A DNA stretch of 64,000 nucleotides from Paramoeba atlantica (Eukaryota; Protista; Discosea), in assembly GCA_977017575.1 (NCBI GenBank), contig CDRNVI010000030.1, positions 682,001-746,000 of the forward strand, given 5' to 3'. Position numbers and translations under genes: made by a program. The notes beneath the pieces were generated by a model. That model searched no databases. It worked only from the letters and a program-made list of their open reading frames with translations, and was not told the DNA's origin. Positions 1-64,000 of the stretch are shown piece after piece. The first letter of the stretch is position 1. The number at the start of each line of letters is the position of its first letter.

Positions 1-149
1 AAGATACAAAAGGCAGATCTGCACTTTCTGGAGAAAAATGCACCCATGAACCAAAAAGGTCTTTTCCCACCAAAAAAGCATACCCCCCCAGTAACAGAAA
101 TTTGACCATTTTGGCCCAAAATCGATTCTATTACTGGGGGGGTATACGG
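1..149. mobile_element. Right-hand part of a TA-flanked MITE (same family as 49227-49525)
   Basis: Positions ~28-149 are nearly identical to 49400-49525 and end in the same TIR (ctattactggggg(gg)tatacgg) followed by TA at 150-151. Confidence 0.8.
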
Positions 150-180
150 TATACGCCGATTCATACCCTGGAGTTTACCC

Positions 181-234
181 GTAGTGATTCACTACACGGG
201 GTTAGCTCACTACATTTATGTAGTGAATCACTAC
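181..234. repeat. Perfect 16-bp inverted repeat with self-palindromic arms
   Basis: gtagtgattcactaca (181-196) and tgtagtgaatcactac (219-234); the tcactac motif recurs at 207-213. Confidence 0.75.
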
Positions 235-1262
235 TTTTGGTTCACCACATTAGTTCACAATGAGTCCAATGCGGAATTTCCTTGTACTGAAATAATAGCT
301 CTTCGTCGTGACAATCGGTCCTTGATTAACTCTACAGCCGTTTACAGACCCCGTATCTTTACCATTTTGCGGACCATTGCACGCATTTTGTCTTTGATTT
401 GAACCTCCAAACTCTTTTTTTATTTGTTTTTGGCCAGTCGAGTTTTCATCGAGTCCCAGCAAAATAAAAAACAAGTAATAGTACAAGAAAACAAAACGAG
501 TCATAGTACGAAACTATGGGAAATCTGAACAGGGGAAGATAGAGACGGACTCCGTTGCCAATATTTTCCACGTCCAGACTCCCAACTGGGGAAACCCGTT
601 CATAAAGTTTTTTTAATTCTTTTTGTGTTGCAGCACGGGCGACATGGTTGACCGGGCAACCATTCCTCCTGCCCCACAGTCGGTGCTCTATAAAACCCCA
701 TACCTTATAGCGGTTTGATAAAAGAAAACCCAAGTACATTGCCGCCCGAGAAAAAAATTATAACACACAATCATTTAACTACTCAACAGAAGCTGGCTCT
801 ATGTCAATCTGATGAGTCGAATCCGATGAGAAGCTCGGCGAAAAATACTCGGTAAGTGTTCGCGCGGTTTCCAGGATCAAGAAGGGTGCAGCTTTTTTTC
901 AAGCCATTGTGAATAATGGCGGTAGACGAAAAAAAAGAGAAAGGGGCTTTAACTACGAGCGGCAACATACAGTGAAAAAAGTTGACAAAGATGTTACTGA
1001 TCTAATTGAAAAACACAAGGTGATATTAAAAGAAATAGTTTTTGACAACATAGAACGCCACGGAGTGTTTAGAGGTAATTTGTCGGAGAGAAGGAAAGAA
1101 CACATAAACCCCCCGCAGTCAAAAGTCACCCCACCTAACTTTTCAGCCAAGTGTCCGTTTGAACTGATTTTTGTTGCATTTTGCAGATCTCAACACAAAG
1201 GCTTTGCGCGCTAAAAACCGGAATCAAAAAAATTATTCATGATAGTTTATATTTAACATTTA

Positions 1263-2033
1263 CAGTGCTCGCAAAAATTAGTAAAACTTTTATTGTAAAA
1301 TAGTAAAAAAGTTTTACTAATTAAAAATTCACTAATTTTTGTTTTACTAATTTTTGCACTGCCACAAAAAATTTGCCAACTTGATAAAATCAATTTTTAC
1401 AGAAACGGTATTTCTGTCGCTTGAGTAGGCTGCCTCCTCTAAGGTCGGCGTTAGTACCATCTGCAAAATGGTAATGCTAGGGAAGACCGCGAGGAGGTCC
1501 CGACCATGCTTCCCCATGCTGAGTGTGTCAGGCTTCAGTGAAGCGTATTACAAAGAAAATCCTTACAAAGAATATTCCCCCAAAAGGGATTGACTTTTAC
1601 CCCCTCCCATACAATGTCCCTACATGAGTATTTTCTTAAATATGAAAAAAATCTCTTAAATACAAGAGAGCGATGTTTCGCGTTCGCGGAGCGGAGAAAG
1701 TCTTTTAAAAATAGGAGTATAACGAACAAGAAAGTCGGAGATTCAGAAAAAAATCAGGAGCGGGGAAAGTAACATGTGTCTGTAGCACAGAGTAAAAAAC
1801 ACCCCCAAAAAATAATATTAATAAAAATCTTGCTCACAGAAATCTTGCTCGCTTTCGTGCGACATAATCTGAATAATAGTAATCTGAAAACGTTTCGTAA
1901 AAAAAGATAGAATTCCGAAAAAAACAAAAAAATGTAAGGTGTAAAACCTGAATTTTGCAAAATGTTTTACTAATTAAAAATTTACTAATTTTTGTTTTAC
2001 GAATTATTGTTACACTAATAATTGTGTGCACTG
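1263..2033. mobile_element. Non-autonomous TA-flanked element inserted in the transposase stop codon
   Basis: TIRs cagtgctcgcaaaaattag / rc cagtgcacacaattattag; TA at 1261-1262 and 2034-2035; repeated gttttactaatt subterminal motifs at both ends. Confidence 0.7.
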
Positions 2034-3037
2034 TACCATTTTTTCACTTTTTCGCCTTTCAATCTTATACACGCTTTGAGGCGAGCATCGAAACTCAAAA
2101 CAGTTTTATCAATCATTTTTTGTGGCAAACGAGACCACGCATTGCGTATGCATCGGATGAGTGAGGATTTGTCTGATGGGGTCTTCTCGTCCACTACCTC
2201 TTGGACCATAGACCAGACGTTTTCTATGGGGGAAAGGTCTGGTGAATTGGGGGGCCAATTTTTCAATAGATCTTTCATTCTATTCGTAATATACTCCTTA
2301 GAGGCGCGTGCGGTGTGTGCCGTGGCCCCGTCTTGCTGAAAAATACACGTACGTGGGAAAGGTACCTTTTTTAACGTCTTAATGTAGGACATGCTCGTGA
2401 TAGACGAGTCAGAGTCCAGAACAACTAAGTATCTCCACGCTACTCCTATAGCACCCCAAACTTGACATCTAGGCGCCCAGCGTACTTTTTGACGTGGAGC
2501 GGCTTTTTCACCGGGTGCTACCCACATATTCTTTCGGCCATCATTAGTATCAAAGACTTTTTCGTCTGTAAAGACGACGCGAGATGTATCCATATTGTAT
2601 TTCTTTGAAAAGGCTACTCTTTTTCTTTTTTGTAACTTTGTGAGTCCTTGGCACACGGGCCTAGCATTATAGTTATACCCCATGATTGAAAGATCATGAA
2701 GCACCGTGCTTTGAGACACTTTAGTACCTCCCCCACTTAGTTTAGCCTTTATTCGCCTAGCCGAGTTAATTTTTGGCACACCGGCGGGATCGAGAGGGGC
2801 AATAATTTTCTTTATTCTATTTCTTCGAGATTCAATACATTTTTTTCGTTCAGGGCTCAAAGTATATTCTTGGGTTAAGTTTTTTTCGCTAAGGTATTTT
2901 CTTACAATCTTTACTGAGAGGTTAAAATCACGAGACAATTGCTTTTTTGATACACCTTGACCGTATCTCATCCTCAATAGAACTTTTCCACTGTTTGTAA
3001 GTCCCCCTTTCGGCAACCGATATGCGGATTTAGGCAT
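2015..3037 (-). CDS. Tc1-family DDE transposase (DD35E), about 340 aa
   Basis: VFTDEK, FQQDGATAH and WPPNSPDLSPIENVW motifs, with 35 residues between the second D and E; N-terminal HTH-like region. Start placed at ATG 3037 (MPKSAY) because the paralogous copies at 43100 and 52893 begin at the same Met. Confidence 0.93.
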   Translation of the reverse strand: MPKSAYRLPKGGLTNSGKVLLRMRYGQGVSKKQLSRDFNLSVKIVRKYLSEKNLTQEYTLSPERKKCIESRRNRIKKIIAPLDPAGVPKINSARRIKAKLSGGGTKVSQSTVLHDLSIMGYNYNARPVCQGLTKLQKRKRVAFSKKYNMDTSRVVFTDEKVFDTNDGRKNMWVAPGEKAAPRQKVRWAPRCQVWGAIGVAWRYLVVLDSDSSITSMSYIKTLKKVPFPRTCIFQQDGATAHTARASKEYITNRMKDLLKNWPPNSPDLSPIENVWSMVQEVVDEKTPSDKSSLIRCIRNAWSRLPQKMIDKTVLSFDARLKACIRLKGEKVKKWYSAHNY

Positions 3038-3149
3038 TTTTGGGAAAAAGTGAATTTTGTTTTTTGAAGCTTTTAAAATGAGCTGAAAACAGCGGGAACG
3101 TGGAGATCTTAAAATTTTGAACGACAAAGCGGTGCCGTAACCCCCTTTA

Positions 3150-4590
3150 CAGTCACCCCCCCCTCACTTGTCCCGGCGAAAAGGCCAAAAAAGCGGAAAA
3201 GGCGGATAAGTCGCGTGGTAGGACAAGTCACGTAGCATCAAGAGGAACTGTATGACACATTTTTGTATACATCCGTATACATGAAAAAACTCTTTTTCGA
3301 ACTTAAAGGGGGTGCTCGTTTATTGTTAACATTCGATTATTGTTAACAATGAATTAATTTCGTTTTTTTCGTGTGACTTTTGAATTTTTTTGTTCCCTAT
3401 GGTCATGTTGTATAGCGTTCTTGATAAGAAAAATGGTGCGCTTAACGATATGCGAAACCATGTTATTGATACAACAGACTTTCGGTCGCCCGACGATGGC
3501 AACCCCCAGAGACACAGTTTTGGGTGAAACTGGATTTGAAAACTACATAGTTCCCTAAAGAGGTATCATTGGAGAGTCGTTAGTAGCTCCGGCGATTGCA
3601 GTGACCTTCAGTGACCTCCAGAGAGTGCCGAAATACCCAAATTAACAATATTCGAACTTTCATTGCAACTCGTATAATGTTAACATTGGGGGGTAAAAGT
3701 TCGATTATTGTTAATATTCGATTTTTGTTGGCAAAAAATGCTCGAAAAAAATGTTAACAATAAACGAGCCCCCCCTTTATTAGGTCGGCGTCAGTACCAT
3801 CAGCGAGATGGCAGTGCCAGGGAATATCACGAGGAGGTTCCAACCTTACTTCCCCATCTCGGTTTGTGCCTAACTTTCAGAGGAAGTAGTTTTCTTTACA
3901 GAAACGGTAACTTTATCGATTTCCGAATATAACGTGATATAACGTGATTCTTGACTTGAAATGAACGTACATTTTAATTACGCTAAAAAGTGTGTCACCG
4001 GTAACATGAGCCCACGAACTAATAGATTAAATACATTGTATATGAATACAAATGGTCTTTGCAAGGGAAAAACAATTATCAACTGAATTAAAGCATGTAA
4101 ACAAACCCAAGTAAACAAAAAGTGCGCGAATATAGATTTTATGAAAGATAGGAAGGAGTATAACGCTAAAACGGAAAATACAATTTAAGTTTATTCTGAT
4201 TTATAATACAGCTATCATTTTTAATAAAACAGTTTCTGATCTTTCTGATATTTCCAGACGTGTCTCCCACATGGGGCATTACCGCTGTGTTTTCAGTTTT
4301 CAAAGTGATGAGTACTAGTACTTGACTAGCGTTGAATGGTTCGTAGTTTCGCTTCTTTCTGGACATCATGATTCAAATAGTTTTTAAAGAGATAATATCT
4401 GTAGACTGAGTGTCGTACTTTGTAGAGATAGTCGTAACTGGTTTCTATTAAATATCTGCAACTTAAAAATACGAAAACTAAATTTTCAAAAATGATCAAG
4501 GGCAGAGGGGCTACCACATGACTTATCCGCCTTCAGATTCTCAAAAGCGGATATGTAACGTGGTAGGACAAGTGAGGGGGGGGGTGACGG
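3150..4590. mobile_element. Non-autonomous TA-flanked element (1441 bp) in the 5' UTR of the Tc1 element
   Basis: TIRs cagtcacccccccctcacttgtcc / rc ccgtcacccccccccctcacttgtcc; TA at 3148-3149 and 4591-4592; inverted subterminal motif ggcggataagtc / gacttatccgcc. Confidence 0.8.
3306..3777. mobile_element. MITE nested in the 3150-4590 element
   Basis: TIR aaggggg(t)gctcgtttattgttaacatt at both ends; TA at 3304-3305 and 3778-3779; internal tcgattattgttaa repeats. Confidence 0.8.
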
Positions 4591-4713
4591 TACCCCCCCT
4601 GTACAAAAAAAGAGGGGGGTGACTTATTCGCTGTGGGGGGTTTATATTAAAAATTTAAGTGTCTTTTTGGGTGGTCTTGGCGAACGCTTGGAAGAACGAA
4701 ATGTAGTGGTGAT

Positions 4714-4830
4714 CAGCGTCTTTTACCCCCCCTACAGGTCTTGTATTTCGTTCGATTTTGGAAAAAAATTGTATGGGACTGTTTTTCGACCCAATCGTTC
4801 CGAATCCGAGGTTCTTTTCACTCGTGGACA
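4714..4830 (+). mobile_element. Truncated end of the long-TIR family seen at 53620-54283
   Basis: cagcgtcttttaccccccctacaggtcttgtatttcgttcgattttgga...tatgggactgtttttcgacccaatcg matches 53620-53740. Confidence 0.7.
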
Positions 4831-5252
4831 CCTGTATCATTCCTAAACTGAAAAAAAGCTGCAAAAAACTCGATATGTTTTTACAGAGTACATTTTTTTC
4901 AAGATCGATATTTTTTGGTGATTCATGACGAAGGAGCACCGCCCCCTGTGTTTACCTTACTCTCGCGTGCGCCCCAAGATGCGCATGGCACTCGTGATCG
5001 AATACGAGCGACTTAAGTCCTGTAAGGCACTCGTAAAACTTCATAAACTTGACCCCGGGTCCATCATTGAAAAATATCAAAGGTAAAATACTAAAACAAA
5101 TGGAATAATAAGTGTGTTTCCTGAATAAAAAAAATGGAATAATAAGTGTGCGGGGGATTTATTAGTTAATTAATTTATTAGTATTAATTAAAGCGGACAA
5201 GCGTTGTAGACAACCTTAGCAAAAGAGGTTAAAAGAGGAAATAAATGATGGA

Positions 5253-5321
5253 ACCGTGGAAAACAAGGGGGTGGGGGGTACTATAAACGCTCTCTTTGTT
5301 TACCCCTTTGTTTTCCACGGT
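5253..5321. repeat. 20-bp inverted repeat (one mismatch), hairpin or mini-MITE
   Basis: accgtggaaaacaagggggt (5253-5272) versus acccctttgttttccacggt (5302-5321). Confidence 0.7.
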
Positions 5322-5662
5322 CCCCAGCCGAGGGGTATATTGGGTAGCGATTATACTCCCCGGTATATAAAAGGGTACCGGTTCATTAAGTCGTACCCCG
5401 GTTTACGTGATATAACAGTTGGATTTTAGTACCGTCGCGGAAAAAAAGGCATGGGACGAGGGGGATATGTTAGGGGCCGCGGGCTAGAATAACATACCCC
5501 CCGGTATGTTATCCAAATTATGGGTATGTTAACCGGGAATGTAGTTTCATTCTAGAATCCTGTACTTTAAAGACGAAATTCAAAGCATTTCTAGCGGTAT
5601 CTTGGACATGAAGCCTCGATTAATAATAAAAAGAAAAATCCTTTTTGGCCCCCCTCTCCAAA

Positions 5663-7000
5663 CTATATCTTCTCGATGACTCTTGCCTCACTGATATGGT
5701 CGGATTCCTGTAGATGTCCACCTTCCACCATTTCCATCCAAATACGAGCACGAAAGGCTTTGTAGAGCTCTCGCACAAGATCGCGAAAATCTTGACGCTG
5801 TTCTGCATAATAAAAAAAAGTTAATTTTTTCCGGTCAAACTGATATTCCGCATCAATGATACGCATCGGAATTTTTTGTTCCTTAACTTTAGCTTGTGCA
5901 ACTTCCACTGCACGCTTTTCCAACTCTGTCTGCACGCCATGAAGTTGAGTAACTTCCAACGAGGTTGCCTTGCGTATCACAACCCCCACACCCATACTAA
6001 CCGGTAGCGGGGTGTTACAGGAGGCCAAGACCTCCGATGGGGATCCCCCACCCCCTACTCGTTGCCAGGTGTAAATTACCAAACCGACATCCTCCCCGCG
6101 GTCTCCGCCCACCACAACGTAGTCCCCGGCGACGTACCGATGCACGGACTGAAACTGTAGAATTCGATTTCGTTTGAACTCAACAAGCATCTCTACAGGA
6201 GAAGATGAAACAGGAGAAGACGAAGAGGATAACAATAGACCCGGGGAAGGTCGAGCAGGGCTAGGCGAGGAGATCGCAACCCCAGGAGAAGGCTCCGGTA
6301 GCCGTCGAGACCCGGTACCCCCCCTTACCATCGGTACAACACAGCGGGTAGGAAACTGCAAGTTCGGGTCGGCACTACCCCTTTGTCCCGTACTCTCATG
6401 TAGAGCAGGAGAAGGAGGACGAGGATGACCGGAAGGCGTTACGGGACGGCTAGACGCGGTTCGAGGCTGTTCTTTTTCTTCGGCTTCCTCTTCTTCCGAT
6501 TCTGGGACTCGAGGAAACAAGGGGGAGGTGAGTGCGGGGCTGGGAGAGGACTCCCGGGGACCGAGGGGACATCGCTCCTGGCTGAACTCATGGAGGAGCA
6601 ACCCGTAGTTGATCTCGGAGGGTGGGGTTGGGGCGGGGGGGTGGGGGAGTACAGCGTGACGCTGCGGGACGTGGGTGGTGGCAAGAGAGGAGGGAGGGGA
6701 GAGAACGGAAGGAGGGGGGTTGAACGGTGGTAGGGTAGGGGGTGGTACAGAACGATCGGAGGAGGTGGACGCGGGTGGTTTTCGAGGAGGGGTTTGTTGG
6801 GTTGCGACATCGAGAGAGGGGGATACGGGAGGGGGAGGGGAGGAGAGGAGGGTGGTAAGTTGGTCGAGGCGTTGAGTGAGTTTGAGTTGGAGGGAGAGGA
6901 TTTCGGTGTCCATGGCTTTGTACCACGTGTCCAGAAGAGACTGTGCTAGGGTAACATCGACAGCAGAGTGCTTTGGTTCAGGAAGGCAATGGGAATGCAT
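5663..7000 (-). CDS. PSP1 C-terminal domain protein with Pro/Ser-rich N-terminus
   Basis: VEFKRNR, GDYVVVGGDRGEDVGLV and DAEYQFDRKKLTFFY...DFRDLVRELYKAFRARIWME are PSP1-C hallmark motifs; the family is expanded in kinetoplastids. Confidence 0.88.
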   Translation of the reverse strand: MHSHCLPEPKHSAVDVTLAQSLLDTWYKAMDTEILSLQLKLTQRLDQLTTLLSSPPPPVSPSLDVATQQTPPRKPPASTSSDRSVPPPTLPPFNPPPSVLSPPSSLATTHVPQRHAVLPHPPAPTPPSEINYGLLLHEFSQERCPLGPRESSPSPALTSPLFPRVPESEEEEAEEKEQPRTASSRPVTPSGHPRPPSPALHESTGQRGSADPNLQFPTRCVVPMVRGGTGSRRLPEPSPGVAISSPSPARPSPGLLLSSSSSPVSSSPVEMLVEFKRNRILQFQSVHRYVAGDYVVVGGDRGEDVGLVIYTWQRVGGGGSPSEVLASCNTPLPVSMGVGVVIRKATSLEVTQLHGVQTELEKRAVEVAQAKVKEQKIPMRIIDAEYQFDRKKLTFFYYAEQRQDFRDLVRELYKAFRARIWMEMVEGGHLQESDHISEARVIEKI

Positions 7001-7263
7001 TTTTTGCTTTTATGTACACGAAGAGTAGTGCAAATTTATGATTGTAAATATTGCCAACAAAAACAGAACATTTTTTTTTATGTAATTTGTTTTAGAAAAA
7101 TGAGAATTAACCAATCAGTTCCAAATCAAAATACAGAAAAAGCAAATAGGAGAATGTGAAATGTGGCTCATACAGTACGTATGCGGCTCATGCGTATGTG
7201 GCTCATATGTATGCTCGAGGGTGACTGTTTCACTACTCGCATGTTTTAAAAAGAGATGAAAAT

Positions 7264-10074
7264 TCAATCGTCCGTTGTCAATCGTCCATTCTTTGTCGTT
7301 GTACAAAGCAAGTCTTTCAACATGTGATATGTACTTCTGTGAAGAACTTGTGTGCCAAGTGCGAATTGAGATGCCAGACATTCAGCGTGCTTCTTCGCGT
7401 TTTGTACCACTACACGAGGGAGTCCCGCGCGAGCGGCAACATCCAAACCGTACGAATTGGAGCAAATCCCTGTTGCAAGCTTGTGAAGTAGAATCACCTG
7501 CTGAGAAACTGGATCAATTTGATGCCGCATGTGCATCGCGCGTATGTCGTACTGAGAAAAACTCAGCACAGCCTGTATGGCAAGAAAATAGTAATGAGTA
7601 GAGAAAAAACCCAAGGGCTGTGAATGCCGCACAAGGTACGAAAGCGCTCCCCAGGCTACAGCATATCCATCGAAAGTCGAGGTACCGCGCCCGAGTTCGT
7701 CGACAAGCACCAGACTACGGGGCGTTGCGTGACGAAGAATATGTCCCATCTCGGTGAGCTCCACGAGAAATGTGGACTTGTGCTCAAAAAGACTATCTCG
7801 TGCCCCCATACGGGTATAGATACGATCCACGGGAGCAAGACGAAAAGAACTAGCGTGCACAAAACATCCGATTTGCGCCAATACCGTAGCCACCCCCACC
7901 GCCCGCATCAATGTCGATTTCCCTCCCATATTCGGTCCCGTAAGCACAATCACCCGTCCTGATGCTGCGTCCATACGCACGTCATTTTTTGTGACCTCTT
8001 CCTGTCCCTCATTCAGCTTAGTTCCCGAATGAAACAACGCAGTAGAAGAAATTTGCGCTGCGCTCTCACCGGAAATAACATTTGGGGAACACATTCCTGG
8101 TTGGGAGGAAGCCATTGCAAGACTCGTAAGCGCATCCACAATCGCAATAGCTTGAGAAAGCTTCGTCACCGATACATAAAAAGAGGAGCTGTACATTCGT
8201 AACAACTCTTTTAAATGACGTTGCAGGACCAGTGCGCGTTGTTCAGAAATCTCTTTGAGTGCCCGAACGATCGGTTCCAGTCGTTTGTGTTTATATCGTG
8301 TGACTTTAGCAGTGGTAGAGAACATGAGGAAATCTGGGGGGAGGGTGTCGACCACCGAACGGGTTGGGACCTCGATGAGAAACCACTCCTTGCCGGCATC
8401 AACAAAGGAAAGTGAGGGGTCGTGGAAATAACCCCGGGCAGCCTCGAGATAGGGATCTAGAGAGGCTACAAGTTGAGTACGTCGCGACTCCAGTGCATCA
8501 TAGGGTTCACAAGTACCGGGAGTAGGAATTGCAAATCCCGTTTGTAGCGCCGCGTTCTCATCGAACCCGTTACGAAAACAGAGAATGTCCTCGGAGAGGG
8601 TGGGTGTGAGGTTACCCTGTAGTGTGGACTTCATAGCGCAGTCCGGGGTATGAGAAAGAAGATCACGTAACGCTTTGTCTTGTGATAGAACGCAGCTCAT
8701 CGTCTGGGACAAGAGCTGTAGGGTACGTTTTCCTTGCGCGGAGCTGTCGACCCAGGAAACCTCTTTTTCTTCAACCATGTTGCGAAGACGAACGCTGTTG
8801 CGTTCTAAGTCCGTTGTTGTGCTAAGGAGTTGACGTACAGATTGTGCTCCGTAGTGCATCAGAAATTGAACAAAGACTTGCCTACTCTGAATTAACGTTG
8901 CATCGCGCAAAGGTTCTAAAACCCATTTCCGTAGCTGGCGTTTTCCAGAAGGGGTTGAGGTAAAATCAATTCTAGAAAGCAAGGAATCGGAACAACTCTC
9001 TCCTGATTGCAAAATTTCGAGATGTTCCAAAGTGCTAGCATCTAGCACCATGTGAGGCGCTTGTGTACTGACGGCCTCGTCTAAAAAGAAGTACGAAAGG
9101 GTAAATTGCGGAGTAATGACCTCCGAAATAATCATTAGCTTTTCAAGGTAGTGAACGATGCCTCCGAATGCGTATAGAATAGGCGTAGGTTGAGAAAGGA
9201 GTACCCCAAGAACATCAGAAGTTCTGCGGTTGAGCTCTTGTATTTGATTAACGCAATAATTGGTGTGAAACACAACGTCAGAAATTTCGTTCGACATTTC
9301 ATACAGTCGAGAAGAAGCTGACACAGATATTAGGAGTTGTGTAAGTGTGGAGGATCGCTTTCGACCGACAACGATTTCACGTGGCGCAAAATGACGCAAG
9401 ACAGTTGCAAAGTGCTCATAAGACTCGGGACCGGAGAAAACGGCAAACGAACCAACTCCGCAAGAAATTTCAAATGCACAAAAACCAATCTCCACTTCAT
9501 TATGCCCTGTACATCGCTCGTAAACGGAAACAAGATGAGACGCTTCTGCCGTTTGAATCATCTCCGTATCCGTTAAAGTCGAGCATGTATAGATTTTAAC
9601 CAATTCACGAGGAACACAAACATCAGTGTCCTTTTTTGTTAACTGCTCAACCCTTCCCACGCGGTAACCACGCATGACAAATTGCTGGGCCCAGGTACAA
9701 AAAGATTGCTCGGGAACGCCGGCCATTTTCAACCGACCACCTCGAGTGTCAGAAATCATTTTTAATCCAAACTCTCTTTGACCCAATTCCGCATCAACAT
9801 CGTAAAGTTCATAAAATTTACCTTTCTTAAAGAATATTACGGTGTCCAAGTGCTCTTTTTTTATTTCCCAAAACTGACGTTCCATGGCGTTCATATTGTG
9901 CAGAGAACGATCTGGGACATACAATGTGCTGGCATCATAGTTTGGGTCTTCACGGCTTCGTTTCTTCCCGTCTCGACGCTCCTCCATAAAATCGTAGACA
10001 AATCCATTTCGTCGCTCCTGCGCTAGCCTGGCATTTGTAGACCAAAAGTTCGAAACGTCCATAAGTAAGGTCAA
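7264..10074 (-). CDS. MSH6: DNA mismatch repair protein MSH6 (compact, no PWWP extension)
   Basis: FFKKGKFYELY (Phe-X-Glu mismatch motif), LDASTLEHLEI, TGPNMGGKSTLMR Walker A, DELGRGTSTFDG, FSTHY, SYGLDVAARAGLP. Confidence 0.92.
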   Translation of the reverse strand: MTLLMDVSNFWSTNARLAQERRNGFVYDFMEERRDGKKRSREDPNYDASTLYVPDRSLHNMNAMERQFWEIKKEHLDTVIFFKKGKFYELYDVDAELGQREFGLKMISDTRGGRLKMAGVPEQSFCTWAQQFVMRGYRVGRVEQLTKKDTDVCVPRELVKIYTCSTLTDTEMIQTAEASHLVSVYERCTGHNEVEIGFCAFEISCGVGSFAVFSGPESYEHFATVLRHFAPREIVVGRKRSSTLTQLLISVSASSRLYEMSNEISDVVFHTNYCVNQIQELNRRTSDVLGVLLSQPTPILYAFGGIVHYLEKLMIISEVITPQFTLSYFFLDEAVSTQAPHMVLDASTLEHLEILQSGESCSDSLLSRIDFTSTPSGKRQLRKWVLEPLRDATLIQSRQVFVQFLMHYGAQSVRQLLSTTTDLERNSVRLRNMVEEKEVSWVDSSAQGKRTLQLLSQTMSCVLSQDKALRDLLSHTPDCAMKSTLQGNLTPTLSEDILCFRNGFDENAALQTGFAIPTPGTCEPYDALESRRTQLVASLDPYLEAARGYFHDPSLSFVDAGKEWFLIEVPTRSVVDTLPPDFLMFSTTAKVTRYKHKRLEPIVRALKEISEQRALVLQRHLKELLRMYSSSFYVSVTKLSQAIAIVDALTSLAMASSQPGMCSPNVISGESAAQISSTALFHSGTKLNEGQEEVTKNDVRMDAASGRVIVLTGPNMGGKSTLMRAVGVATVLAQIGCFVHASSFRLAPVDRIYTRMGARDSLFEHKSTFLVELTEMGHILRHATPRSLVLVDELGRGTSTFDGYAVAWGALSYLVRHSQPLGFFSTHYYFLAIQAVLSFSQYDIRAMHMRHQIDPVSQQVILLHKLATGICSNSYGLDVAARAGLPRVVVQNAKKHAECLASQFALGTQVLHRSTYHMLKDLLCTTTKNGRLTTDD

Positions 10075-10316
10075 TGTTAAGCTCAGCTGGCGATTATTGT
10101 TTTTGTGGGAAACATTATGGGAGAAAAACAGTGAATATAATAACTAATGGTATTTCTTTCAGTAAGACAAAACTTATCACTTAATAGATATTCAAATTCC
10201 GAAGACTTGAAGATTTGTTCATGATAATTACGCAGTGTTGCATTCTATTCACACCGGTTTACTGTATTGTTTTACTCTACAAAATCACACAAGAACGTTT
10301 TTAAAAATTTCGACAC

Positions 10317-12143
10317 TTAAGGCAACGAAATTTCATCTTCATTTGATAGATCTGGAAAAGGACTAGACTGCACCGAATAACTAAAATCTGGGTCAATCCG
10401 AACTGGAGTTTTATCGTTTGCGGACTCAAAAACAGCTTCTTTTTCCACATCCAGCGCGGCACCTTCCGGTGAATCTTTATTCGGATATTTTACCATCGTA
10501 GCGCGCGCTGCGGCATAATAAAATGACGTTTTACCATCAGGGTATGTCGTTTTAAGATCTCCATTTGGGAGTCGCAACACCACTCGGCCGTCCGGGAAAA
10601 AAGACTTTGCGGCGCCCTCCCCCCGCATGGATCGACGTCCGGGGGTAGAAGGCTGAGAGAAACTCTCGCGTCGAGGGGATTCAAAAAAATGCGGATTTTG
10701 TGATTCCTTGATTCCATGATTCGAATAAGAGGAAAATGGAGCGTTGGAGGACAACTGCTGGTCGTTGTGAATGTCATCGTTCTTGTAAATGCCACGCGAT
10801 GGAGACCTCATTGCTATATCATAGGGTAATCGACCGGCTAAGCTCGGGACAAAATCGGGTGTTTTTAGATGAGATTGATGTTCATCAGATTTAGGTTTCT
10901 CTATGGATTGGGTCGCAGAAAAGGGTAACGCGGTGCTTAGCGTAGATTGGATGGGACTGAGCGTTTGGGAAAGTGCGTCTTCAGAATATAATGAAGAGTC
11001 AATGGCGTGCTGAGTTTCTTCATATTCCGTTTGCGATCCAATGGACATTGTCGGATTAGATACCGAGTTCAAATCTTGTTCTTCATAACAAAATGAGGGA
11101 GAAAAGTCGAAAAGTTCAAAGAAGATAAAGTTCAAGGTGGAAGAACAGGTGGATTTGTTCCATGAAATAGGAAAATCAGTCTGTGAGTCGCGAGATATCA
11201 TGCGACAGGGTTGCGGTGCAGAAGTATGGATAGAATCTTGAACGCTTTGCAAAGACGCAGGGTAGCGATGAAATCTGGGATTTGTCTGCCGTGAAGAAAG
11301 ACTAGCATGCAGTGTTCCATCGGACAAAATTGCTTCGTTTCTTAAATCAGGAGCGTACCATTCATGTGGTTGCCGAGCTCTTCTTCTTTCTGATTTTCGT
11401 AAGATACGTACTAGATGTTTTACAGAAGTTTCCAGAGATCGCGAATCCACAAGAGACGAACTCATAATCGCTGCCTCTTGATCTGTCTTCGTATCATCAG
11501 TTTTGGCAATGTTGACGCTGTACAACAACAGACTTTCTAAGCTATTTTGTAGCATTGTTACAAAGGCTTCTCTCTGAGTCGTATACTCAGCATAAAGGAT
11601 CTTCTTTTGATGCAAAACTAACTCAAAAAGAAGAACGAAGGACGACGTGATATTATCTAGTTGTTCTGGTTCTTCTTCCGCACCTGAGGGTTTCGCTGAA
11701 GAAAAGCGACCTAAATTATTATTTTTAACAAGCAGAGAACTGACCTCCTCACATTCAGGAAAAACAGAAATCGTTCCAAGAAATGTAACTTCTTGAAAGG
11801 AATTCGTTTTGGGTGAAGCATGTGTTGTTTCGATCAGTTTTTTCGGAGAGGGTTTATGCGGAGATACGAGCACCTCAAAGTTTGATAACTTGTCGAACCG
11901 AGGCCCATACCTTTTCGAATATGCAACAGCGTCGCGAACTTCTCTCGTAGGTGATTCGTTAAATGGAGGATTAAGACTTCGATCTGGCTCCCAATTGGCC
12001 GGAAGTTGCACGCACTGTGATCCACAACGACTCCGAAGAAAAGGATGGGACGGTTCCTCAATCTCATACCTTTTCTTCCGCAGCGCCAAAATACGATATC
12101 GCTCTTGCCGACTCATAGAAGAAAAATTAAAACTTGCATTCAA
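10317..12143 (-). CDS. SAS-4/CPAP (CENPJ)-like protein with truncated TCP/G-box
   Basis: C-terminal FFPDGRVVLRLPNGDLKTTYPDGKTSFYYAAARATMVKYP resembles the CPAP TCP repeat NGDVKQ..PD....YYYAAAQTTHTTYP; N-terminal HPFLRS resembles the PFL(K/R)RG motif; long disordered middle. Confidence 0.6.
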   Translation of the reverse strand: MNASFNFSSMSRQERYRILALRKKRYEIEEPSHPFLRSRCGSQCVQLPANWEPDRSLNPPFNESPTREVRDAVAYSKRYGPRFDKLSNFEVLVSPHKPSPKKLIETTHASPKTNSFQEVTFLGTISVFPECEEVSSLLVKNNNLGRFSSAKPSGAEEEPEQLDNITSSFVLLFELVLHQKKILYAEYTTQREAFVTMLQNSLESLLLYSVNIAKTDDTKTDQEAAIMSSSLVDSRSLETSVKHLVRILRKSERRRARQPHEWYAPDLRNEAILSDGTLHASLSSRQTNPRFHRYPASLQSVQDSIHTSAPQPCRMISRDSQTDFPISWNKSTCSSTLNFIFFELFDFSPSFCYEEQDLNSVSNPTMSIGSQTEYEETQHAIDSSLYSEDALSQTLSPIQSTLSTALPFSATQSIEKPKSDEHQSHLKTPDFVPSLAGRLPYDIAMRSPSRGIYKNDDIHNDQQLSSNAPFSSYSNHGIKESQNPHFFESPRRESFSQPSTPGRRSMRGEGAAKSFFPDGRVVLRLPNGDLKTTYPDGKTSFYYAAARATMVKYPNKDSPEGAALDVEKEAVFESANDKTPVRIDPDFSYSVQSSPFPDLSNEDEISLP

Positions 12144-12382
12144 AAGTCAGGTAAAGCATGATAAAATAGATACTGAACCAATAAATTGTGTTTACACTGA
12201 AAAGTAACTGTACTGAAAAAAAAGGATGTAAGCAAGAAGTTGTACTTAAGCCTTAAAATCGTGGATATTACTTTTAAAACGTATGTGAATTCGTTAGACC
12301 GTTATCATTATACTGAAGTTCAGGAAACTATGCAATGTAAGAACTAAGTCACAAAAATTTGGGCTTATGCTTCACCCGAAAC

Positions 12383-15300
12383 TTAGCGATGGATTCGTGA
12401 CAAATATTCCTGGAGGACTGGTTTCTCAGAAGACGGAGCCTGGTGCAAATAGTCTCGAATATAATTTTCACACGTTTGCCGTGCTGTCAAATAGGACGAT
12501 TTAGTACTCACCCCACTTCCGGAGCTTCGATAGGAAGCTTGTGATAATTGTGTGCTCCACACACATAACAGTTCGGCCATTGCAACAAGCACTCGAGCTG
12601 CAGAAAAGGGAGTGTTAAAACGTGATTCAGGGTGTAAAGATTTTGAATAGACTTCTTCAAAAAACAATCTAAAATATTCAAAAATTTCTGCCAGACTCAT
12701 TCTTTCGCAGCCCAGCAAGAGATCTACGATCACTCTTTCGTTCGCGCTTGTTAATCTTTCAAACACCACTTTCAAAAGAGAATTCATAGGAAAATATTGT
12801 GGACGAGAGGGATCGTAAAATCGCTCGAACAGTTTTTGTGTCGTAGACTCTACGCTGCTGGCGGAACACAAGGCCGCTTCAAACAGGTCGGCACATAAGA
12901 ACTTGGAAGTTTCGGTAGTACCATCCGAGTTGTAAAGCACAGAGAGCTGTACAAATTCACCTCCAGATCCCCTGTAGACCTCTGCCATGCGATAGAGAAT
13001 ATTTAGATCACTAATCAGTTCATTTCTTAAGAAGTCACATTGCTCTGCAAGATGGGAACGCAGCGGCTTAATCCCGTCTTCAAGGTCCACAACTTGATTC
13101 GAAAGGGAGTCCGATTCATTCGCGAGCGTTTGTTCACAGAGTTCCAGAAGCTCCGTTTGAACTAGAGCAATGCGGTATGTAGTAGAGAGACGTCGAGCCA
13201 GAGGGCTGTGCTCCACTTTCTTCGACTTAGCCCACGTCGTGGCTTCCTGAAGCAAACCAACACGATACTGAAGTGGCACCGGGATGTTGACAAATCGAGA
13301 TGTAGCGGCACTTAAGAAAGCTCGCAAGGCGTCCTCCGACCGGTCTTGCTTTATGTAAAACAACGCACGTTCTCGTCCAAACATCGACTGATGCAGTTCC
13401 AGAAACTTTTCAAGGTCACCTGGAGGCATGCGCAGCACGATTTGCAGAAAGTACTCCCGCATAGGATCACTACTCTCACGCTGCAACATCCACTCCAACA
13501 GAAAATATTTCGCCAGTAAATCACACCCGGGTAAATTCCACAGACTTCCTATTCTCCCACTCTCTACTTCAAACAGCTCACGCAAGGATGAATTCAACGT
13601 TGTCGAGTTCTCCCCCGCAAAACCTTGCTCCAAAAACGACACCAGCAATCCATAACACTGCCAACGATCCTCCAAAGCCTCCTGCGCTCGTCCCGAGGGC
13701 TGTACATAACTTTCCGGGTCGATACCATACAAATACGCCCCCATGGCCTCCCTCTTTCCATCCCCCTGGGCGGCTGCACTCCAACAAAGCGACGCCACTG
13801 CGGCGTACCCTTTCATCTCCCACAACACCTCCGCGATGGCACGGAGCCCACAGGACTGCCACAGATGTCGAGACAACGGAAGCAACGCCTTGACTAAATC
13901 ATTTATTTTATCGTTCGCGCCCGTTGGATCGTTACCCCACGACCTGTGGCACTCACGGAGCAAAAGCTGCGCGTGGTACTCGGCGAAATCCTCAGCGGGG
14001 AGCAGAGAGGGGCATTTCGTGGCCATCGTTGAATTCAGTGTCGAGAGCTCAGCGGGGGTGAGATCAGGGACCCGTAGAAAACTACGAAGAAGCGCACGGA
14101 CCACGGGAAGGCGAACCGAGGGGGCGGAAGGGGAGAGAAGCAGATCGCCAAAAACGAGATCGTGGAAATACGGGAGGGGAGGGGTGGAGTGTTGGGAGGA
14201 CAGCCGGGTGTACTCCGTCGCTGCCGTGTCGATCAAGACGGGTTCGTATTTTGTGGTTTGTACCATTTGGAGGAGGGAGAGAAATTGGAAAATGATATGT
14301 GTGGTGTGCTCGAGAGAGGAGAGTTGCAACGCTACGAGTTGTTTTAGATGAGAGGAGGAGAGCCCGGTGTGGTTGGACGGGACGCTGAGGATGGTGTCAA
14401 ACTGGTCGTTGTTTTCCCAGAAGAGAGGGAGAGAGGGGTTGGGTTCCATCCAGCCTTGTTTGCGAAGCGTGGAGAGGACGTGGGCGAGAGGAGTCAGAAT
14501 CTCGAGAACCCCACGGAGGTCTTCCTCGGTGAGATGTAATCCTGGACGAGGGCGTGAGGGGGAGGAGGGAGAAAAGAGACGTGAAGGAACCAAGGAAAGA
14601 AGAATGCGGGAAAAAAGTAAACGAAGTCCGCGTATTGCGGGAGAGGTGGTAATGCAAAAAAGCGTGTTGCGTGATTGTGAGAATGTGGACATGGTAAGGT
14701 CTCTTCCAGAAATGTAATTCGCGTCCAGAGCTACTAGAGAAGCACTGTCCGGTAGCAGTCGCGACTCCAATATTTCCCAAATGAAGGTAGAAATCTCTTT
14801 TTCACTTAGAATTCGCGAAGAGCATGAAACACATTCCGATTGAGCTTTTCGCAAGGACAGAGTGAGCTCGGAGAATTCGTGTGCAGATGCTAGTTTACCA
14901 TAGAGCAAGCAAAGCATAGAACAAAACTCCTCCAGTCCAAACGTACTTTGGAAGCGGGCCAAAATAGATCGCGCTGAGGTGGTTCTTCCGGAGGATATCA
15001 CAAGAAACAAAATATCAAGAGGTCGTAGTTTGCGTACGAAATGTACTCCCGTGTTGGTTACGACAGCGAAACGACGAGACGGTAGAATGTACTGCGAATC
15101 TGTCTCTTGAATCGGTGTTGCAGAGGCAATTTCCTCGCATAAAGAGGCAAAAACTGTATGATCAATTTCACCCACGTAAAGCATTCTCATATCTTGTAGC
15201 TCGCTTCCCCTTTGAGGGAAAATAGTTACTGTTGGGCGCTCGAGTGAAGTATTTTCGTTCGCGTTTAGCGAGACTTCGCGTGATGAGGAAGTAAAACAAA

Positions 15301-16645
15301 TTTCATCCATAAGCATGGCCGAGGAAACATTTGGGGGTGAGGTGTTCTCGGATTGGTTCGACTCGCTTGAACAGGTTCGAATAAAAGCTCCTATGCCATT
15401 GGACACGTACGAGAAAGCGATTTGCTTTTCGGTTTCGAACCAAGATTTTCGGAATTCGCGGGAATCATTATCTAACGAGCAGAACACCTTTTTCACCTCG
15501 AGCTGTTTGCCTCCCGTAAAACCGCTTTCTTGCAAGGAATAAAAGTAACAATATCCGTTTGAAGCAACAGATACTAAAGCGAAATCCTCTCGAGGACCAC
15601 CGATATGTACAGAAGACAGTGGAGAAAGCTTGGGATCGCGATACTTATTCAAATGTTGTAGCATTCCAGGTTCATGCTTCTTTGTACAAATCAACGAGAT
15701 TTGTCCTTTCCCCCCCTCACTGATGGAATACATAGTAATAGAGCTATCCAAGTGGAGAACAAAAATTTGGTGACGAAACGAATCCACGCATATATCAAGG
15801 GCTTGCTCCTTTTTAATAACCGAAAGATAAGCCTTCGTCAGGAGAGAACCGATGCATTGAGAAACGTAATTCTGCTGAGAAAAGAACGCATCCAGGTTGG
15901 TGAATGTCATTCGAAGGGAGTCGGTACGCAAATCTTTTACCAAATGAATTTCGTAGAAATCTCCCTCTTGTGCAGCAAAAAAGATGCGATCTGTAAAGTC
16001 GTGTTGCACAATTTTTTGAATTGTAAATTCTGATATCTGGGAAATCCCAAGATCAGTGATGGTACACGGTGTAACGTGACATCTAGATCCTTTTCGCCCT
16101 TGAAATTCGTACTCACCAGGAATAGCCCTGTCTGCAAAGCTAAGCCCATAAACCGAAACTTTCCCGCAGAAAATCAAAAGGAGTAAATGTGTTGAGTTGG
16201 AATTTAACAATCCCGGTGGAGTCCGCACTGTGAAAATGTTTTGTACGGGTTCTGGCTCCTCAATCACTTTCATATCCGACCCTGTAAGAAAATTCCACAA
16301 AATGAGCTTGTGCTGAATTCGTATGGCTACACGAGAAATGTTCTCAAGGAGGAAAACGGTATTATCCTGCACACTGGACTCACATGCGTGACGTATCGTT
16401 GCAGGCCATACAACAGATTTTGTGGCAATAAACTCAGGAAGTGCACAAAGCATATCCGATTCGGCCGAAAGTTGTTTGCCAAGGAGGAGGCTTATCGCCT
16501 CAGCTCCAGTGGTAAGAGGCCTCTCGTCGGAGATAGTGAGTGGATTCGCTTGAAAAAGATTTTGAACGTAACGTTGTAGCACATCCAGTGTGAGAGCTAT
16601 GGAAGGGTCGGTCTCTTTGATGGGGTTTAATGGGAATGAAGACAT
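12383..16645 (-). CDS. Nucleoporin, Nup155/Nup170 family
   Basis: 1420 aa with a beta-propeller-like N-half (RIFFAAQEGDFYEI, CVDSFRHQIFVL, RRFAVVTNTGVHFVRKLRPLDIL, FGLEEFCSMLCLL) and an alpha-solenoid C-half; these match Nup155 motifs from memory. Confidence 0.72.
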   Translation of the reverse strand: MSSFPLNPIKETDPSIALTLDVLQRYVQNLFQANPLTISDERPLTTGAEAISLLLGKQLSAESDMLCALPEFIATKSVVWPATIRHACESSVQDNTVFLLENISRVAIRIQHKLILWNFLTGSDMKVIEEPEPVQNIFTVRTPPGLLNSNSTHLLLLIFCGKVSVYGLSFADRAIPGEYEFQGRKGSRCHVTPCTITDLGISQISEFTIQKIVQHDFTDRIFFAAQEGDFYEIHLVKDLRTDSLRMTFTNLDAFFSQQNYVSQCIGSLLTKAYLSVIKKEQALDICVDSFRHQIFVLHLDSSITMYSISEGGKGQISLICTKKHEPGMLQHLNKYRDPKLSPLSSVHIGGPREDFALVSVASNGYCYFYSLQESGFTGGKQLEVKKVFCSLDNDSREFRKSWFETEKQIAFSYVSNGIGAFIRTCSSESNQSENTSPPNVSSAMLMDEICFTSSSREVSLNANENTSLERPTVTIFPQRGSELQDMRMLYVGEIDHTVFASLCEEIASATPIQETDSQYILPSRRFAVVTNTGVHFVRKLRPLDILFLVISSGRTTSARSILARFQSTFGLEEFCSMLCLLYGKLASAHEFSELTLSLRKAQSECVSCSSRILSEKEISTFIWEILESRLLPDSASLVALDANYISGRDLTMSTFSQSRNTLFCITTSPAIRGLRLLFSRILLSLVPSRLFSPSSPSRPRPGLHLTEEDLRGVLEILTPLAHVLSTLRKQGWMEPNPSLPLFWENNDQFDTILSVPSNHTGLSSSHLKQLVALQLSSLEHTTHIIFQFLSLLQMVQTTKYEPVLIDTAATEYTRLSSQHSTPPLPYFHDLVFGDLLLSPSAPSVRLPVVRALLRSFLRVPDLTPAELSTLNSTMATKCPSLLPAEDFAEYHAQLLLRECHRSWGNDPTGANDKINDLVKALLPLSRHLWQSCGLRAIAEVLWEMKGYAAVASLCWSAAAQGDGKREAMGAYLYGIDPESYVQPSGRAQEALEDRWQCYGLLVSFLEQGFAGENSTTLNSSLRELFEVESGRIGSLWNLPGCDLLAKYFLLEWMLQRESSDPMREYFLQIVLRMPPGDLEKFLELHQSMFGRERALFYIKQDRSEDALRAFLSAATSRFVNIPVPLQYRVGLLQEATTWAKSKKVEHSPLARRLSTTYRIALVQTELLELCEQTLANESDSLSNQVVDLEDGIKPLRSHLAEQCDFLRNELISDLNILYRMAEVYRGSGGEFVQLSVLYNSDGTTETSKFLCADLFEAALCSASSVESTTQKLFERFYDPSRPQYFPMNSLLKVVFERLTSANERVIVDLLLGCERMSLAEIFEYFRLFFEEVYSKSLHPESRFNTPFSAARVLVAMAELLCVWSTQLSQASYRSSGSGVSTKSSYLTARQTCENYIRDYLHQAPSSEKPVLQEYLSRIHR

Positions 16646-17166
16646 TGGGGTTGGGGTGACGTGAAAAAAAGAAAATTGTTTATTAAGGAAACTCGAAAAA
16701 ATCAGAGAAAACCATATGCCTTTGAAGACGAATATGCTGATTTCGTTTCGATTAACTTGTTTTTGAAATGGACGAATTAGATTATTTTACATTTAATACC
16801 GAAGAGCAGTTGTTATAGAGGAAGCAAGATTTCTACCCCGGATAACAGAAAGTCAACAAAGGGTCAACATGTTTTTTAAAATCTCCCACAAGATCTTTGG
16901 GCTTTATGCAAGATTAAGAAATAACCAGACTTTTATCAAGGTGATTAATAAACAACAATAAGAAGGTGAAAACTTAAAAAGTTGCACAAGAAAACAAACC
17001 AATAAAATCAAAAATCGACTAGGTTGAAGAACTCAGGCATCGCTTCAAAAATACAGTCCGATATCCATAAACATAAAACAAAATTAGTAAAAGCAAGCGA
17101 AATCTCTAGAAGTGCAAAAACATTGTCAAAAAATTCAAATAAACTTCACTATATATAAAGCAAGTC

Positions 17167-18585
17167 TCACAAACTCACAGAAAACGACTCGGTCGCCACA
17201 CCTCCTACCTGTATCCCCTGCCTCACCCTTCCCTCCTCCACAATCGCATCCCCCGGTTTTGGATCCTTGATCGCGGTTCGCGCCATGGAAATCTCCACCC
17301 GACGGCCCTCCACCCAGAACGACCCCACCCGAAGCAGCTCCTGGCAACTCCCCACCCTGGCAAACTCCACAAAGACGTGCGCGAACCCGTGTGCCCCGTG
17401 GTGCTGCCCCATGGGGGGGCCCCACGGCACGGGCGCGCGTCGTAGTTTGAGGATCACCCCGTAGGAGCGGGCGCGGGCGTAGATCTGCTCGGTCGGGGAG
17501 GCAAGACCCACGCCTTTGAGGTTTACGGTGCGGTGGAGCGCCGGGACGTGGATCTCCACGAGCGCGTGGAGGTCGTGGAAGGGCTCGAGAGGGGGGGAGG
17601 GCGCGTGGGGGAGGGGAGGGAGAGGGAGGAAGGGGGAAAAGGGGGTGTGTGCTGTGGAGGAAGAAAGGGGAGAGGGTGGGATTTGGGAGGATGAGATTTG
17701 GGAGGGTAAAATTTGGGATGGAATTTGGGATGGAATTTGGGAGGATGAAATTTGGAAGGATGAAAGTTGAGGCGAAGAGATTTCATGTTCGGAAGATAAG
17801 GGAGATAGAGTAAGAGGTGAGTGCATGGAGGGGGAGGAGGGATCGTCTTCTTGGGAGGATACGGTGGGAAAAGGAGGATAGAGCGTAGCGTTGTTGGGTT
17901 GTCGTTCATGGGGTTGGATGTTGGGGTTTGGGGGAAGGGATGTCGAGGGGATGGGTTCTGTAGGCATTGGATTGGGATGGGAGAATTGCGGGGTGGAGGG
18001 TGGAAAAAATTGTGTTTGTTGTTGTTGTGAGGGTAAAACAGGCACAGGAATGGGAGGAAGATGTGCTGGGGTGTTTGGAGAGTAGTGTTGCATTTGGTTG
18101 ATGAGTCGTAGACGATAGGCCTCCATTTGGGCGCACACGTCATAGTACTGTAGAAGCATATTTTCCTGCATTAAATTCCCAACTGTAGCTCTTGGAGTGG
18201 ATGAAGAGTGACTTTCCGTTGAAGTTTGTGAATTGTTCGGTGGATGTTCGGATGTAGTGACAATTTCATAGAGAATCGTCACGCGGGGATTTACCTGAAG
18301 TTGATGTAAACTTTGTGATTTACTTTCGTCAAGATTATAGCGCTCGAATGGGGTGACAAAACGAACATGGCTTCGTGGAGCTTCCTCAAGTCGAGCAATT
18401 CCTGCAACGATCTCCGCAAGCGTGGTTGCTTTGTAAGGTGTTTTAAGGAACGTACATACTTGTGTGCTGTGATTCACTATCGGAACTTCATCCGGAAGAA
18501 CTTCTGGACATGTGGCTAGTTCGTGATCAATGGCAAGACACCGAAGACAGTGAGGGGATGCGCTTTGCTTCGACTGAGTTTCCAT
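17167..18585 (-). CDS. RNA-binding protein: CCHC zinc knuckle, low-complexity linker, C-terminal RRM
   Basis: CLRCLAIDHELATC (CX2CX4HX4C); RRM-like TVNLKGV...YGVILKL...HVFVEFA...VEGRRVEISMAR. Start placed at METQSK (18585). Confidence 0.75.
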   Translation of the reverse strand: METQSKQSASPHCLRCLAIDHELATCPEVLPDEVPIVNHSTQVCTFLKTPYKATTLAEIVAGIARLEEAPRSHVRFVTPFERYNLDESKSQSLHQLQVNPRVTILYEIVTTSEHPPNNSQTSTESHSSSTPRATVGNLMQENMLLQYYDVCAQMEAYRLRLINQMQHYSPNTPAHLPPIPVPVLPSQQQQTQFFPPSTPQFSHPNPMPTEPIPSTSLPPNPNIQPHERQPNNATLYPPFPTVSSQEDDPSSPSMHSPLTLSPLSSEHEISSPQLSSFQISSSQIPSQIPSQILPSQISSSQIPPSPLSSSTAHTPFSPFLPLPPLPHAPSPPLEPFHDLHALVEIHVPALHRTVNLKGVGLASPTEQIYARARSYGVILKLRRAPVPWGPPMGQHHGAHGFAHVFVEFARVGSCQELLRVGSFWVEGRRVEISMARTAIKDPKPGDAIVEEGRVRQGIQVGGVATESFSVSL

Positions 18586-18846
18586 TGCGGTGAGATTTGT
18601 GAAAGAAACAAAAGCAAGGTATAGATGTAAAAAAGTAGTGCTTAATTTATGCAAAAGTATTTGCGAAGCAATGGAGTCGAATGTTAGTGAAAGCAACAGC
18701 ATGATAATTCAAAAAAGTTGAGTCGAAAGAAGTCGCCTAAAATTTATCCTTGCTTACATAAAAGGTAAAAAAATAAAAATGCATTCCCATCCTGCTCTCA
18801 AAAAACTAAAGGAAACGCACAAGTGGTACCACAACCTCAGATGCCC

Positions 18847-19974
18847 CTATCTTTCGGGAAGAGAAAAGTCATTCAAGTTCCGATGTGAGTACGATGCTCC
18901 CCCACCTTCTCCCGATTGCCCCGGAACAGGCATTCCTGACGTAAAAGAAGACTCCAGTGGATACACCGGTGGAAGACCCGAAGCATATACATAACTCGCG
19001 GAAGATGAATTCACAGATCCCGAAGCCGGATGCGAAAAAGACATTGAATTCATCTCCACAAGAGATGCATGCTGTCCATAGGCATAGCTCCCTGACACGT
19101 GAGGCTGTGTCAACGGCCTCCTGTAATTAGAATCCACAAAATGAGATCTTTCACCCTCTATTCTTGTTATTGGTGGAATCCCACCATGAGGCTGTCCATA
19201 TCCCCATGTTGCAGAAGAGATTGCAGACCCTGAATAACAGCCCATCGGCTGTATCGGTCCTACTGGACCTCCGTGAAGAGCTCCATGGGGGATTACAAAC
19301 GATTCAGCATCATGGGGAAGGGCTAACGGTTCCATCCCAGGCTGTACATGACCATATGAAGAAGGATAAGGAGGATGAGAGGCCTGTGAAAATGAGTTTG
19401 CCCTCATTCCGGGAGCATAGGGATAATGAAGAGGATTTCGTAGATGTGCACGTCGCGGAAGCATCGTGCCTACGGCGTAGGGAACACGCTGGGGGTCGTC
19501 GTGACAGGAGAGGTTGTGGTGGTTAGGAAGAAACACGTGACCGGACCACGGGAAGGAGTCTCGGCGGTATTCCTCACGCTCAAACGGATCGGGGAGAGTT
19601 TCTAGTATGGGGGAGGGGGAGGGGGGGAAAGTGCCAGTAGCAGGTGTTGGTTCGGAGGAAGTTGTGGAACCGAAAATACGTTGCCGTGCGTTTTCGTAGG
19701 TTTCCGGGGTGACTTGATGAGGGGGTTGAAGAGGGGGAGAGGGAGGGGGAGCTGTTGAGCTAGTTCCGCGAGAGATGGGGGATGAGTGTTTTCGGGTAGG
19801 AAAAGCTGTTTTTCGTTTGGCAATGCCTCGAACGGTGGGGTAATTGTGCTTTTGGGTAAAGGATTCCTCTTCGGAGGGAGTTTGAGCGGTCACCAGTGAG
19901 ACGTCTGTTGTGGGAATGTTACCGTCGTCATTCTTCTCGGATTTGGACTCCGATACAGGTAAATCATTGTTCAT
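18847..19974 (-). CDS. Pro/Ser-rich hypothetical protein with a SUZ-like motif
   Basis: 375-aa ORF on the cluster strand; YENARQRIFG resembles the SUZ motif Y..AR.RIF. Confidence 0.6.
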   Translation of the reverse strand: MNNDLPVSESKSEKNDDGNIPTTDVSLVTAQTPSEEESFTQKHNYPTVRGIAKRKTAFPTRKHSSPISRGTSSTAPPPSPPLQPPHQVTPETYENARQRIFGSTTSSEPTPATGTFPPSPSPILETLPDPFEREEYRRDSFPWSGHVFLPNHHNLSCHDDPQRVPYAVGTMLPRRAHLRNPLHYPYAPGMRANSFSQASHPPYPSSYGHVQPGMEPLALPHDAESFVIPHGALHGGPVGPIQPMGCYSGSAISSATWGYGQPHGGIPPITRIEGERSHFVDSNYRRPLTQPHVSGSYAYGQHASLVEMNSMSFSHPASGSVNSSSASYVYASGLPPVYPLESSFTSGMPVPGQSGEGGGASYSHRNLNDFSLPER

Positions 19975-20069
19975 TGCAACAATTTAGGTAAGCGCGTAAA
20001 AATATAATGCATAGTAGAGAAAGACAATGTGCCAACACAAGATTTCTACCATGAGAGTTATGCAATTGC

Positions 20070-20544
20070 TAAAGTTTAAAGGACAGCGTTTAAAACAAGA
20101 TGTTGAATCGACAACATGTTCTTGCGTGTAGAACCAGCATTTAAGACGTTCAATAATAAAAAAATCAACTTATTTTCAACACAACAGATGGTCAAAAGGG
20201 ACGTTTTTCCCCCAATGGATGGGGTCATGGTCGAGCGCTTCATGGCGTAGGCCCCAGAGAACATAATTTTTTTTCGTTTTGGCGCCTGATATACCTGTAT
20301 ACGCTTTTGTTTCATTCGATCCTTGCCCAAATCGATCCTTAAGCCCAAAATCTGCCTTTGCGCTTAATTAAATTTGGACGTAATTAAGTTTAGACCGGTA
20401 AAGTTTAAAGGACAGCGTTTAAAACAAGATGTTGAATCGACAATATGTTCTTGCGCATAGAGCCAGTATTTAAGACGTTCAATAATAAAAAAACCAACTT
20501 ATTTTCAACACAACAGATGGTCGAAAGGGACGTTTTTCCCCCAA
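20070..20544. repeat. Two direct copies of a 146-bp sequence separated by 183 bp
   Basis: 20070-20215 and 20399-20544 align without gaps and with few substitutions (taaagtttaaaggacagcg...gggacgtttttcccccaa). Confidence 0.9.
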
Positions 20545-20625
20545 AAAATTTTAACTTCGTACTTTCCTTAATAAAATGTAACAAACAAGAAAATTTATGA
20601 GCTCTACCTTAGTTCCGGTTCTGAG

Positions 20626-21044
20626 GCGGTGCGGGCGTAGTTGGTAGACGGTGGGCCTTACAACCTGCAGGTTGTTGGTTCGATTCCCGTTATCGACAAA
20701 ACTTGCAACCTGGCGGCCTCACAAAGGGAAAGCGATCAGGAGTGCCTTCAAGGCCCACACCCAACCCCGTTCCCTTGGAGGACCGACCCGGAACCGCCGA
20801 GCTGAACCAGGCTCCAGCGCAGCCGCTAAATTGCGAGCTGCTTACGCAAAGGAGGCTTGAGACACAGCCTACACGATGCAACGGGGTGGACGCCCGTCCT
20901 GGTAGCTACGGTTGGGTAGCCGTGCTCGGGCCGCAAGGCGTCGAGTGCCGTCTGGGAAGGGGGTAGCAAGACAATGAAGGTCGGTGACCTGAGACTCTAC
21001 CCTAACGGTTGGCGCTGCAGAGCCCTCCGTGTCTTCTTTTTCTT
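20626..21044 (+). mobile_element. tRNA-derived SINE-like retroposon (419 bp) with 13-bp TSD
   Basis: TSD ttccggttctgag at 20613-20625 and 21045-21057; A-box-like gggcgtagttgg (20633-20644); consensus B box ggttcgattcc (20677-20687) at tRNA spacing; GC-rich structured body; pyrimidine tail with T5 at 21036-21040. Confidence 0.78.
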
Positions 21045-21360
21045 TTTCCGGTTCTGAGCCTGGAAAATAATTTCAAATTCCTTAAACAGCGGATTACAAG
21101 AACTCCCTATTTCACATCGTACAGTACAGGCTTCTATCATCACGTCATCCAAGGTTCCCAGCTACAAAAAGTGATACGGTCATACATTTTACAGCCTGTG
21201 CAAAGAAAAATGATAGAGCGGAGTAGTGTAAGTAGCAAAAATATGATGCTTAATCACTCGCTTGGATAATACTGAAATTTTGTCTGAGAAACCACCGTGA
21301 AAAAATTTAAGTTTTTTTTGGGGGAAAGAAAGTCCCCTTCCACCCAACATACGTATGTAT

Positions 21361-22314
21361 TTAACATTCTGTAATCTTTGTATTGTAATATGTGAAGGAA
21401 AAAGCTCCCAGTGTTTCAGGAAAAAGGGTCACATTAAATTCGCCATGAAGGTCTTCGTTGTAATATAATTCAAGCACGGACAAAGCTTTGGGAAGAGAGT
21501 CAAAGTACACACGCCCTGAAAACTCGTTTTCATGTAAGGAAAGAATCTCCAAACTGGAAGGTAAATCGCGCAATTCAAGTGTTCCTGTAAAAGCGTTACC
21601 TCCAAGACCAAGGAATTCTAGTTTATCAGGTAAATGACAGAGATCCACTGCACCAAAGAAATTGTTGCCATTTAAGTTTAAAGATGTCAAACTGGAAGGA
21701 AGGAGACTTAAATCAACATTGCCTTCAAAAACATTATTGTTCAAAGCCAAGTCTTGCAAACCATGAGGGAGTAGTTTTAGGTCTATATTTCCTGAGAGTT
21801 CATTGTGGTCCACCATCAATACTCTAAGGCCTTTCGGCAGTGATGTCAAATCAATGGGTCCCTGGAAACAGTTTTCTTCCACTCGAAACGCATCCAGGTA
21901 CTGAGGTAGCAGTCTCAAGTCCAAGGGCCCCGAGAAAAGATTACGGTCAAGATCTAACATTTCCAAGTACGGAGGAAATGTGTCAAAATTCAATTCTCCT
22001 TCTAACTCGCACTCACAAGCATCAAGATATGTCAATGATTCTGGCAAATATTCCCAATGCACGGTCCCTCCTAATGGAGTGTTCCTCCAATAAATTTCAT
22101 CGATCCGTCCATCCTTAGTGCAAGACACACCATCCCACGCACATGCCGGTGTAGTAATGTTCCAAGATGAATGTGGGGACTTGATGTCACAAATAAGTTT
22201 TGCAAGTTGATACTCTTGTGGCAGTGTTGCAAAATGTACTTTTCCAGGGACGTGTTCCTTTTTTCGCCGCTTGGTTGCAGGCGCCTCAAAATCCGATGCG
22301 CTAAAATATTCCAT
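21361..22314 (-). CDS. LRR protein (23-aa repeats, LRRNT_2-like cap, NLS-like N-terminus)
   Basis: PATKRRKK, LPQEY, SW...ACAWDGVSC cap, then about 9-10 LPxxLxxLxLxxNxFxGxxDLxx repeats; no signal peptide or TM helix apparent. Confidence 0.9.
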   Translation of the reverse strand: MEYFSASDFEAPATKRRKKEHVPGKVHFATLPQEYQLAKLICDIKSPHSSWNITTPACAWDGVSCTKDGRIDEIYWRNTPLGGTVHWEYLPESLTYLDACECELEGELNFDTFPPYLEMLDLDRNLFSGPLDLRLLPQYLDAFRVEENCFQGPIDLTSLPKGLRVLMVDHNELSGNIDLKLLPHGLQDLALNNNVFEGNVDLSLLPSSLTSLNLNGNNFFGAVDLCHLPDKLEFLGLGGNAFTGTLELRDLPSSLEILSLHENEFSGRVYFDSLPKALSVLELYYNEDLHGEFNVTLFPETLGAFSFTYYNTKITEC

Positions 22315-22449
22315 CGTGGGACTACAACCAAAAAAGAAAATATGAATACAAGAATCATAAAAAATAGTGGTTACTCACAAGCATAATCCACATTAGGACG
22401 ATGAGTGACAACCCATTTAGTCTGAAAGAATTATAAAATTTGCACCCAC

Positions 22450-23928
22450 TTACCCATTGAGCAACCTCTCTGCATTTTGAAATCCGTAGCCCAGTGCTTT
22501 TCCCAAAACCTCCTCAAGTTCCTGTGGCGTTTTTACATTATCCACCTTGGAATCCACCCCCTCGTTTTCCTGTTGACGCCAAGTCCCTCCGTACCCCCCA
22601 TGTGCCGCACGCCAACCATCCCTTGACTCGGGACATTCCCATCCCAGAGGCAAATACGACCGAGTCAAGGGACGAAGCAAAGGAGGTGGAGAAGACGAAG
22701 TCAAGGAAGATAAAAAAGAGCGCCGACTTTTTTTCTTCTCCTTCTCTCTCCCATTGCCCCGTAATCCATTTCCTTCCCCTTCTTCTTTCCCCCCCCCTCC
22801 CCCCTCTCTCCCGCTAATCGTGCGTAACGCTACGACATGCAAATACGGCCTCTCCACGTGCTGTACCCCCGCCAACACATTTAGCCTCACATCCCCACAC
22901 TCTTGCGGGACACAGAGCGCTACCCCCCCATCGGGTCGCTCCCCCTCATGTGTCATCATCTCATATAAATAAGGAACTAAGACGGTCTCAACCCCGTGAG
23001 TGATTTCTAGCCCACAGCGTAGGGCTGAGCTAATGGACCATTTCCACTCGTGTAGTGGAATTTGTGAATTATGGCTAGTACTGAATTGGTTTACCTTTTT
23101 ATTGTCTGCTTTCTTATTACCTAATGGACCGAAATATTTATTATTATCCTTCGTACTAAATTCGTTTAAGCGTTTCTTTTCATTCTTCATGAATTGGATT
23201 ACACCTTCATGACCTGTACCCTTATTACTCTCTAATACATTAAAATGTTTATTTTCCTTTTTATTAACTTGTAACTTCTTACATTCTACTTCTTTATTAT
23301 GATTTCTCATTAATTCCTTTAAATAGTCCCCTAAAAAGTGTTGACACTCAAATCGCCATCGAGGGGATTCGAAGGCGTCTGGGGAGAGGAAGGGGAGGTT
23401 GGGAGGGAATTTCAGATGTTGGGTTTGTCGGCAGTACACAGCGTAGGGGTCGGAGTGCAGGAAGGCGTGGTAGAGGGAGAGCGCGAGGTGGTCGCAGAGA
23501 TTGTGGGTCGGGGGGCACTGGGAGAGGTTGGAGGTCCAGAGCGAGGAGAAGGGGAGGCTGAGGAGAACAGAGCCGGGGAGGATGGGGGGAGAAAAGGAGG
23601 AGGAGCATAAAGAGGATGAGGATGGAGGAGAAAAGGAGGAGCTGGAAGTGGAGGAAAAAGAAGAAGGGTGCGTTCCACTTTTTTGTATTTTCGGATACAA
23701 CAGGAAGGTATGGGGGTCGATGGTGAGTCCAGGGTGAAGGGTGAGATGGTAGTGTTCAGAGAGTACGGCGGGGAGGGTGGTTTGACTGTGGTGTTGGACT
23801 TTACGTTGCCAGCGGGTGTGGAGATGAGGGGGAAGGGAGAGAGAGGAGGAGGGGGGCGGGGAAGAAGGGGGAGCAGTGTAGGGTTGGGGCTTTGATATTC
23901 TTCGTGTGGGGGAGTGGGGGATTCGCAT
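22450..23928 (-). CDS. Divergent SET-domain-like (LSMT/SETD3/SETD6-type) protein
   Basis: GSVLLSLPFSSLWT, LALSLY...DPYAVY...PNLPFL, WKWSISSALR...LVPYLYEMMTH, GDVRLN loosely follow the LSMT-type SET fold; the DMxNH motif is degenerate. Start placed at 23928 because the longer ORF overlaps UTP3. Confidence 0.45.
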   Translation of the reverse strand: MRIPHSPTRRISKPQPYTAPPSSPPPSSSLSLPPHLHTRWQRKVQHHSQTTLPAVLSEHYHLTLHPGLTIDPHTFLLYPKIQKSGTHPSSFSSTSSSSFSPPSSSSLCSSSFSPPILPGSVLLSLPFSSLWTSNLSQCPPTHNLCDHLALSLYHAFLHSDPYAVYCRQTQHLKFPPNLPFLSPDAFESPRWRFECQHFLGDYLKELMRNHNKEVECKKLQVNKKENKHFNVLESNKGTGHEGVIQFMKNEKKRLNEFSTKDNNKYFGPLGNKKADNKKVNQFSTSHNSQIPLHEWKWSISSALRCGLEITHGVETVLVPYLYEMMTHEGERPDGGVALCVPQECGDVRLNVLAGVQHVERPYLHVVALRTISGREGGGGGKEEGEGNGLRGNGREKEKKKSRRSFLSSLTSSSPPPLLRPLTRSYLPLGWECPESRDGWRAAHGGYGGTWRQQENEGVDSKVDNVKTPQELEEVLGKALGYGFQNAERLLNG

Positions 23929-24154
23929 CCATGCAGGAGATCGGGTGAGAAGGGAAGAGGGAAAGAGAGAGAAAGAGATAGTTCGAACGAGTCGTAGGGA
24001 AGAAAAGGGAACAAAATAAAGCTGTGGAGTTAAAAATTTGTCTAGATCTTGGAATAAGTATTTGATATAAAAATCGTGTTTCCTAAAAATTTCATTACGA
24101 AAAAGAAATAGAAAGTACGAAAAAAGAGCCGAGCATTTCAATTTTCTTAAAAGA

Positions 24155-25030
24155 TTATGAAAGTGCGCGGCTTCGCAAAATATGCGATCGAATATTCCGA
24201 ACTCCATCAAATCGGTCTGCACTTTGTGGCCGAAAGGATTTTGAAACGCTTCGTACTTTACGAAGACCACGGCGATATTTTCTACGCTGGTTCACACGAG
24301 GGTTCTTCCTATCTTTGGGTCGAGCACGAGTAAGACCCCTATTTTTTACAATTTCCTGCGGCGCACTTGTACGCGGTGCGACCTCCGAACTTCCTTTATT
24401 CGTCGCTGCAAGTTCAGGACCTGAATCCAAAGATGATTTCTCTTCCTTAAGCTTTCGTTTTTTTCGCAGAAGAGCCTTGTTCTCCTTTTCTATTATGGAT
24501 GAAGGCACAGAAATATCTCTCACTCGTTGAAGCAGTTCGTGTACGTTGTGTAAAACAGGATGCGATTCGTAGTCCTCATCTTCGACGCATAAATTTAGCA
24601 AAAATAATGCATACATACAAAACTTTAGACGAATCACTGTGTCTTCAATTTCTTTTTTGGTTGTGGGAACAACTAAGAATTCTAATTGCTTGTGTATTTC
24701 ACGGCTCAAAGCAAGCATCTCATCAGGAAGTTGCTTTGCATCAAGCTTTGAAGTCTCACTGCTAAGTATTTTAGCCGCATTTAGCGGACTAGCCAGTGCT
24801 GCTTCTATTTCACTACTTGGGTTCCTATTTTGTACGTTATTCGGCAGAGGAACTTCATCGGAGTTTGTCAAATATTGAAAATCTTCTTCACGCAAATTCC
24901 GTTGCAAAACCCGTAAGGTTTCCTTTGCAAGTTCTTCTTCTTGGGACTCGTAACCTTGTAACCCGTCATCCACATCTTGACCTTCCTCTTTGTAGGCATA
25001 CTGCAATGGAACGGATGTGTCTTCCGGCAT
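24155..25030 (-). CDS. UTP3: U3 snoRNP/SSU processome protein Utp3/Sas10
   Basis: C-terminal Sas10 domain IVKNRGLTRARPKDRKNPRVNQRRKY...RSRALS; central C1D/Sas10-like YALFLL...HPVL segment. Confidence 0.88.
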   Translation of the reverse strand: MPEDTSVPLQYAYKEEGQDVDDGLQGYESQEEELAKETLRVLQRNLREEDFQYLTNSDEVPLPNNVQNRNPSSEIEAALASPLNAAKILSSETSKLDAKQLPDEMLALSREIHKQLEFLVVPTTKKEIEDTVIRLKFCMYALFLLNLCVEDEDYESHPVLHNVHELLQRVRDISVPSSIIEKENKALLRKKRKLKEEKSSLDSGPELAATNKGSSEVAPRTSAPQEIVKNRGLTRARPKDRKNPRVNQRRKYRRGLRKVRSVSKSFRPQSADRFDGVRNIRSHILRSRALS

Positions 25031-25192
25031 TTGAATAGTTTATTTCAAAATAAAGAAGATTTTTCCGGTACTCTTTTACTATATTTAGCATACTCTTTAC
25101 TATACTACTTTATTTCGTTTACTATACCATTTCTTACACACACCAAATCCTAGGGGAAATGAAGTAATTAATTGAAAAGTTTACAATGAGAT

Positions 25193-27661
25193 TCAAGTTT
25201 CCCAGTAGGGTTTCACATGAAATAAAGCATCAAAAGAGGATAGAACTCTGTCTTTTTCATTTTCTAATTCGCGGATATTGTTGGAAAAAGGATTCAAAAC
25301 TTCTTGAGCAAATTTTCTGTAGCCAGAAAGATCTTGACGCAAGGCCCTGCGGCCCGCCTCAGAGGTGCGAACGTTCAAAACGTGAAGAGTTAGCCCCTTG
25401 TAAAGCCCTTCCAACAGGAATAGACAATAGCAGAGGGACATGGATTGAGAATGATTGGGAAACTGAGATACTTCCTTACGTAGCCAAGAGCAAACGTAAT
25501 TGCACGCTGCCGTACATGTGGGAAGAATTGTTTTTCCCTCAAAATCTTTCTTGCTCTGTTGCTTTACTAAGTGATGTAAGGCTTGCGTAACGCAGGCATA
25601 TGCAAAAAGTTTTGTTACGGAATTAATATCTTCGTTTAGTCTTTGAAGCGTCTTTTTCCAAAGCTTCATCCATGAGGGTTGCGCATCTTCCGGCTCATGC
25701 TTACAGTTATTATCAACAAAGAAGGACTCTAAATTTCGTGAGACAATTCTCAGAGAGTCCACCCAAGAAGCAAATAGGGTTTGAGCCTCATGCACATGAA
25801 AACTACACTCTTCAATTTCTGTTGCTGGTGTGGCGGATGACGTAGAGACCTTCCAAGAAGAAAAAAGTCCTGCGCCACCCGCATTCGTTCCTTTATGTAC
25901 CATTTCTAACAAGGAAGTGACTCTCTTTTCCGAGTTAATTTTCAACTTTTGGAATTTGTGCGTAACTATTTCGGATATGGAGCTTACGATATGACAAAGT
26001 GACTCACTGAGACTCTTTGAGACATACTCAGCTAGGAGGAGAACTCGAAGACGTAGGATTGACTTCGCTGCATCATTTAGATAGGCTCCAATTTTTGTAG
26101 AAAACTGTTCCGCATCACCTTCACTTTCTAGCATGTCTCCTATGTGAAACTGTAAGGCATTATTTAGGAAAAGGAACTCAGAGCTTTCGCAGGAATAAGC
26201 CATCTGAAACTGATGTATTGTCGAGCGAAAAGGTTGAAGAAAATCTTCACCATCAATGAAAACTAAGTTAACGAATGCGCCATAACATGTGGCTTCATGC
26301 AATACAGATTCCAAAGTCAAAAAATAGAGATCTAATTGCCCTTTTTCGCTCAAATGATTTCCAGTCGCGTTGGTAGCTTCCGTCTGAATAGACGTTTTAT
26401 TTTTGCTATCTCTCTGCATGATCTGTGTGTGGTTCATTATCCTGCTCAAGTCTCTTATTACAATTGATTCGTGAAAACGAGAAGTCCATTTTCCGAGTGC
26501 ATCTTCTTGCCTTGAAAATATTTTAGGCAGTATTAGTCTCTCTCGGTAAACGACAGCTGCATAAGTGTGGAATAACGATTTGATAAAGTCTACAATAGGT
26601 TTGTTATCACTCGAGTCTTTCATATAAGCAGATGCGCGATTGCAGAAGTCATCAAAAGAAGTTTCAATCCACTCTAAGGAAGCAAAACTGGAAGAAAAGT
26701 AAAGATCCAACAGCTGTGTATGCCATACATCTTCGTTTTCAATCATAGAATCGTATACACGCGACAAGGAAGCTGCTTCACTTACCAGGTTGGAAAAGGG
26801 AAACATACACCCTAAAGTATCAGAAAGAAGACTAGAGCTCGGCCAGTCTTGCTGGCCCGCAAGATTAGAAAGAGTGCCCAAAATGACTTCGATGTGTTGA
26901 CGTTTTTCAAGTTGACCGATGAAGGTTGAAAAATCGTCCACGAGATGCTCCTTCCACCAGAGAATTAAGAGAGAAATGTTTCTCATTCCTACGAGTACGG
27001 AAGGAGATTTCTGTAGCGTGAAATCTTCAAGCGTACGTAAAAGTGTCGTTAAGGAACATACTTGTTGCACAGTGGTTGTGGCGTAGGGGACTTTAAAAAA
27101 AGGCGTGATCAAAGAATAGAGCATATAAATATTTTCAGGAAGTTCTATCTGCTCAGATGTCCACAAAGTGTGTGCTTCGCCCTCAGCCGGCAGATATAAA
27201 AGAGACTGCAGATAAGCATTTCTTTGTTCTGTAAGAAAACATGAGATACCTTCTAAGTTTTCTTGGAAAGCCGCAGAATCTTTAGCAGACAGAAAGTTAA
27301 AATACTGACACAAACTTAGAATTTGATTAGCACGCTTCTGAGGGTCGCATGCGTGTTGGACTCCACTGCGATGAGAAGCGTTGAAGTTCGTTTCATTATT
27401 TTGCGACTTCAGCAGTTTATCCAACCTTCGAGAAGTTTCCTGTACTAGCTGCGAATTCTCGATTCTTTGTTGTACTAATTCCTTTTCTGATACGACAATT
27501 TCTTCCCGTAGAGAAAACAGCACTTTTCTACTTTTTTCTATTTTGTTCGATAACTTTTGTTTTGCATCAGTTAGAAAGCCTAGCTGCTGCTCCATACTCA
27601 TGGAGGTTATATCGATATCATCGCTGTATAGCAGTGTATCCATATCTCTCTTCGGGATCAT
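25193..27661 (-). CDS. Exocyst Sec10/EXOC5-like CATCHR protein
   Basis: N-terminal coiled coil; C-terminal PTCTAACNYV...LYKGLTLHVLNVRTSEAGRRALRQDLSGY resembles the Sec10 C-terminus. Confidence 0.6.
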   Translation of the reverse strand: MIPKRDMDTLLYSDDIDITSMSMEQQLGFLTDAKQKLSNKIEKSRKVLFSLREEIVVSEKELVQQRIENSQLVQETSRRLDKLLKSQNNETNFNASHRSGVQHACDPQKRANQILSLCQYFNFLSAKDSAAFQENLEGISCFLTEQRNAYLQSLLYLPAEGEAHTLWTSEQIELPENIYMLYSLITPFFKVPYATTTVQQVCSLTTLLRTLEDFTLQKSPSVLVGMRNISLLILWWKEHLVDDFSTFIGQLEKRQHIEVILGTLSNLAGQQDWPSSSLLSDTLGCMFPFSNLVSEAASLSRVYDSMIENEDVWHTQLLDLYFSSSFASLEWIETSFDDFCNRASAYMKDSSDNKPIVDFIKSLFHTYAAVVYRERLILPKIFSRQEDALGKWTSRFHESIVIRDLSRIMNHTQIMQRDSKNKTSIQTEATNATGNHLSEKGQLDLYFLTLESVLHEATCYGAFVNLVFIDGEDFLQPFRSTIHQFQMAYSCESSEFLFLNNALQFHIGDMLESEGDAEQFSTKIGAYLNDAAKSILRLRVLLLAEYVSKSLSESLCHIVSSISEIVTHKFQKLKINSEKRVTSLLEMVHKGTNAGGAGLFSSWKVSTSSATPATEIEECSFHVHEAQTLFASWVDSLRIVSRNLESFFVDNNCKHEPEDAQPSWMKLWKKTLQRLNEDINSVTKLFAYACVTQALHHLVKQQSKKDFEGKTILPTCTAACNYVCSWLRKEVSQFPNHSQSMSLCYCLFLLEGLYKGLTLHVLNVRTSEAGRRALRQDLSGYRKFAQEVLNPFSNNIRELENEKDRVLSSFDALFHVKPYWET

Positions 27662-28077
27662 AGAAATTATGTGTCGTCAAAACACGTTTTGAAATCGACT
27701 TTTTCAAAAACTGCTAGATATTAAAAGACTGTTCGGATAAATATTCCTAGAAAATATTTGTATGGTTATAATGCGATGTATCAAAGAGTGTTAACCATGA
27801 CATTACATCTGTAGTCAGTGTTCGTAATGCATAATGGTCCTTTTGGGGAATGCATAAGATTTTGCTAAAAATATCTCACGAAAAGTATTGATAAAAAGAT
27901 AATCGGCACACTCCAAGAATGATCCGATATACGTTGTAAATTGGTCTCGCGAAAAGCTGTCGTAAGAATAGGAAGCAGTAGGAAAAGTTGTGATCTGTAT
28001 ACAGTACAAGGTAAAAAAGCACGCAGCCTAAAAAGTTTAGATCTGGTTTGTTGAAAGCTACGCGCATTAGGGAAAAA

Positions 28078-29367
28078 TCAAATTGGAAGAGAACGTGCCA
28101 GTTCACGGGCCGCCGATGTGTACGAACTGTTACTAGTATTAAATAATTCCGAATTTTCTGCAATTTGATTCAAATCTTCCAAAATTTGCAATCGTGTTAG
28201 ATATTTCCCCGCATAAACTTTACATCGCATTGTGTACAAATCCATCGGGTTGCGAACAGTTTGAATATATCGCGGACTGAAGGCAAGTGGAGGATAAGAA
28301 AACGCAGCATCCAGATTCGATGGGCTCTGTTGAAGAGTTTCCAAAGATGATAAAAGGTGTCGTCGAAAATCGACGCTTAACATTTCATCGCTCGTATCCT
28401 CATTTCGCATTTCAGTAACATGGTAGCGATACTTTGCGTGGTACTTCAAAGAACCCAAGACATAGAATCGTAATGTTTCACGTTGTCTAGGGTCAAAAAA
28501 AGGATCCAAAAAGCAGTCACGAAGAACAGCCTCCATATCACAGTGAAAAGTGAACAAGTCCCGGTAGGAACCCATGCGAAGTCGATTTTCAATGCCTTCA
28601 AAACGTAATTTTGGATTTTCTAGCGATTTTAAAATATCTAAAAGATTGAGAGAATTCGTATCGGTGGATTCCATATTCGATACTTCCGTACGAGTAGGGG
28701 TCCAAAGAGAAAGATATTCCTGCCACAAATGTCCTTGCAGCTGCCACGCAAAGACTTGATTGTCAAATGATTCGGGTAAAGAGTTTTCATACCGCAGAAA
28801 TTTGATACCGTGATGACTTGCAATTTCAAGATACCTTTTCTCTAAGTGCATGGCACACCTCGCGAGTTCGTGATCGGGACCATATGCCCAAATCATGTTT
28901 GAAGTGAGATCAAAAAGATCTACTTCAAAGGCTTTCTGCGTGCAATAAATGTCCCCTGCCAGACGTGCATGAATGGTAGCAAAATCAATTGGAAACGGTA
29001 CAGACCGTTTGTACTTCAGATCTTCAACAGGAAGTAGGAAGATCTCATAGGCCTTCTTCGAAGATGACACAGACAGCTCAGCATCGGCTATTTCGTATAA
29101 AATAGATAGCAGCTTGTGACGTAGTTCTAAACTAAGAGACTTGCGCGAGTCATGCTGCGTGATCTCTTCTTGAAACGTTAGATAATTAGAATTCGCGTCC
29201 GAAAGTAAAATTGAGTTCTCCGCGGTGTGAAAGTCTTCGTTAGACAGTTTGAAATGCTCCTTAGCATTGAGCACATAATTTCTATGTCGCGTGGGCCCAG
29301 TATTTACGAAGTTGGATTTGGGAGACAGTACTGAACTATTCTCATGTTTCGTGGTTTCCGTAGTCAT
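28078..29367 (-). CDS. Multi-bromodomain protein
   Basis: Clear C-terminal bromodomain (YIQTVRNPMDLYTM...KY...EDLNQIAENSELFN); two more degenerate modules (PIDFATIHARL...Y and LRFEGIENRL..GSY). Confidence 0.8.
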   Translation of the reverse strand: MTTETTKHENSSVLSPKSNFVNTGPTRHRNYVLNAKEHFKLSNEDFHTAENSILLSDANSNYLTFQEEITQHDSRKSLSLELRHKLLSILYEIADAELSVSSSKKAYEIFLLPVEDLKYKRSVPFPIDFATIHARLAGDIYCTQKAFEVDLFDLTSNMIWAYGPDHELARCAMHLEKRYLEIASHHGIKFLRYENSLPESFDNQVFAWQLQGHLWQEYLSLWTPTRTEVSNMESTDTNSLNLLDILKSLENPKLRFEGIENRLRMGSYRDLFTFHCDMEAVLRDCFLDPFFDPRQRETLRFYVLGSLKYHAKYRYHVTEMRNEDTSDEMLSVDFRRHLLSSLETLQQSPSNLDAAFSYPPLAFSPRYIQTVRNPMDLYTMRCKVYAGKYLTRLQILEDLNQIAENSELFNTSNSSYTSAARELARSLPI

Positions 29368-29581
29368 GGAATAAAAATAGAACTCTGAGCAACTATGTCC
29401 TGAGAAAAAACCAAGAAAGAAATCTACTGTGCCACAACCCCTAAATTACCACTGTCCCCCTACATGTAAATTTAATTGTTTGCTTTAGTCAAAGAGATTG
29501 TGATAACACCTTGCACCCCTCGTTAAGTTGTTGTTTTTTTCAAAAATATTTCAATAACTCGAGTTTCCGTCTAGTCATAAT

Positions 29582-30535
29582 TTACATTGATACCTTCGCA
29601 GGATGCGGCATAGGAGTGTATCTTTGGAACGAATTTCCTTGAAGGTTGATCAAGATTAAATTTTCGGAAAGTTTGGATAAATCTAAATATCCTGTCAGTT
29701 TGTTGTTTTGTAGCAAAATATATGCGAGCGACTCGGGAAGGGAACTTACGTCAATAGTGCCAGAAAATAAATTATTGGAAAGATAGAGAGTGAAAAGTGA
29801 CTTGGGTAAGTGTGTTAAGTCAATGTTTTCTGTAAATAAATTACCAGAACCATACAACTCTGACAGGAAGTGCGGAAGACGAGTGAGCGAGAGAGGACCT
29901 GAAAACTGATTTTCTTCAATTTGGAATCGTACCAAACACGGTGGAAGAACATCTGTATCAATTGGACCCATAAAAAAATTTCGGCAAATAGCAAATCGCT
30001 TCAAGTCAGTGGGCAACGCAGATGTGTCGCACTCTCCAGAAAACTGATTATTATCTAGAACCAAATAACGGAGAATATCGGGAAGTGCCGACCAATCAAC
30101 TTGCCCCGAAAGATGCTGTGTATCCCAATAATCACCCAGAACAAGACTTTTAACTGTACGGGGCAGCGCTGACCAGTTCAGTGTGCCGCGAAGACCACAA
30201 CGTGACCAGTCGATATGACTTACATGAGTTCCATCCTTGCAGCGTACGCCATTCCACGCACATGCAGATGCATTTGTAGTCCACTTTAAATTGAGCTCTG
30301 TTACATTTTTTAAGAAATGCACAAGGAGATATTCATCAGGAAGAATAGACCCCCGAACCTTGGAAAGACGTGTGATTGGAAAAGCAGGGTTTTGATCGTT
30401 AAAATTATTTGGCTCACTCTTAAGCTTACGGCGTTTCTGGGTGGGAGGGCACCCAGAATCACTCAAACAAAAGCGGAAAGTAATCATAACTAACAATTTT
30501 TCAAATTTAAAAAGAGCTCTCGTAAAAATACTCAC
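29582..30535 (-). CDS. LRR protein, 23-aa repeat family
   Basis: PPTQKRRKLK, SKVRGSILPDEY, ACAWNGVRC cap, about 8 repeats. Confidence 0.88.
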   Translation of the reverse strand: MSIFTRALFKFEKLLVMITFRFCLSDSGCPPTQKRRKLKSEPNNFNDQNPAFPITRLSKVRGSILPDEYLLVHFLKNVTELNLKWTTNASACAWNGVRCKDGTHVSHIDWSRCGLRGTLNWSALPRTVKSLVLGDYWDTQHLSGQVDWSALPDILRYLVLDNNQFSGECDTSALPTDLKRFAICRNFFMGPIDTDVLPPCLVRFQIEENQFSGPLSLTRLPHFLSELYGSGNLFTENIDLTHLPKSLFTLYLSNNLFSGTIDVSSLPESLAYILLQNNKLTGYLDLSKLSENLILINLQGNSFQRYTPMPHPAKVSM

Positions 30536-30807
30536 TTAAATGAGAACATTTAACTATCCCCCTTTTTAATAGAGCAATTTTTTCTGGGACAAAGATTTTT
30601 TTCTGGGGAGGGCCAAATTGTTTGTCGAAATTGTTTGAAAGCAGTTTTCATACACACAAAAAATTTGATAATTTTACAAAAAATTGCCTCACAAATAAGG
30701 GGCTGCATGATAATTTTTCGATTCGAAAGAATCCTATTTTTTCATACGTCAGAAAAATGGTACAAAAAGTCCTTCTCGTCGAGTGCCCTACTGAGGCTGA
30801 ATTTCGA

Positions 30808-33135
30808 TCAAACTAAAATTGCTTCATTTGGAGTAACGCATTCTCCAAAATTGTTTCCACGAAGATCAATTTTCTGAAGTGTATTGGGAATCATCGGGAA
30901 GTGAGGCATATGCGAAAGCTTGTTGTTACTTAACGACAAAATCTCCAACTTAGAAGATAAAGGAAGGAGCTTCGGAACGCAGGAAATTTTATTATCATTA
31001 AGTTCAATTATTTCAATATCACGGGGAAATGCCTCCCAGTTCAAAATTTGATTGAAATTGTTATGATCTGCAGTCAGTCGCTTTAATGTTCTTGGGAGAG
31101 TTGAAAAGTCAATATTTCCAGAAAATGAATTGCACGAAAGAGTCAGGTTACATAATGACAAAGAATGATTTGATATATGAATAACCCCGTGGAAATTATT
31201 GTTTGCCAGATCCAAGCTTTTAAGACGTGCTGGAAGCTTCGTTAAAGTCACTGAACCTGTAAAGCTGTTGTTTTGAAGTAAGAGCTCTTCTAAACGACTG
31301 CCGTACGAAATTTTGTCAAAAACTACTTCACCTACCAATTGATTACAGCTGAGATTTAAGTTTTCAAGAGAAATCGGAAGTTTAGAAAACGAAACAGTTC
31401 CTTCAAACTGGTTAAGATGAAGATTCAGAAATACTACCCCAGGCGGTAGATGATCTAGGTCTAGTGGGCCCGAAAACAAGTTATCGTTTAAATGAATATA
31501 CTGTATACTACTTGGGAGTTGTACAAGAGAAATAGATCCGCGAAAGGCATTCGTGGCTAGTGAAAGATAATAAATACTACTCGGTAGAGATGCCAAATTA
31601 ACGGTGCCGTGAAACTTATTCCTACTAAGTCGAAGTCTGCGTAGCGTAGAGGGCAAACGTGTAAAATCGAGCTCTCCAGTAAAAGTGTTGTTGGATAGAT
31701 CCAATATCTCCAAATTTATAAAGTTAGATTTAGAATATAGCAAATCAAATTGGAAATCACCAATCAAGTTGTTATCGTTCAAATGTATTGCCTTGATCGT
31801 GTTCGGCATTTGAGAAAGGTCGATTGAAGAATGAAAACAATTTTGGCGAAGGTCCACAATTTCCATGCCATAAGGCAAGTGCAACAAGAACAATTCTCCA
31901 GAGAAACGATTATCGGACAAATTTATGATGACAAGAGACTGTGGCAACATGGTAAGATCGACGTCTCCGCTGTAGGAATTATCATTGAGGTAAAGGTATA
32001 GCAAAGCATTAGGAAGTATCGTTAGATCCCAAGTTCCAGAAAACGTGTTGTAATCAAGTGCAATTTCAAGTAAAGCAGATTGTGGGTCAATATACCCGAC
32101 CATTTCAGAAAGCGTGTTATTGGAAAGCCGCAAAATTTCCAAATTTTCGTGATTGTGCGGCAAGTCCATGGAACCAGAAAAAGAATTTGTCGACACATCA
32201 ATGGATTTTAAAGCAGGCGGAAATTTACCAAACCGCAAAGAACCAGACAATGAATTGTCTGGGAGCGATAAGTGTTCTAGTTCCACTGGAAGATTCGTTA
32301 GGCTAATATTTCCACTAAAGAAATTATTCCCGACGTCAAAACCACGTAAAGTGGGAGGAAGCGTGTTAATCTCAATGTTTCCAGAAAATCTATTGTGGGG
32401 TACACTAAAGACACTGAGACCAGGAGGGAGATGGGAAAAATCAGCAGTACCTTCAAACATATTGTTTCCCGCTGTAATGCGGATCAAACCGGAAGGAAGT
32501 ACACCTAATGGGACCCCACCACTGAAGAAGTTGTTGTGAATAACTAAGGCTTGAAGTATAGAAGGCAACGCTTCAAAATTAAGCGTTCCATTAAAACGGT
32601 TGTTGTGAAGTAAAAGATTTTCGAGATGAGACCAAGTAGGAGAGAAGGAAACAACCCCATTAAAATTGTTGGAGGCCAAGTTTATCAAGCGTATGTTAGA
32701 AGAAAGCGCGTGAAGTTCAACGTGACCACTAAAAATATTATTTAGCACGTCTAAGCTTTTTAGCGAGAAAGGCATGTTGTCGAGAGTAAGAGTGCCTGAC
32801 AAGCGGTTGTCGCTTAAATCAAGCACCTCTAGTTGAATGGGAAGATACTCTGTTTGAAGTGTCCCACTTAATCCGTGCCCAGACCAATTGATAACAACGA
32901 CTTTTCCATCATCACCACAAGTAACTCCTTCCCATTCAGAAACCGCACTATGCGTACTCCAGGAGGTGTGACGCAGAGTTACGTTCTTAAGAAACCGATC
33001 AAGATCGTATTCTTCCGGAAGTACGTGACCTGCGATGCGTCCATGTGGAGATGTGAATTGACTTGGATTGGTTGTGACTCTACGCCGCTTAGATGGAGGG
33101 GTAATTCCTTCATCGAAAAAACCAAAAGACCACAT
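30808..33135 (-). CDS. Long LRR protein (775 aa), 23-aa repeat family
   Basis: PPSKRRRV, GHVLPEEY, WEGVTC cap, followed by roughly 30 repeats. Confidence 0.9.
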   Translation of the reverse strand: MWSFGFFDEGITPPSKRRRVTTNPSQFTSPHGRIAGHVLPEEYDLDRFLKNVTLRHTSWSTHSAVSEWEGVTCGDDGKVVVINWSGHGLSGTLQTEYLPIQLEVLDLSDNRLSGTLTLDNMPFSLKSLDVLNNIFSGHVELHALSSNIRLINLASNNFNGVVSFSPTWSHLENLLLHNNRFNGTLNFEALPSILQALVIHNNFFSGGVPLGVLPSGLIRITAGNNMFEGTADFSHLPPGLSVFSVPHNRFSGNIEINTLPPTLRGFDVGNNFFSGNISLTNLPVELEHLSLPDNSLSGSLRFGKFPPALKSIDVSTNSFSGSMDLPHNHENLEILRLSNNTLSEMVGYIDPQSALLEIALDYNTFSGTWDLTILPNALLYLYLNDNSYSGDVDLTMLPQSLVIINLSDNRFSGELFLLHLPYGMEIVDLRQNCFHSSIDLSQMPNTIKAIHLNDNNLIGDFQFDLLYSKSNFINLEILDLSNNTFTGELDFTRLPSTLRRLRLSRNKFHGTVNLASLPSSIYYLSLATNAFRGSISLVQLPSSIQYIHLNDNLFSGPLDLDHLPPGVVFLNLHLNQFEGTVSFSKLPISLENLNLSCNQLVGEVVFDKISYGSRLEELLLQNNSFTGSVTLTKLPARLKSLDLANNNFHGVIHISNHSLSLCNLTLSCNSFSGNIDFSTLPRTLKRLTADHNNFNQILNWEAFPRDIEIIELNDNKISCVPKLLPLSSKLEILSLSNNKLSHMPHFPMIPNTLQKIDLRGNNFGECVTPNEAILV

Positions 33136-33543
33136 AGGAAAAGTATGCGATTAAAAGTGTGCGATTTAAAGACAAGTGGGTTCTAGTACTTATTTTTCAG
33201 ATACTTTTGCAGTCGAAATAACCAGATTTGCACAATTCATTTTCTAGATTTTTTACGCATTTGTTTTTGTCAATCTTGAAGGATTACGGTTTCCGAGACC
33301 TTTTAGTAGCTTGTCCAACATGGACAATTGCTTCTGTAGCCTTGATGGCAATAATTTTGCGTGAACATGTTGCTTCAAACAGAATAATCTCGCTTACAGA
33401 CATTAGTTAATACAGTAGATATTACTTTCACAATTCTAGTATCCTCGGATGGTTCATTTGACAAGTAAATTAGATTTCGACAAGAAAAAGGCTGCAAGAT
33501 GATACTACTGTACAATATCTAATATTGTATCTAGACGAAGACA

Positions 33544-35826
33544 TCATTCGCTCTTAAAGCTCATGACTGTTGAGGCTAGCGCAGAAGAAACTGCAGAATG
33601 GTAGTGAGGCATGCGATGTATCATGACGTATTCCTCGCTGTCCGTTTCAACACGTTGTGACAAATGTACGTACAAATAACTAAGAAGACTTGAGTAAGTC
33701 TCAGGAAAGTCATTCAAATTTTGCCTTATAACATTTCGACAAGATTGGAACACGTCTGATGTGCGAGTGAAAATTAGGGAAGTAACTTCCTTTGTGGATT
33801 CATTTTGTGAAAGGCTTTTAAGAACGTCGCTAACTGCAGACTGTACATGAATTCGAAGACACACTTCCGACTGAACCTCAAAAACAGAGGTAGTTTCTTG
33901 AAAAAGTACGTGGATTTCTTGTTTTTTGTCCACAAACTCTTGTTGTTCATCAAAAAGCCAATAAAAATCCGTCTGACGTTCTTGAGCCCTTGTAGTAGAA
34001 CAAGTATCCAACAGGTCAAAAATTCGAATTTTCATTTGTGAGAGATATCGCAATGCAATGGATACACATCGTATTATTTCGTAATCTTCATGATTAGAAC
34101 GAATCTCTTGTATTCGAATATGTGCTTGTACATGGTCTTGTAGGCTAAGTAGAGAATTTCGCGTGGCCTCAAGCGCAATGTGGCTAAAAACGTTGTAGTG
34201 CGCAGAAGGCAAAAGAGAAGAAAGAAGACATGAGTAATATTCAAAAATAGCGGGAAACATTGCTATTGTCAATTCGTTTGGTGCAGTCTTATCATGCGTA
34301 TTGTCTACCTCCTGAAGCGCGCTGTCAAAAAGCTTTTCTTGGACGTTTGCCATAAGTTGCCGTACATATTGAAAAAGCGATTGAGCAACACAGCGTATAC
34401 CAACTGGGTACAACATGAGACCATCACGCATCTTTCGTAGATCTTCCGTTATCAAACACAAGGAATCAAAGTCCGTGAGTGTGCGCCACCTACTTCCGAC
34501 GATTTGTGCTTCATTACAAATTAAAGACTGCATTAATTCGTTGAAGTGCGCTTTCATAAACCATTTGGCGGCATGGCTTCCGACTTCAATAGTTCCTGCG
34601 AGTTGGCAATACTCGGACAGCAAAATGGCCATAAGGATAATAAAAACGTAGTTAACTTCCCCTTTGACCTCACTTCGGGGAGCACATGCACTTTGTTCAA
34701 TCAGAGATGTGCAAAAAGGCTTTAAAAGCTTAAGCCGTGTGCTTGTATACACTTCAACCAATTCATTTAGAGTACGTGTCTCTCTACTATCAGAACTACC
34801 CACATAAATGGAAACCTTGTTATACCGATTGCAAACGAAGTTTAAGACTTCCAAGCCCCCACATTGCCTTTCCCACTCAGCATTTAATTTGTAAAATTCT
34901 TTCAACAATAGATCGAATTGCGGCAGAAAATGAGTTAAAGCTTCGACGGAACTAATGTCGTTCTTGATAGATTCACTTTGAATTTGTTCGAAGCCAAGAA
35001 GTTGTGGAATATATATCAGGGTGCTCAAAGGAACGTAGTTTAACTTGTCGTAAAAAACTTTCGCATGATTACTTAGTTCTGTAAGAATTTCCGTGGTAAA
35101 TGTTATGCGTAGAAATTTACGGGTAGATGCATCCAACGGTTGAAATAAAGAAGATTGAGCATGCTGATAAAAGTGTTGTTTTCTCTCGGAAATATTCTTC
35201 AAGCATGTTCGAGCTAAAGGCATGGATGGCGCGCGACACATAACTTCCTCAGCTTCGTCTAAAAATCCGATAAATTCACAATCGACATCTATCTGAAACA
35301 TTTCGCTTTTTCGCTTATCCCATTCTTCTAATCGAGAAAGAATTCTAAGTATTTCTTCGCATACTTGTATTTCTTTTGTTAGATTGACCTTTTCGATAAG
35401 AAAGTGTTGCATTTCGGAGGAAAAAGACGCCTTTTGTTGTAGAGATGCAAGTTTGCTCGTTATTTCAGCGCACCACGTCTGCATACGAAAAAGTTGATTA
35501 GATTCACATTCGACATCATCTCGAGTTGACTTGCATGTGCCTTTCTCAGAGCTAACGTCCTTGGTCTGTTCACATCCCACATAGACAGGCATTACTCCAC
35601 TCAAATTAGTGCCTAAATTCTTAGTTACCGCCTTGGGTAGGTTGGATTCTGATTTATCTCTTGCATGTTGCCTCTCTGTTATCGATAAGCATTCGTTTTC
35701 CTTTTCTATGGGAACGCAGTCGATTACACTCGATGAGGTATTGAGACGAACTGCATTGTGCACACGTTGGACCATTGCTTGCGCAGCTTCACTTTCCAAC
35801 GCTTCGTTCTCCATACAATAGACCAT
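33544..35826 (-). CDS. Conserved oligomeric Golgi subunit 3 (COG3/Sec34)-like protein
   Basis: FIGFLDEAEE, DSLCLITEDLR, LMANVQEKLF and MFPAI...NVFSHIALEATRNSLLSL parallel COG3 motifs recalled from memory. Confidence 0.6.
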   Translation of the reverse strand: MVYCMENEALESEAAQAMVQRVHNAVRLNTSSSVIDCVPIEKENECLSITERQHARDKSESNLPKAVTKNLGTNLSGVMPVYVGCEQTKDVSSEKGTCKSTRDDVECESNQLFRMQTWCAEITSKLASLQQKASFSSEMQHFLIEKVNLTKEIQVCEEILRILSRLEEWDKRKSEMFQIDVDCEFIGFLDEAEEVMCRAPSMPLARTCLKNISERKQHFYQHAQSSLFQPLDASTRKFLRITFTTEILTELSNHAKVFYDKLNYVPLSTLIYIPQLLGFEQIQSESIKNDISSVEALTHFLPQFDLLLKEFYKLNAEWERQCGGLEVLNFVCNRYNKVSIYVGSSDSRETRTLNELVEVYTSTRLKLLKPFCTSLIEQSACAPRSEVKGEVNYVFIILMAILLSEYCQLAGTIEVGSHAAKWFMKAHFNELMQSLICNEAQIVGSRWRTLTDFDSLCLITEDLRKMRDGLMLYPVGIRCVAQSLFQYVRQLMANVQEKLFDSALQEVDNTHDKTAPNELTIAMFPAIFEYYSCLLSSLLPSAHYNVFSHIALEATRNSLLSLQDHVQAHIRIQEIRSNHEDYEIIRCVSIALRYLSQMKIRIFDLLDTCSTTRAQERQTDFYWLFDEQQEFVDKKQEIHVLFQETTSVFEVQSEVCLRIHVQSAVSDVLKSLSQNESTKEVTSLIFTRTSDVFQSCRNVIRQNLNDFPETYSSLLSYLYVHLSQRVETDSEEYVMIHRMPHYHSAVSSALASTVMSFKSE

Positions 35827-36079
35827 CCGCTTCCACTATCACAGAAATATCATAAAAAACTAGAAAAAACAACCTACTAGAAACTTACACGCCTCCTTTA
35901 CATTTATGCATGCATAGATGAGATGACACGGGTGGCGAGGTTACTGTACAATCCCTATATTGTGCTGCTCATTACCTTTTTGCTACGGATTATCTCTATA
36001 CACAGCGTACAGTATTTGTTAAATCCTTGGTACCCCGTTGTCAGAGGCTCTAAACCCTCTAAAAAACTCCTCTACCCCT

Positions 36080-37102
36080 TCACCGTCCATACGGAAATGT
36101 CTCACACTCCGCATCTGTCCTTGACGGCTCACGGTAAAACAAATGCCGAAACCGTACACGGTTCGCATTTTCCTCGTGAATCGTCAACGGTTTGTGTGTC
36201 AAATCGGAGGAGGCGTCCGTGGTGGCTATAATTTGATTCGAGTACACCGGATGACTCACCGTCGGGTGTGCTGTGTTTAACCCACATTTATTCACGCGCA
36301 GGGTTCTATTATTCACTGGAGCCCCGTTCTCAGCTCTCCAAACCCGATCTGCACGTGCAACATATTCTGCTATTTTTTGTAACATCAATTCCGCAATACA
36401 GGACATTAATGCGTATTGCGAAAGCGCACAAATATCCGCATTCGGGGAAATTCTCCCGGCTCTCCTCACCGACGTGTAATACAACTCCCCCATCAGTGCC
36501 TTTAACACATTATGTGGTTTGGTTTTGGTTTTCATCTCCACATCCTCCATGAGCTTATTTACCGCAATCGCGTAATAACAAGACTCGTAGTTATACGTGT
36601 CACAAATCATTTGTACTAAATCACTTAAATAACCACAATCATAGCCAGGAAATATAGTCATCAGCAACCGCATCACATGCAGCGGGGCATAGTGACTTCC
36701 TTTAATCATGGAAGCGTTGCCGAGGGATTGGGTGACATTAAAAGTATCTCGAAAAACCCCAGCGTCTCGTAACACACACAAAGAAGCATACAGCCGAGCT
36801 TTATGCGTTACATCATCTTTTTGAGCATTCGCAGCAAATAAAGAGGGAAAGGAGGACACGGAGGGGAGCCGGAAAGCATCATAAATCATCCCACGTGGGT
36901 TCCACATCCGTAGCGGTTGCTGGGAGATCGCGTCGTAGAACATCTCGAGACAGCGGTGGTCACGGAACCGACCGCTGACGTGCTCGGCCCAGTTGGAGAA
37001 GGGCTCGGTGCAGAGCGAACACCAGCCGTCCTGTTTGACCCACGATTTGTCGACTGCGATGGATTTCGCGATATTGTAGGCAGTGGATTTGAGAGAGTTC
37101 AT
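36080..37102 (-). CDS. Kinetoplastid RNA editing complex protein, KREPB4/B5-like (U1-type zinc finger plus degenerate RNase III)
   Basis: WCSLCTEPFSNWAEH...RDHRCLEMFYD U1-like ZnF; LMTIFPGYDCGYLSDLVQMICDTYNYE...VLKALMGEL resembles the degenerate RNase III region. Paralog not resolved. Confidence 0.72.
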   Translation of the reverse strand: MNSLKSTAYNIAKSIAVDKSWVKQDGWCSLCTEPFSNWAEHVSGRFRDHRCLEMFYDAISQQPLRMWNPRGMIYDAFRLPSVSSFPSLFAANAQKDDVTHKARLYASLCVLRDAGVFRDTFNVTQSLGNASMIKGSHYAPLHVMRLLMTIFPGYDCGYLSDLVQMICDTYNYESCYYAIAVNKLMEDVEMKTKTKPHNVLKALMGELYYTSVRRAGRISPNADICALSQYALMSCIAELMLQKIAEYVARADRVWRAENGAPVNNRTLRVNKCGLNTAHPTVSHPVYSNQIIATTDASSDLTHKPLTIHEENANRVRFRHLFYREPSRTDAECETFPYGR

Positions 37103-37625
37103 GGAGGGGGGAAGAGGGGGGTGGGCATGGGATGAGCTGGTGGTAAAATAAAGAAGAAACGGGTTTGTTTTTAAGTTCAAGGTGTGAAGAGTAAGGATTA
37201 GTGCTGTTTTTAAGGAAATGCGACAAAAAAAGTGACAGAAAGTAAAATGAAATAGGGTACATGATGAAATAGAATAGGGTACAGAATAGAGCAGGGTACA
37301 TGATAAATAAATAACACCATGCGTAAAAAATTCAAGAACAAGTCTAGAATAGAGTCATAAAAATGGAACATACAATGTATTCATTCATTCATATGGTTTC
37401 TTCACCTAAGATGTACATGCACAGTTGATTGTTTTTTTCAATTGTTCTATCCACGGATACGATGAAGACATCATCCAAACACCTAAAATAATTTACAAAT
37501 AAACGTAGTAACAAATAAAAATGTGAATTGTAGTACTTGGGATCGTCTTCTTTTACTGCTCACATCGAAAAAACAAAAAACTTAAACCTTTTTTAAAGTC
37601 CCCAACCAAAGCCTACGCAGAAACA

Positions 37626-38804
37626 TCACCCACTCGTTGACTTCGAACCCTCCAACAACTTGTTTTTCCGCTCCTGCAACACCTTCTGGCTGTGTGCCTC
37701 TACTTGATCCCGCAGCGGCCCGTTTTCAAACTCCAACCGACGCAGAAACAAATCCCGACCCCACCACTTCAAATGATCAAAATCATTTTCCTCCAGCTCT
37801 TCCACATTTCCCTCCAAGAACGCGGGCTCGTTGTAGTACCCCATACAGTACGCCAGCGTAGTAAACATATTCGGGTGGTACGTCGAGTCCAGAAACTTCT
37901 CCCCTCCCAGGAACGTGTGATAATCCCGTACCCGCCGCAACACCTCCTCATGGGTCAAATTCTTATCCACGGGAGCAAGAAACCGACGCCAGGCGTAATC
38001 AAACAACCCCTCCTCGGTCATCTTCTCCAACGCGCCGGGTTGCATCACCATATAATCCTCATTAAACACCAGCTCCCAGTAATCCCGAATCCGTCCCTGG
38101 GCGCATAACAACCCAAAAAGCGGATACGAGGGCAACCCCATCGCTCGCACAATCAACCTCCCCTGGAGCCTCCTGAACCGATGAAACGACAGCACCGACT
38201 CATACATCTCCGCCACCCCCCGACAAGCCACCGGGTCTCTCCACACATCATTCTTCTCCAGCAACGTCTCCCAGGCCTTCCCCAGATGCGGAGGCACCGG
38301 CAACGCCTTTTCATAGTTCCACCGGTAATCCACCAGCATCGCGGGGATAAACCGGTACCGGTACAAATCCTGTGCCGCTCTCCACGACCGCAGCCGCCCC
38401 GCCTCCCCGTCCCCCCCCAACGCGGGCATCCACGTGTCGTTCGCGAACCACAGCGGCCACAGCAACACCCCCCACCCCCCGGTACACAGCGTCGCCCACA
38501 ACGGGTGCGCCACCTTTAACAGGTCGAACCGGAGGCTCGCGTACTGCGCGAGCTGCGGTTGGGACACGACCGAGTGCAGAGTTTTGTCGATGAAAAAGTT
38601 AGGCCGCCCGAGCCGTCGCCTCCAGTAGATCGGGAGCCACATCTCCTTTTGGTCGACGTAGGACGGGGGGGCGAGTGTGTTGGCGCGGGACCGGAGGGTG
38701 GAGTAGAGGGAGAGCGCGGGGGGGAGGGCGCGGAGGAGGGCGAGGGCGGTGGAGGGGAGGCCGCGGAGGTTGCGGGAGAGGGTGGGGAGGGCGCTGGAGG
38801 ACAT
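37626..38804 (-). CDS. LETM1-like mitochondrial inner-membrane protein
   Basis: Single hydrophobic segment LWATLCTGGWGVLLWPLWF; EDYMVMQPGALEKMTEEGLFDYAWRR resembles the LETM1 DD.LI..EG...L...EL..AC..R motif. Start placed at MSSSAL (38804). Confidence 0.65.
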   Translation of the reverse strand: MSSSALPTLSRNLRGLPSTALALLRALPPALSLYSTLRSRANTLAPPSYVDQKEMWLPIYWRRRLGRPNFFIDKTLHSVVSQPQLAQYASLRFDLLKVAHPLWATLCTGGWGVLLWPLWFANDTWMPALGGDGEAGRLRSWRAAQDLYRYRFIPAMLVDYRWNYEKALPVPPHLGKAWETLLEKNDVWRDPVACRGVAEMYESVLSFHRFRRLQGRLIVRAMGLPSYPLFGLLCAQGRIRDYWELVFNEDYMVMQPGALEKMTEEGLFDYAWRRFLAPVDKNLTHEEVLRRVRDYHTFLGGEKFLDSTYHPNMFTTLAYCMGYYNEPAFLEGNVEELEENDFDHLKWWGRDLFLRRLEFENGPLRDQVEAHSQKVLQERKNKLLEGSKSTSG

Positions 38805-38964
38805 GGTGGGGGTGGTGGGGGAGAAAAGGGAGGAAGGGGGAGGGAGGAGGGAAAGGGATTTTGTTTGGTGTGTAGGGAGAGAAAAGGATGAGGGTGAGGT
38901 GTGGGAGGAGGAGGAGGTAAGGATATACATTTTTTTGATCAAATTATTTTTGGGTCACCCTAAA

Positions 38965-39036
38965 GATTTCGAAGTTGTTCCTCTTTATAAAGTTCCTCTT
39001 ATTTTCACTGTTTTTTCAATAATCAAGGGCAGAGAG
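38965..39036 (+). repeat. Fragment of a dispersed repeat family (also 42010-42240 minus, 52670-52756 and 53545-53610)
   Basis: gttcctctttata...ttttcactgttttt...caataatcaagggcagag matches the other copies. Confidence 0.6.
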
Positions 39037-39040
39037 GTTA

Positions 39041-39372
39041 CCGTCAAAGTACTTATTAACAATAATAATAATTAACGGAATGTTCTTTTGTGCAGAAATT
39101 TTTCCGTTAATTATTATTCCAATGATTTTTACTAAATTTCTATAAAACTTTAAGCGTCAAGAGAAGCGTTCTGCTGAAACGTCTTAATCGATTCATCTTT
39201 TCGCGGTAACGTCGCTTTTTTCTTCACGAGAGAAATACTTCGAATTTTGTTGATGAACAGACCGCCCACGGACTAAAATGTTTGGGAAGATTCTGGTGAA
39301 AATCAAAAAAAAAAATTATTCCGTTAATTTTTACTCCAATGATTTTTATTCTGTTAATAAGTACTTTGACGG
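39041..39372. mobile_element. MITE with perfect 21-bp TIRs
   Basis: ccgtcaaagtacttattaaca / tgttaataagtactttgacgg; TA at 39039-39040 and 39373-39374. Confidence 0.88.
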
Positions 39373-39486
39373 TATACTACCACCGTAATTATGAATACAT
39401 ACAGTCTTTCAGATATCCAAAGATAAATTCATAATGACTTATGCGAGTACTTCCCCACTATATCCCCCCTACCCCACTTCCCTCCC

Positions 39487-40653
39487 TCAGGGCTGTATCT
39501 CCGACAGCGGAACATGTACAACAAACTCAAAATGGTGATTGAGCGGTCGTGTGTTTCGCAGTCGGTCCAGCGCATGTCCGGGGGACTCGATGGCATAGAA
39601 CACACGGCGGACTCTGGAGTGTGTCGCGGCCATGGCACACAACATACAGGGCTCGTGTGTGGTGTAGAGGTCACACCCGGTGCAAAGGTAATGATTATGT
39701 GTGTCCCTGATCTGCTCATTCGCAAGGTGAAGAGCACGAAACACGGGGTGGGAAAGCACTTCACACCTTTTAGTGTGAACATCCTTTGAGAAGTCCGTAT
39801 TCCCCGCGAAGGGATCTAAGAGGCTGGTATTCCCCTCAAGGGAAACTTGAGGGGAATCAATAAAATGGGGAATCTGTGTATCCGATGTAGGTGAAAAACC
39901 GTACAGCGCGGCGTGAGGGCTACGCGCTGGGAGCTCGCAGAGTGGGGAGGATACGATTTTGCGCCGTATGGGGTCGAAAAGGAGACGCCCAATGGGGAGG
40001 TAACTGTTGTGTTGGACCGACTGTGTTCCTAGTTGAAAGGCTGTCCGCATTAGCTCGAGGACTTCATGTCTTGAAATGTCTCGTAAAGGGCGTTGTGGGT
40101 CCACACAACGTGGAGTGCTCAAAGGCCACACGTTGTTGTACTGATCCCATTCCTCTGGGGTAAGAGGTGGTAATCGAGACACGTACCCTGTGAGGACGGG
40201 ATGCTCCTTGCTCACTTCGTTGAATAAATCCAGTATTTGGATAGGGCAAAGAGACGGAGACACTTTCTCATCAGCAACATTAGGTTTTAGCTGGACGAGA
40301 TCATCGATTCGAGAAAAAAGAACAAGTTTTATCGCTTTGGATGAGGGGTGTGGTCGGATACGCTTTACATGGCTCAGCGAAAGCCTCTCGAGGGGAAGAA
40401 AATCGTGTAGGTTGGAATATAGCACGCTCACAATTTTATTTGGGACACATAAAATAATAACCTTTTGAACTAAGCTGCTGTCAGAGCCTTCAATCCAGTG
40501 ACGGATTTCCGTGCTCCTTTTAAGACACAGGGGACGTAATTCTGTTGCATTTTCTTGAGTTTGCGACGTGGAAAACAGTTTCGATCTGTATCCTATGATA
40601 TGCATATTGGTGAAAAAGGAATGTACGGCTTCAAGTAAGCAGCGTGCCTGCAC
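39487..40653 (-). CDS. ADAT3: tRNA adenosine-34 deaminase non-catalytic subunit ADAT3/Tad3
   Basis: HPVFRAL (catalytic Glu absent), [38 protein letters not shown]; N-terminal LSHVKRIR. Confidence 0.9.
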
Positions 40654-40815
40654 TTACTCGAAAACAAATTGCTACGGGAACATGTTTAGCCCTATCCGTA
40701 CAAAATAATAAGTACTCTCTCTATCTCTCATTAATATTTATTAAATTATCGTTCATAAAAAAAATGAGGTATGTTTATAAAACTAATAATCCTTCTTTTT
40801 AGTGCATAAGAAAAG

Positions 40816-41163
40816 GGGGCCCGGTTTAGCATACCCCCGGTATGGTACGAGGTCACAGATATGGTAGCAGGTCACAGGTATGGTAAGTGTTTTGGTTACA
40901 ATGTTAAAAAAGTGATTACCAGCAAAAAGTAGGAGTTAATAATATCACCAGTAAAAATCATAGAAGTGAAAAAAAACGCGATAAAGAGTAAAGAAAACAA
41001 ACGAATAAGGCTCTATAGAGTTATAATACAGTATACGTGTGCCACCTCGAAGAAGAAGTCGACATCACACCTTCCCTGCCTGAAAAACCAGGGGGGGGTA
41101 TAATATGGACCTTGAGTCCTCGACGGTATGGCACGAGGTCACAGGTATGCTAAACCGGACCCC
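40816..41163. mobile_element. MITE-like element with 20-bp TIRs, no clear TSD
   Basis: ggggcccggtttagcatacc / rc ggggtccggtttagcatacc; subterminal ggtcacag(a/g)tatg repeats. Confidence 0.7.
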
Positions 41164-41230
41164 GCACAAACTAGTAGGTTTACCAGTAGAAAAGTGGTAT
41201 ACATAAGGTTTTGAGTCCCAACTGTTCCCA

Positions 41231-41926
41231 TCATTTTTCTACTATTCCAGTCCCTTCCCAGTCGTATCGCTTCAGAAATGATTTCACGCTTTCTGTAGCA
41301 ACACCCCTAATATTAGGATTCTTTTGTATAAACAGGCCACTAAGAGTTTTAGGAAAGCGCGAAAAATCAATTTCGGTGTCAAAGTCGTTTCCATCCAAGT
41401 AAAGAGATTCCATTTTTTCGGGCAAGCTGTAAAAATCTAATGATCCCGTACACTTGTTGTTCGAAATAGCAAAGAAATACAACTCCGGTGGAAAATTGGT
41501 TAAATTTATCTCCGACGAGAAGGAATTATCCGAGAGATCCATCATTCCCAGAAAAAGAGGCAGTTTATTTAACTTGATCGACCCGGAAAGTTCGTTCCTA
41601 CTTACATCAAATCTTTCTAGTCCCGAAGGGAGACATGTCAGATCAAGGGACCCTTCTAGTTGATTGGAATAAATTGTTAAGATCGTTAAATGTGAAGGCA
41701 AATAATTCCAGCATGCCTCACCAGAAATACGACGTTGACACCACTGAAGTTGGAAAATGCGTTCGTCTTCATCACATTTCACGCCACTCCAATTACAAGC
41801 ACTTGTACTTGTGTTCCATGAGTTATGTACATTATGCATGTTACGTGTGAACTGTGCGAGTTCGTACTCTTGTGGCATTACTATCCCACGTGTCTTTCCC
41901 GGACGAGAAATACAAGTGCGATTCAT
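41231..41926 (-). CDS. LRR protein, 23-aa repeat family (short, lacks the KRRK motif)
   Basis: GKTRGIVMPQEY, ACNWSGVKC cap, about 6 repeats. Confidence 0.85.
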   Translation of the reverse strand: MNRTCISRPGKTRGIVMPQEYELAQFTRNMHNVHNSWNTSTSACNWSGVKCDEDERIFQLQWCQRRISGEACWNYLPSHLTILTIYSNQLEGSLDLTCLPSGLERFDVSRNELSGSIKLNKLPLFLGMMDLSDNSFSSEINLTNFPPELYFFAISNNKCTGSLDFYSLPEKMESLYLDGNDFDTEIDFSRFPKTLSGLFIQKNPNIRGVATESVKSFLKRYDWEGTGIVEK

Positions 41927-42009
41927 GGTCGAACTAGGACTTAGAAATAAAGATTGAACGAGGAAAATTTACGATAGTATGCAAAACGAAAAAAATATGT
42001 ATTGTGACA

Positions 42010-42240
42010 TTGCGGTGGTTGTAAAACTACCGCTCTACACTCGATTATTGAAAAAAAAGTGAACAAAAACAGTGAAAATATAAAGAGGAACACAGTAATA
42101 TAATAGAAGAAAAAAATATAAAAGGGGGCTCCGGTGGTCCAAAACTGAAAAAAAAATTTGAAAAAAATGGGGGGTCCATGGGGGGGGTCCAGGGGGGGGG
42201 TCCAGGGGGGGGGTCCAGGGGGGGGGGGCATGGTCGATCA
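42010..42240 (-). repeat. Dispersed repeat copy containing a tandem (G-tract)TCCA array
   Basis: Five G-runs separated by tcca(t) at 42169-42228; flanks match 52670-52756 and 53545-53610 on the opposite strand. Confidence 0.75.
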
Positions 42241-42820
42241 AATTTTTTCGAAAAAATTAGTTTTCGAAAAAAAACTGCAGAAAGGGTAGCCGGGGTCTTG
42301 GCGCGCATTTTCCACCCCCCTACCCGGGGGTAACCCCCCCGCGTATCCGCAGGACGGGTCCGCCAAGTTCGGATTTTTTCGGAAAAAATTTTTTGAAAAA
42401 AAATTCAACTTGGCGAAAAAAATGACAAAAAAAATATTTTTCCAAAATGGTTTCCCCTATTGTATTTTGATAGTTTGGGACCTACACTAGCTTTCTACGC
42501 AGTTGCTTTCGCAAGGTATCCCTTCTTCTAACCGTGGTGCGCCCCCCAAAATGACCCACTTTTGACTAAAAAAGGTGAAAAAGTATTTTTCGGACCTAAA
42601 GGGGCATTTTTGTGTCGAAAGAATGGTATGGTTGGAGTCGCATTCTCCACCCAATACGTTCGGTAGGCTTCCATTCATACCTACGAGTGATTTCCCACGC
42701 GCAAATGTCGGATTTAGTGCTCTGAGAGCAAAAATATGCGAAAATGACCCCATTTTTACCCGAAATTCGGCTATTTTTGGCTATAATCTTTCCGTTTTCC
42801 AGGCTAAATTTTCTTCTTTA

Positions 42821-42915
42821 GGCTCTTCGCTAAACGCGGCGGTAGTTTTCAACGCGAAGCGCGCAGCATGAGTGACTTCTAAGTTGAAAGCAACCACCGC
42901 GTTTAACGAAGAGCC
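42821..42915. mobile_element. 95-bp foldback mini-element
   Basis: 33-bp arms ggctcttcg(c/t)taaacgcgg(c/t)ggt(a/t)g(t/c)tttcaac with 4 mismatches; TA on both sides. Confidence 0.75.
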
Positions 42916-42936
42916 TAAATTATAAACGACGTTATA

Positions 42937-43889
42937 AACCCCTCCGCATCAAAAAGGCACCCCCCTTATTTTTCGCACAAGGGGGCCTAGGGGGGTTATC
43001 GCACCACTTTGTCGTGTAAAATTTTGAGATCTGCACGTTCTCGCTGTTCTTAGATCTTTTGAAAATAGAAAATGTTAAAAAAATATTGTTTTTGTTTACA
43101 TGCCAAAAAATACCTATCGACTCCCTCAAGGGGGTCTTACTGAAAGCAGGAAAGTGTTATGGCGCATGAGGCATGGTCAATGGGTTGCGTAAAGGCACTT
43201 CGCGCGCTAATTTAGTGTTAAAGTGAAATGTATTCAAAAATATTTAAAGAATAACTCACCTGAAGACACTTACATTATTAGCCCTGAAATCAAAAAAAAG
43301 CCAAAAATCGAAAATGTATGGATAAAAAGCTCTCTAGCCTTTGGACCGAGCAGGGCTTTCTATAAATCATTTAAAATGGGTTCGTTCGCAAGGTTCGCGG
43401 AAAAATGAATAAAAAGGGCGCACGTGGATCCGCAACTGCAATAAATAGAGAACACTGCCAGAGAAACTAAGTCGTATCCTGAAAAACCAAAATTGACACT
43501 ATTGAAAAATTGGCCACCGGACTCCCCTGATTTTCAGCCTTAGAAAGTGTATGGAGTGTGGTGCAAGAGCTTGTCGATGAGTACACTCCTTCAAATAAGG
43601 AAGAGCTTATAAAAAAGTGTATGTAAAGCAAGGGCTAAATTACCTCAATAACATATTGATGATTCGATGTTGAGCATTGCTTGCCTTGAGGCGTGCGTGG
43701 CCAACACCGGGAAAAAGGTGGCAAAATGGTAATTCTTCTTTGAAATACACGTATTTGTTTCTTTTTGTCTCGTTTCTTCACGTGCAAAGTCTTATCGTTG
43801 AGATCTGCAGAATGCAACAAAAATCAGCTCAAATGGGCATTTTACTGAAAAGTTAAGGGGGGGGGGTGCCTTATTGGTGCGGAGGGGTT
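42937..43889 (+). pseudogene. Internally deleted, decayed copy of the Tc1-like element
   Basis: TIRs aacccctccgca(t/c)caa(a/t)aaggcacccccc with TA flanks; ATG 43100 gives MPKNTYRLPQGGLTESRKVLWRMRHGQ; later LLKNWPPDSPD...VWSVVQELVDE...KVAKW* (stop 43730-43732); frameshifts and stops. Confidence 0.88.
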
Positions 43890-44113
43890 TAAGAAAAACC
43901 CATTTATCAAATTCAATGAGAGTGGGAGTACATATTTTATACGAACAAAAGATACTTTTCCTTTCAAAGTGTCCTCCAATTCTTCGATGAAAGTTAGAGC
44001 ATGTTATACTCAAGCCGAAAATAAACCGCGGTCTCGTGTGCCATGAGCCATATCTCAAAATGTATAGCACATTTTGTTATAGCACAACGTTAATTACGAG
44101 GTCAAAACCATTC

Positions 44114-45079
44114 TTATTGATCCGTCTTAGCACTAATGCTCTCCGGAAGATTGCCCCATACAAAATTGCCGGTAAACACTAAAAGATTTTGTAGCTGAGT
44201 TGGGACACTGTGGATTTCAAATTTTCCACAGAATTTGTTCCATCGGAGATCTAAAGTAATTAATCCTGAAGGAAGGCGCGTCAATTGTGGGACCCCATTT
44301 AACTTGTTTTGTGATACATCCATGAATTGAAGTGTCAGAGGCAACGATGAGAGATCCAATCGACCTTAAAGATTATTGTGACTTACATCAAGAACTGACA
44401 ATTTACAAGATACCTCGCATGTAACACACAGCTTATCAAAGAAATTGTACTGAGCTTTGATTTCTTCCAAGGCAAGGGGGATTTTTGATAGGTTCAAATC
44501 ACCGCTAAGTTTATTGTGATGGATGTATAAGTGAGTAAGAGTGATCGGAAGTTGATGCAAAATTAATCCCGAGGAAAATAGATTATGACTTATGTCGAAA
44601 TAAGAAAGTGCAGACGGAAGCTCATTCAAGAGAACGGAACCTTCAAAACGGTTTCGACCCACGCGTAAAATTTTCAGACTCAGCGGAAGATCCGTGAACT
44701 CAAGAGATCCCGAAAATTCATTTCCAAAAAGATTTAGATTTGTAAGTCCTGGAGGGAACAGGCGGGTGTCTATCGAGCCATGTAACTGGCAAGACGTAAG
44801 CACAAGAACAGTAAGACTAAGTGGAACGTGAGCCCAACTTAAATTTCCGCCCATGTTTAGATTGTTCCAAACGATGCTTGTTGGGACTCCGTGAACTGCG
44901 TTCAAGCCGTACCAATTATGTAGTGAATGTTCGGTGTCCCACGATGGATGAGGATTTCGTATTCCAGAAATTAAACCTTGTAATTCTTGTACAGGTGAGG
45001 AAAGCATTTTGCTAACTTTGCCAAGACGACGACGCTTATTTGGTCGTTCTTCGTCTTTTAGAGGCATAGCTAGAAACAT
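44114..45079 (-). pseudogene. LRR family gene interrupted by one in-frame TAA
   Basis: ORFs 44366-45079 and 44114-44359 share a frame: ...VSHNNL*GRLDLSSLPLTL...; N-terminal RPNKRRRL. Confidence 0.8.
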
Positions 45080-45268
45080 TGTTAGAAGAATTCGTCAAAT
45101 ATCATTCTTTTCATGGCAAGTGTTTAAAGTTTAGACTCGCACACATTGGCGCCTCTTCATAGCGCCGAATTTCTTTGTTATTTTCTCTCCATTACCTAGC
45201 GTTTAATTTTACCCAATTCTACTAAACACTACATGGGGAGGACAGTAATACAAAAAGAAACATGGAAG

Positions 45269-45979
45269 TTACAAATTCTCATTTTTTTGAGGATGGTATT
45301 TTAACCAACTTGGCAGGGATTTCGGTATAGTTTCGCTAAAACAATTTCGACGAAGATCAATTGAGCATTTCGCGACATGGCGAATGTCTAGTATCCCAGA
45401 GAGAAAATTTCCTTGAAGCCATAGTGTACTTAGGGATTCGGGGAGTTTCGACAGATCAATTGCACCGGAAAACTTGTTCAGACGGAGTGAAAGAAATCCT
45501 AGGGTGGGAGGCAAGTTTGTAAAGTCGAGAGAGCCATTAAGTTGCGTTTCTGAGATGACGTAGTGAGTCATTGTTCTGGGCATGCAACATAAGTCAAGGG
45601 TACCCACGAGTGGGTTTTTCGCTGAAATAAATTCGTTCATTTCTGAAGGAAGCTCGTCGAGTCCGTACACCTGTATCAGCTTGTTAAACGAGAGATTGAT
45701 TCTGTTAGTGGTCAAAGGAAGGTGCTGAAGTGCAACGCTACCTCCAATGCCAAAATTAGACCAAGAAATCGTCGAAATTGTGTCGTTTACGCATTCAATA
45801 CCTCTCCATTGACATACGTCGGGCTCGTTTTCCCAGCTTTGTACATTTTCTTCTCGTTCCAAATTTGCTATGACATGAATCATTCGATGATAGGGCGATA
45901 ACACGGCGCTGCTAACTTTTCCGCGACGGGAAGCGGTTTGACAGATTTCGTCGTCTCGAAAATATATTTTGGCAATCAT
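45269..45979 (-). CDS. LRR protein, 23-aa repeat family (second subfamily)
   Basis: RRGKVSSAVLSP, DVCQWRGIEC cap, about 6 repeats; tandem with 44114-45079. Confidence 0.85.
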   Translation of the reverse strand: MIAKIYFRDDEICQTASRRGKVSSAVLSPYHRMIHVIANLEREENVQSWENEPDVCQWRGIECVNDTISTISWSNFGIGGSVALQHLPLTTNRINLSFNKLIQVYGLDELPSEMNEFISAKNPLVGTLDLCCMPRTMTHYVISETQLNGSLDFTNLPPTLGFLSLRLNKFSGAIDLSKLPESLSTLWLQGNFLSGILDIRHVAKCSIDLRRNCFSETIPKSLPSWLKYHPQKNENL

Positions 45980-46039
45980 GATTTCTTTAGCAAGTACGGA
46001 AACTAAAAAACATTTGAATGTTCAGATGGTTTTAACTTA

Positions 46040-47114
46040 CTGTGACCCCCCCACTTATAGTGCCGCGGTTTTCGACCAAACGGCACTATAAGTGGGGGGG
46101 GTAGTATGTTTCAGGTCGAGGGTGAAAATTTTTCCACCCCCAAAAAAAAAGCGTGCCGCTTCGCGGCGCTCATCTTTCTATTAAACCACTGTCCGGGTTA
46201 ATATTCCTGGTAGGAATATTAAGAGGGTATAGGAATATTACGAGGTATAGGAATATAAAAAAAATAGCAGAAAAGGACCAAAATCTTTTTCGCGCCGCTT
46301 CGCGGCGCGGTCTTTGCTCTTGTGCTCGTTTTTGGCTCTTTAGGGATTGGGTGCGCGTTAGGCTTGCTATTTGGATGAAAAAAACATCCAAAAAAGGGAA
46401 TATTGAAGGATGATTTTGGTGGATCTCAAGCAAAGACAGGGTAGGTGTCAGGGAGAGGGGGGGTAGGAATATTAAGCACCTTTAGGACATTTAATATTCC
46501 TGGTAGGAATAATACGAGGGTATAGGAATATTAACCCGGACAGTGGTTTAGTATCTTTCTAGTATATGGTTTTGAGTGTCTAAGCGCTGTAAATGGTGTT
46601 TATGCTCCAGTGCTGCGCATGGGTAATCGCGTGATGGGATGTTCAGGGGGGATAGTACAATAATGCGCAAAAGAAGATGTCTGGATGAGTAATGTGTGGC
46701 ACAACACGGTGAAATAATTCCATAAAGTACGTGACTCGATTTTAGAGATTCGAAAGAGAAATTTACAAACTGTAAACCCGAACGCCCCCTACTCATGGCG
46801 CGGTTACAGAGCAGGGCGACATTTCGCCTTCCCCGGACAGTATGGCCCAGCTCCTTGAAAGGGGCTCGCTGCGTACGCCTTGAGCTCCTTGAAAGGGGCC
46901 ACGAGTGTGCGCTTTGTCCGGCGCCTCGTTTTCGTGAGAACCAGCAGTCATGGAATGGATGAAGGTAACTAATAATAAAGCCTCAAGGATTTCCATAAAT
47001 GAAAATATTAGAAATTTACACCATATTTACTCTACCTTTTTGGTAAAAAAAAATTCATTATTTTCTTTCGGACGTTTTTTTCAAAACGGCACTATAAATG
47101 GGGGGGGGGCACAG
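46040..47114. mobile_element. Non-autonomous TA-flanked element (1075 bp)
   Basis: TIRs ctgtgacccccccacttatagtgccg / rc ctgtgcccccccccccatttatagtgccg; TA at 46038-46039 and 47115-47116; an extra inverted TIR copy at 46081-46101. Confidence 0.8.
46184..46548. mobile_element. MITE nested in 46040-47114
   Basis: Perfect TIR aaccactgtccgggttaatattcct; TA at 46182-46183 and 46549-46550; multiple taggaatat motifs near both ends. Confidence 0.85.
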
Positions 47115-47409
47115 TAATGTATATTGTCATAGAAAGGGAATGTAGAATTATGCGTACTAGGACATTTTAACCTTGTTTTCCCAGAAGTTCATTTTCCAGA
47201 AAAAAAGTTTCATTTGACGTTTTCAACCCTATCCGGGCTAGGGTCACCTTATAAAAGGATCACCATTTCAAATGTGAAGAACCACGGGAAACAATGAATT
47301 TCCGCCAGAGGGATTAGTGAGAACTCTCGAATGCGCCAGTGTGAATTGTTTTTTAATCCCAAATTGGCCAAGCTGTATATAATCTCGTTTATAGAATTCG
47401 TGCAAAAGC

Positions 47410-48087
47410 TTATTTTGCCCTCCCTCTCACATTAAGCATTTGCGGCGAAATACATGTTTGACATTTAGGACACTTTTGCCTTGTTTTGAGCGCACTGCTG
47501 CCTGAAGTATGCTGGGAAGATCGAAGAAACAATTTTTTTGACTTTTCGTTTGAACCGTAGCCAGAATCGCGAATTTGTTTAGGAAACATTTCGTGCACGT
47601 ATCCACATTTAATACAATGGTAGAGTTGCTTCGAACTGATGTGGCGCAGTTTGTTTTGTTGAGCTATACGATGTACTGTAGATAGAGCATTCTCTCCATC
47701 GATATCTTCCTCCCTAGATGGACTACGAAACTGTATGTTAGAATTCATACTAGCATCGTCGGGAAGGATACGGAAAGACAAAGGAGTTCGAGTTCCTACA
47801 TTCTTATCTTTCTCAGACCGGGAAAGAATTTCGTGAACCCATGAGAACGCACTGATAGGAGATTTTGCGCGAAAGTCATATTGTGAGCAGAATCTAGAAT
47901 TCGTTCCCGAATTCGAGCTTTGCTGCGACGCGGATCCAGTAGATTTTTGTACTAGGGCAATTTGCTTGGGAAAATGCTCAAAACGGCGCGCCCAATTTAC
48001 GTTATTAATATTGCGTGGCCTCTTTTTCAATACGGAAATGCGCTTGTTTTGATACAATTTTGGTAAATGAGATGGACCAAAACGCAT
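47410..48087 (-). CDS. Hypothetical basic protein with a C-terminal CxxC...CxxC zinc ribbon
   Basis: 225-aa ORF on the cluster strand; HCIKCG and KCPKCQ. Confidence 0.55.
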   Translation of the reverse strand: MRFGPSHLPKLYQNKRISVLKKRPRNINNVNWARRFEHFPKQIALVQKSTGSASQQSSNSGTNSRFCSQYDFRAKSPISAFSWVHEILSRSEKDKNVGTRTPLSFRILPDDASMNSNIQFRSPSREEDIDGENALSTVHRIAQQNKLRHISSKQLYHCIKCGYVHEMFPKQIRDSGYGSNEKSKKLFLRSSQHTSGSSALKTRQKCPKCQTCISPQMLNVRGRAK

Positions 48088-48344
48088 TAAGGATACACTG
48101 TGAACATTTAGAATACATTACAGCGCATGGATGATACACAATAATTTATTTACGTTTATGAAAAATAGATTAGAAGAAAAATGTTACGAACTCAATAGGA
48201 GAACAGAATACCGAGAAAATACTGTAGGAATGCAATTCACAAAACTGTTGCGTGCGCAAACCCCTAGTACACTTATTATTGAGGGAGACATAAGGAAGAA
48301 GGTAGGAGGATTTAGCCCCCCAGATTTAGCTGCACCCCCTGTAT

Positions 48345-48845
48345 ATACAGTGGCGCGTGAGAGAGTAAGAGCAGTGCCACGTAAGGCAGTGACTGCATTG
48401 TAGCTAGAGTGGGTTAAATTCAAGCAAACTCAGCCTTTTTCAATTTCTAAAAACAAACTGTTTTTTTTATAGCATTCTTTCCGAATTTGTTTCCCGTTAA
48501 TCCATACGGCTTTAATAGCTACTGCTTCCTCAACTTTGGGAGCAATGTAGTGGAAGTTAGATCGGGAACGATTTCAATGGAAATTTGATTTTAACCACTG
48601 CACACAACCGTCCTCGGTCCACAGAGAAACCTTGCTCAAAGTGAGCTCTTTTTGACAGGAAAATCGAGCACACCCCACACAAGGCATTATAAAATACCAA
48701 AAATACTGAAGCAAAGCAAGATTCATGATGAGATTTCGCTTTTGCGGTTGTCGAAAATAAAAAAGGTCAAATTTGCTTTAATTTTACCCTACAGTAGCAC
48801 GTGAGAGAGTAAGAGTACTGCCACGTGAGGTAGTGACTGCAGTGA
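48345..48845 (+). repeat. Diverged direct repeat of about 56 bp
   Basis: tacagt(g/a)gc(g/a)cgtgagagagtaagag..tgccacgt(a/g)agg(c/t)agtgactgca at about 48345-48400 and 48789-48845. Confidence 0.7.
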
Positions 48846-49226
48846 TACAGTGTAGCTGCAGTAGCACGTGAGATAGTACGAGAATTCAGCAGACGCGTTG
48901 CTATGCAATAGGCTGGGAAATAGTTAACTAGGAAAGTAAGAAGTGTCGGACCAGCTGGCCATGTATTTTTGCCTTGGTTATGAGTGGGAAGAATACAGTT
49001 TCCTACTTGGACGTACGGCAGACATCTAAATTAATGGTCAAAGGCGTTTCAGGAGTGCAGGAAGACGAAACAGAGATCGATAGAGAAATATCAGATAATG
49101 AAGGACTCTCTGATGTGATTGCAGGGGAGGATGGATCTACTTAAATGCGCAGTAAGGCTCTGGACTATTACTTTCGAGGCACAGAACTTGAGTTCTTAAA
49201 GTTTTACCTTTACGACGCCACTACTA

Positions 49227-49525
49227 CCGTATACCCCCCCAGTAATAGACCCCCCCCCCCCCCCAGTATAACAGAGATTTGACCATTTTTGGGCCGACCC
49301 CCAGTAACAGAGATTTGGTTCGGGAGGGTGGTTGGAGGGGAGAGGGGGTGTTTGAGCGGGTGGGGATCGCTGGGCTGGGTGAGGGTGGTTGCGCGGTTGT
49401 CTGGACAGAAAATCAACGCACCCATGAACAAAAAAGGTCTTTTCCCACGAAAAAAGCATACCCCCCCAGTAACAGAGATTTGGCCATTTTGACCCAAAAT
49501 CGATTCTATTACTGGGGGTATACGG
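49227..49525. mobile_element. TA-flanked MITE (299 bp)
   Basis: TIR ccgtataccccc(cc)agtaatag at both ends; TA at 49225-49226 and 49526-49527; internal cccccagtaacagagatttg repeats; second copy at 1-149. Confidence 0.88.
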
Positions 49526-49674
49526 TACGAGAGTAGTATTACGAGAGTTCACATATCATTAGTGAAAACAATTGACAAAACCAAGAAAGGGAGATCAAGA
49601 AACACTACATTTGCTTTCAAGAAAGGACATCCGCTGATTGAAACGTTTACTCAGAGAATACGGAGGAAATATGT

Positions 49675-51736
49675 GAGGGGCTGCGGGTGGTGCCGTGCGA
49701 AACCGTGCCGAAGCCGCGCGAAACCGTGCCGAAACCGCGCGAAACGGCGGTTTACATTTGACCCTCCGAGGCCTCGGTGGATAGTAGCTTGCAGAATAAA
49801 TACTTGCTTTTTTATTTTTTCAAGGCGTTTAGGATATGAGTGGAAGTGCAATAATACATGTGTAATGTGTTGCAAATGATTTTTTTCGAACTACTGGATT
49901 CAACTTATTTATCTTTCTCCAGCTAAGATCCTTATTTATCTTTCTCTAGCAGCTCCTAGAGCGTGCACTTCTCCACATCATTGATCGCCGTGGACATCTT
50001 TTGCAAGATGTTCGATCGCGCGCGATCTACTTTGTGGAAGAGGCAGGTCAAGATCTTGGGTCGTTCCTTGAACAAAACCCTTTGTTTGCTCCGCGGCGTT
50101 CAAGCGAAGTTGATGACTTTGTGGAAAGTCTTTGGCGTTCTGTTTCCGGAAAACGCTCGCGTTGTTGTGCAAACTGGCGTCTCCAGCGGAAAAACACTAA
50201 CATCCGTTCCCAGGAGGAGCGTTCTGTCGTAGAAGCGCCAGGACGTTCCGAGACTCCATCCGGCACATACTACCGGGCGGAAAGCATTCAAACCTCTGAT
50301 CGAATTGTCTCATTTCCACGTCTTTAATAAGTGAAGTGATGAAGTTAAGTTGATAAGTGTTAAGTAAGCGAAGTAAGTCCATTGAGTTAAGTTCTCATCT
50401 CTTCCGATTCTAGAAGTATAAATTTACCTAGTATAAATTTAATTCTAAGGAATATTTAATAAATTCAATAATAAATTTGTTTTATCGTGTCTTTATTTTT
50501 CTTTTCTTCATTTCACTCTTTCTGAATATGTTTGGCATCTGGGCGGTACAGGTACGGGAGTTCTATAACGAGCTCAAGCGAGTACATGGTTCCGATGTCA
50601 CAGAGACTGATTACCGTCGTGTTCAGTCTTCTTTATGCATCTATGCTCTCAACTGCACGTGGGAACAGCTATACGAAGTTCAGAGAACCTGGCTCCCGTC
50701 AGACACCCCTTCAGTTTCTATCCGGACTCTCCGACAAGATTTCGCTCGTGTCGCACAGCTGTGCCGCTCACTCAACCTCATGGACCCCAACCTTCGTTTT
50801 ACTCAAGCAATCGCCTGTCTCCCTGATGTTACTTGCATGCTCGACGTCACGACAATTCCGTGTCGTGCACGAAATCCAAAAGAAGTACGGGACAGGACAT
50901 TGGGAGAACTCTGTTCCCGAGACAGCACCTACTCTGGCAAGCATCGCCAGCACAAGGATGAACTTTTTTTGGCTGATTTAGGGTACATTGGTTGTGCACA
51001 CTGCCTTGTACCCTATAAAAAAATTGGCCGTGGTCTGACCAAATCGCAAAAGCAGCTTAACCAAAGAATTTCATTGATTCGGTCTCGAATTGAGCGATGT
51101 TTTGCTCATTTTGACAGGTTTCGTTTTTTTCATGGTACTGACCATGATATTCCTTGGGTCCGAGACGCCCTTCAAATTGTATCTGTAGTAACGTACGGTC
51201 TGCTGGCTAACAAGCCGCAGTACGATTTTGATTCTATGATATATTCAAGTTTAAAACCTAAAAGTGATGAGGATGAGTGTTTGTGTAGTAAAGGGTGCGG
51301 TATAGTTGAGTGTACAAAAGCCCGCAGAGACTGGCTTAAGGAGCATATCCATAACGTGGCGTACGACCCTAAAAAACCGGGTAAGTGCGCCAAGTCATAA
51401 TGTTCACGTTTTCTAGATTACCGCACTACCGATATTTCATAAAAAAAAGTATGAATCTTGGTTAGAACATAAAAAATGTACACATATTTGCTTTTGATTA
51501 TCCTTTGATCCAATACAATCTTAACTCAGATTTTTTCTACGCGATTGTTGAAATATGACGCAAGGAAGATTGGCCGAGACCGCACTGAGGCCGCACCGAT
51601 ACATCCCACCTTTATGTAGAGAAGGCGTTCGGATCTCTCCGAAACCGCGCGAAACCGCGGCGAAACCGCACGAAACCGCGGCGAAACCGTACCGAAACCG
51701 CGCGAAACCGTGCTGACACAGCACCCGCAGCCCCTC
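49675..51736 (+). mobile_element. PIF/Harbinger/IS5-like DNA transposon (2062 bp) with ATGT TSD
   Basis: Perfect 15-bp TIR gaggggctgcgggtg / cacccgcagcccctc; atgt at 49671-49674 and 51737-51740; cgaaaccg subterminal arrays; DDE_Tnp_4-like ORF. Confidence 0.85.
50528..51400 (+). CDS. DDE_Tnp_4 (Harbinger/IS5-like) transposase, apparently missing an internal segment
   Basis: CMLDVTTIPC (D), YSGKH, FLADLGY (D) and NQRISLIRSRIERCF (E); the usual stretch of about 50 aa with GSxHD between YSGKH and LADxGY is absent. Confidence 0.8.
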   Translation: MFGIWAVQVREFYNELKRVHGSDVTETDYRRVQSSLCIYALNCTWEQLYEVQRTWLPSDTPSVSIRTLRQDFARVAQLCRSLNLMDPNLRFTQAIACLPDVTCMLDVTTIPCRARNPKEVRDRTLGELCSRDSTYSGKHRQHKDELFLADLGYIGCAHCLVPYKKIGRGLTKSQKQLNQRISLIRSRIERCFAHFDRFRFFHGTDHDIPWVRDALQIVSVVTYGLLANKPQYDFDSMIYSSLKPKSDEDECLCSKGCGIVECTKARRDWLKEHIHNVAYDPKKPGKCAKS

Positions 51737-52516
51737 ATGTTATCCCATCTCCAGGATACCTGTATACCTGTATACCACACTGGTCACACCTCCGGGATGT
51801 CGCTACAGATTGCGATCATTCTAGAACTGTTTTAGCAGAAAAACACGCGAAATATTTTTCTTCCCTTATGCATACCTTCTCAAAAGATAAGAAAATATCA
51901 TATAGGCCAAGGGACTGTAAAGCAGAGGTCCAGTGGAAAGAGTATTTGAAGGTACTCAAGGAGTGTAGTGAGGGAAAAAAACGTGGAAGGAACGGAATTC
52001 GTTCTAAAGCAAACAGAAAATCATACAGGATTGTCAGAAGGATACAAAGCCTTCTATACGGAGGTCCAGGGTATGGTAAAAGTGAAACCAGCCGGTGCTT
52101 TATGGAAGCCAAGAACGCTTTCCGCCCAAGATCCGTACTTGCCTTCGGATACTCGGGGGCTTGCGCTGTCAACATTAATGGGGAGACCATACATTCTGGA
52201 TTCTGTTTCCCAGCAGCGTGGAGTAAAAAGAGTAAGAGCGCTTTCCTAGATTATCTAACCCCTCAGAGGCTGAAAAATTTAAAAGAAAAATTCAACGACG
52301 TGGATACCGTTTTGATCGACGAGGCATCATGTGTGTCAGCTAAGACTTTGCGGCAAATTCATCAAAGACTTTGTGCAGTTTCTGTTCCCGGTAAGGCCCA
52401 GGAGTTGCGTTATACGTAGTATGTCCTTCATTACAGAGGTTGCAGCCCTTGAGCGTCACATGGTACACTCCTTTAGTGCGGTTTCTTTAATTGAAATTGT
52501 TAGGCAAACTGCATGA

Positions 52517-52615
52517 AGTACGGACCTTCGTACTAAGTACGGATAGTACGGTACTTAGAACGTACTAGTACGAAATACGGGGTCCGTACTACGTTTAGTA
52601 CGAAGTACCGTACAG
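52517..52615. repeat. GTAC-dense palindromic cluster
   Basis: 11 GTAC tetramers in about 96 bp; perfect IR agtacggacc (52517-52526) / ggtccgtact (52581-52590). Confidence 0.75.
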
Positions 52616-52756
52616 AGGAGATGTATGACTTTCGAAAAACAAAATTTTTAAAATTTCAAAAAAGCGCGTATGCCCCCCCTCCATGGACCCCCCATTTTTT
52701 TAATTTGTTTTTCAAATTTGGACCACCGGGGCCCCCTTTTATATTTTTTTCTTCTG

Positions 52757-53115
52757 AACCCCGCCCAACGAATAAGTCACCCTCCCACTTTTTTTTACAC
52801 GTGATATCGAGATCCGCACGTTCGCGCTATTTCTAGCTCATTTTAAGCTTGTTAAAAAATTAAAAAAAGTCTTGTAATGGTTCTTCGAAAAAATGACCAA
52901 ATCCGCATACTGACTGCCAAAAGGGGGGTTACGAATAGCGGGAAGGTTCTCTTGAGGATGCGACACGGTCAGGGAGTCTCAAAAAAGCAATTGTCCCTCG
53001 ATTTTAATGTTTCCTCACTCCTCTTTGAAGGTAAGAGATAAATTGTTGGAAATGAGAGTGAATGTTCTGGGCGACACATGGCCTTCCACGTGGCCGCCAA
53101 ATAGCCCTGATTTAG
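52757..53115 (+). pseudogene. Third, heavily deleted copy of the Tc1-like element
   Basis: 5' TIR remnant aaccccgcccaacgaataagtcacc; ATG 52893 gives MTKSAY*LPKG...KVLLRMRHGQGVSKKQLSLDFNVS; WPPNSPDL at 53091-53114. Confidence 0.8.
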
Positions 53116-53619
53116 GGGGCTGAAACCAGTAAAATGCAAACCCAGGCAAACACAGTCAGGTCCCAAGAGAAACCAATGGCAAAGGTACTTGGCGTTTTTT
53201 TTGGCTATGGAGTTCGCTGGCGAATCCGGGTGGGGGGTCTAGGGGACTCCAGGGGGATATATGGAAGGTATAGGGGGGGCGAAGCCGGGTCCAGGTTGGG
53301 GGCGCAGGAGGATGCATGGAGTGTGTAGGGAGCGAGTACCCTGTAATGGGGTGTTTCTCCTGGGGAACCCAGCCCTCTCAGATGTAGAGTCACTGGACCT
53401 GACGACTTGGCTAATCAGACCCTCTGGAGAAAATGAAAATCAACAGTATCCCTTTCATCGACCATACCCCCCCTTTTTCGGGATTTTATCACCCGTCTCG
53501 GTTCACCATAAAGACGAAGAGGCAGAGGTTGTAAAGAACCCCCGCAATATTTTGTATTATTTTCACTGTTTTTGTTCACTTTTTCAATCGAGGGTAGAGC
53601 GGTAGTTACACCCCTGTCG

Positions 53620-54283
53620 AGCTTCATCTACCCCCTCCCTTACAGGTCCTGTATTTTGTTCGACTTTGGAGATATTTGGTATGGGACTGTTTTTCGACCC
53701 AATCGTCTCGAATCAGCTGTCCTTTTCCCTCGAGCGACCTTTTTTCTTCCAAGACCTTAAAAGTTTCGTCGAAAAACCCGTTTTTCGTTTGTCCACCCTA
53801 AAAAAAGCCATTTTTTTACATTTTTTTCTTAATGGTCAAGAGATATCGGAATTCTCTCTCCCAAATCAGCGCATTGCACCGGAAAGGCGATCACTGATCA
53901 TAGCAAGGTACAAAGAACCAAAATCCCTAACCTAAGAATAGACGCGAATTACACGACGTTATCATTAAAACATTCGACCTTTTAACAGGAGAACATGTTG
54001 ACAAATTAAGAAATCCTTTTAAAAACTATCGCAAACGACTTCAATTCGTGATAGAAAAGAAAGGGTATTAATAATATCCAATATAATCCAATATAATACC
54101 GTAGTCAAAACTTTTATCGTGAATAATCAATGGATGAATCCCAACATAAAACAAATGTACATGTAATACAAACATTGAGCCGTTATAAAATATTTCTAAT
54201 TATATAGACAACTCCAATTAATATACCAGATATTTCCAAAATCGAACAAAATACAAGACCTGTAGGGGGGGGTAAATGAAGCT
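53620..54283. mobile_element. Non-autonomous element with TIRs of about 60 bp
   Basis: 53620-53682 is the reverse complement (few mismatches) of 54223-54283; TA follows the right end; partial third copy at 4714. Confidence 0.75.
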
Positions 54284-54338
54284 GTACAGGGGTGTATACA
54301 ACCAGCGCAAACACATACAACCACTGCAAATACATGTA

Positions 54339-54667
54339 CTGTACCCCCCCTGTTTATAATAGCCTCGACTCCTCCACCCTTTATAGGTTCTTTTTTTTTG
54401 GCAAACCGAGGAAGAGTTTTTAAAGTTTCTTCCACCGTCTTAAATATTTTGATAATGTATTTTCACATGGTGCTTCGAAGTATGCGCGGGTTCGTGCTGG
54501 ACATTTTACTTTAGGAGAGCGCCGGGGACCACTTAAAGGCGATAGGATAATTCCTGGTCCCTCGCTCTCAAATGTAGGGCGATTTCTGTGCCAACTTTTA
54601 ATCGCCCTCCCCCATTTATAGGTTTATTTGGGCAAAAGGGAGGGTATTATAAACAGAGGGGGTACAG
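54339..54667. mobile_element. TA-flanked MITE (329 bp)
   Basis: 28-bp TIRs ctgtaccccc(c/t)ctgtttataata(g/c)cctc; TA at 54337-54338 and 54668-54669. Confidence 0.88.
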
Positions 54668-55239
54668 TACTATATTATTATGTAGGAAACAAGATCTTTC
54701 GCACGTTTCCCAGATCTGACACAAACCACAGAGGCGTTGACAGACCAGTTTAGCATGCGATTTATCATACACACAGTGATCGCAAAAATTTGTGAAAAGT
54801 TTGTTGCGTAATTTTTCGAATTACACTTAATTTTGATCAACTTACATTTTATTCTTGGACAAGAAATACACATTCCAATATTGCTTTGAAGAACTAGATT
54901 GCCTCTGTCTTAGATCATTTCCATAAGCGAAATATCTGTCAATAATTGATAGATTGGGAAGATCTGATAATTGTCAATTGGGAATTAAAAATGATACCTG
55001 CTTCACCAAAAAGAGTAATGGCTTCATTATATTCATCGGAGATCACTTCTAGCAAAGCACTTTTCGGACTCTTAAGTAGGGAAGAGTATCTCTTCACTGA
55101 TGATTTCTTAAGAAAAGTGTGAGGAACAAAAGCAGAAAAATCTATAATATGGATGCGATTCCACACAAATTTGTACATCAAACGCATTAGTTGTTCTCCA
55201 CTCACAAATTTGAACCCAACCAGAGGGCTACCGCATTTT

Positions 55240-56112
55240 CTATTTCCGCAGAACAATTTTGGTGCGCTGGTACTTGAATTGGAAGGTATATGGAAGATCG
55301 TATTGATAAACTAAACCTTCAAGATCTACATTACCTTGCACCCACAATTGAGATAGGTTGCCTGGAGGGGATGCCAATTTTATAGTTCCACCAAATTTAT
55401 TGTCATTGAGATACACATATTGCAGTGAAAAAGGAAACTTGGAAAAATTAAGTGCTCCACTGAGTTCATTTTTGCCAAGTCCCAAATATTCAAGTTCGTC
55501 CGGTAAATTAGTTAAATCTACTGTTCCAGAAAATTCATTACAGCTCAAGAACAACGCTTGCAAAGTTTGCGGAAGACATGTGAGATCTATTTCACCACTA
55601 AATGAGTTCATGCTCAAATGCAGCTCCTCCAGAACGCGGGGCAAATTTCGCAGATCTACGTTTCCCATGAAATAGTTCTCGTCTAGTCGTATGCTTGTCA
55701 TTTCGGGCAACATGTGTGGCCAAGTGAAATTTCCTTCTAACATATTTTCCTCGGCGTGTACGGCATACAACGTGCTGGGTAGGTACTCCCAACAGAGCGT
55801 CCCCCCTAAGTTGAGATCGGTCCAGATAAGTCCTGTGACAGTATTCTCCTCGTAGCACTCTACCATTTCCCAATCACATGCGGGAACGCTAGAGTTCCAT
55901 GATCGATGTCGATTCGACGCATTTGACACAAGACGCTCCAAGATGTATTCCTGGGGTAGTGAAGCACCACGAACCTTTGAAGGACGACGCTGTGAGGTTT
56001 TTAACATGTCCACCGTGTCGGATGCGGTTTCGTCTCGTCGGATTCGTTTTAAAGGTGGTTCATCATGGAACACAAATGCGGAGGGAATCATGGATAAAGG
56101 TTGGCCGTACAA
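55240..56112 (-). CDS. LRR protein, 23-aa repeat family
   Basis: PPLKRIRR, SKVRGASLPQEY, PACDWEMVEC cap, about 7 repeats. Confidence 0.88.
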   Translation of the reverse strand: MYGQPLSMIPSAFVFHDEPPLKRIRRDETASDTVDMLKTSQRRPSKVRGASLPQEYILERLVSNASNRHRSWNSSVPACDWEMVECYEENTVTGLIWTDLNLGGTLCWEYLPSTLYAVHAEENMLEGNFTWPHMLPEMTSIRLDENYFMGNVDLRNLPRVLEELHLSMNSFSGEIDLTCLPQTLQALFLSCNEFSGTVDLTNLPDELEYLGLGKNELSGALNFSKFPFSLQYVYLNDNKFGGTIKLASPPGNLSQLWVQGNVDLEGLVYQYDLPYTFQFKYQRTKIVLRK

Positions 56113-56383
56113 TCACTGCCTTGCATAAAAGCAAGAAAAACAACTTCGAAGCCTTCTTTGAAATTAGAAAACACAGGATGCGTGATCCATAATATTGATA
56201 AAATATGGATAGATTTTGTCCTTTCTCTTCGTAGGTGTGTAATTTGATACCTTTACTCGTTTCATACTAGTTACACAGTACGGTAAGCCAAAAAGATGCA
56301 AGCCAAAACAAAAATTATACAGATCTATTCAAGTAATTAAGTAAATGAATTTGCTACCATTGTTTGTATTTGTTGCTCGTCTT

Positions 56384-57241
56384 TTATTGACACGAGCGTG
56401 TAAAAGCAATTGCCCTGTTTTCAAGTTCTATAATTTCAGCTTTTGCCAATTTCATCTCATGATCAACTGAATGTATTTTTTGGATGCATTCATGACACGC
56501 AGTATTAGCCTCTTGGTGAGATTCCAAAGAGTGTGCAAATGCTTTATGTAGGTTTTCCGTACAATGTTCAACTTTCTTATGAAGCGCCGAAAGATCATCC
56601 TGTGTCTCAAACGTCAAAGGTTCCGCATAAAATATTGGGTGGGTAAGAGAAACAATAACATCATTCAAGTGAGAATTCTCTTTATCCGTATTAGTGTCCG
56701 ATGCTGTTTCTTGTGTGAGTTCAGACAATGAGGATTGAATTTCTGCAACAGTTTGGTGCAGAGATTCATGAGTCTTCTCTTTCGCCAAAGTTAATTCGTT
56801 AAGTTGAGAAAGTAGAATTTCATGATTTTGTTCTATTTCATCTGTGCGCCGTGCTATTTCTTCCTCACGTTGTTTTTCTTTTTCCGTAGCCTCAGTCTCC
56901 CGATCCTGAACGTTCAACGCCTTCTGATACAATGAATTATAGTTTTCCGACAAGGCTTCCTTCTTTCCCTCTAATTCTGCACGACGCTCACTCCACTTTT
57001 GTGCTTTCTTCCGTGCGGTACCTAATTGCTTTGTGAGGGCTGAGAGTTGCGAATCATACTGCTTAGATTGACGTTGACGTTTTGACTTCAATTTCTCAAT
57101 GCTGGAAATAATCTGAGACTTTTTCTCACGAGCCTCCCGTAGCGCATGCATACGCTCCGATTTTGTCTCCAACACCTCTTGCAAGCGTTGCTTCCATTGA
57201 AAAGAGGGACTACAATTCTCGGAATCGCTTTCGTGTTCCAT
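56384..57241 (-). CDS. Hypothetical coiled-coil protein
   Basis: E/K/Q-rich heptad pattern; start placed at MEHESD (57241) because the upstream extension is intergenic-like. Confidence 0.7.
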   Translation of the reverse strand: MEHESDSENCSPSFQWKQRLQEVLETKSERMHALREAREKKSQIISSIEKLKSKRQRQSKQYDSQLSALTKQLGTARKKAQKWSERRAELEGKKEALSENYNSLYQKALNVQDRETEATEKEKQREEEIARRTDEIEQNHEILLSQLNELTLAKEKTHESLHQTVAEIQSSLSELTQETASDTNTDKENSHLNDVIVSLTHPIFYAEPLTFETQDDLSALHKKVEHCTENLHKAFAHSLESHQEANTACHECIQKIHSVDHEMKLAKAEIIELENRAIAFTRSCQ

Positions 57242-57603
57242 ACGTAGTACAATAAATGTGCAAGCAAGAAAATTAATGTACGTGGAAGAGAATACCAAAA
57301 TAAAAACTTCGTAAAAAATGATCCACATATCACGAAAAACCGTTTTTTTACCAGTAAAGAAATCTTTTTTATGAAAAAATCGGATTCCTAAGACGATGAA
57401 GTACAGCCCTCGCAAATGAGAACAAAGCTTGAGTGCGGTATATACTATGGGGGACAGTAATCGTAAATTTAACAATGTAAGTTTTAGTTTGCATTTAAAA
57501 ACAATTTTATTTTGCATTTCAAAGCAAAAACCTTTTACACACCCACAGATTTTCCCTCTCCCATCTTACCCATAACTTCATATTCCCCCACCCCCTTCCC
57601 CCC

Positions 57604-59004
57604 TCACGCGTGCAAACAACTCATAAAATTCGTCTCCACATACTCTGCAAGCTGCACAAACGCCGGGTCATCACACCCTTGCGTCAACAACCCTACCTCC
57701 GCCCCACTCATCCCCTCTCTCTCCTCCATCACCCGCAACGCCACATTGTGATCCGACACCCCATGAAGGAAATCCTCCTGTTGCGCGCACAACACATTCC
57801 CCATGGCTTCTAACACCAAAAAGGCATTTCTCGAAACCTTTCGGGGCTCGTACCCCACCCCCCCCTCGTGCGCCCCACACGCGTTCCGAAACGCCTCACA
57901 CAGAACCGCAACCCCCCCGTGCTGGACCAACGCTCGAATGGGATCCCGTCCCCCGACGGCAACCAGGTTGGCCACACACCACAGGAGCTCTGTGTGTTCC
58001 ATCGAACCCACAGCCGCCTTTTGGGTAACATACAGAAGAGGAGGAATAAGATGATAAGATAAAATAAAAGGAGAAAGGCGAGCCCCGGGGGGATCGTGGG
58101 CGATGAGGTTACTCAGGGCCAGGGCGGTGGTTTGCCGTACAAAGGGGCAGGGGTGGAGGAGAAGGGAGGCGAGCAGATCGGGGAGCGCGGGGTGGGAGGG
58201 GAGGGTGGAGAGGAGGAGCGCGTCGGGCGCGGTGAGGAAGAGGACAAGACATTTGAGGAGACTGTGGAGGGCGACAGGTTGCCACAGGGGGGGATGGGAG
58301 AGAGGGGAGAGGATTTGGGAAAGAAAACCGAGGGCGTGCCAGTGTTCGATGTGGGAGAAGTTGTGGAGAAGTGTGGCGGTGTGGTGGAGGAGGAGGCTGT
58401 CGTGGGTTTGGAGTGAGTGGGAGAAAAGGGTGGAGAAAAGATGGAAAAAGGAGGAGGTAAGAGGAGGAAGTGGGTGATGGGGGTCGGTAACGCTCTTTTG
58501 TAGAAAAACAGCGGCGATAATGGACTCAAGAAGAAATATTTCGTCCGATAAATGTCTCTCCTCTGAGTTTGATTGTGTGATATGAGTTGCGGCACCTACA
58601 AGAACTTTCGTAATTTGCTGGGAGGAAAGACGAAGGTAGGGACGAATGGCATAAAAAATAAGGGCGTGGGTTATCTTTTCCACGCTACAATACGTGGTAG
58701 TGCCAATCTCGTGAGAAGATTTTGGTGAAAGATAGCGATTCAGTAGCGTTTCTATATGTGCGTCAACAGATTGACCTTCCGCTGGTCGCAATTCGAGAGA
58801 AATTTGTTCTTCCTCAATAAAAATACGTTGTGAATTACGATTTTTGCTTCTTCTAAGAGATAACGTGTTTTGCTTTGCAGAGTTTCGCAAAGATTCACTG
58901 GCAGCATTCCGTCGCTTTCTGCATTGCAAAAAATCAATAGTGGGCTTCGCAACACGTGTAGTGCACGTAGTGCCTGAAGTAACACCGCCTTGATTTGTAA
59001 ACAT
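57604..59004 (-). CDS. Divergent importin-alpha-like ARM-repeat protein
   Basis: IBB-like RKRRNAASESLRNSAKQNTLSLRR; ARM H3 motifs ALALSNLIAH, LWCVANLVAVG, VQHGGVAVLCE and LEAMGNVL. Confidence 0.65.
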   Translation of the reverse strand: MFTNQGGVTSGTTCTTRVAKPTIDFLQCRKRRNAASESLRNSAKQNTLSLRRSKNRNSQRIFIEEEQISLELRPAEGQSVDAHIETLLNRYLSPKSSHEIGTTTYCSVEKITHALIFYAIRPYLRLSSQQITKVLVGAATHITQSNSEERHLSDEIFLLESIIAAVFLQKSVTDPHHPLPPLTSSFFHLFSTLFSHSLQTHDSLLLHHTATLLHNFSHIEHWHALGFLSQILSPLSHPPLWQPVALHSLLKCLVLFLTAPDALLLSTLPSHPALPDLLASLLLHPCPFVRQTTALALSNLIAHDPPGARLSPFILSYHLIPPLLYVTQKAAVGSMEHTELLWCVANLVAVGGRDPIRALVQHGGVAVLCEAFRNACGAHEGGVGYEPRKVSRNAFLVLEAMGNVLCAQQEDFLHGVSDHNVALRVMEEREGMSGAEVGLLTQGCDDPAFVQLAEYVETNFMSCLHA

Positions 59005-59260
59005 TCATAAATGTGACACTTTGTTGTGACTTAAAAATTAGCCAGAAGCCTAACGCAAAGAATAATGACCAATCCAACACCCGATGAATGGTAACAATAT
59101 AAGAAACAATGAAAGAAAGTATAATAAACAATGAGAATGATGAATGCTCACGAACAGTACATGTCAATTGAGCACACTTACATGTAGAACCACCACAAAT
59201 ATTTTCGAGTCTCATTTTGTCATAGGAAGAGACCAAAAAGGTAACACTACTTTCTCATTT

Positions 59261-59554
59261 TCAATTCGTGCTGTATGTCGTAGGTGTACCCCTCGGTTTT
59301 AAAAAAATACGTCCCTGGCAGTATTGACAGATAATCATATCGGACGGACGTAGCTGCGCAGGACTGTTGCACTGAGCACAGAGGTAGGTGGAGGCCACCG
59401 TAGATGTCCCCACTCCCGATTGAAGCACAGCATGTAGAGAGGCACGAGTTCGTAGGGTTCGGTCTGTGGCAATGCTTTGGGTGCTCTCACTTGGGGCACG
59501 TGCTTCCAGAGAGGACACTGTGTTGAGCTGATACCCCGAACGTGGCTCTGACAT
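59261..59554 (-). CDS. RPB12: RNA polymerase I/II/III shared subunit RPABC4 (Rpb12)
   Basis: YLCAQC...L...D.IICQYCQGRIFLKPR zinc ribbon at the C-terminus of a small protein. Confidence 0.85.
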   Translation of the reverse strand: MSEPRSGYQLNTVSSLEARAPSESTQSIATDRTLRTRASLHAVLQSGVGTSTVASTYLCAQCNSPAQLRPSDMIICQYCQGRIFLKPRGTPTTYSTN

Positions 59555-60078
59555 GACAGTAAGGTAGATTCTCAGTTAAGGGTGTATAAAAAATATACGA
59601 AAAATAGTACAACGTAGCGTTATCGATAAAAAGGAGTTTAAAATGGTACACTAAATCAGAATATCCCAAAAAATTGTTTCTTCGAATCAACCCACAGTAG
59701 GTTTTAGAAAAAAATGAATACGAGGAATTGAATTATGTGACTAGCTAAAAGGACGCTATCTACATATTAGACGAGCGAGCCAAATATTTTCTAGATTAAA
59801 CGTAATCTACCGAATATAATATGTTTAAATATTAGAAAAAGAGAAAGAAAGAATGGCTTACGTAAGCTAGCAAGTTCACTTTATATACGATGTAGGTTTG
59901 AAAAGCAAGATATCACACGAAGATATTTTGATCGGAAAAGATAAAAAAATTGCGACTTAGAAGAATAAAATGATCATTTTTTTTTCATACTACATTGAAA
60001 AGAAAAATACAAAAGCTAGACGCATGGTAGAATTTAAAAGAAAGCCAATAAATTGCAAGTAAAATACAAAAGAAATAC

Positions 60079-61914
60079 CTAGCACATAATTTCTTCTTGT
60101 GACTCAGTAACATACTGGGCGACACGCTCTTCGCTACGCTCAATTTGACTTTCAAAAAAATGAATTCGATTCTCACATTGCTCTTGGAATGCATTAAAAC
60201 GTGCTGACAATTCAGTGATAACCAAGGGATTTATGCCGACTTCACAAGCGTTCATCGGAGTTGGTGCTTCTGAACGTTCTGGAAGTGTGTCTGATGAAAA
60301 ATTCAAATTCTTTAAACACTGAACGTAGGACAAGAGAGAGCCGTACTGTTCCTTAGAAAATGCAGCGAAAGTCGAATCAATTATATCTGCGTAAGCAGAG
60401 TCTGCGCAGCAGTCAGAAAAAGATGAGGTTTTGAGAAGAAATTCTTTTAAAATACTTACAAGACGTTCTTTAAGAGTCAAAAGATCGGTAGTGCCTTCAG
60501 GTTGCGTCAAAAATGATGGAAAAGACGCAAGCTTAAGAGTAACATCGTTGTCGCACTGTTTAAGTGCATGCTGTACTTCTTCAAAGTTTTGAAGAAATTG
60601 AGAAACCTGATCGACGCAACTTTCCTTAAGCGAGGTCTCATTATGAAGCTCTTCGTTGTGCGATCTCAATAATTCTATTTTTTTCTCCATTTCATCAACA
60701 TCTCGTTCAAGTTTTTCTTGTTCATCCTTTAATTTAGGCGTCTCACAGTTCTTCAACGTCTTGGATATTTCTTCCACCTTTTCTTTCTCCACTTTCAATT
60801 CTTGCAACACTTGACTTTCACTACGTAGAATGCTCTCATAACATAGAACCATCTCTTGCAAACGGTCCTGATTAGCTACCCACAAAGCTTTCCATTCGTG
60901 TGTCTGTTCTTCATCGATTTCATTTCTCCCATACGAGCAATTAATTTCAAGACCTTGTAAGGCCAGGTGGTGAAGTTCATTTTGTCTGTGCTCAAGAGAC
61001 TCTTGCAACGCTTCTCCTTTAGCTTGTTCATCTAAAATCAGCTTCACATCGTTCATTCCCAATTCAACGTCACCCGCTTGACGTTTCAAATCAGAAAGAG
61101 TTTCGTACAGCGATGGTATCTTTCGTAGGATGGGATGTTGATTCTCAAATTCGCGCAGAGAAGTATTTAATTCGTCGTAACGGGTAAGAATACCCATGAT
61201 ATCAGATTTCTCAAATTCTTCATTCGTTGATTCCATAACCACGCTTTCCTTTTCCATCGAACCCTTTACATCCACAAGATCATGAAGAAACGACGATCGC
61301 ATTCCCTTCTCACGCACATCCGCAAGAAAAGACTCCAAATGCAACAACTTCGACCGCAACGCGGTGCTTTCACCCCGTTTTACTTCGCGATCCCACGCTC
61401 CACTCTCCAGTCCCAACGCTTTAACCCGCGCCTCGTACCTCTCCAAACGGCTCTCCCCACCCAGAGCGCTCTGCAGCGCCTCAACCCCCCGACGCGCGAC
61501 CGCAGACACCGCACGTAGCATCGAGGAGCACACCGCGAGGCGCTTGCACTGCTTCTCGATCTCACCCGCTCGCGTGTGCTCGGCTTGTCGCTTTGTTGAG
61601 TACTCCAGAAGAAGGGCGTCGCGGTTTACTATGTTTTGTTGAGCACATCGAAGGGTCTCGGAGAGCTGGTCGTATAAGGTCTGCATCGCGACAAGGTTGT
61701 TCTCCCCTGTGTGGGTGTCGGTGAGATGGTGATTTCGATGCGTAAACATTAGCTGTGCGGATTTTTGAAGTTGTGCGTAAGTTTTGGATAGAGTGGGATC
61801 GGAGGAGAGTGCGGGGGTAGTGGAGGGGGTGGAGGGGGGTGGGGGGAGATTGGTAGGGCTCCGACCAAGGTGGAGAAGAGAGGTTGGGTGGGATTTTGGT
61901 TCGGTTTGTTTCAT
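60079..61914 (-). CDS. Hypothetical coiled-coil protein (611 aa)
   Basis: Long open frame on the cluster strand with E/L/Q/K heptads; no recognised domain. Confidence 0.7.
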   Translation of the reverse strand: MKQTEPKSHPTSLLHLGRSPTNLPPPPSTPSTTPALSSDPTLSKTYAQLQKSAQLMFTHRNHHLTDTHTGENNLVAMQTLYDQLSETLRCAQQNIVNRDALLLEYSTKRQAEHTRAGEIEKQCKRLAVCSSMLRAVSAVARRGVEALQSALGGESRLERYEARVKALGLESGAWDREVKRGESTALRSKLLHLESFLADVREKGMRSSFLHDLVDVKGSMEKESVVMESTNEEFEKSDIMGILTRYDELNTSLREFENQHPILRKIPSLYETLSDLKRQAGDVELGMNDVKLILDEQAKGEALQESLEHRQNELHHLALQGLEINCSYGRNEIDEEQTHEWKALWVANQDRLQEMVLCYESILRSESQVLQELKVEKEKVEEISKTLKNCETPKLKDEQEKLERDVDEMEKKIELLRSHNEELHNETSLKESCVDQVSQFLQNFEEVQHALKQCDNDVTLKLASFPSFLTQPEGTTDLLTLKERLVSILKEFLLKTSSFSDCCADSAYADIIDSTFAAFSKEQYGSLLSYVQCLKNLNFSSDTLPERSEAPTPMNACEVGINPLVITELSARFNAFQEQCENRIHFFESQIERSEERVAQYVTESQEEIMC

Positions 61915-62193
61915 GGAATAAGGTGGGGAGAAAAATATGGGAAATCACGTTAGATTCGTTTATGTGTTGAAAAAATCATAGTCACTTATTTGTGTACGAG
62001 ACATTGGATAAAAAACGTTTTACATGGAAGTAGGATTGTCGTACAAGACTCTAAAATGTTCCTGCAGTTCATGAAAGAAAAACGGATGAACCACCGAGCA
62101 ACGAAACATGCATCTAAGCAAGGCAAGAAGGAATTATTTTTTTGAAACAGAAACGGGGAAAAAGACGTATAAGCAAGAAAAAAAATGACCGAT

Positions 62194-63981
62194 TTATTTG
62201 CATAATATGCTTAAGTCGAAAAATGCTTGCGACGCCAAAAGAATGGCAACGTTAATTTGTGCTTTGAAATCCTCCATCGAAACATTCCGAGATTTGTGTG
62301 CGGTCGTGTACCTCCTGTTCAGACGTACTAAATTGGTGGTAGATAAAGGCAATGTAGAACAATCTTCTTTTTCAGAAAGTACCCGTAATCCAGAAAGGGT
62401 TCGTGATTGAGCTGCATCAGGAGAATCGCCATCAGTTGCGGGTGAAATTGGTGCGGATAAGAACGAAGAAGTACATACGTTTTTAAAATGTGGTGCATCG
62501 AGTTCTTTGTGAATTGAGGTTTCATGATCAACGCTCATGGCTTCAAAGCAAGACAATTGCGACGAAAACAATTCGTGAACGAAAGAATCTATTTCATCAT
62601 GTGCGACGCAATAAATTACCGAAGCAAGTGAAATTGCCCCTGCAAAAAATTGGACAAAACCTGTCCCGGTGTACATTAAAAAATCAGTTATCGAACTTTT
62701 TGAATTCCTATGTCTGTTTGCCAAAAATAGATGGTTGGATACGGACGCACTTCTCATGTCGCCATCAGAAAAAATATTCATTCTTTGATCACCGACTCCG
62801 TGTTTTTGAAAAAGAAAAGACGCGTCTATCAATTCTCCTTGGCAAGCAGAAGCGCATGAGTTCATACTTCCATCACTTCTGTGCGTTAGCATAGTAATAA
62901 AGACACGCTCTACAAAACCTGTACCATACGCGAAATTACGCTTCAAAGCCTTTTCATGAAGGTGAGAAATAACTTCATCGTTCGGGGCACGCCTTTCCCC
63001 ATTATGAATCAGAGAATCCGAAACTGAAGGAGGTAAACTTCTGCTAGGTCGAAAAACGTTAAGTAAGTGTCGAAACAAATCCCAAAGAAGAGATCCGCTC
63101 GGCCGCAAAGGCTGAAATAAAAACGTTCGTTGCAGAATTCGAAAGTTGGATTGATGGAGAACGTGTCTTTCCCAAATGCTAATTGCATGTCTCGAAAGTT
63201 TCAGACGTTGTGCTGTGGGAGTAGAGCATACAGTATCCATAGAGGGGATGCGATGGGTAACACGAAAAATAACTAGCATGCACGCAATGCACTGATACAG
63301 AAGTGAACGAAATAAAAAGTCCTTGCCGCGAATTAAACGAGCAAGTGAATAAAACCACCGAACAAAAACAAGACGTTTGTCGGGGTCTTGCACAGCTGTT
63401 CGGCTTTCTTTTTTTGATGCATTGTCCTGCGAAGGTGCTATCTGTGGATCATTGTATACTTTGATCCCACGTATCTCGCTGCTACTGGGCGTGACGAATT
63501 TTTGTTGTTTACAAGAGGGCTCATCTTGTGCGTCATGAACCGGTTGCACAGATCTATTGTAGGTATTTTTGTGGTTTCTACTTTTTTCAGACTGCCATTG
63601 CTCCAATGTGGGACTAAACACTCGGAAAAAAGAATCACACCAAAATTGAAAGCAAAATAGTAAACACCCCGTGTTGGATGGAAGCTTGCACTCCTCAGAT
63701 ATACAGAAGCAAGTGGTGACCATTTCGGGAAAAGATTCACACAGTAGAATCAGTGCCTCATAGGCAGTTATACAATAAATTTCGTGCATATGGGTTTGAA
63801 CAAAATCCCAATCAAAAGCATTCCACTTCAAATTTACTTGCTGTTTTGACTCAAAGCAAATTTCAGAATCCTTAATTCCGTGGAAAAAAAGTTTCGCAAG
63901 AATGGAAAGAGAAGACTCTCCAAGCATTAACGTGTAATTGTATAATGTAAAATCTGAGTATGATATCCATGAAAAGAGCAC
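62194..63981 (-). CDS. Hypothetical protein (up to 595 aa; start uncertain near the window edge)
   Basis: Long ORF on the cluster strand; no recognised motif. Confidence 0.6.
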   Translation of the reverse strand: MLFSWISYSDFTLYNYTLMLGESSLSILAKLFFHGIKDSEICFESKQQVNLKWNAFDWDFVQTHMHEIYCITAYEALILLCESFPEMVTTCFCISEECKLPSNTGCLLFCFQFWCDSFFRVFSPTLEQWQSEKSRNHKNTYNRSVQPVHDAQDEPSCKQQKFVTPSSSEIRGIKVYNDPQIAPSQDNASKKESRTAVQDPDKRLVFVRWFYSLARLIRGKDFLFRSLLYQCIACMLVIFRVTHRIPSMDTVCSTPTAQRLKLSRHAISIWERHVLHQSNFRILQRTFLFQPLRPSGSLLWDLFRHLLNVFRPSRSLPPSVSDSLIHNGERRAPNDEVISHLHEKALKRNFAYGTGFVERVFITMLTHRSDGSMNSCASACQGELIDASFLFQKHGVGDQRMNIFSDGDMRSASVSNHLFLANRHRNSKSSITDFLMYTGTGFVQFFAGAISLASVIYCVAHDEIDSFVHELFSSQLSCFEAMSVDHETSIHKELDAPHFKNVCTSSFLSAPISPATDGDSPDAAQSRTLSGLRVLSEKEDCSTLPLSTTNLVRLNRRYTTAHKSRNVSMEDFKAQINVAILLASQAFFDLSILCK

Positions 63982-64000
63982 GATACTTTAAAAAGTATGT

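Follow-up and report, generated by a model that had tools for sequence, protein, structure and literature searches.

The insert at positions 20626-21045 of the window (the whole 64,000-nt stretch of DNA that was analysed) is very probably one copy of a young tRNA-related SINE family, that is, of a non-autonomous non-LTR retroposon, which, as we propose, RNA polymerase III (Pol III) transcribes and a LINE copies. It unites the features by which tRNA-derived SINEs are recognized, being short, non-coding and multi-copy, with a tRNA-like head containing A and B boxes, target-site duplications (TSDs) that vary from locus to locus, and a simple-repeat tail. The preliminary description of this DNA had spoken of a "new SINE class", which is overstated, as a tRNA head followed by a body and a microsatellite tail is the standard design of a tRNA-derived SINE; instead, this seems to be a new family within a familiar kind of element, from a lineage in which apparently no such family has been described.

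At the window site, a repeat search revealed an exact 13-bp direct repeat, TTCCGGTTCTGAG, whose two copies (20613-20625 and 21046-21058) show 100% identity. The duplication had been recognized before, with its end placed at 21057, one base short of the true end at 21058. The sequence enclosed by the two copies begins with GCGGTGCGGGCGTAGTTGGTAGA and measures 420 bp, not 419 bp as previously given; the earlier characterization as a GC-rich insert in AT-rich DNA holds, with a GC content of 0.59-0.62 versus 0.31-0.44 in the intergenic flanks. The borders of the insert coincide with the ends of a repeat family that was defined independently by its genome-wide copies, and because both ends match these borders exactly, the duplication is not a product of chance. 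Neither terminal inverted repeats (repeat search) nor an ATG-initiated ORF of at least 40 aa were detected in the insert, its longest ORF with an alternative start being 87 aa. The element lies antisense in the intergenic spacer between two ORFs of a one-strand gene cluster; in the 64,000-nt window, 23 of the 24 ORFs of at least 250 aa share the minus strand, in the manner of a polycistronic cluster. Elsewhere in the window, the interval 40.6-55.2 kb contains no long ORF and several tandem repeats. The A box, the CTTACAA loop and the consensus B box named in the preliminary description are all present, the two boxes at tRNA positions, as is the (T/C) tail with its T5 run, which across the family takes the form of a variable (TTC)n tract. 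The parts of the site are as follows:

20613..20625, + strand: target-site duplication TTCCGGTTCTGAG, 5' copy, directly adjoining the base at which all full-length copies begin.
20626..20697, + strand: tRNA-related head of ~72 nt, recognized by its sequence, by alignment with host tRNAs and by a sub-threshold Rfam tRNA match on near-consensus copies.
20633-20644, + strand: A-box-like GGGCGTAGTTGG, tRNA positions 8-19, one mismatch.
20657-20663, + strand: anticodon-loop-like CTTACAA, recognized by sequence.
20677-20687, + strand: B box GGTTCGATTCC, tRNA positions 52-62, matching GGTTCGANNCC at 11/11 positions.
20698..20990, + strand: non-coding GC-rich body with no ATG ORF of at least 40 aa and two motifs in common with a second family, termed Y (see below).
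20709-20722, + strand: body motif CCTGGCGGCCTCAC, collinear with family Y at near-identical offsets.
20777-20792, + strand: body motif GGAGGACCGACCCGGA, likewise collinear with family Y at near-identical offsets.
20991..21033, + strand: conserved domain at the 3' terminus, beginning with GAGACTCTACCC and finishing in CCGTGTC, directly before the tail and kept in every 5'-truncated copy.
21034..21045, + strand: degenerate (TTC)n tail TTCTTTTTCTTT, a mutated form of the family tract, with the T5 run at 21037-21041.
21046..21058, + strand: 3' copy of the target-site duplication TTCCGGTTCTGAG; it starts with TTC and is thus continuous with the tail repeat.

When the 420-bp insert was compared with its own 45.7-Mb assembly, 212 first-look candidates were obtained, and the 40 of them that were scored, located on many contigs and on both strands, proved 95-99% identical over essentially their full length. 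Searches allowing up to 3 mismatches located two 25-nt motifs, that of the head at 129 genome sites and that of the tail at 102, while the reversed control of either motif gave 0, so that the family comprises roughly 100-130 copies. In metagenomes, the head and tail motifs gave 0 matches. The full-length copies all start at the same base (GCGGTG) and all end in the CCGTGTC domain followed by (TTC)n. The consensus drawn from 31 full-length copies at independent loci measures 422 nt, and because these copies diverge from it by only 1.2-6.7% (the window copy by 1.4%), the family is young and was recently active. The head is conserved among copies as well as the rest of the element. The tail ranges among copies from a few (TTC) units up to ~225 nt; in the 363 kb of sequence examined, almost every (TTC) tract of at least 4 units is the tail of this SINE, and none of the few remaining tracts is preceded by an RT-coding element. 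In two copies (L028 and L007), the tail changes from (TTC)n to (TGTC)n. Arrays carrying the head motif and lacking the tail motif were also observed (G000:C87:19.8-53.2 kb and G000:C12:136-164 kb), and these may represent a subfamily with another 3' end, or interrupted copies.

The head itself is tRNA-related but decayed. Its A box occupies the canonical tRNA position, 7 nt after the common start base, and its B box shows no mismatch and has the canonical spacing. In the consensus, the T-arm (GTGGG/TTCGATT/CCCGC) is preserved in full; in the window copy, it carries two substitutions. Aligned with 24 distinct host tRNAs, the head scored 21, compared with 8.1 +/- 1.7 (maximum 12) for shuffled sequences, which places it ~7.6 sd above them. 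The best matches in this alignment were Gly(CCC) and Thr(CGT), and blastn against the host tRNAs returned tRNA-Thr(CGT) with E=0.003, and also tRNA-Asn. In the near-consensus copies L003 and L007, tRNA was the best of 4227 Rfam families, with 22.3-22.8 bits (below the gathering score of 29) and E=0.0095 in a 140-nt search. ARAGORN draws a cloverleaf from the consensus head only with thresholds lowered to 85%; in the window copy, neither ARAGORN at default settings nor Rfam detected a tRNA, and a permissive Rfam search gave chance-level matches only. A functional tRNA gene was rejected, as ARAGORN found 0 genes in the window and Rfam remained below its gathering score. As to the ancestor, the anticodon-like loop was read as UAC by relaxed ARAGORN as well as by the tRNA model of Rfam, which makes the formerly suggested Val-TAC (Val-UAC) ancestry plausible, if unproven, no Val being among the 24 host tRNAs compared.

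Genes for tRNAs of eukaryote type were observed in many repeated clusters on the contigs C137-C185 (L043-L072), which have a low GC content of 0.32-0.39. They include, for example, Lys-TTT, Ser-AGA/CGA, Ile-AAT and Asp-GTC, as well as dozens of identical tRNA-Lys(CTT) genes, all on one strand per contig. Two of the contigs, C185 and C166, contain copies of the SINE as well, so the whole set can be assigned to the host.

A second SINE family, Y, bears on the role of the head. It is ~390 nt long and more abundant, with at least 488 first-look candidates, and it adjoins some copies of the (TTC)n-tailed SINE. A representative is:

L041:1400-1790 (G000:C2:~532957-533346): family Y copy; further copies in L040, L042 and L036.

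The head of family Y resembles tRNA-Ser(TGA) and has a long variable region, its end is an oligo-T run like a Pol III terminator, and its copies are flanked by their own TSDs of 9-10 bp. Two collinear motifs are common to both families, CCYGGCGGCCTCACT near position 84 and GGAGGACCGNCCCGGA near 140-155, the latter occurring at 354 genome sites (control 0); the common blocks are short, one of 15 nt and one of about 40 nt at 76% identity. In addition, several loci (L031:1501-1845, corresponding to G000:C65:12091-12435, L032-L035 and L037-L039) show the oligo-T end of Y followed directly by the 3' end of the SINE. The fused segment is a diverged version of the last ~55 nt of the (TTC)n SINE plus (TTC)n, and the fusion looks like one template-switch chimera that was later amplified in arrays on C65, C11 and C24.

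The two families together help to judge whether the head matters at all for the spread of the element. Conceivably, the insert is a retroposon but no Pol III SINE, its head being a decayed passenger (acquired, for instance, when a tRNA was captured by template switching) and its copies being made from Pol II polycistronic RNA. This would agree with the failure of the head to pass the tRNA detectors (default ARAGORN, Rfam), with the (TTC)n tail, which in most copies is without a T4 terminator, and with the circumstance that Pol III transcription of the SINE is only inferred. However, a passenger would not be expected to begin at a common start base located 7 nt before a canonical A box, to possess a perfect B box at canonical spacing, or to be conserved among copies as well as the remaining element. 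Moreover, family Y carries a different tRNA-like head at the same position together with a Pol III-like oligo-T end, which a passenger captured twice over would hardly explain. Because two families have different tRNA-type heads, one of them with an end like a Pol III terminator, we argue that the tRNA-like heads act as promoters rather than as passengers, and we consider passenger status unlikely.

Apart from the promoter, the mode of insertion can be read from the copies themselves. Grouping 82 copies by their flanks yielded 46 distinct flank classes, i.e. independent loci, and the flanks of independent copies diverge immediately outside the element ends (20626-21045 in the window). No fewer than 30 loci combine unrelated flanks with target duplications of their own. 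The TSDs are 7-16 bp long and differ in sequence at each independent locus, for example 13 bp in the window, 14-16 in L003, 12 in L026, 11 in L028, 9 in L013 and L020, and 15 in L096, with 10 bp occurring as well. Thus, the earlier reading as a tRNA-headed retroposon was borne out by the genome-wide copy search, which revealed many copies with differing TSDs; in place of a single conserved copy, which would have spoken for a non-coding RNA gene, a dispersed repeat was found. Besides full-length elements, 5'-truncated copies begin at element positions 29, 52, 106, 150, 156, 215, 222, 256, 311, 327, 335, 371 and 381, each with unrelated upstream DNA and with truncation at one end only. Some of them have their own duplication, such as ATTGGATTAGC at L077, and the shortest 3' remnants, of 37-49 nt, still contain the terminal domain. 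All sites of the tail motif that were not already known as full copies turned out, once retrieved, to be copies of this SINE. Copies were also found inserted in other repeats and in a satellite.

The junctions show further peculiarities. Several 5' junctions contain 2-10 extra bases, and a duplicated microhomology is present at the 5' junction of L087, L093 and L104. In L077:750-930 (G000:C14:~143.3 kb), the element bases just upstream of a truncated copy (element 311-419) stand in front of it as their reverse complement, and this junction is a 5' inversion of the twin-priming type. Among the TSDs of at least 9 bp, 12/17 start with T and 4/17 with C, a bias partly inflated by matches that can extend into the T/C tail; several start with TTC and so continue the tail repeat. 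A correlation between the 3' microsatellite and the first TSD base was described for SINEs mobilised by RTE elements (PMC6007223). Taken together, the truncation ladder, the TSDs, the variable tails and the junction features make up the usual signature of target-primed reverse transcription of the LINE type, in which an endonuclease and a reverse transcriptase encoded by a LINE take part, and their combination excludes both a DNA transposon and spread by duplication only.

Duplication has nevertheless shaped the present distribution of the copies. The window interval 19126-21355 is 99% identical over at least 2.2 kb to L002 (G000:C3:113748-115980), including the SINE, its TSD and its mutated tail, and the homology between the two ends ~310 bp downstream of the insert; the window copy was therefore duplicated afterwards onto a second contig, together with 2.2 kb or more of its flank. 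In L018:1501-2887 (G000:C40:962-999 kb), the SINE resides in a 181-bp satellite monomer, and there are over a dozen copies with the same flanks; this array goes back to one insertion, amplified together with at least 3 monomers as a higher-order repeat. Likewise, five loci (L014, L019, L020, L023 and L029, at ~position 1501) harbour the SINE within a family-Y head, where it is inserted in the B-box region and flanked by the duplication TTCAAACCC, and this nested SINE-in-Y pair was multiplied afterwards by tandem duplication. Because tandem or segmental duplications carry many copies (on C40, C61, C71, C65, C87 and C12), the true retroposition events number well below the copy count. A different arrangement was observed on C30, where coding-like flanking DNA forms a long inverted duplication with a 5'-truncated copy (element 222-420) exactly at its centre (L073:5700-6200, i.e. 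G000:C30:605.2-605.7 kb, and L082), the same structure occurring twice on this contig.

The abundance of duplicated copies could suggest that the repeats are functional small-RNA genes or tRNA-like promoter modules, as found upstream of trypanosomatid snRNA and 7SL genes, which were spread by segmental duplication; the use of neighbouring tRNA-type A/B boxes by trypanosomatid Pol III genes would be in line with this. Against it stand the 30 or more loci with unrelated flanks and target duplications of their own, the truncation ladder, the variable microsatellite tails, and the insertions in repeats and satellite. In addition, no Rfam family reaches its gathering score in the whole window, so that a known RNA family, the other finding that would have contradicted a SINE, did not emerge, and the folding of the element is no more stable than its composition predicts (z=-0.63 for the whole element, +0.19 for the 3' 132 nt). 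We therefore regard an origin as RNA genes or promoter modules as very improbable. Least credible of all is a derivative of a DNA transposon (MITE) or a fragment of a larger element, with which the short and non-coding nature of the insert would agree, but not its want of terminal inverted repeats, the TSD length varying from 7 to 16 bp, the truncation at one end combined with a simple-repeat tail, or the divergence of independent flanks immediately outside the element.

A LINE-copied SINE presupposes a LINE, and reverse transcriptases are plentiful in the assembly, with 1851 first-look candidates that fall into more than 15 groups by match pattern. A pattern search of the assembly with up to 3 mismatches found no RT-linked element sharing the terminal 14, 16, 19 or 25 nt of the SINE, diverged or structural likeness being beyond the reach of such a search. 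A diverged variant of the tail used as a pattern gave no RT-linked family either, and the matches of all these searches were only SINE copies and chimeras. Hence, the most stringent mark of a SINE, a 3' end in common with a resident LINE, was not found with the terminal 14-25 nt patterns. The earlier proposal of mobilisation by a LINE is accordingly upheld by the marks of target-primed reverse transcription, but not by a LINE with the same terminal 14-25 nt. Two candidate partners were rejected. On C30 (602-605 kb), the tail motif located 2.6 kb downstream of an intact 1415-aa RT ORF belongs to a 5'-truncated SINE copy in the middle of the inverted duplication, and on C29 (L081), nested family-Y copies intervene between the ORF and the SINE.

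Based on these features, we suggest the following scenario for the (TTC)n-tailed SINE. Starting from the A and B boxes inside the decayed head, Pol III would transcribe source copies, would read through the body, which is without a T4 run, and would stop where a T run occurs within the tail or beyond it. A resident LINE enzyme might then use the conserved 3' domain and the (UUC)n tail of this RNA as its template. The nicked target would probably anneal to the tail repeat for priming, which we deem probable because many TSDs begin with T or TTC.

This layout has close parallels in animals. The salmonid SmaI/HpaI elements and the eel pair UnaSINE1/UnaL2 represent tRNA-derived SINEs with LINE-type microsatellite tails, and in these pairs the 3' end of the SINE is demonstrably copied from the partner LINE. 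With them, the SINE described here shares the A and B boxes in a tRNA-related head, the unique body, the short tandem repeat that comes after a conserved 3' domain, the variable TSDs and the 5' truncations. Unlike in these systems, no LINE with the terminal 14-25 nt was found here, and instead of an animal a kinetoplastid-like protist is the host. In plants, TS and p-SINE1 are tRNA-derived SINEs with pyrimidine-rich tails. Our element resembles plant SINEs with T-rich or (TTG)n tails in having a simple-repeat tail instead of poly(A) and a first TSD base that fits the tail repeat, a likeness in layout, with no relationship in sequence to be expected. The relation of the two families to each other is reminiscent of the CORE-, V- and Deu-SINEs, superfamilies defined by a common central domain, in that different tRNA-like heads and tails are combined with collinear internal motifs; again the likeness concerns the layout, the common blocks being short. 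Au and Au-like elements, which count among the plant SINEs with T-rich or (TTG)n tails, are mobilised by RTE LINEs (PMC6007223), and the published signature of RTE-dependent SINEs, a T stretch ~10 nt upstream of the TSD, was not seen at the window site.

The short retroposons known from kinetoplastids are of another type. RIME, NARTc and SIDER arose from ingi/L1Tc by deletion; they bear the 77-nt Pr77 signature at their 5' end and have a poly(A) tail (PMC12278014). They have in common with our SINE that they are short and non-coding, that their TSDs measure ~12 bp and that they presumably ride on LINE machinery. In contrast, our element starts in a tRNA-like head that contains the A and B boxes, and its tail is (TTC)n, with poly(A) absent in all copies examined; the preliminary description thus rightly set it apart from the RIME/NARTc/SIDER type, its tail being (TTC)n and not poly(A).

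With regard to the host, 4 genome sites (one mismatch; control 0) match the 3' end of a kinetoplastid-type spliced leader including a GT donor, and these matches, together with the one-strand gene clusters, fit a kinetoplastid. For trypanosomatids and Bodo saltans, the retroelements reported are ingi, CRE/SLACS, VIPER and TATE (PMC12278014; PMC4728078), and the transposon Merlin is known from Bodo and Perkinsela (PMC8101967). No description of a tRNA-derived SINE in kinetoplastids was found in the literature searched. Going one step further, one may ask whether the two families belong to a Pol III-type SINE superfamily, the first described for Kinetoplastea, with at least 2 recently active families (with Val-like and Ser-like heads), a common core and pyrimidine tails, (TTC)n or oligo-T, that have no matching resident LINE 3' end and are mobilised in trans by the tail repeat alone or by an RT not yet linked to them. 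We put this forward only tentatively, as an extension that is possible rather than probable.

The kind of element is textbook, and what is gained is cataloguing and not a new principle. If it resides in kinetoplastids, a tRNA-headed SINE would be a fifth type of retroelement there, and, if our interpretation is true, Pol III-driven parasitism of LINE machinery exists in the kinetoplastid lineage. In practice, the SINE copies could serve as presence/absence markers for work on strains and populations. For the host itself, ~100 dispersed A/B-box modules could affect local transcription and RNA processing, because such genomes are transcribed polycistronically and Pol III genes of trypanosomatids are reported to use the tRNA-type boxes of their neighbours.
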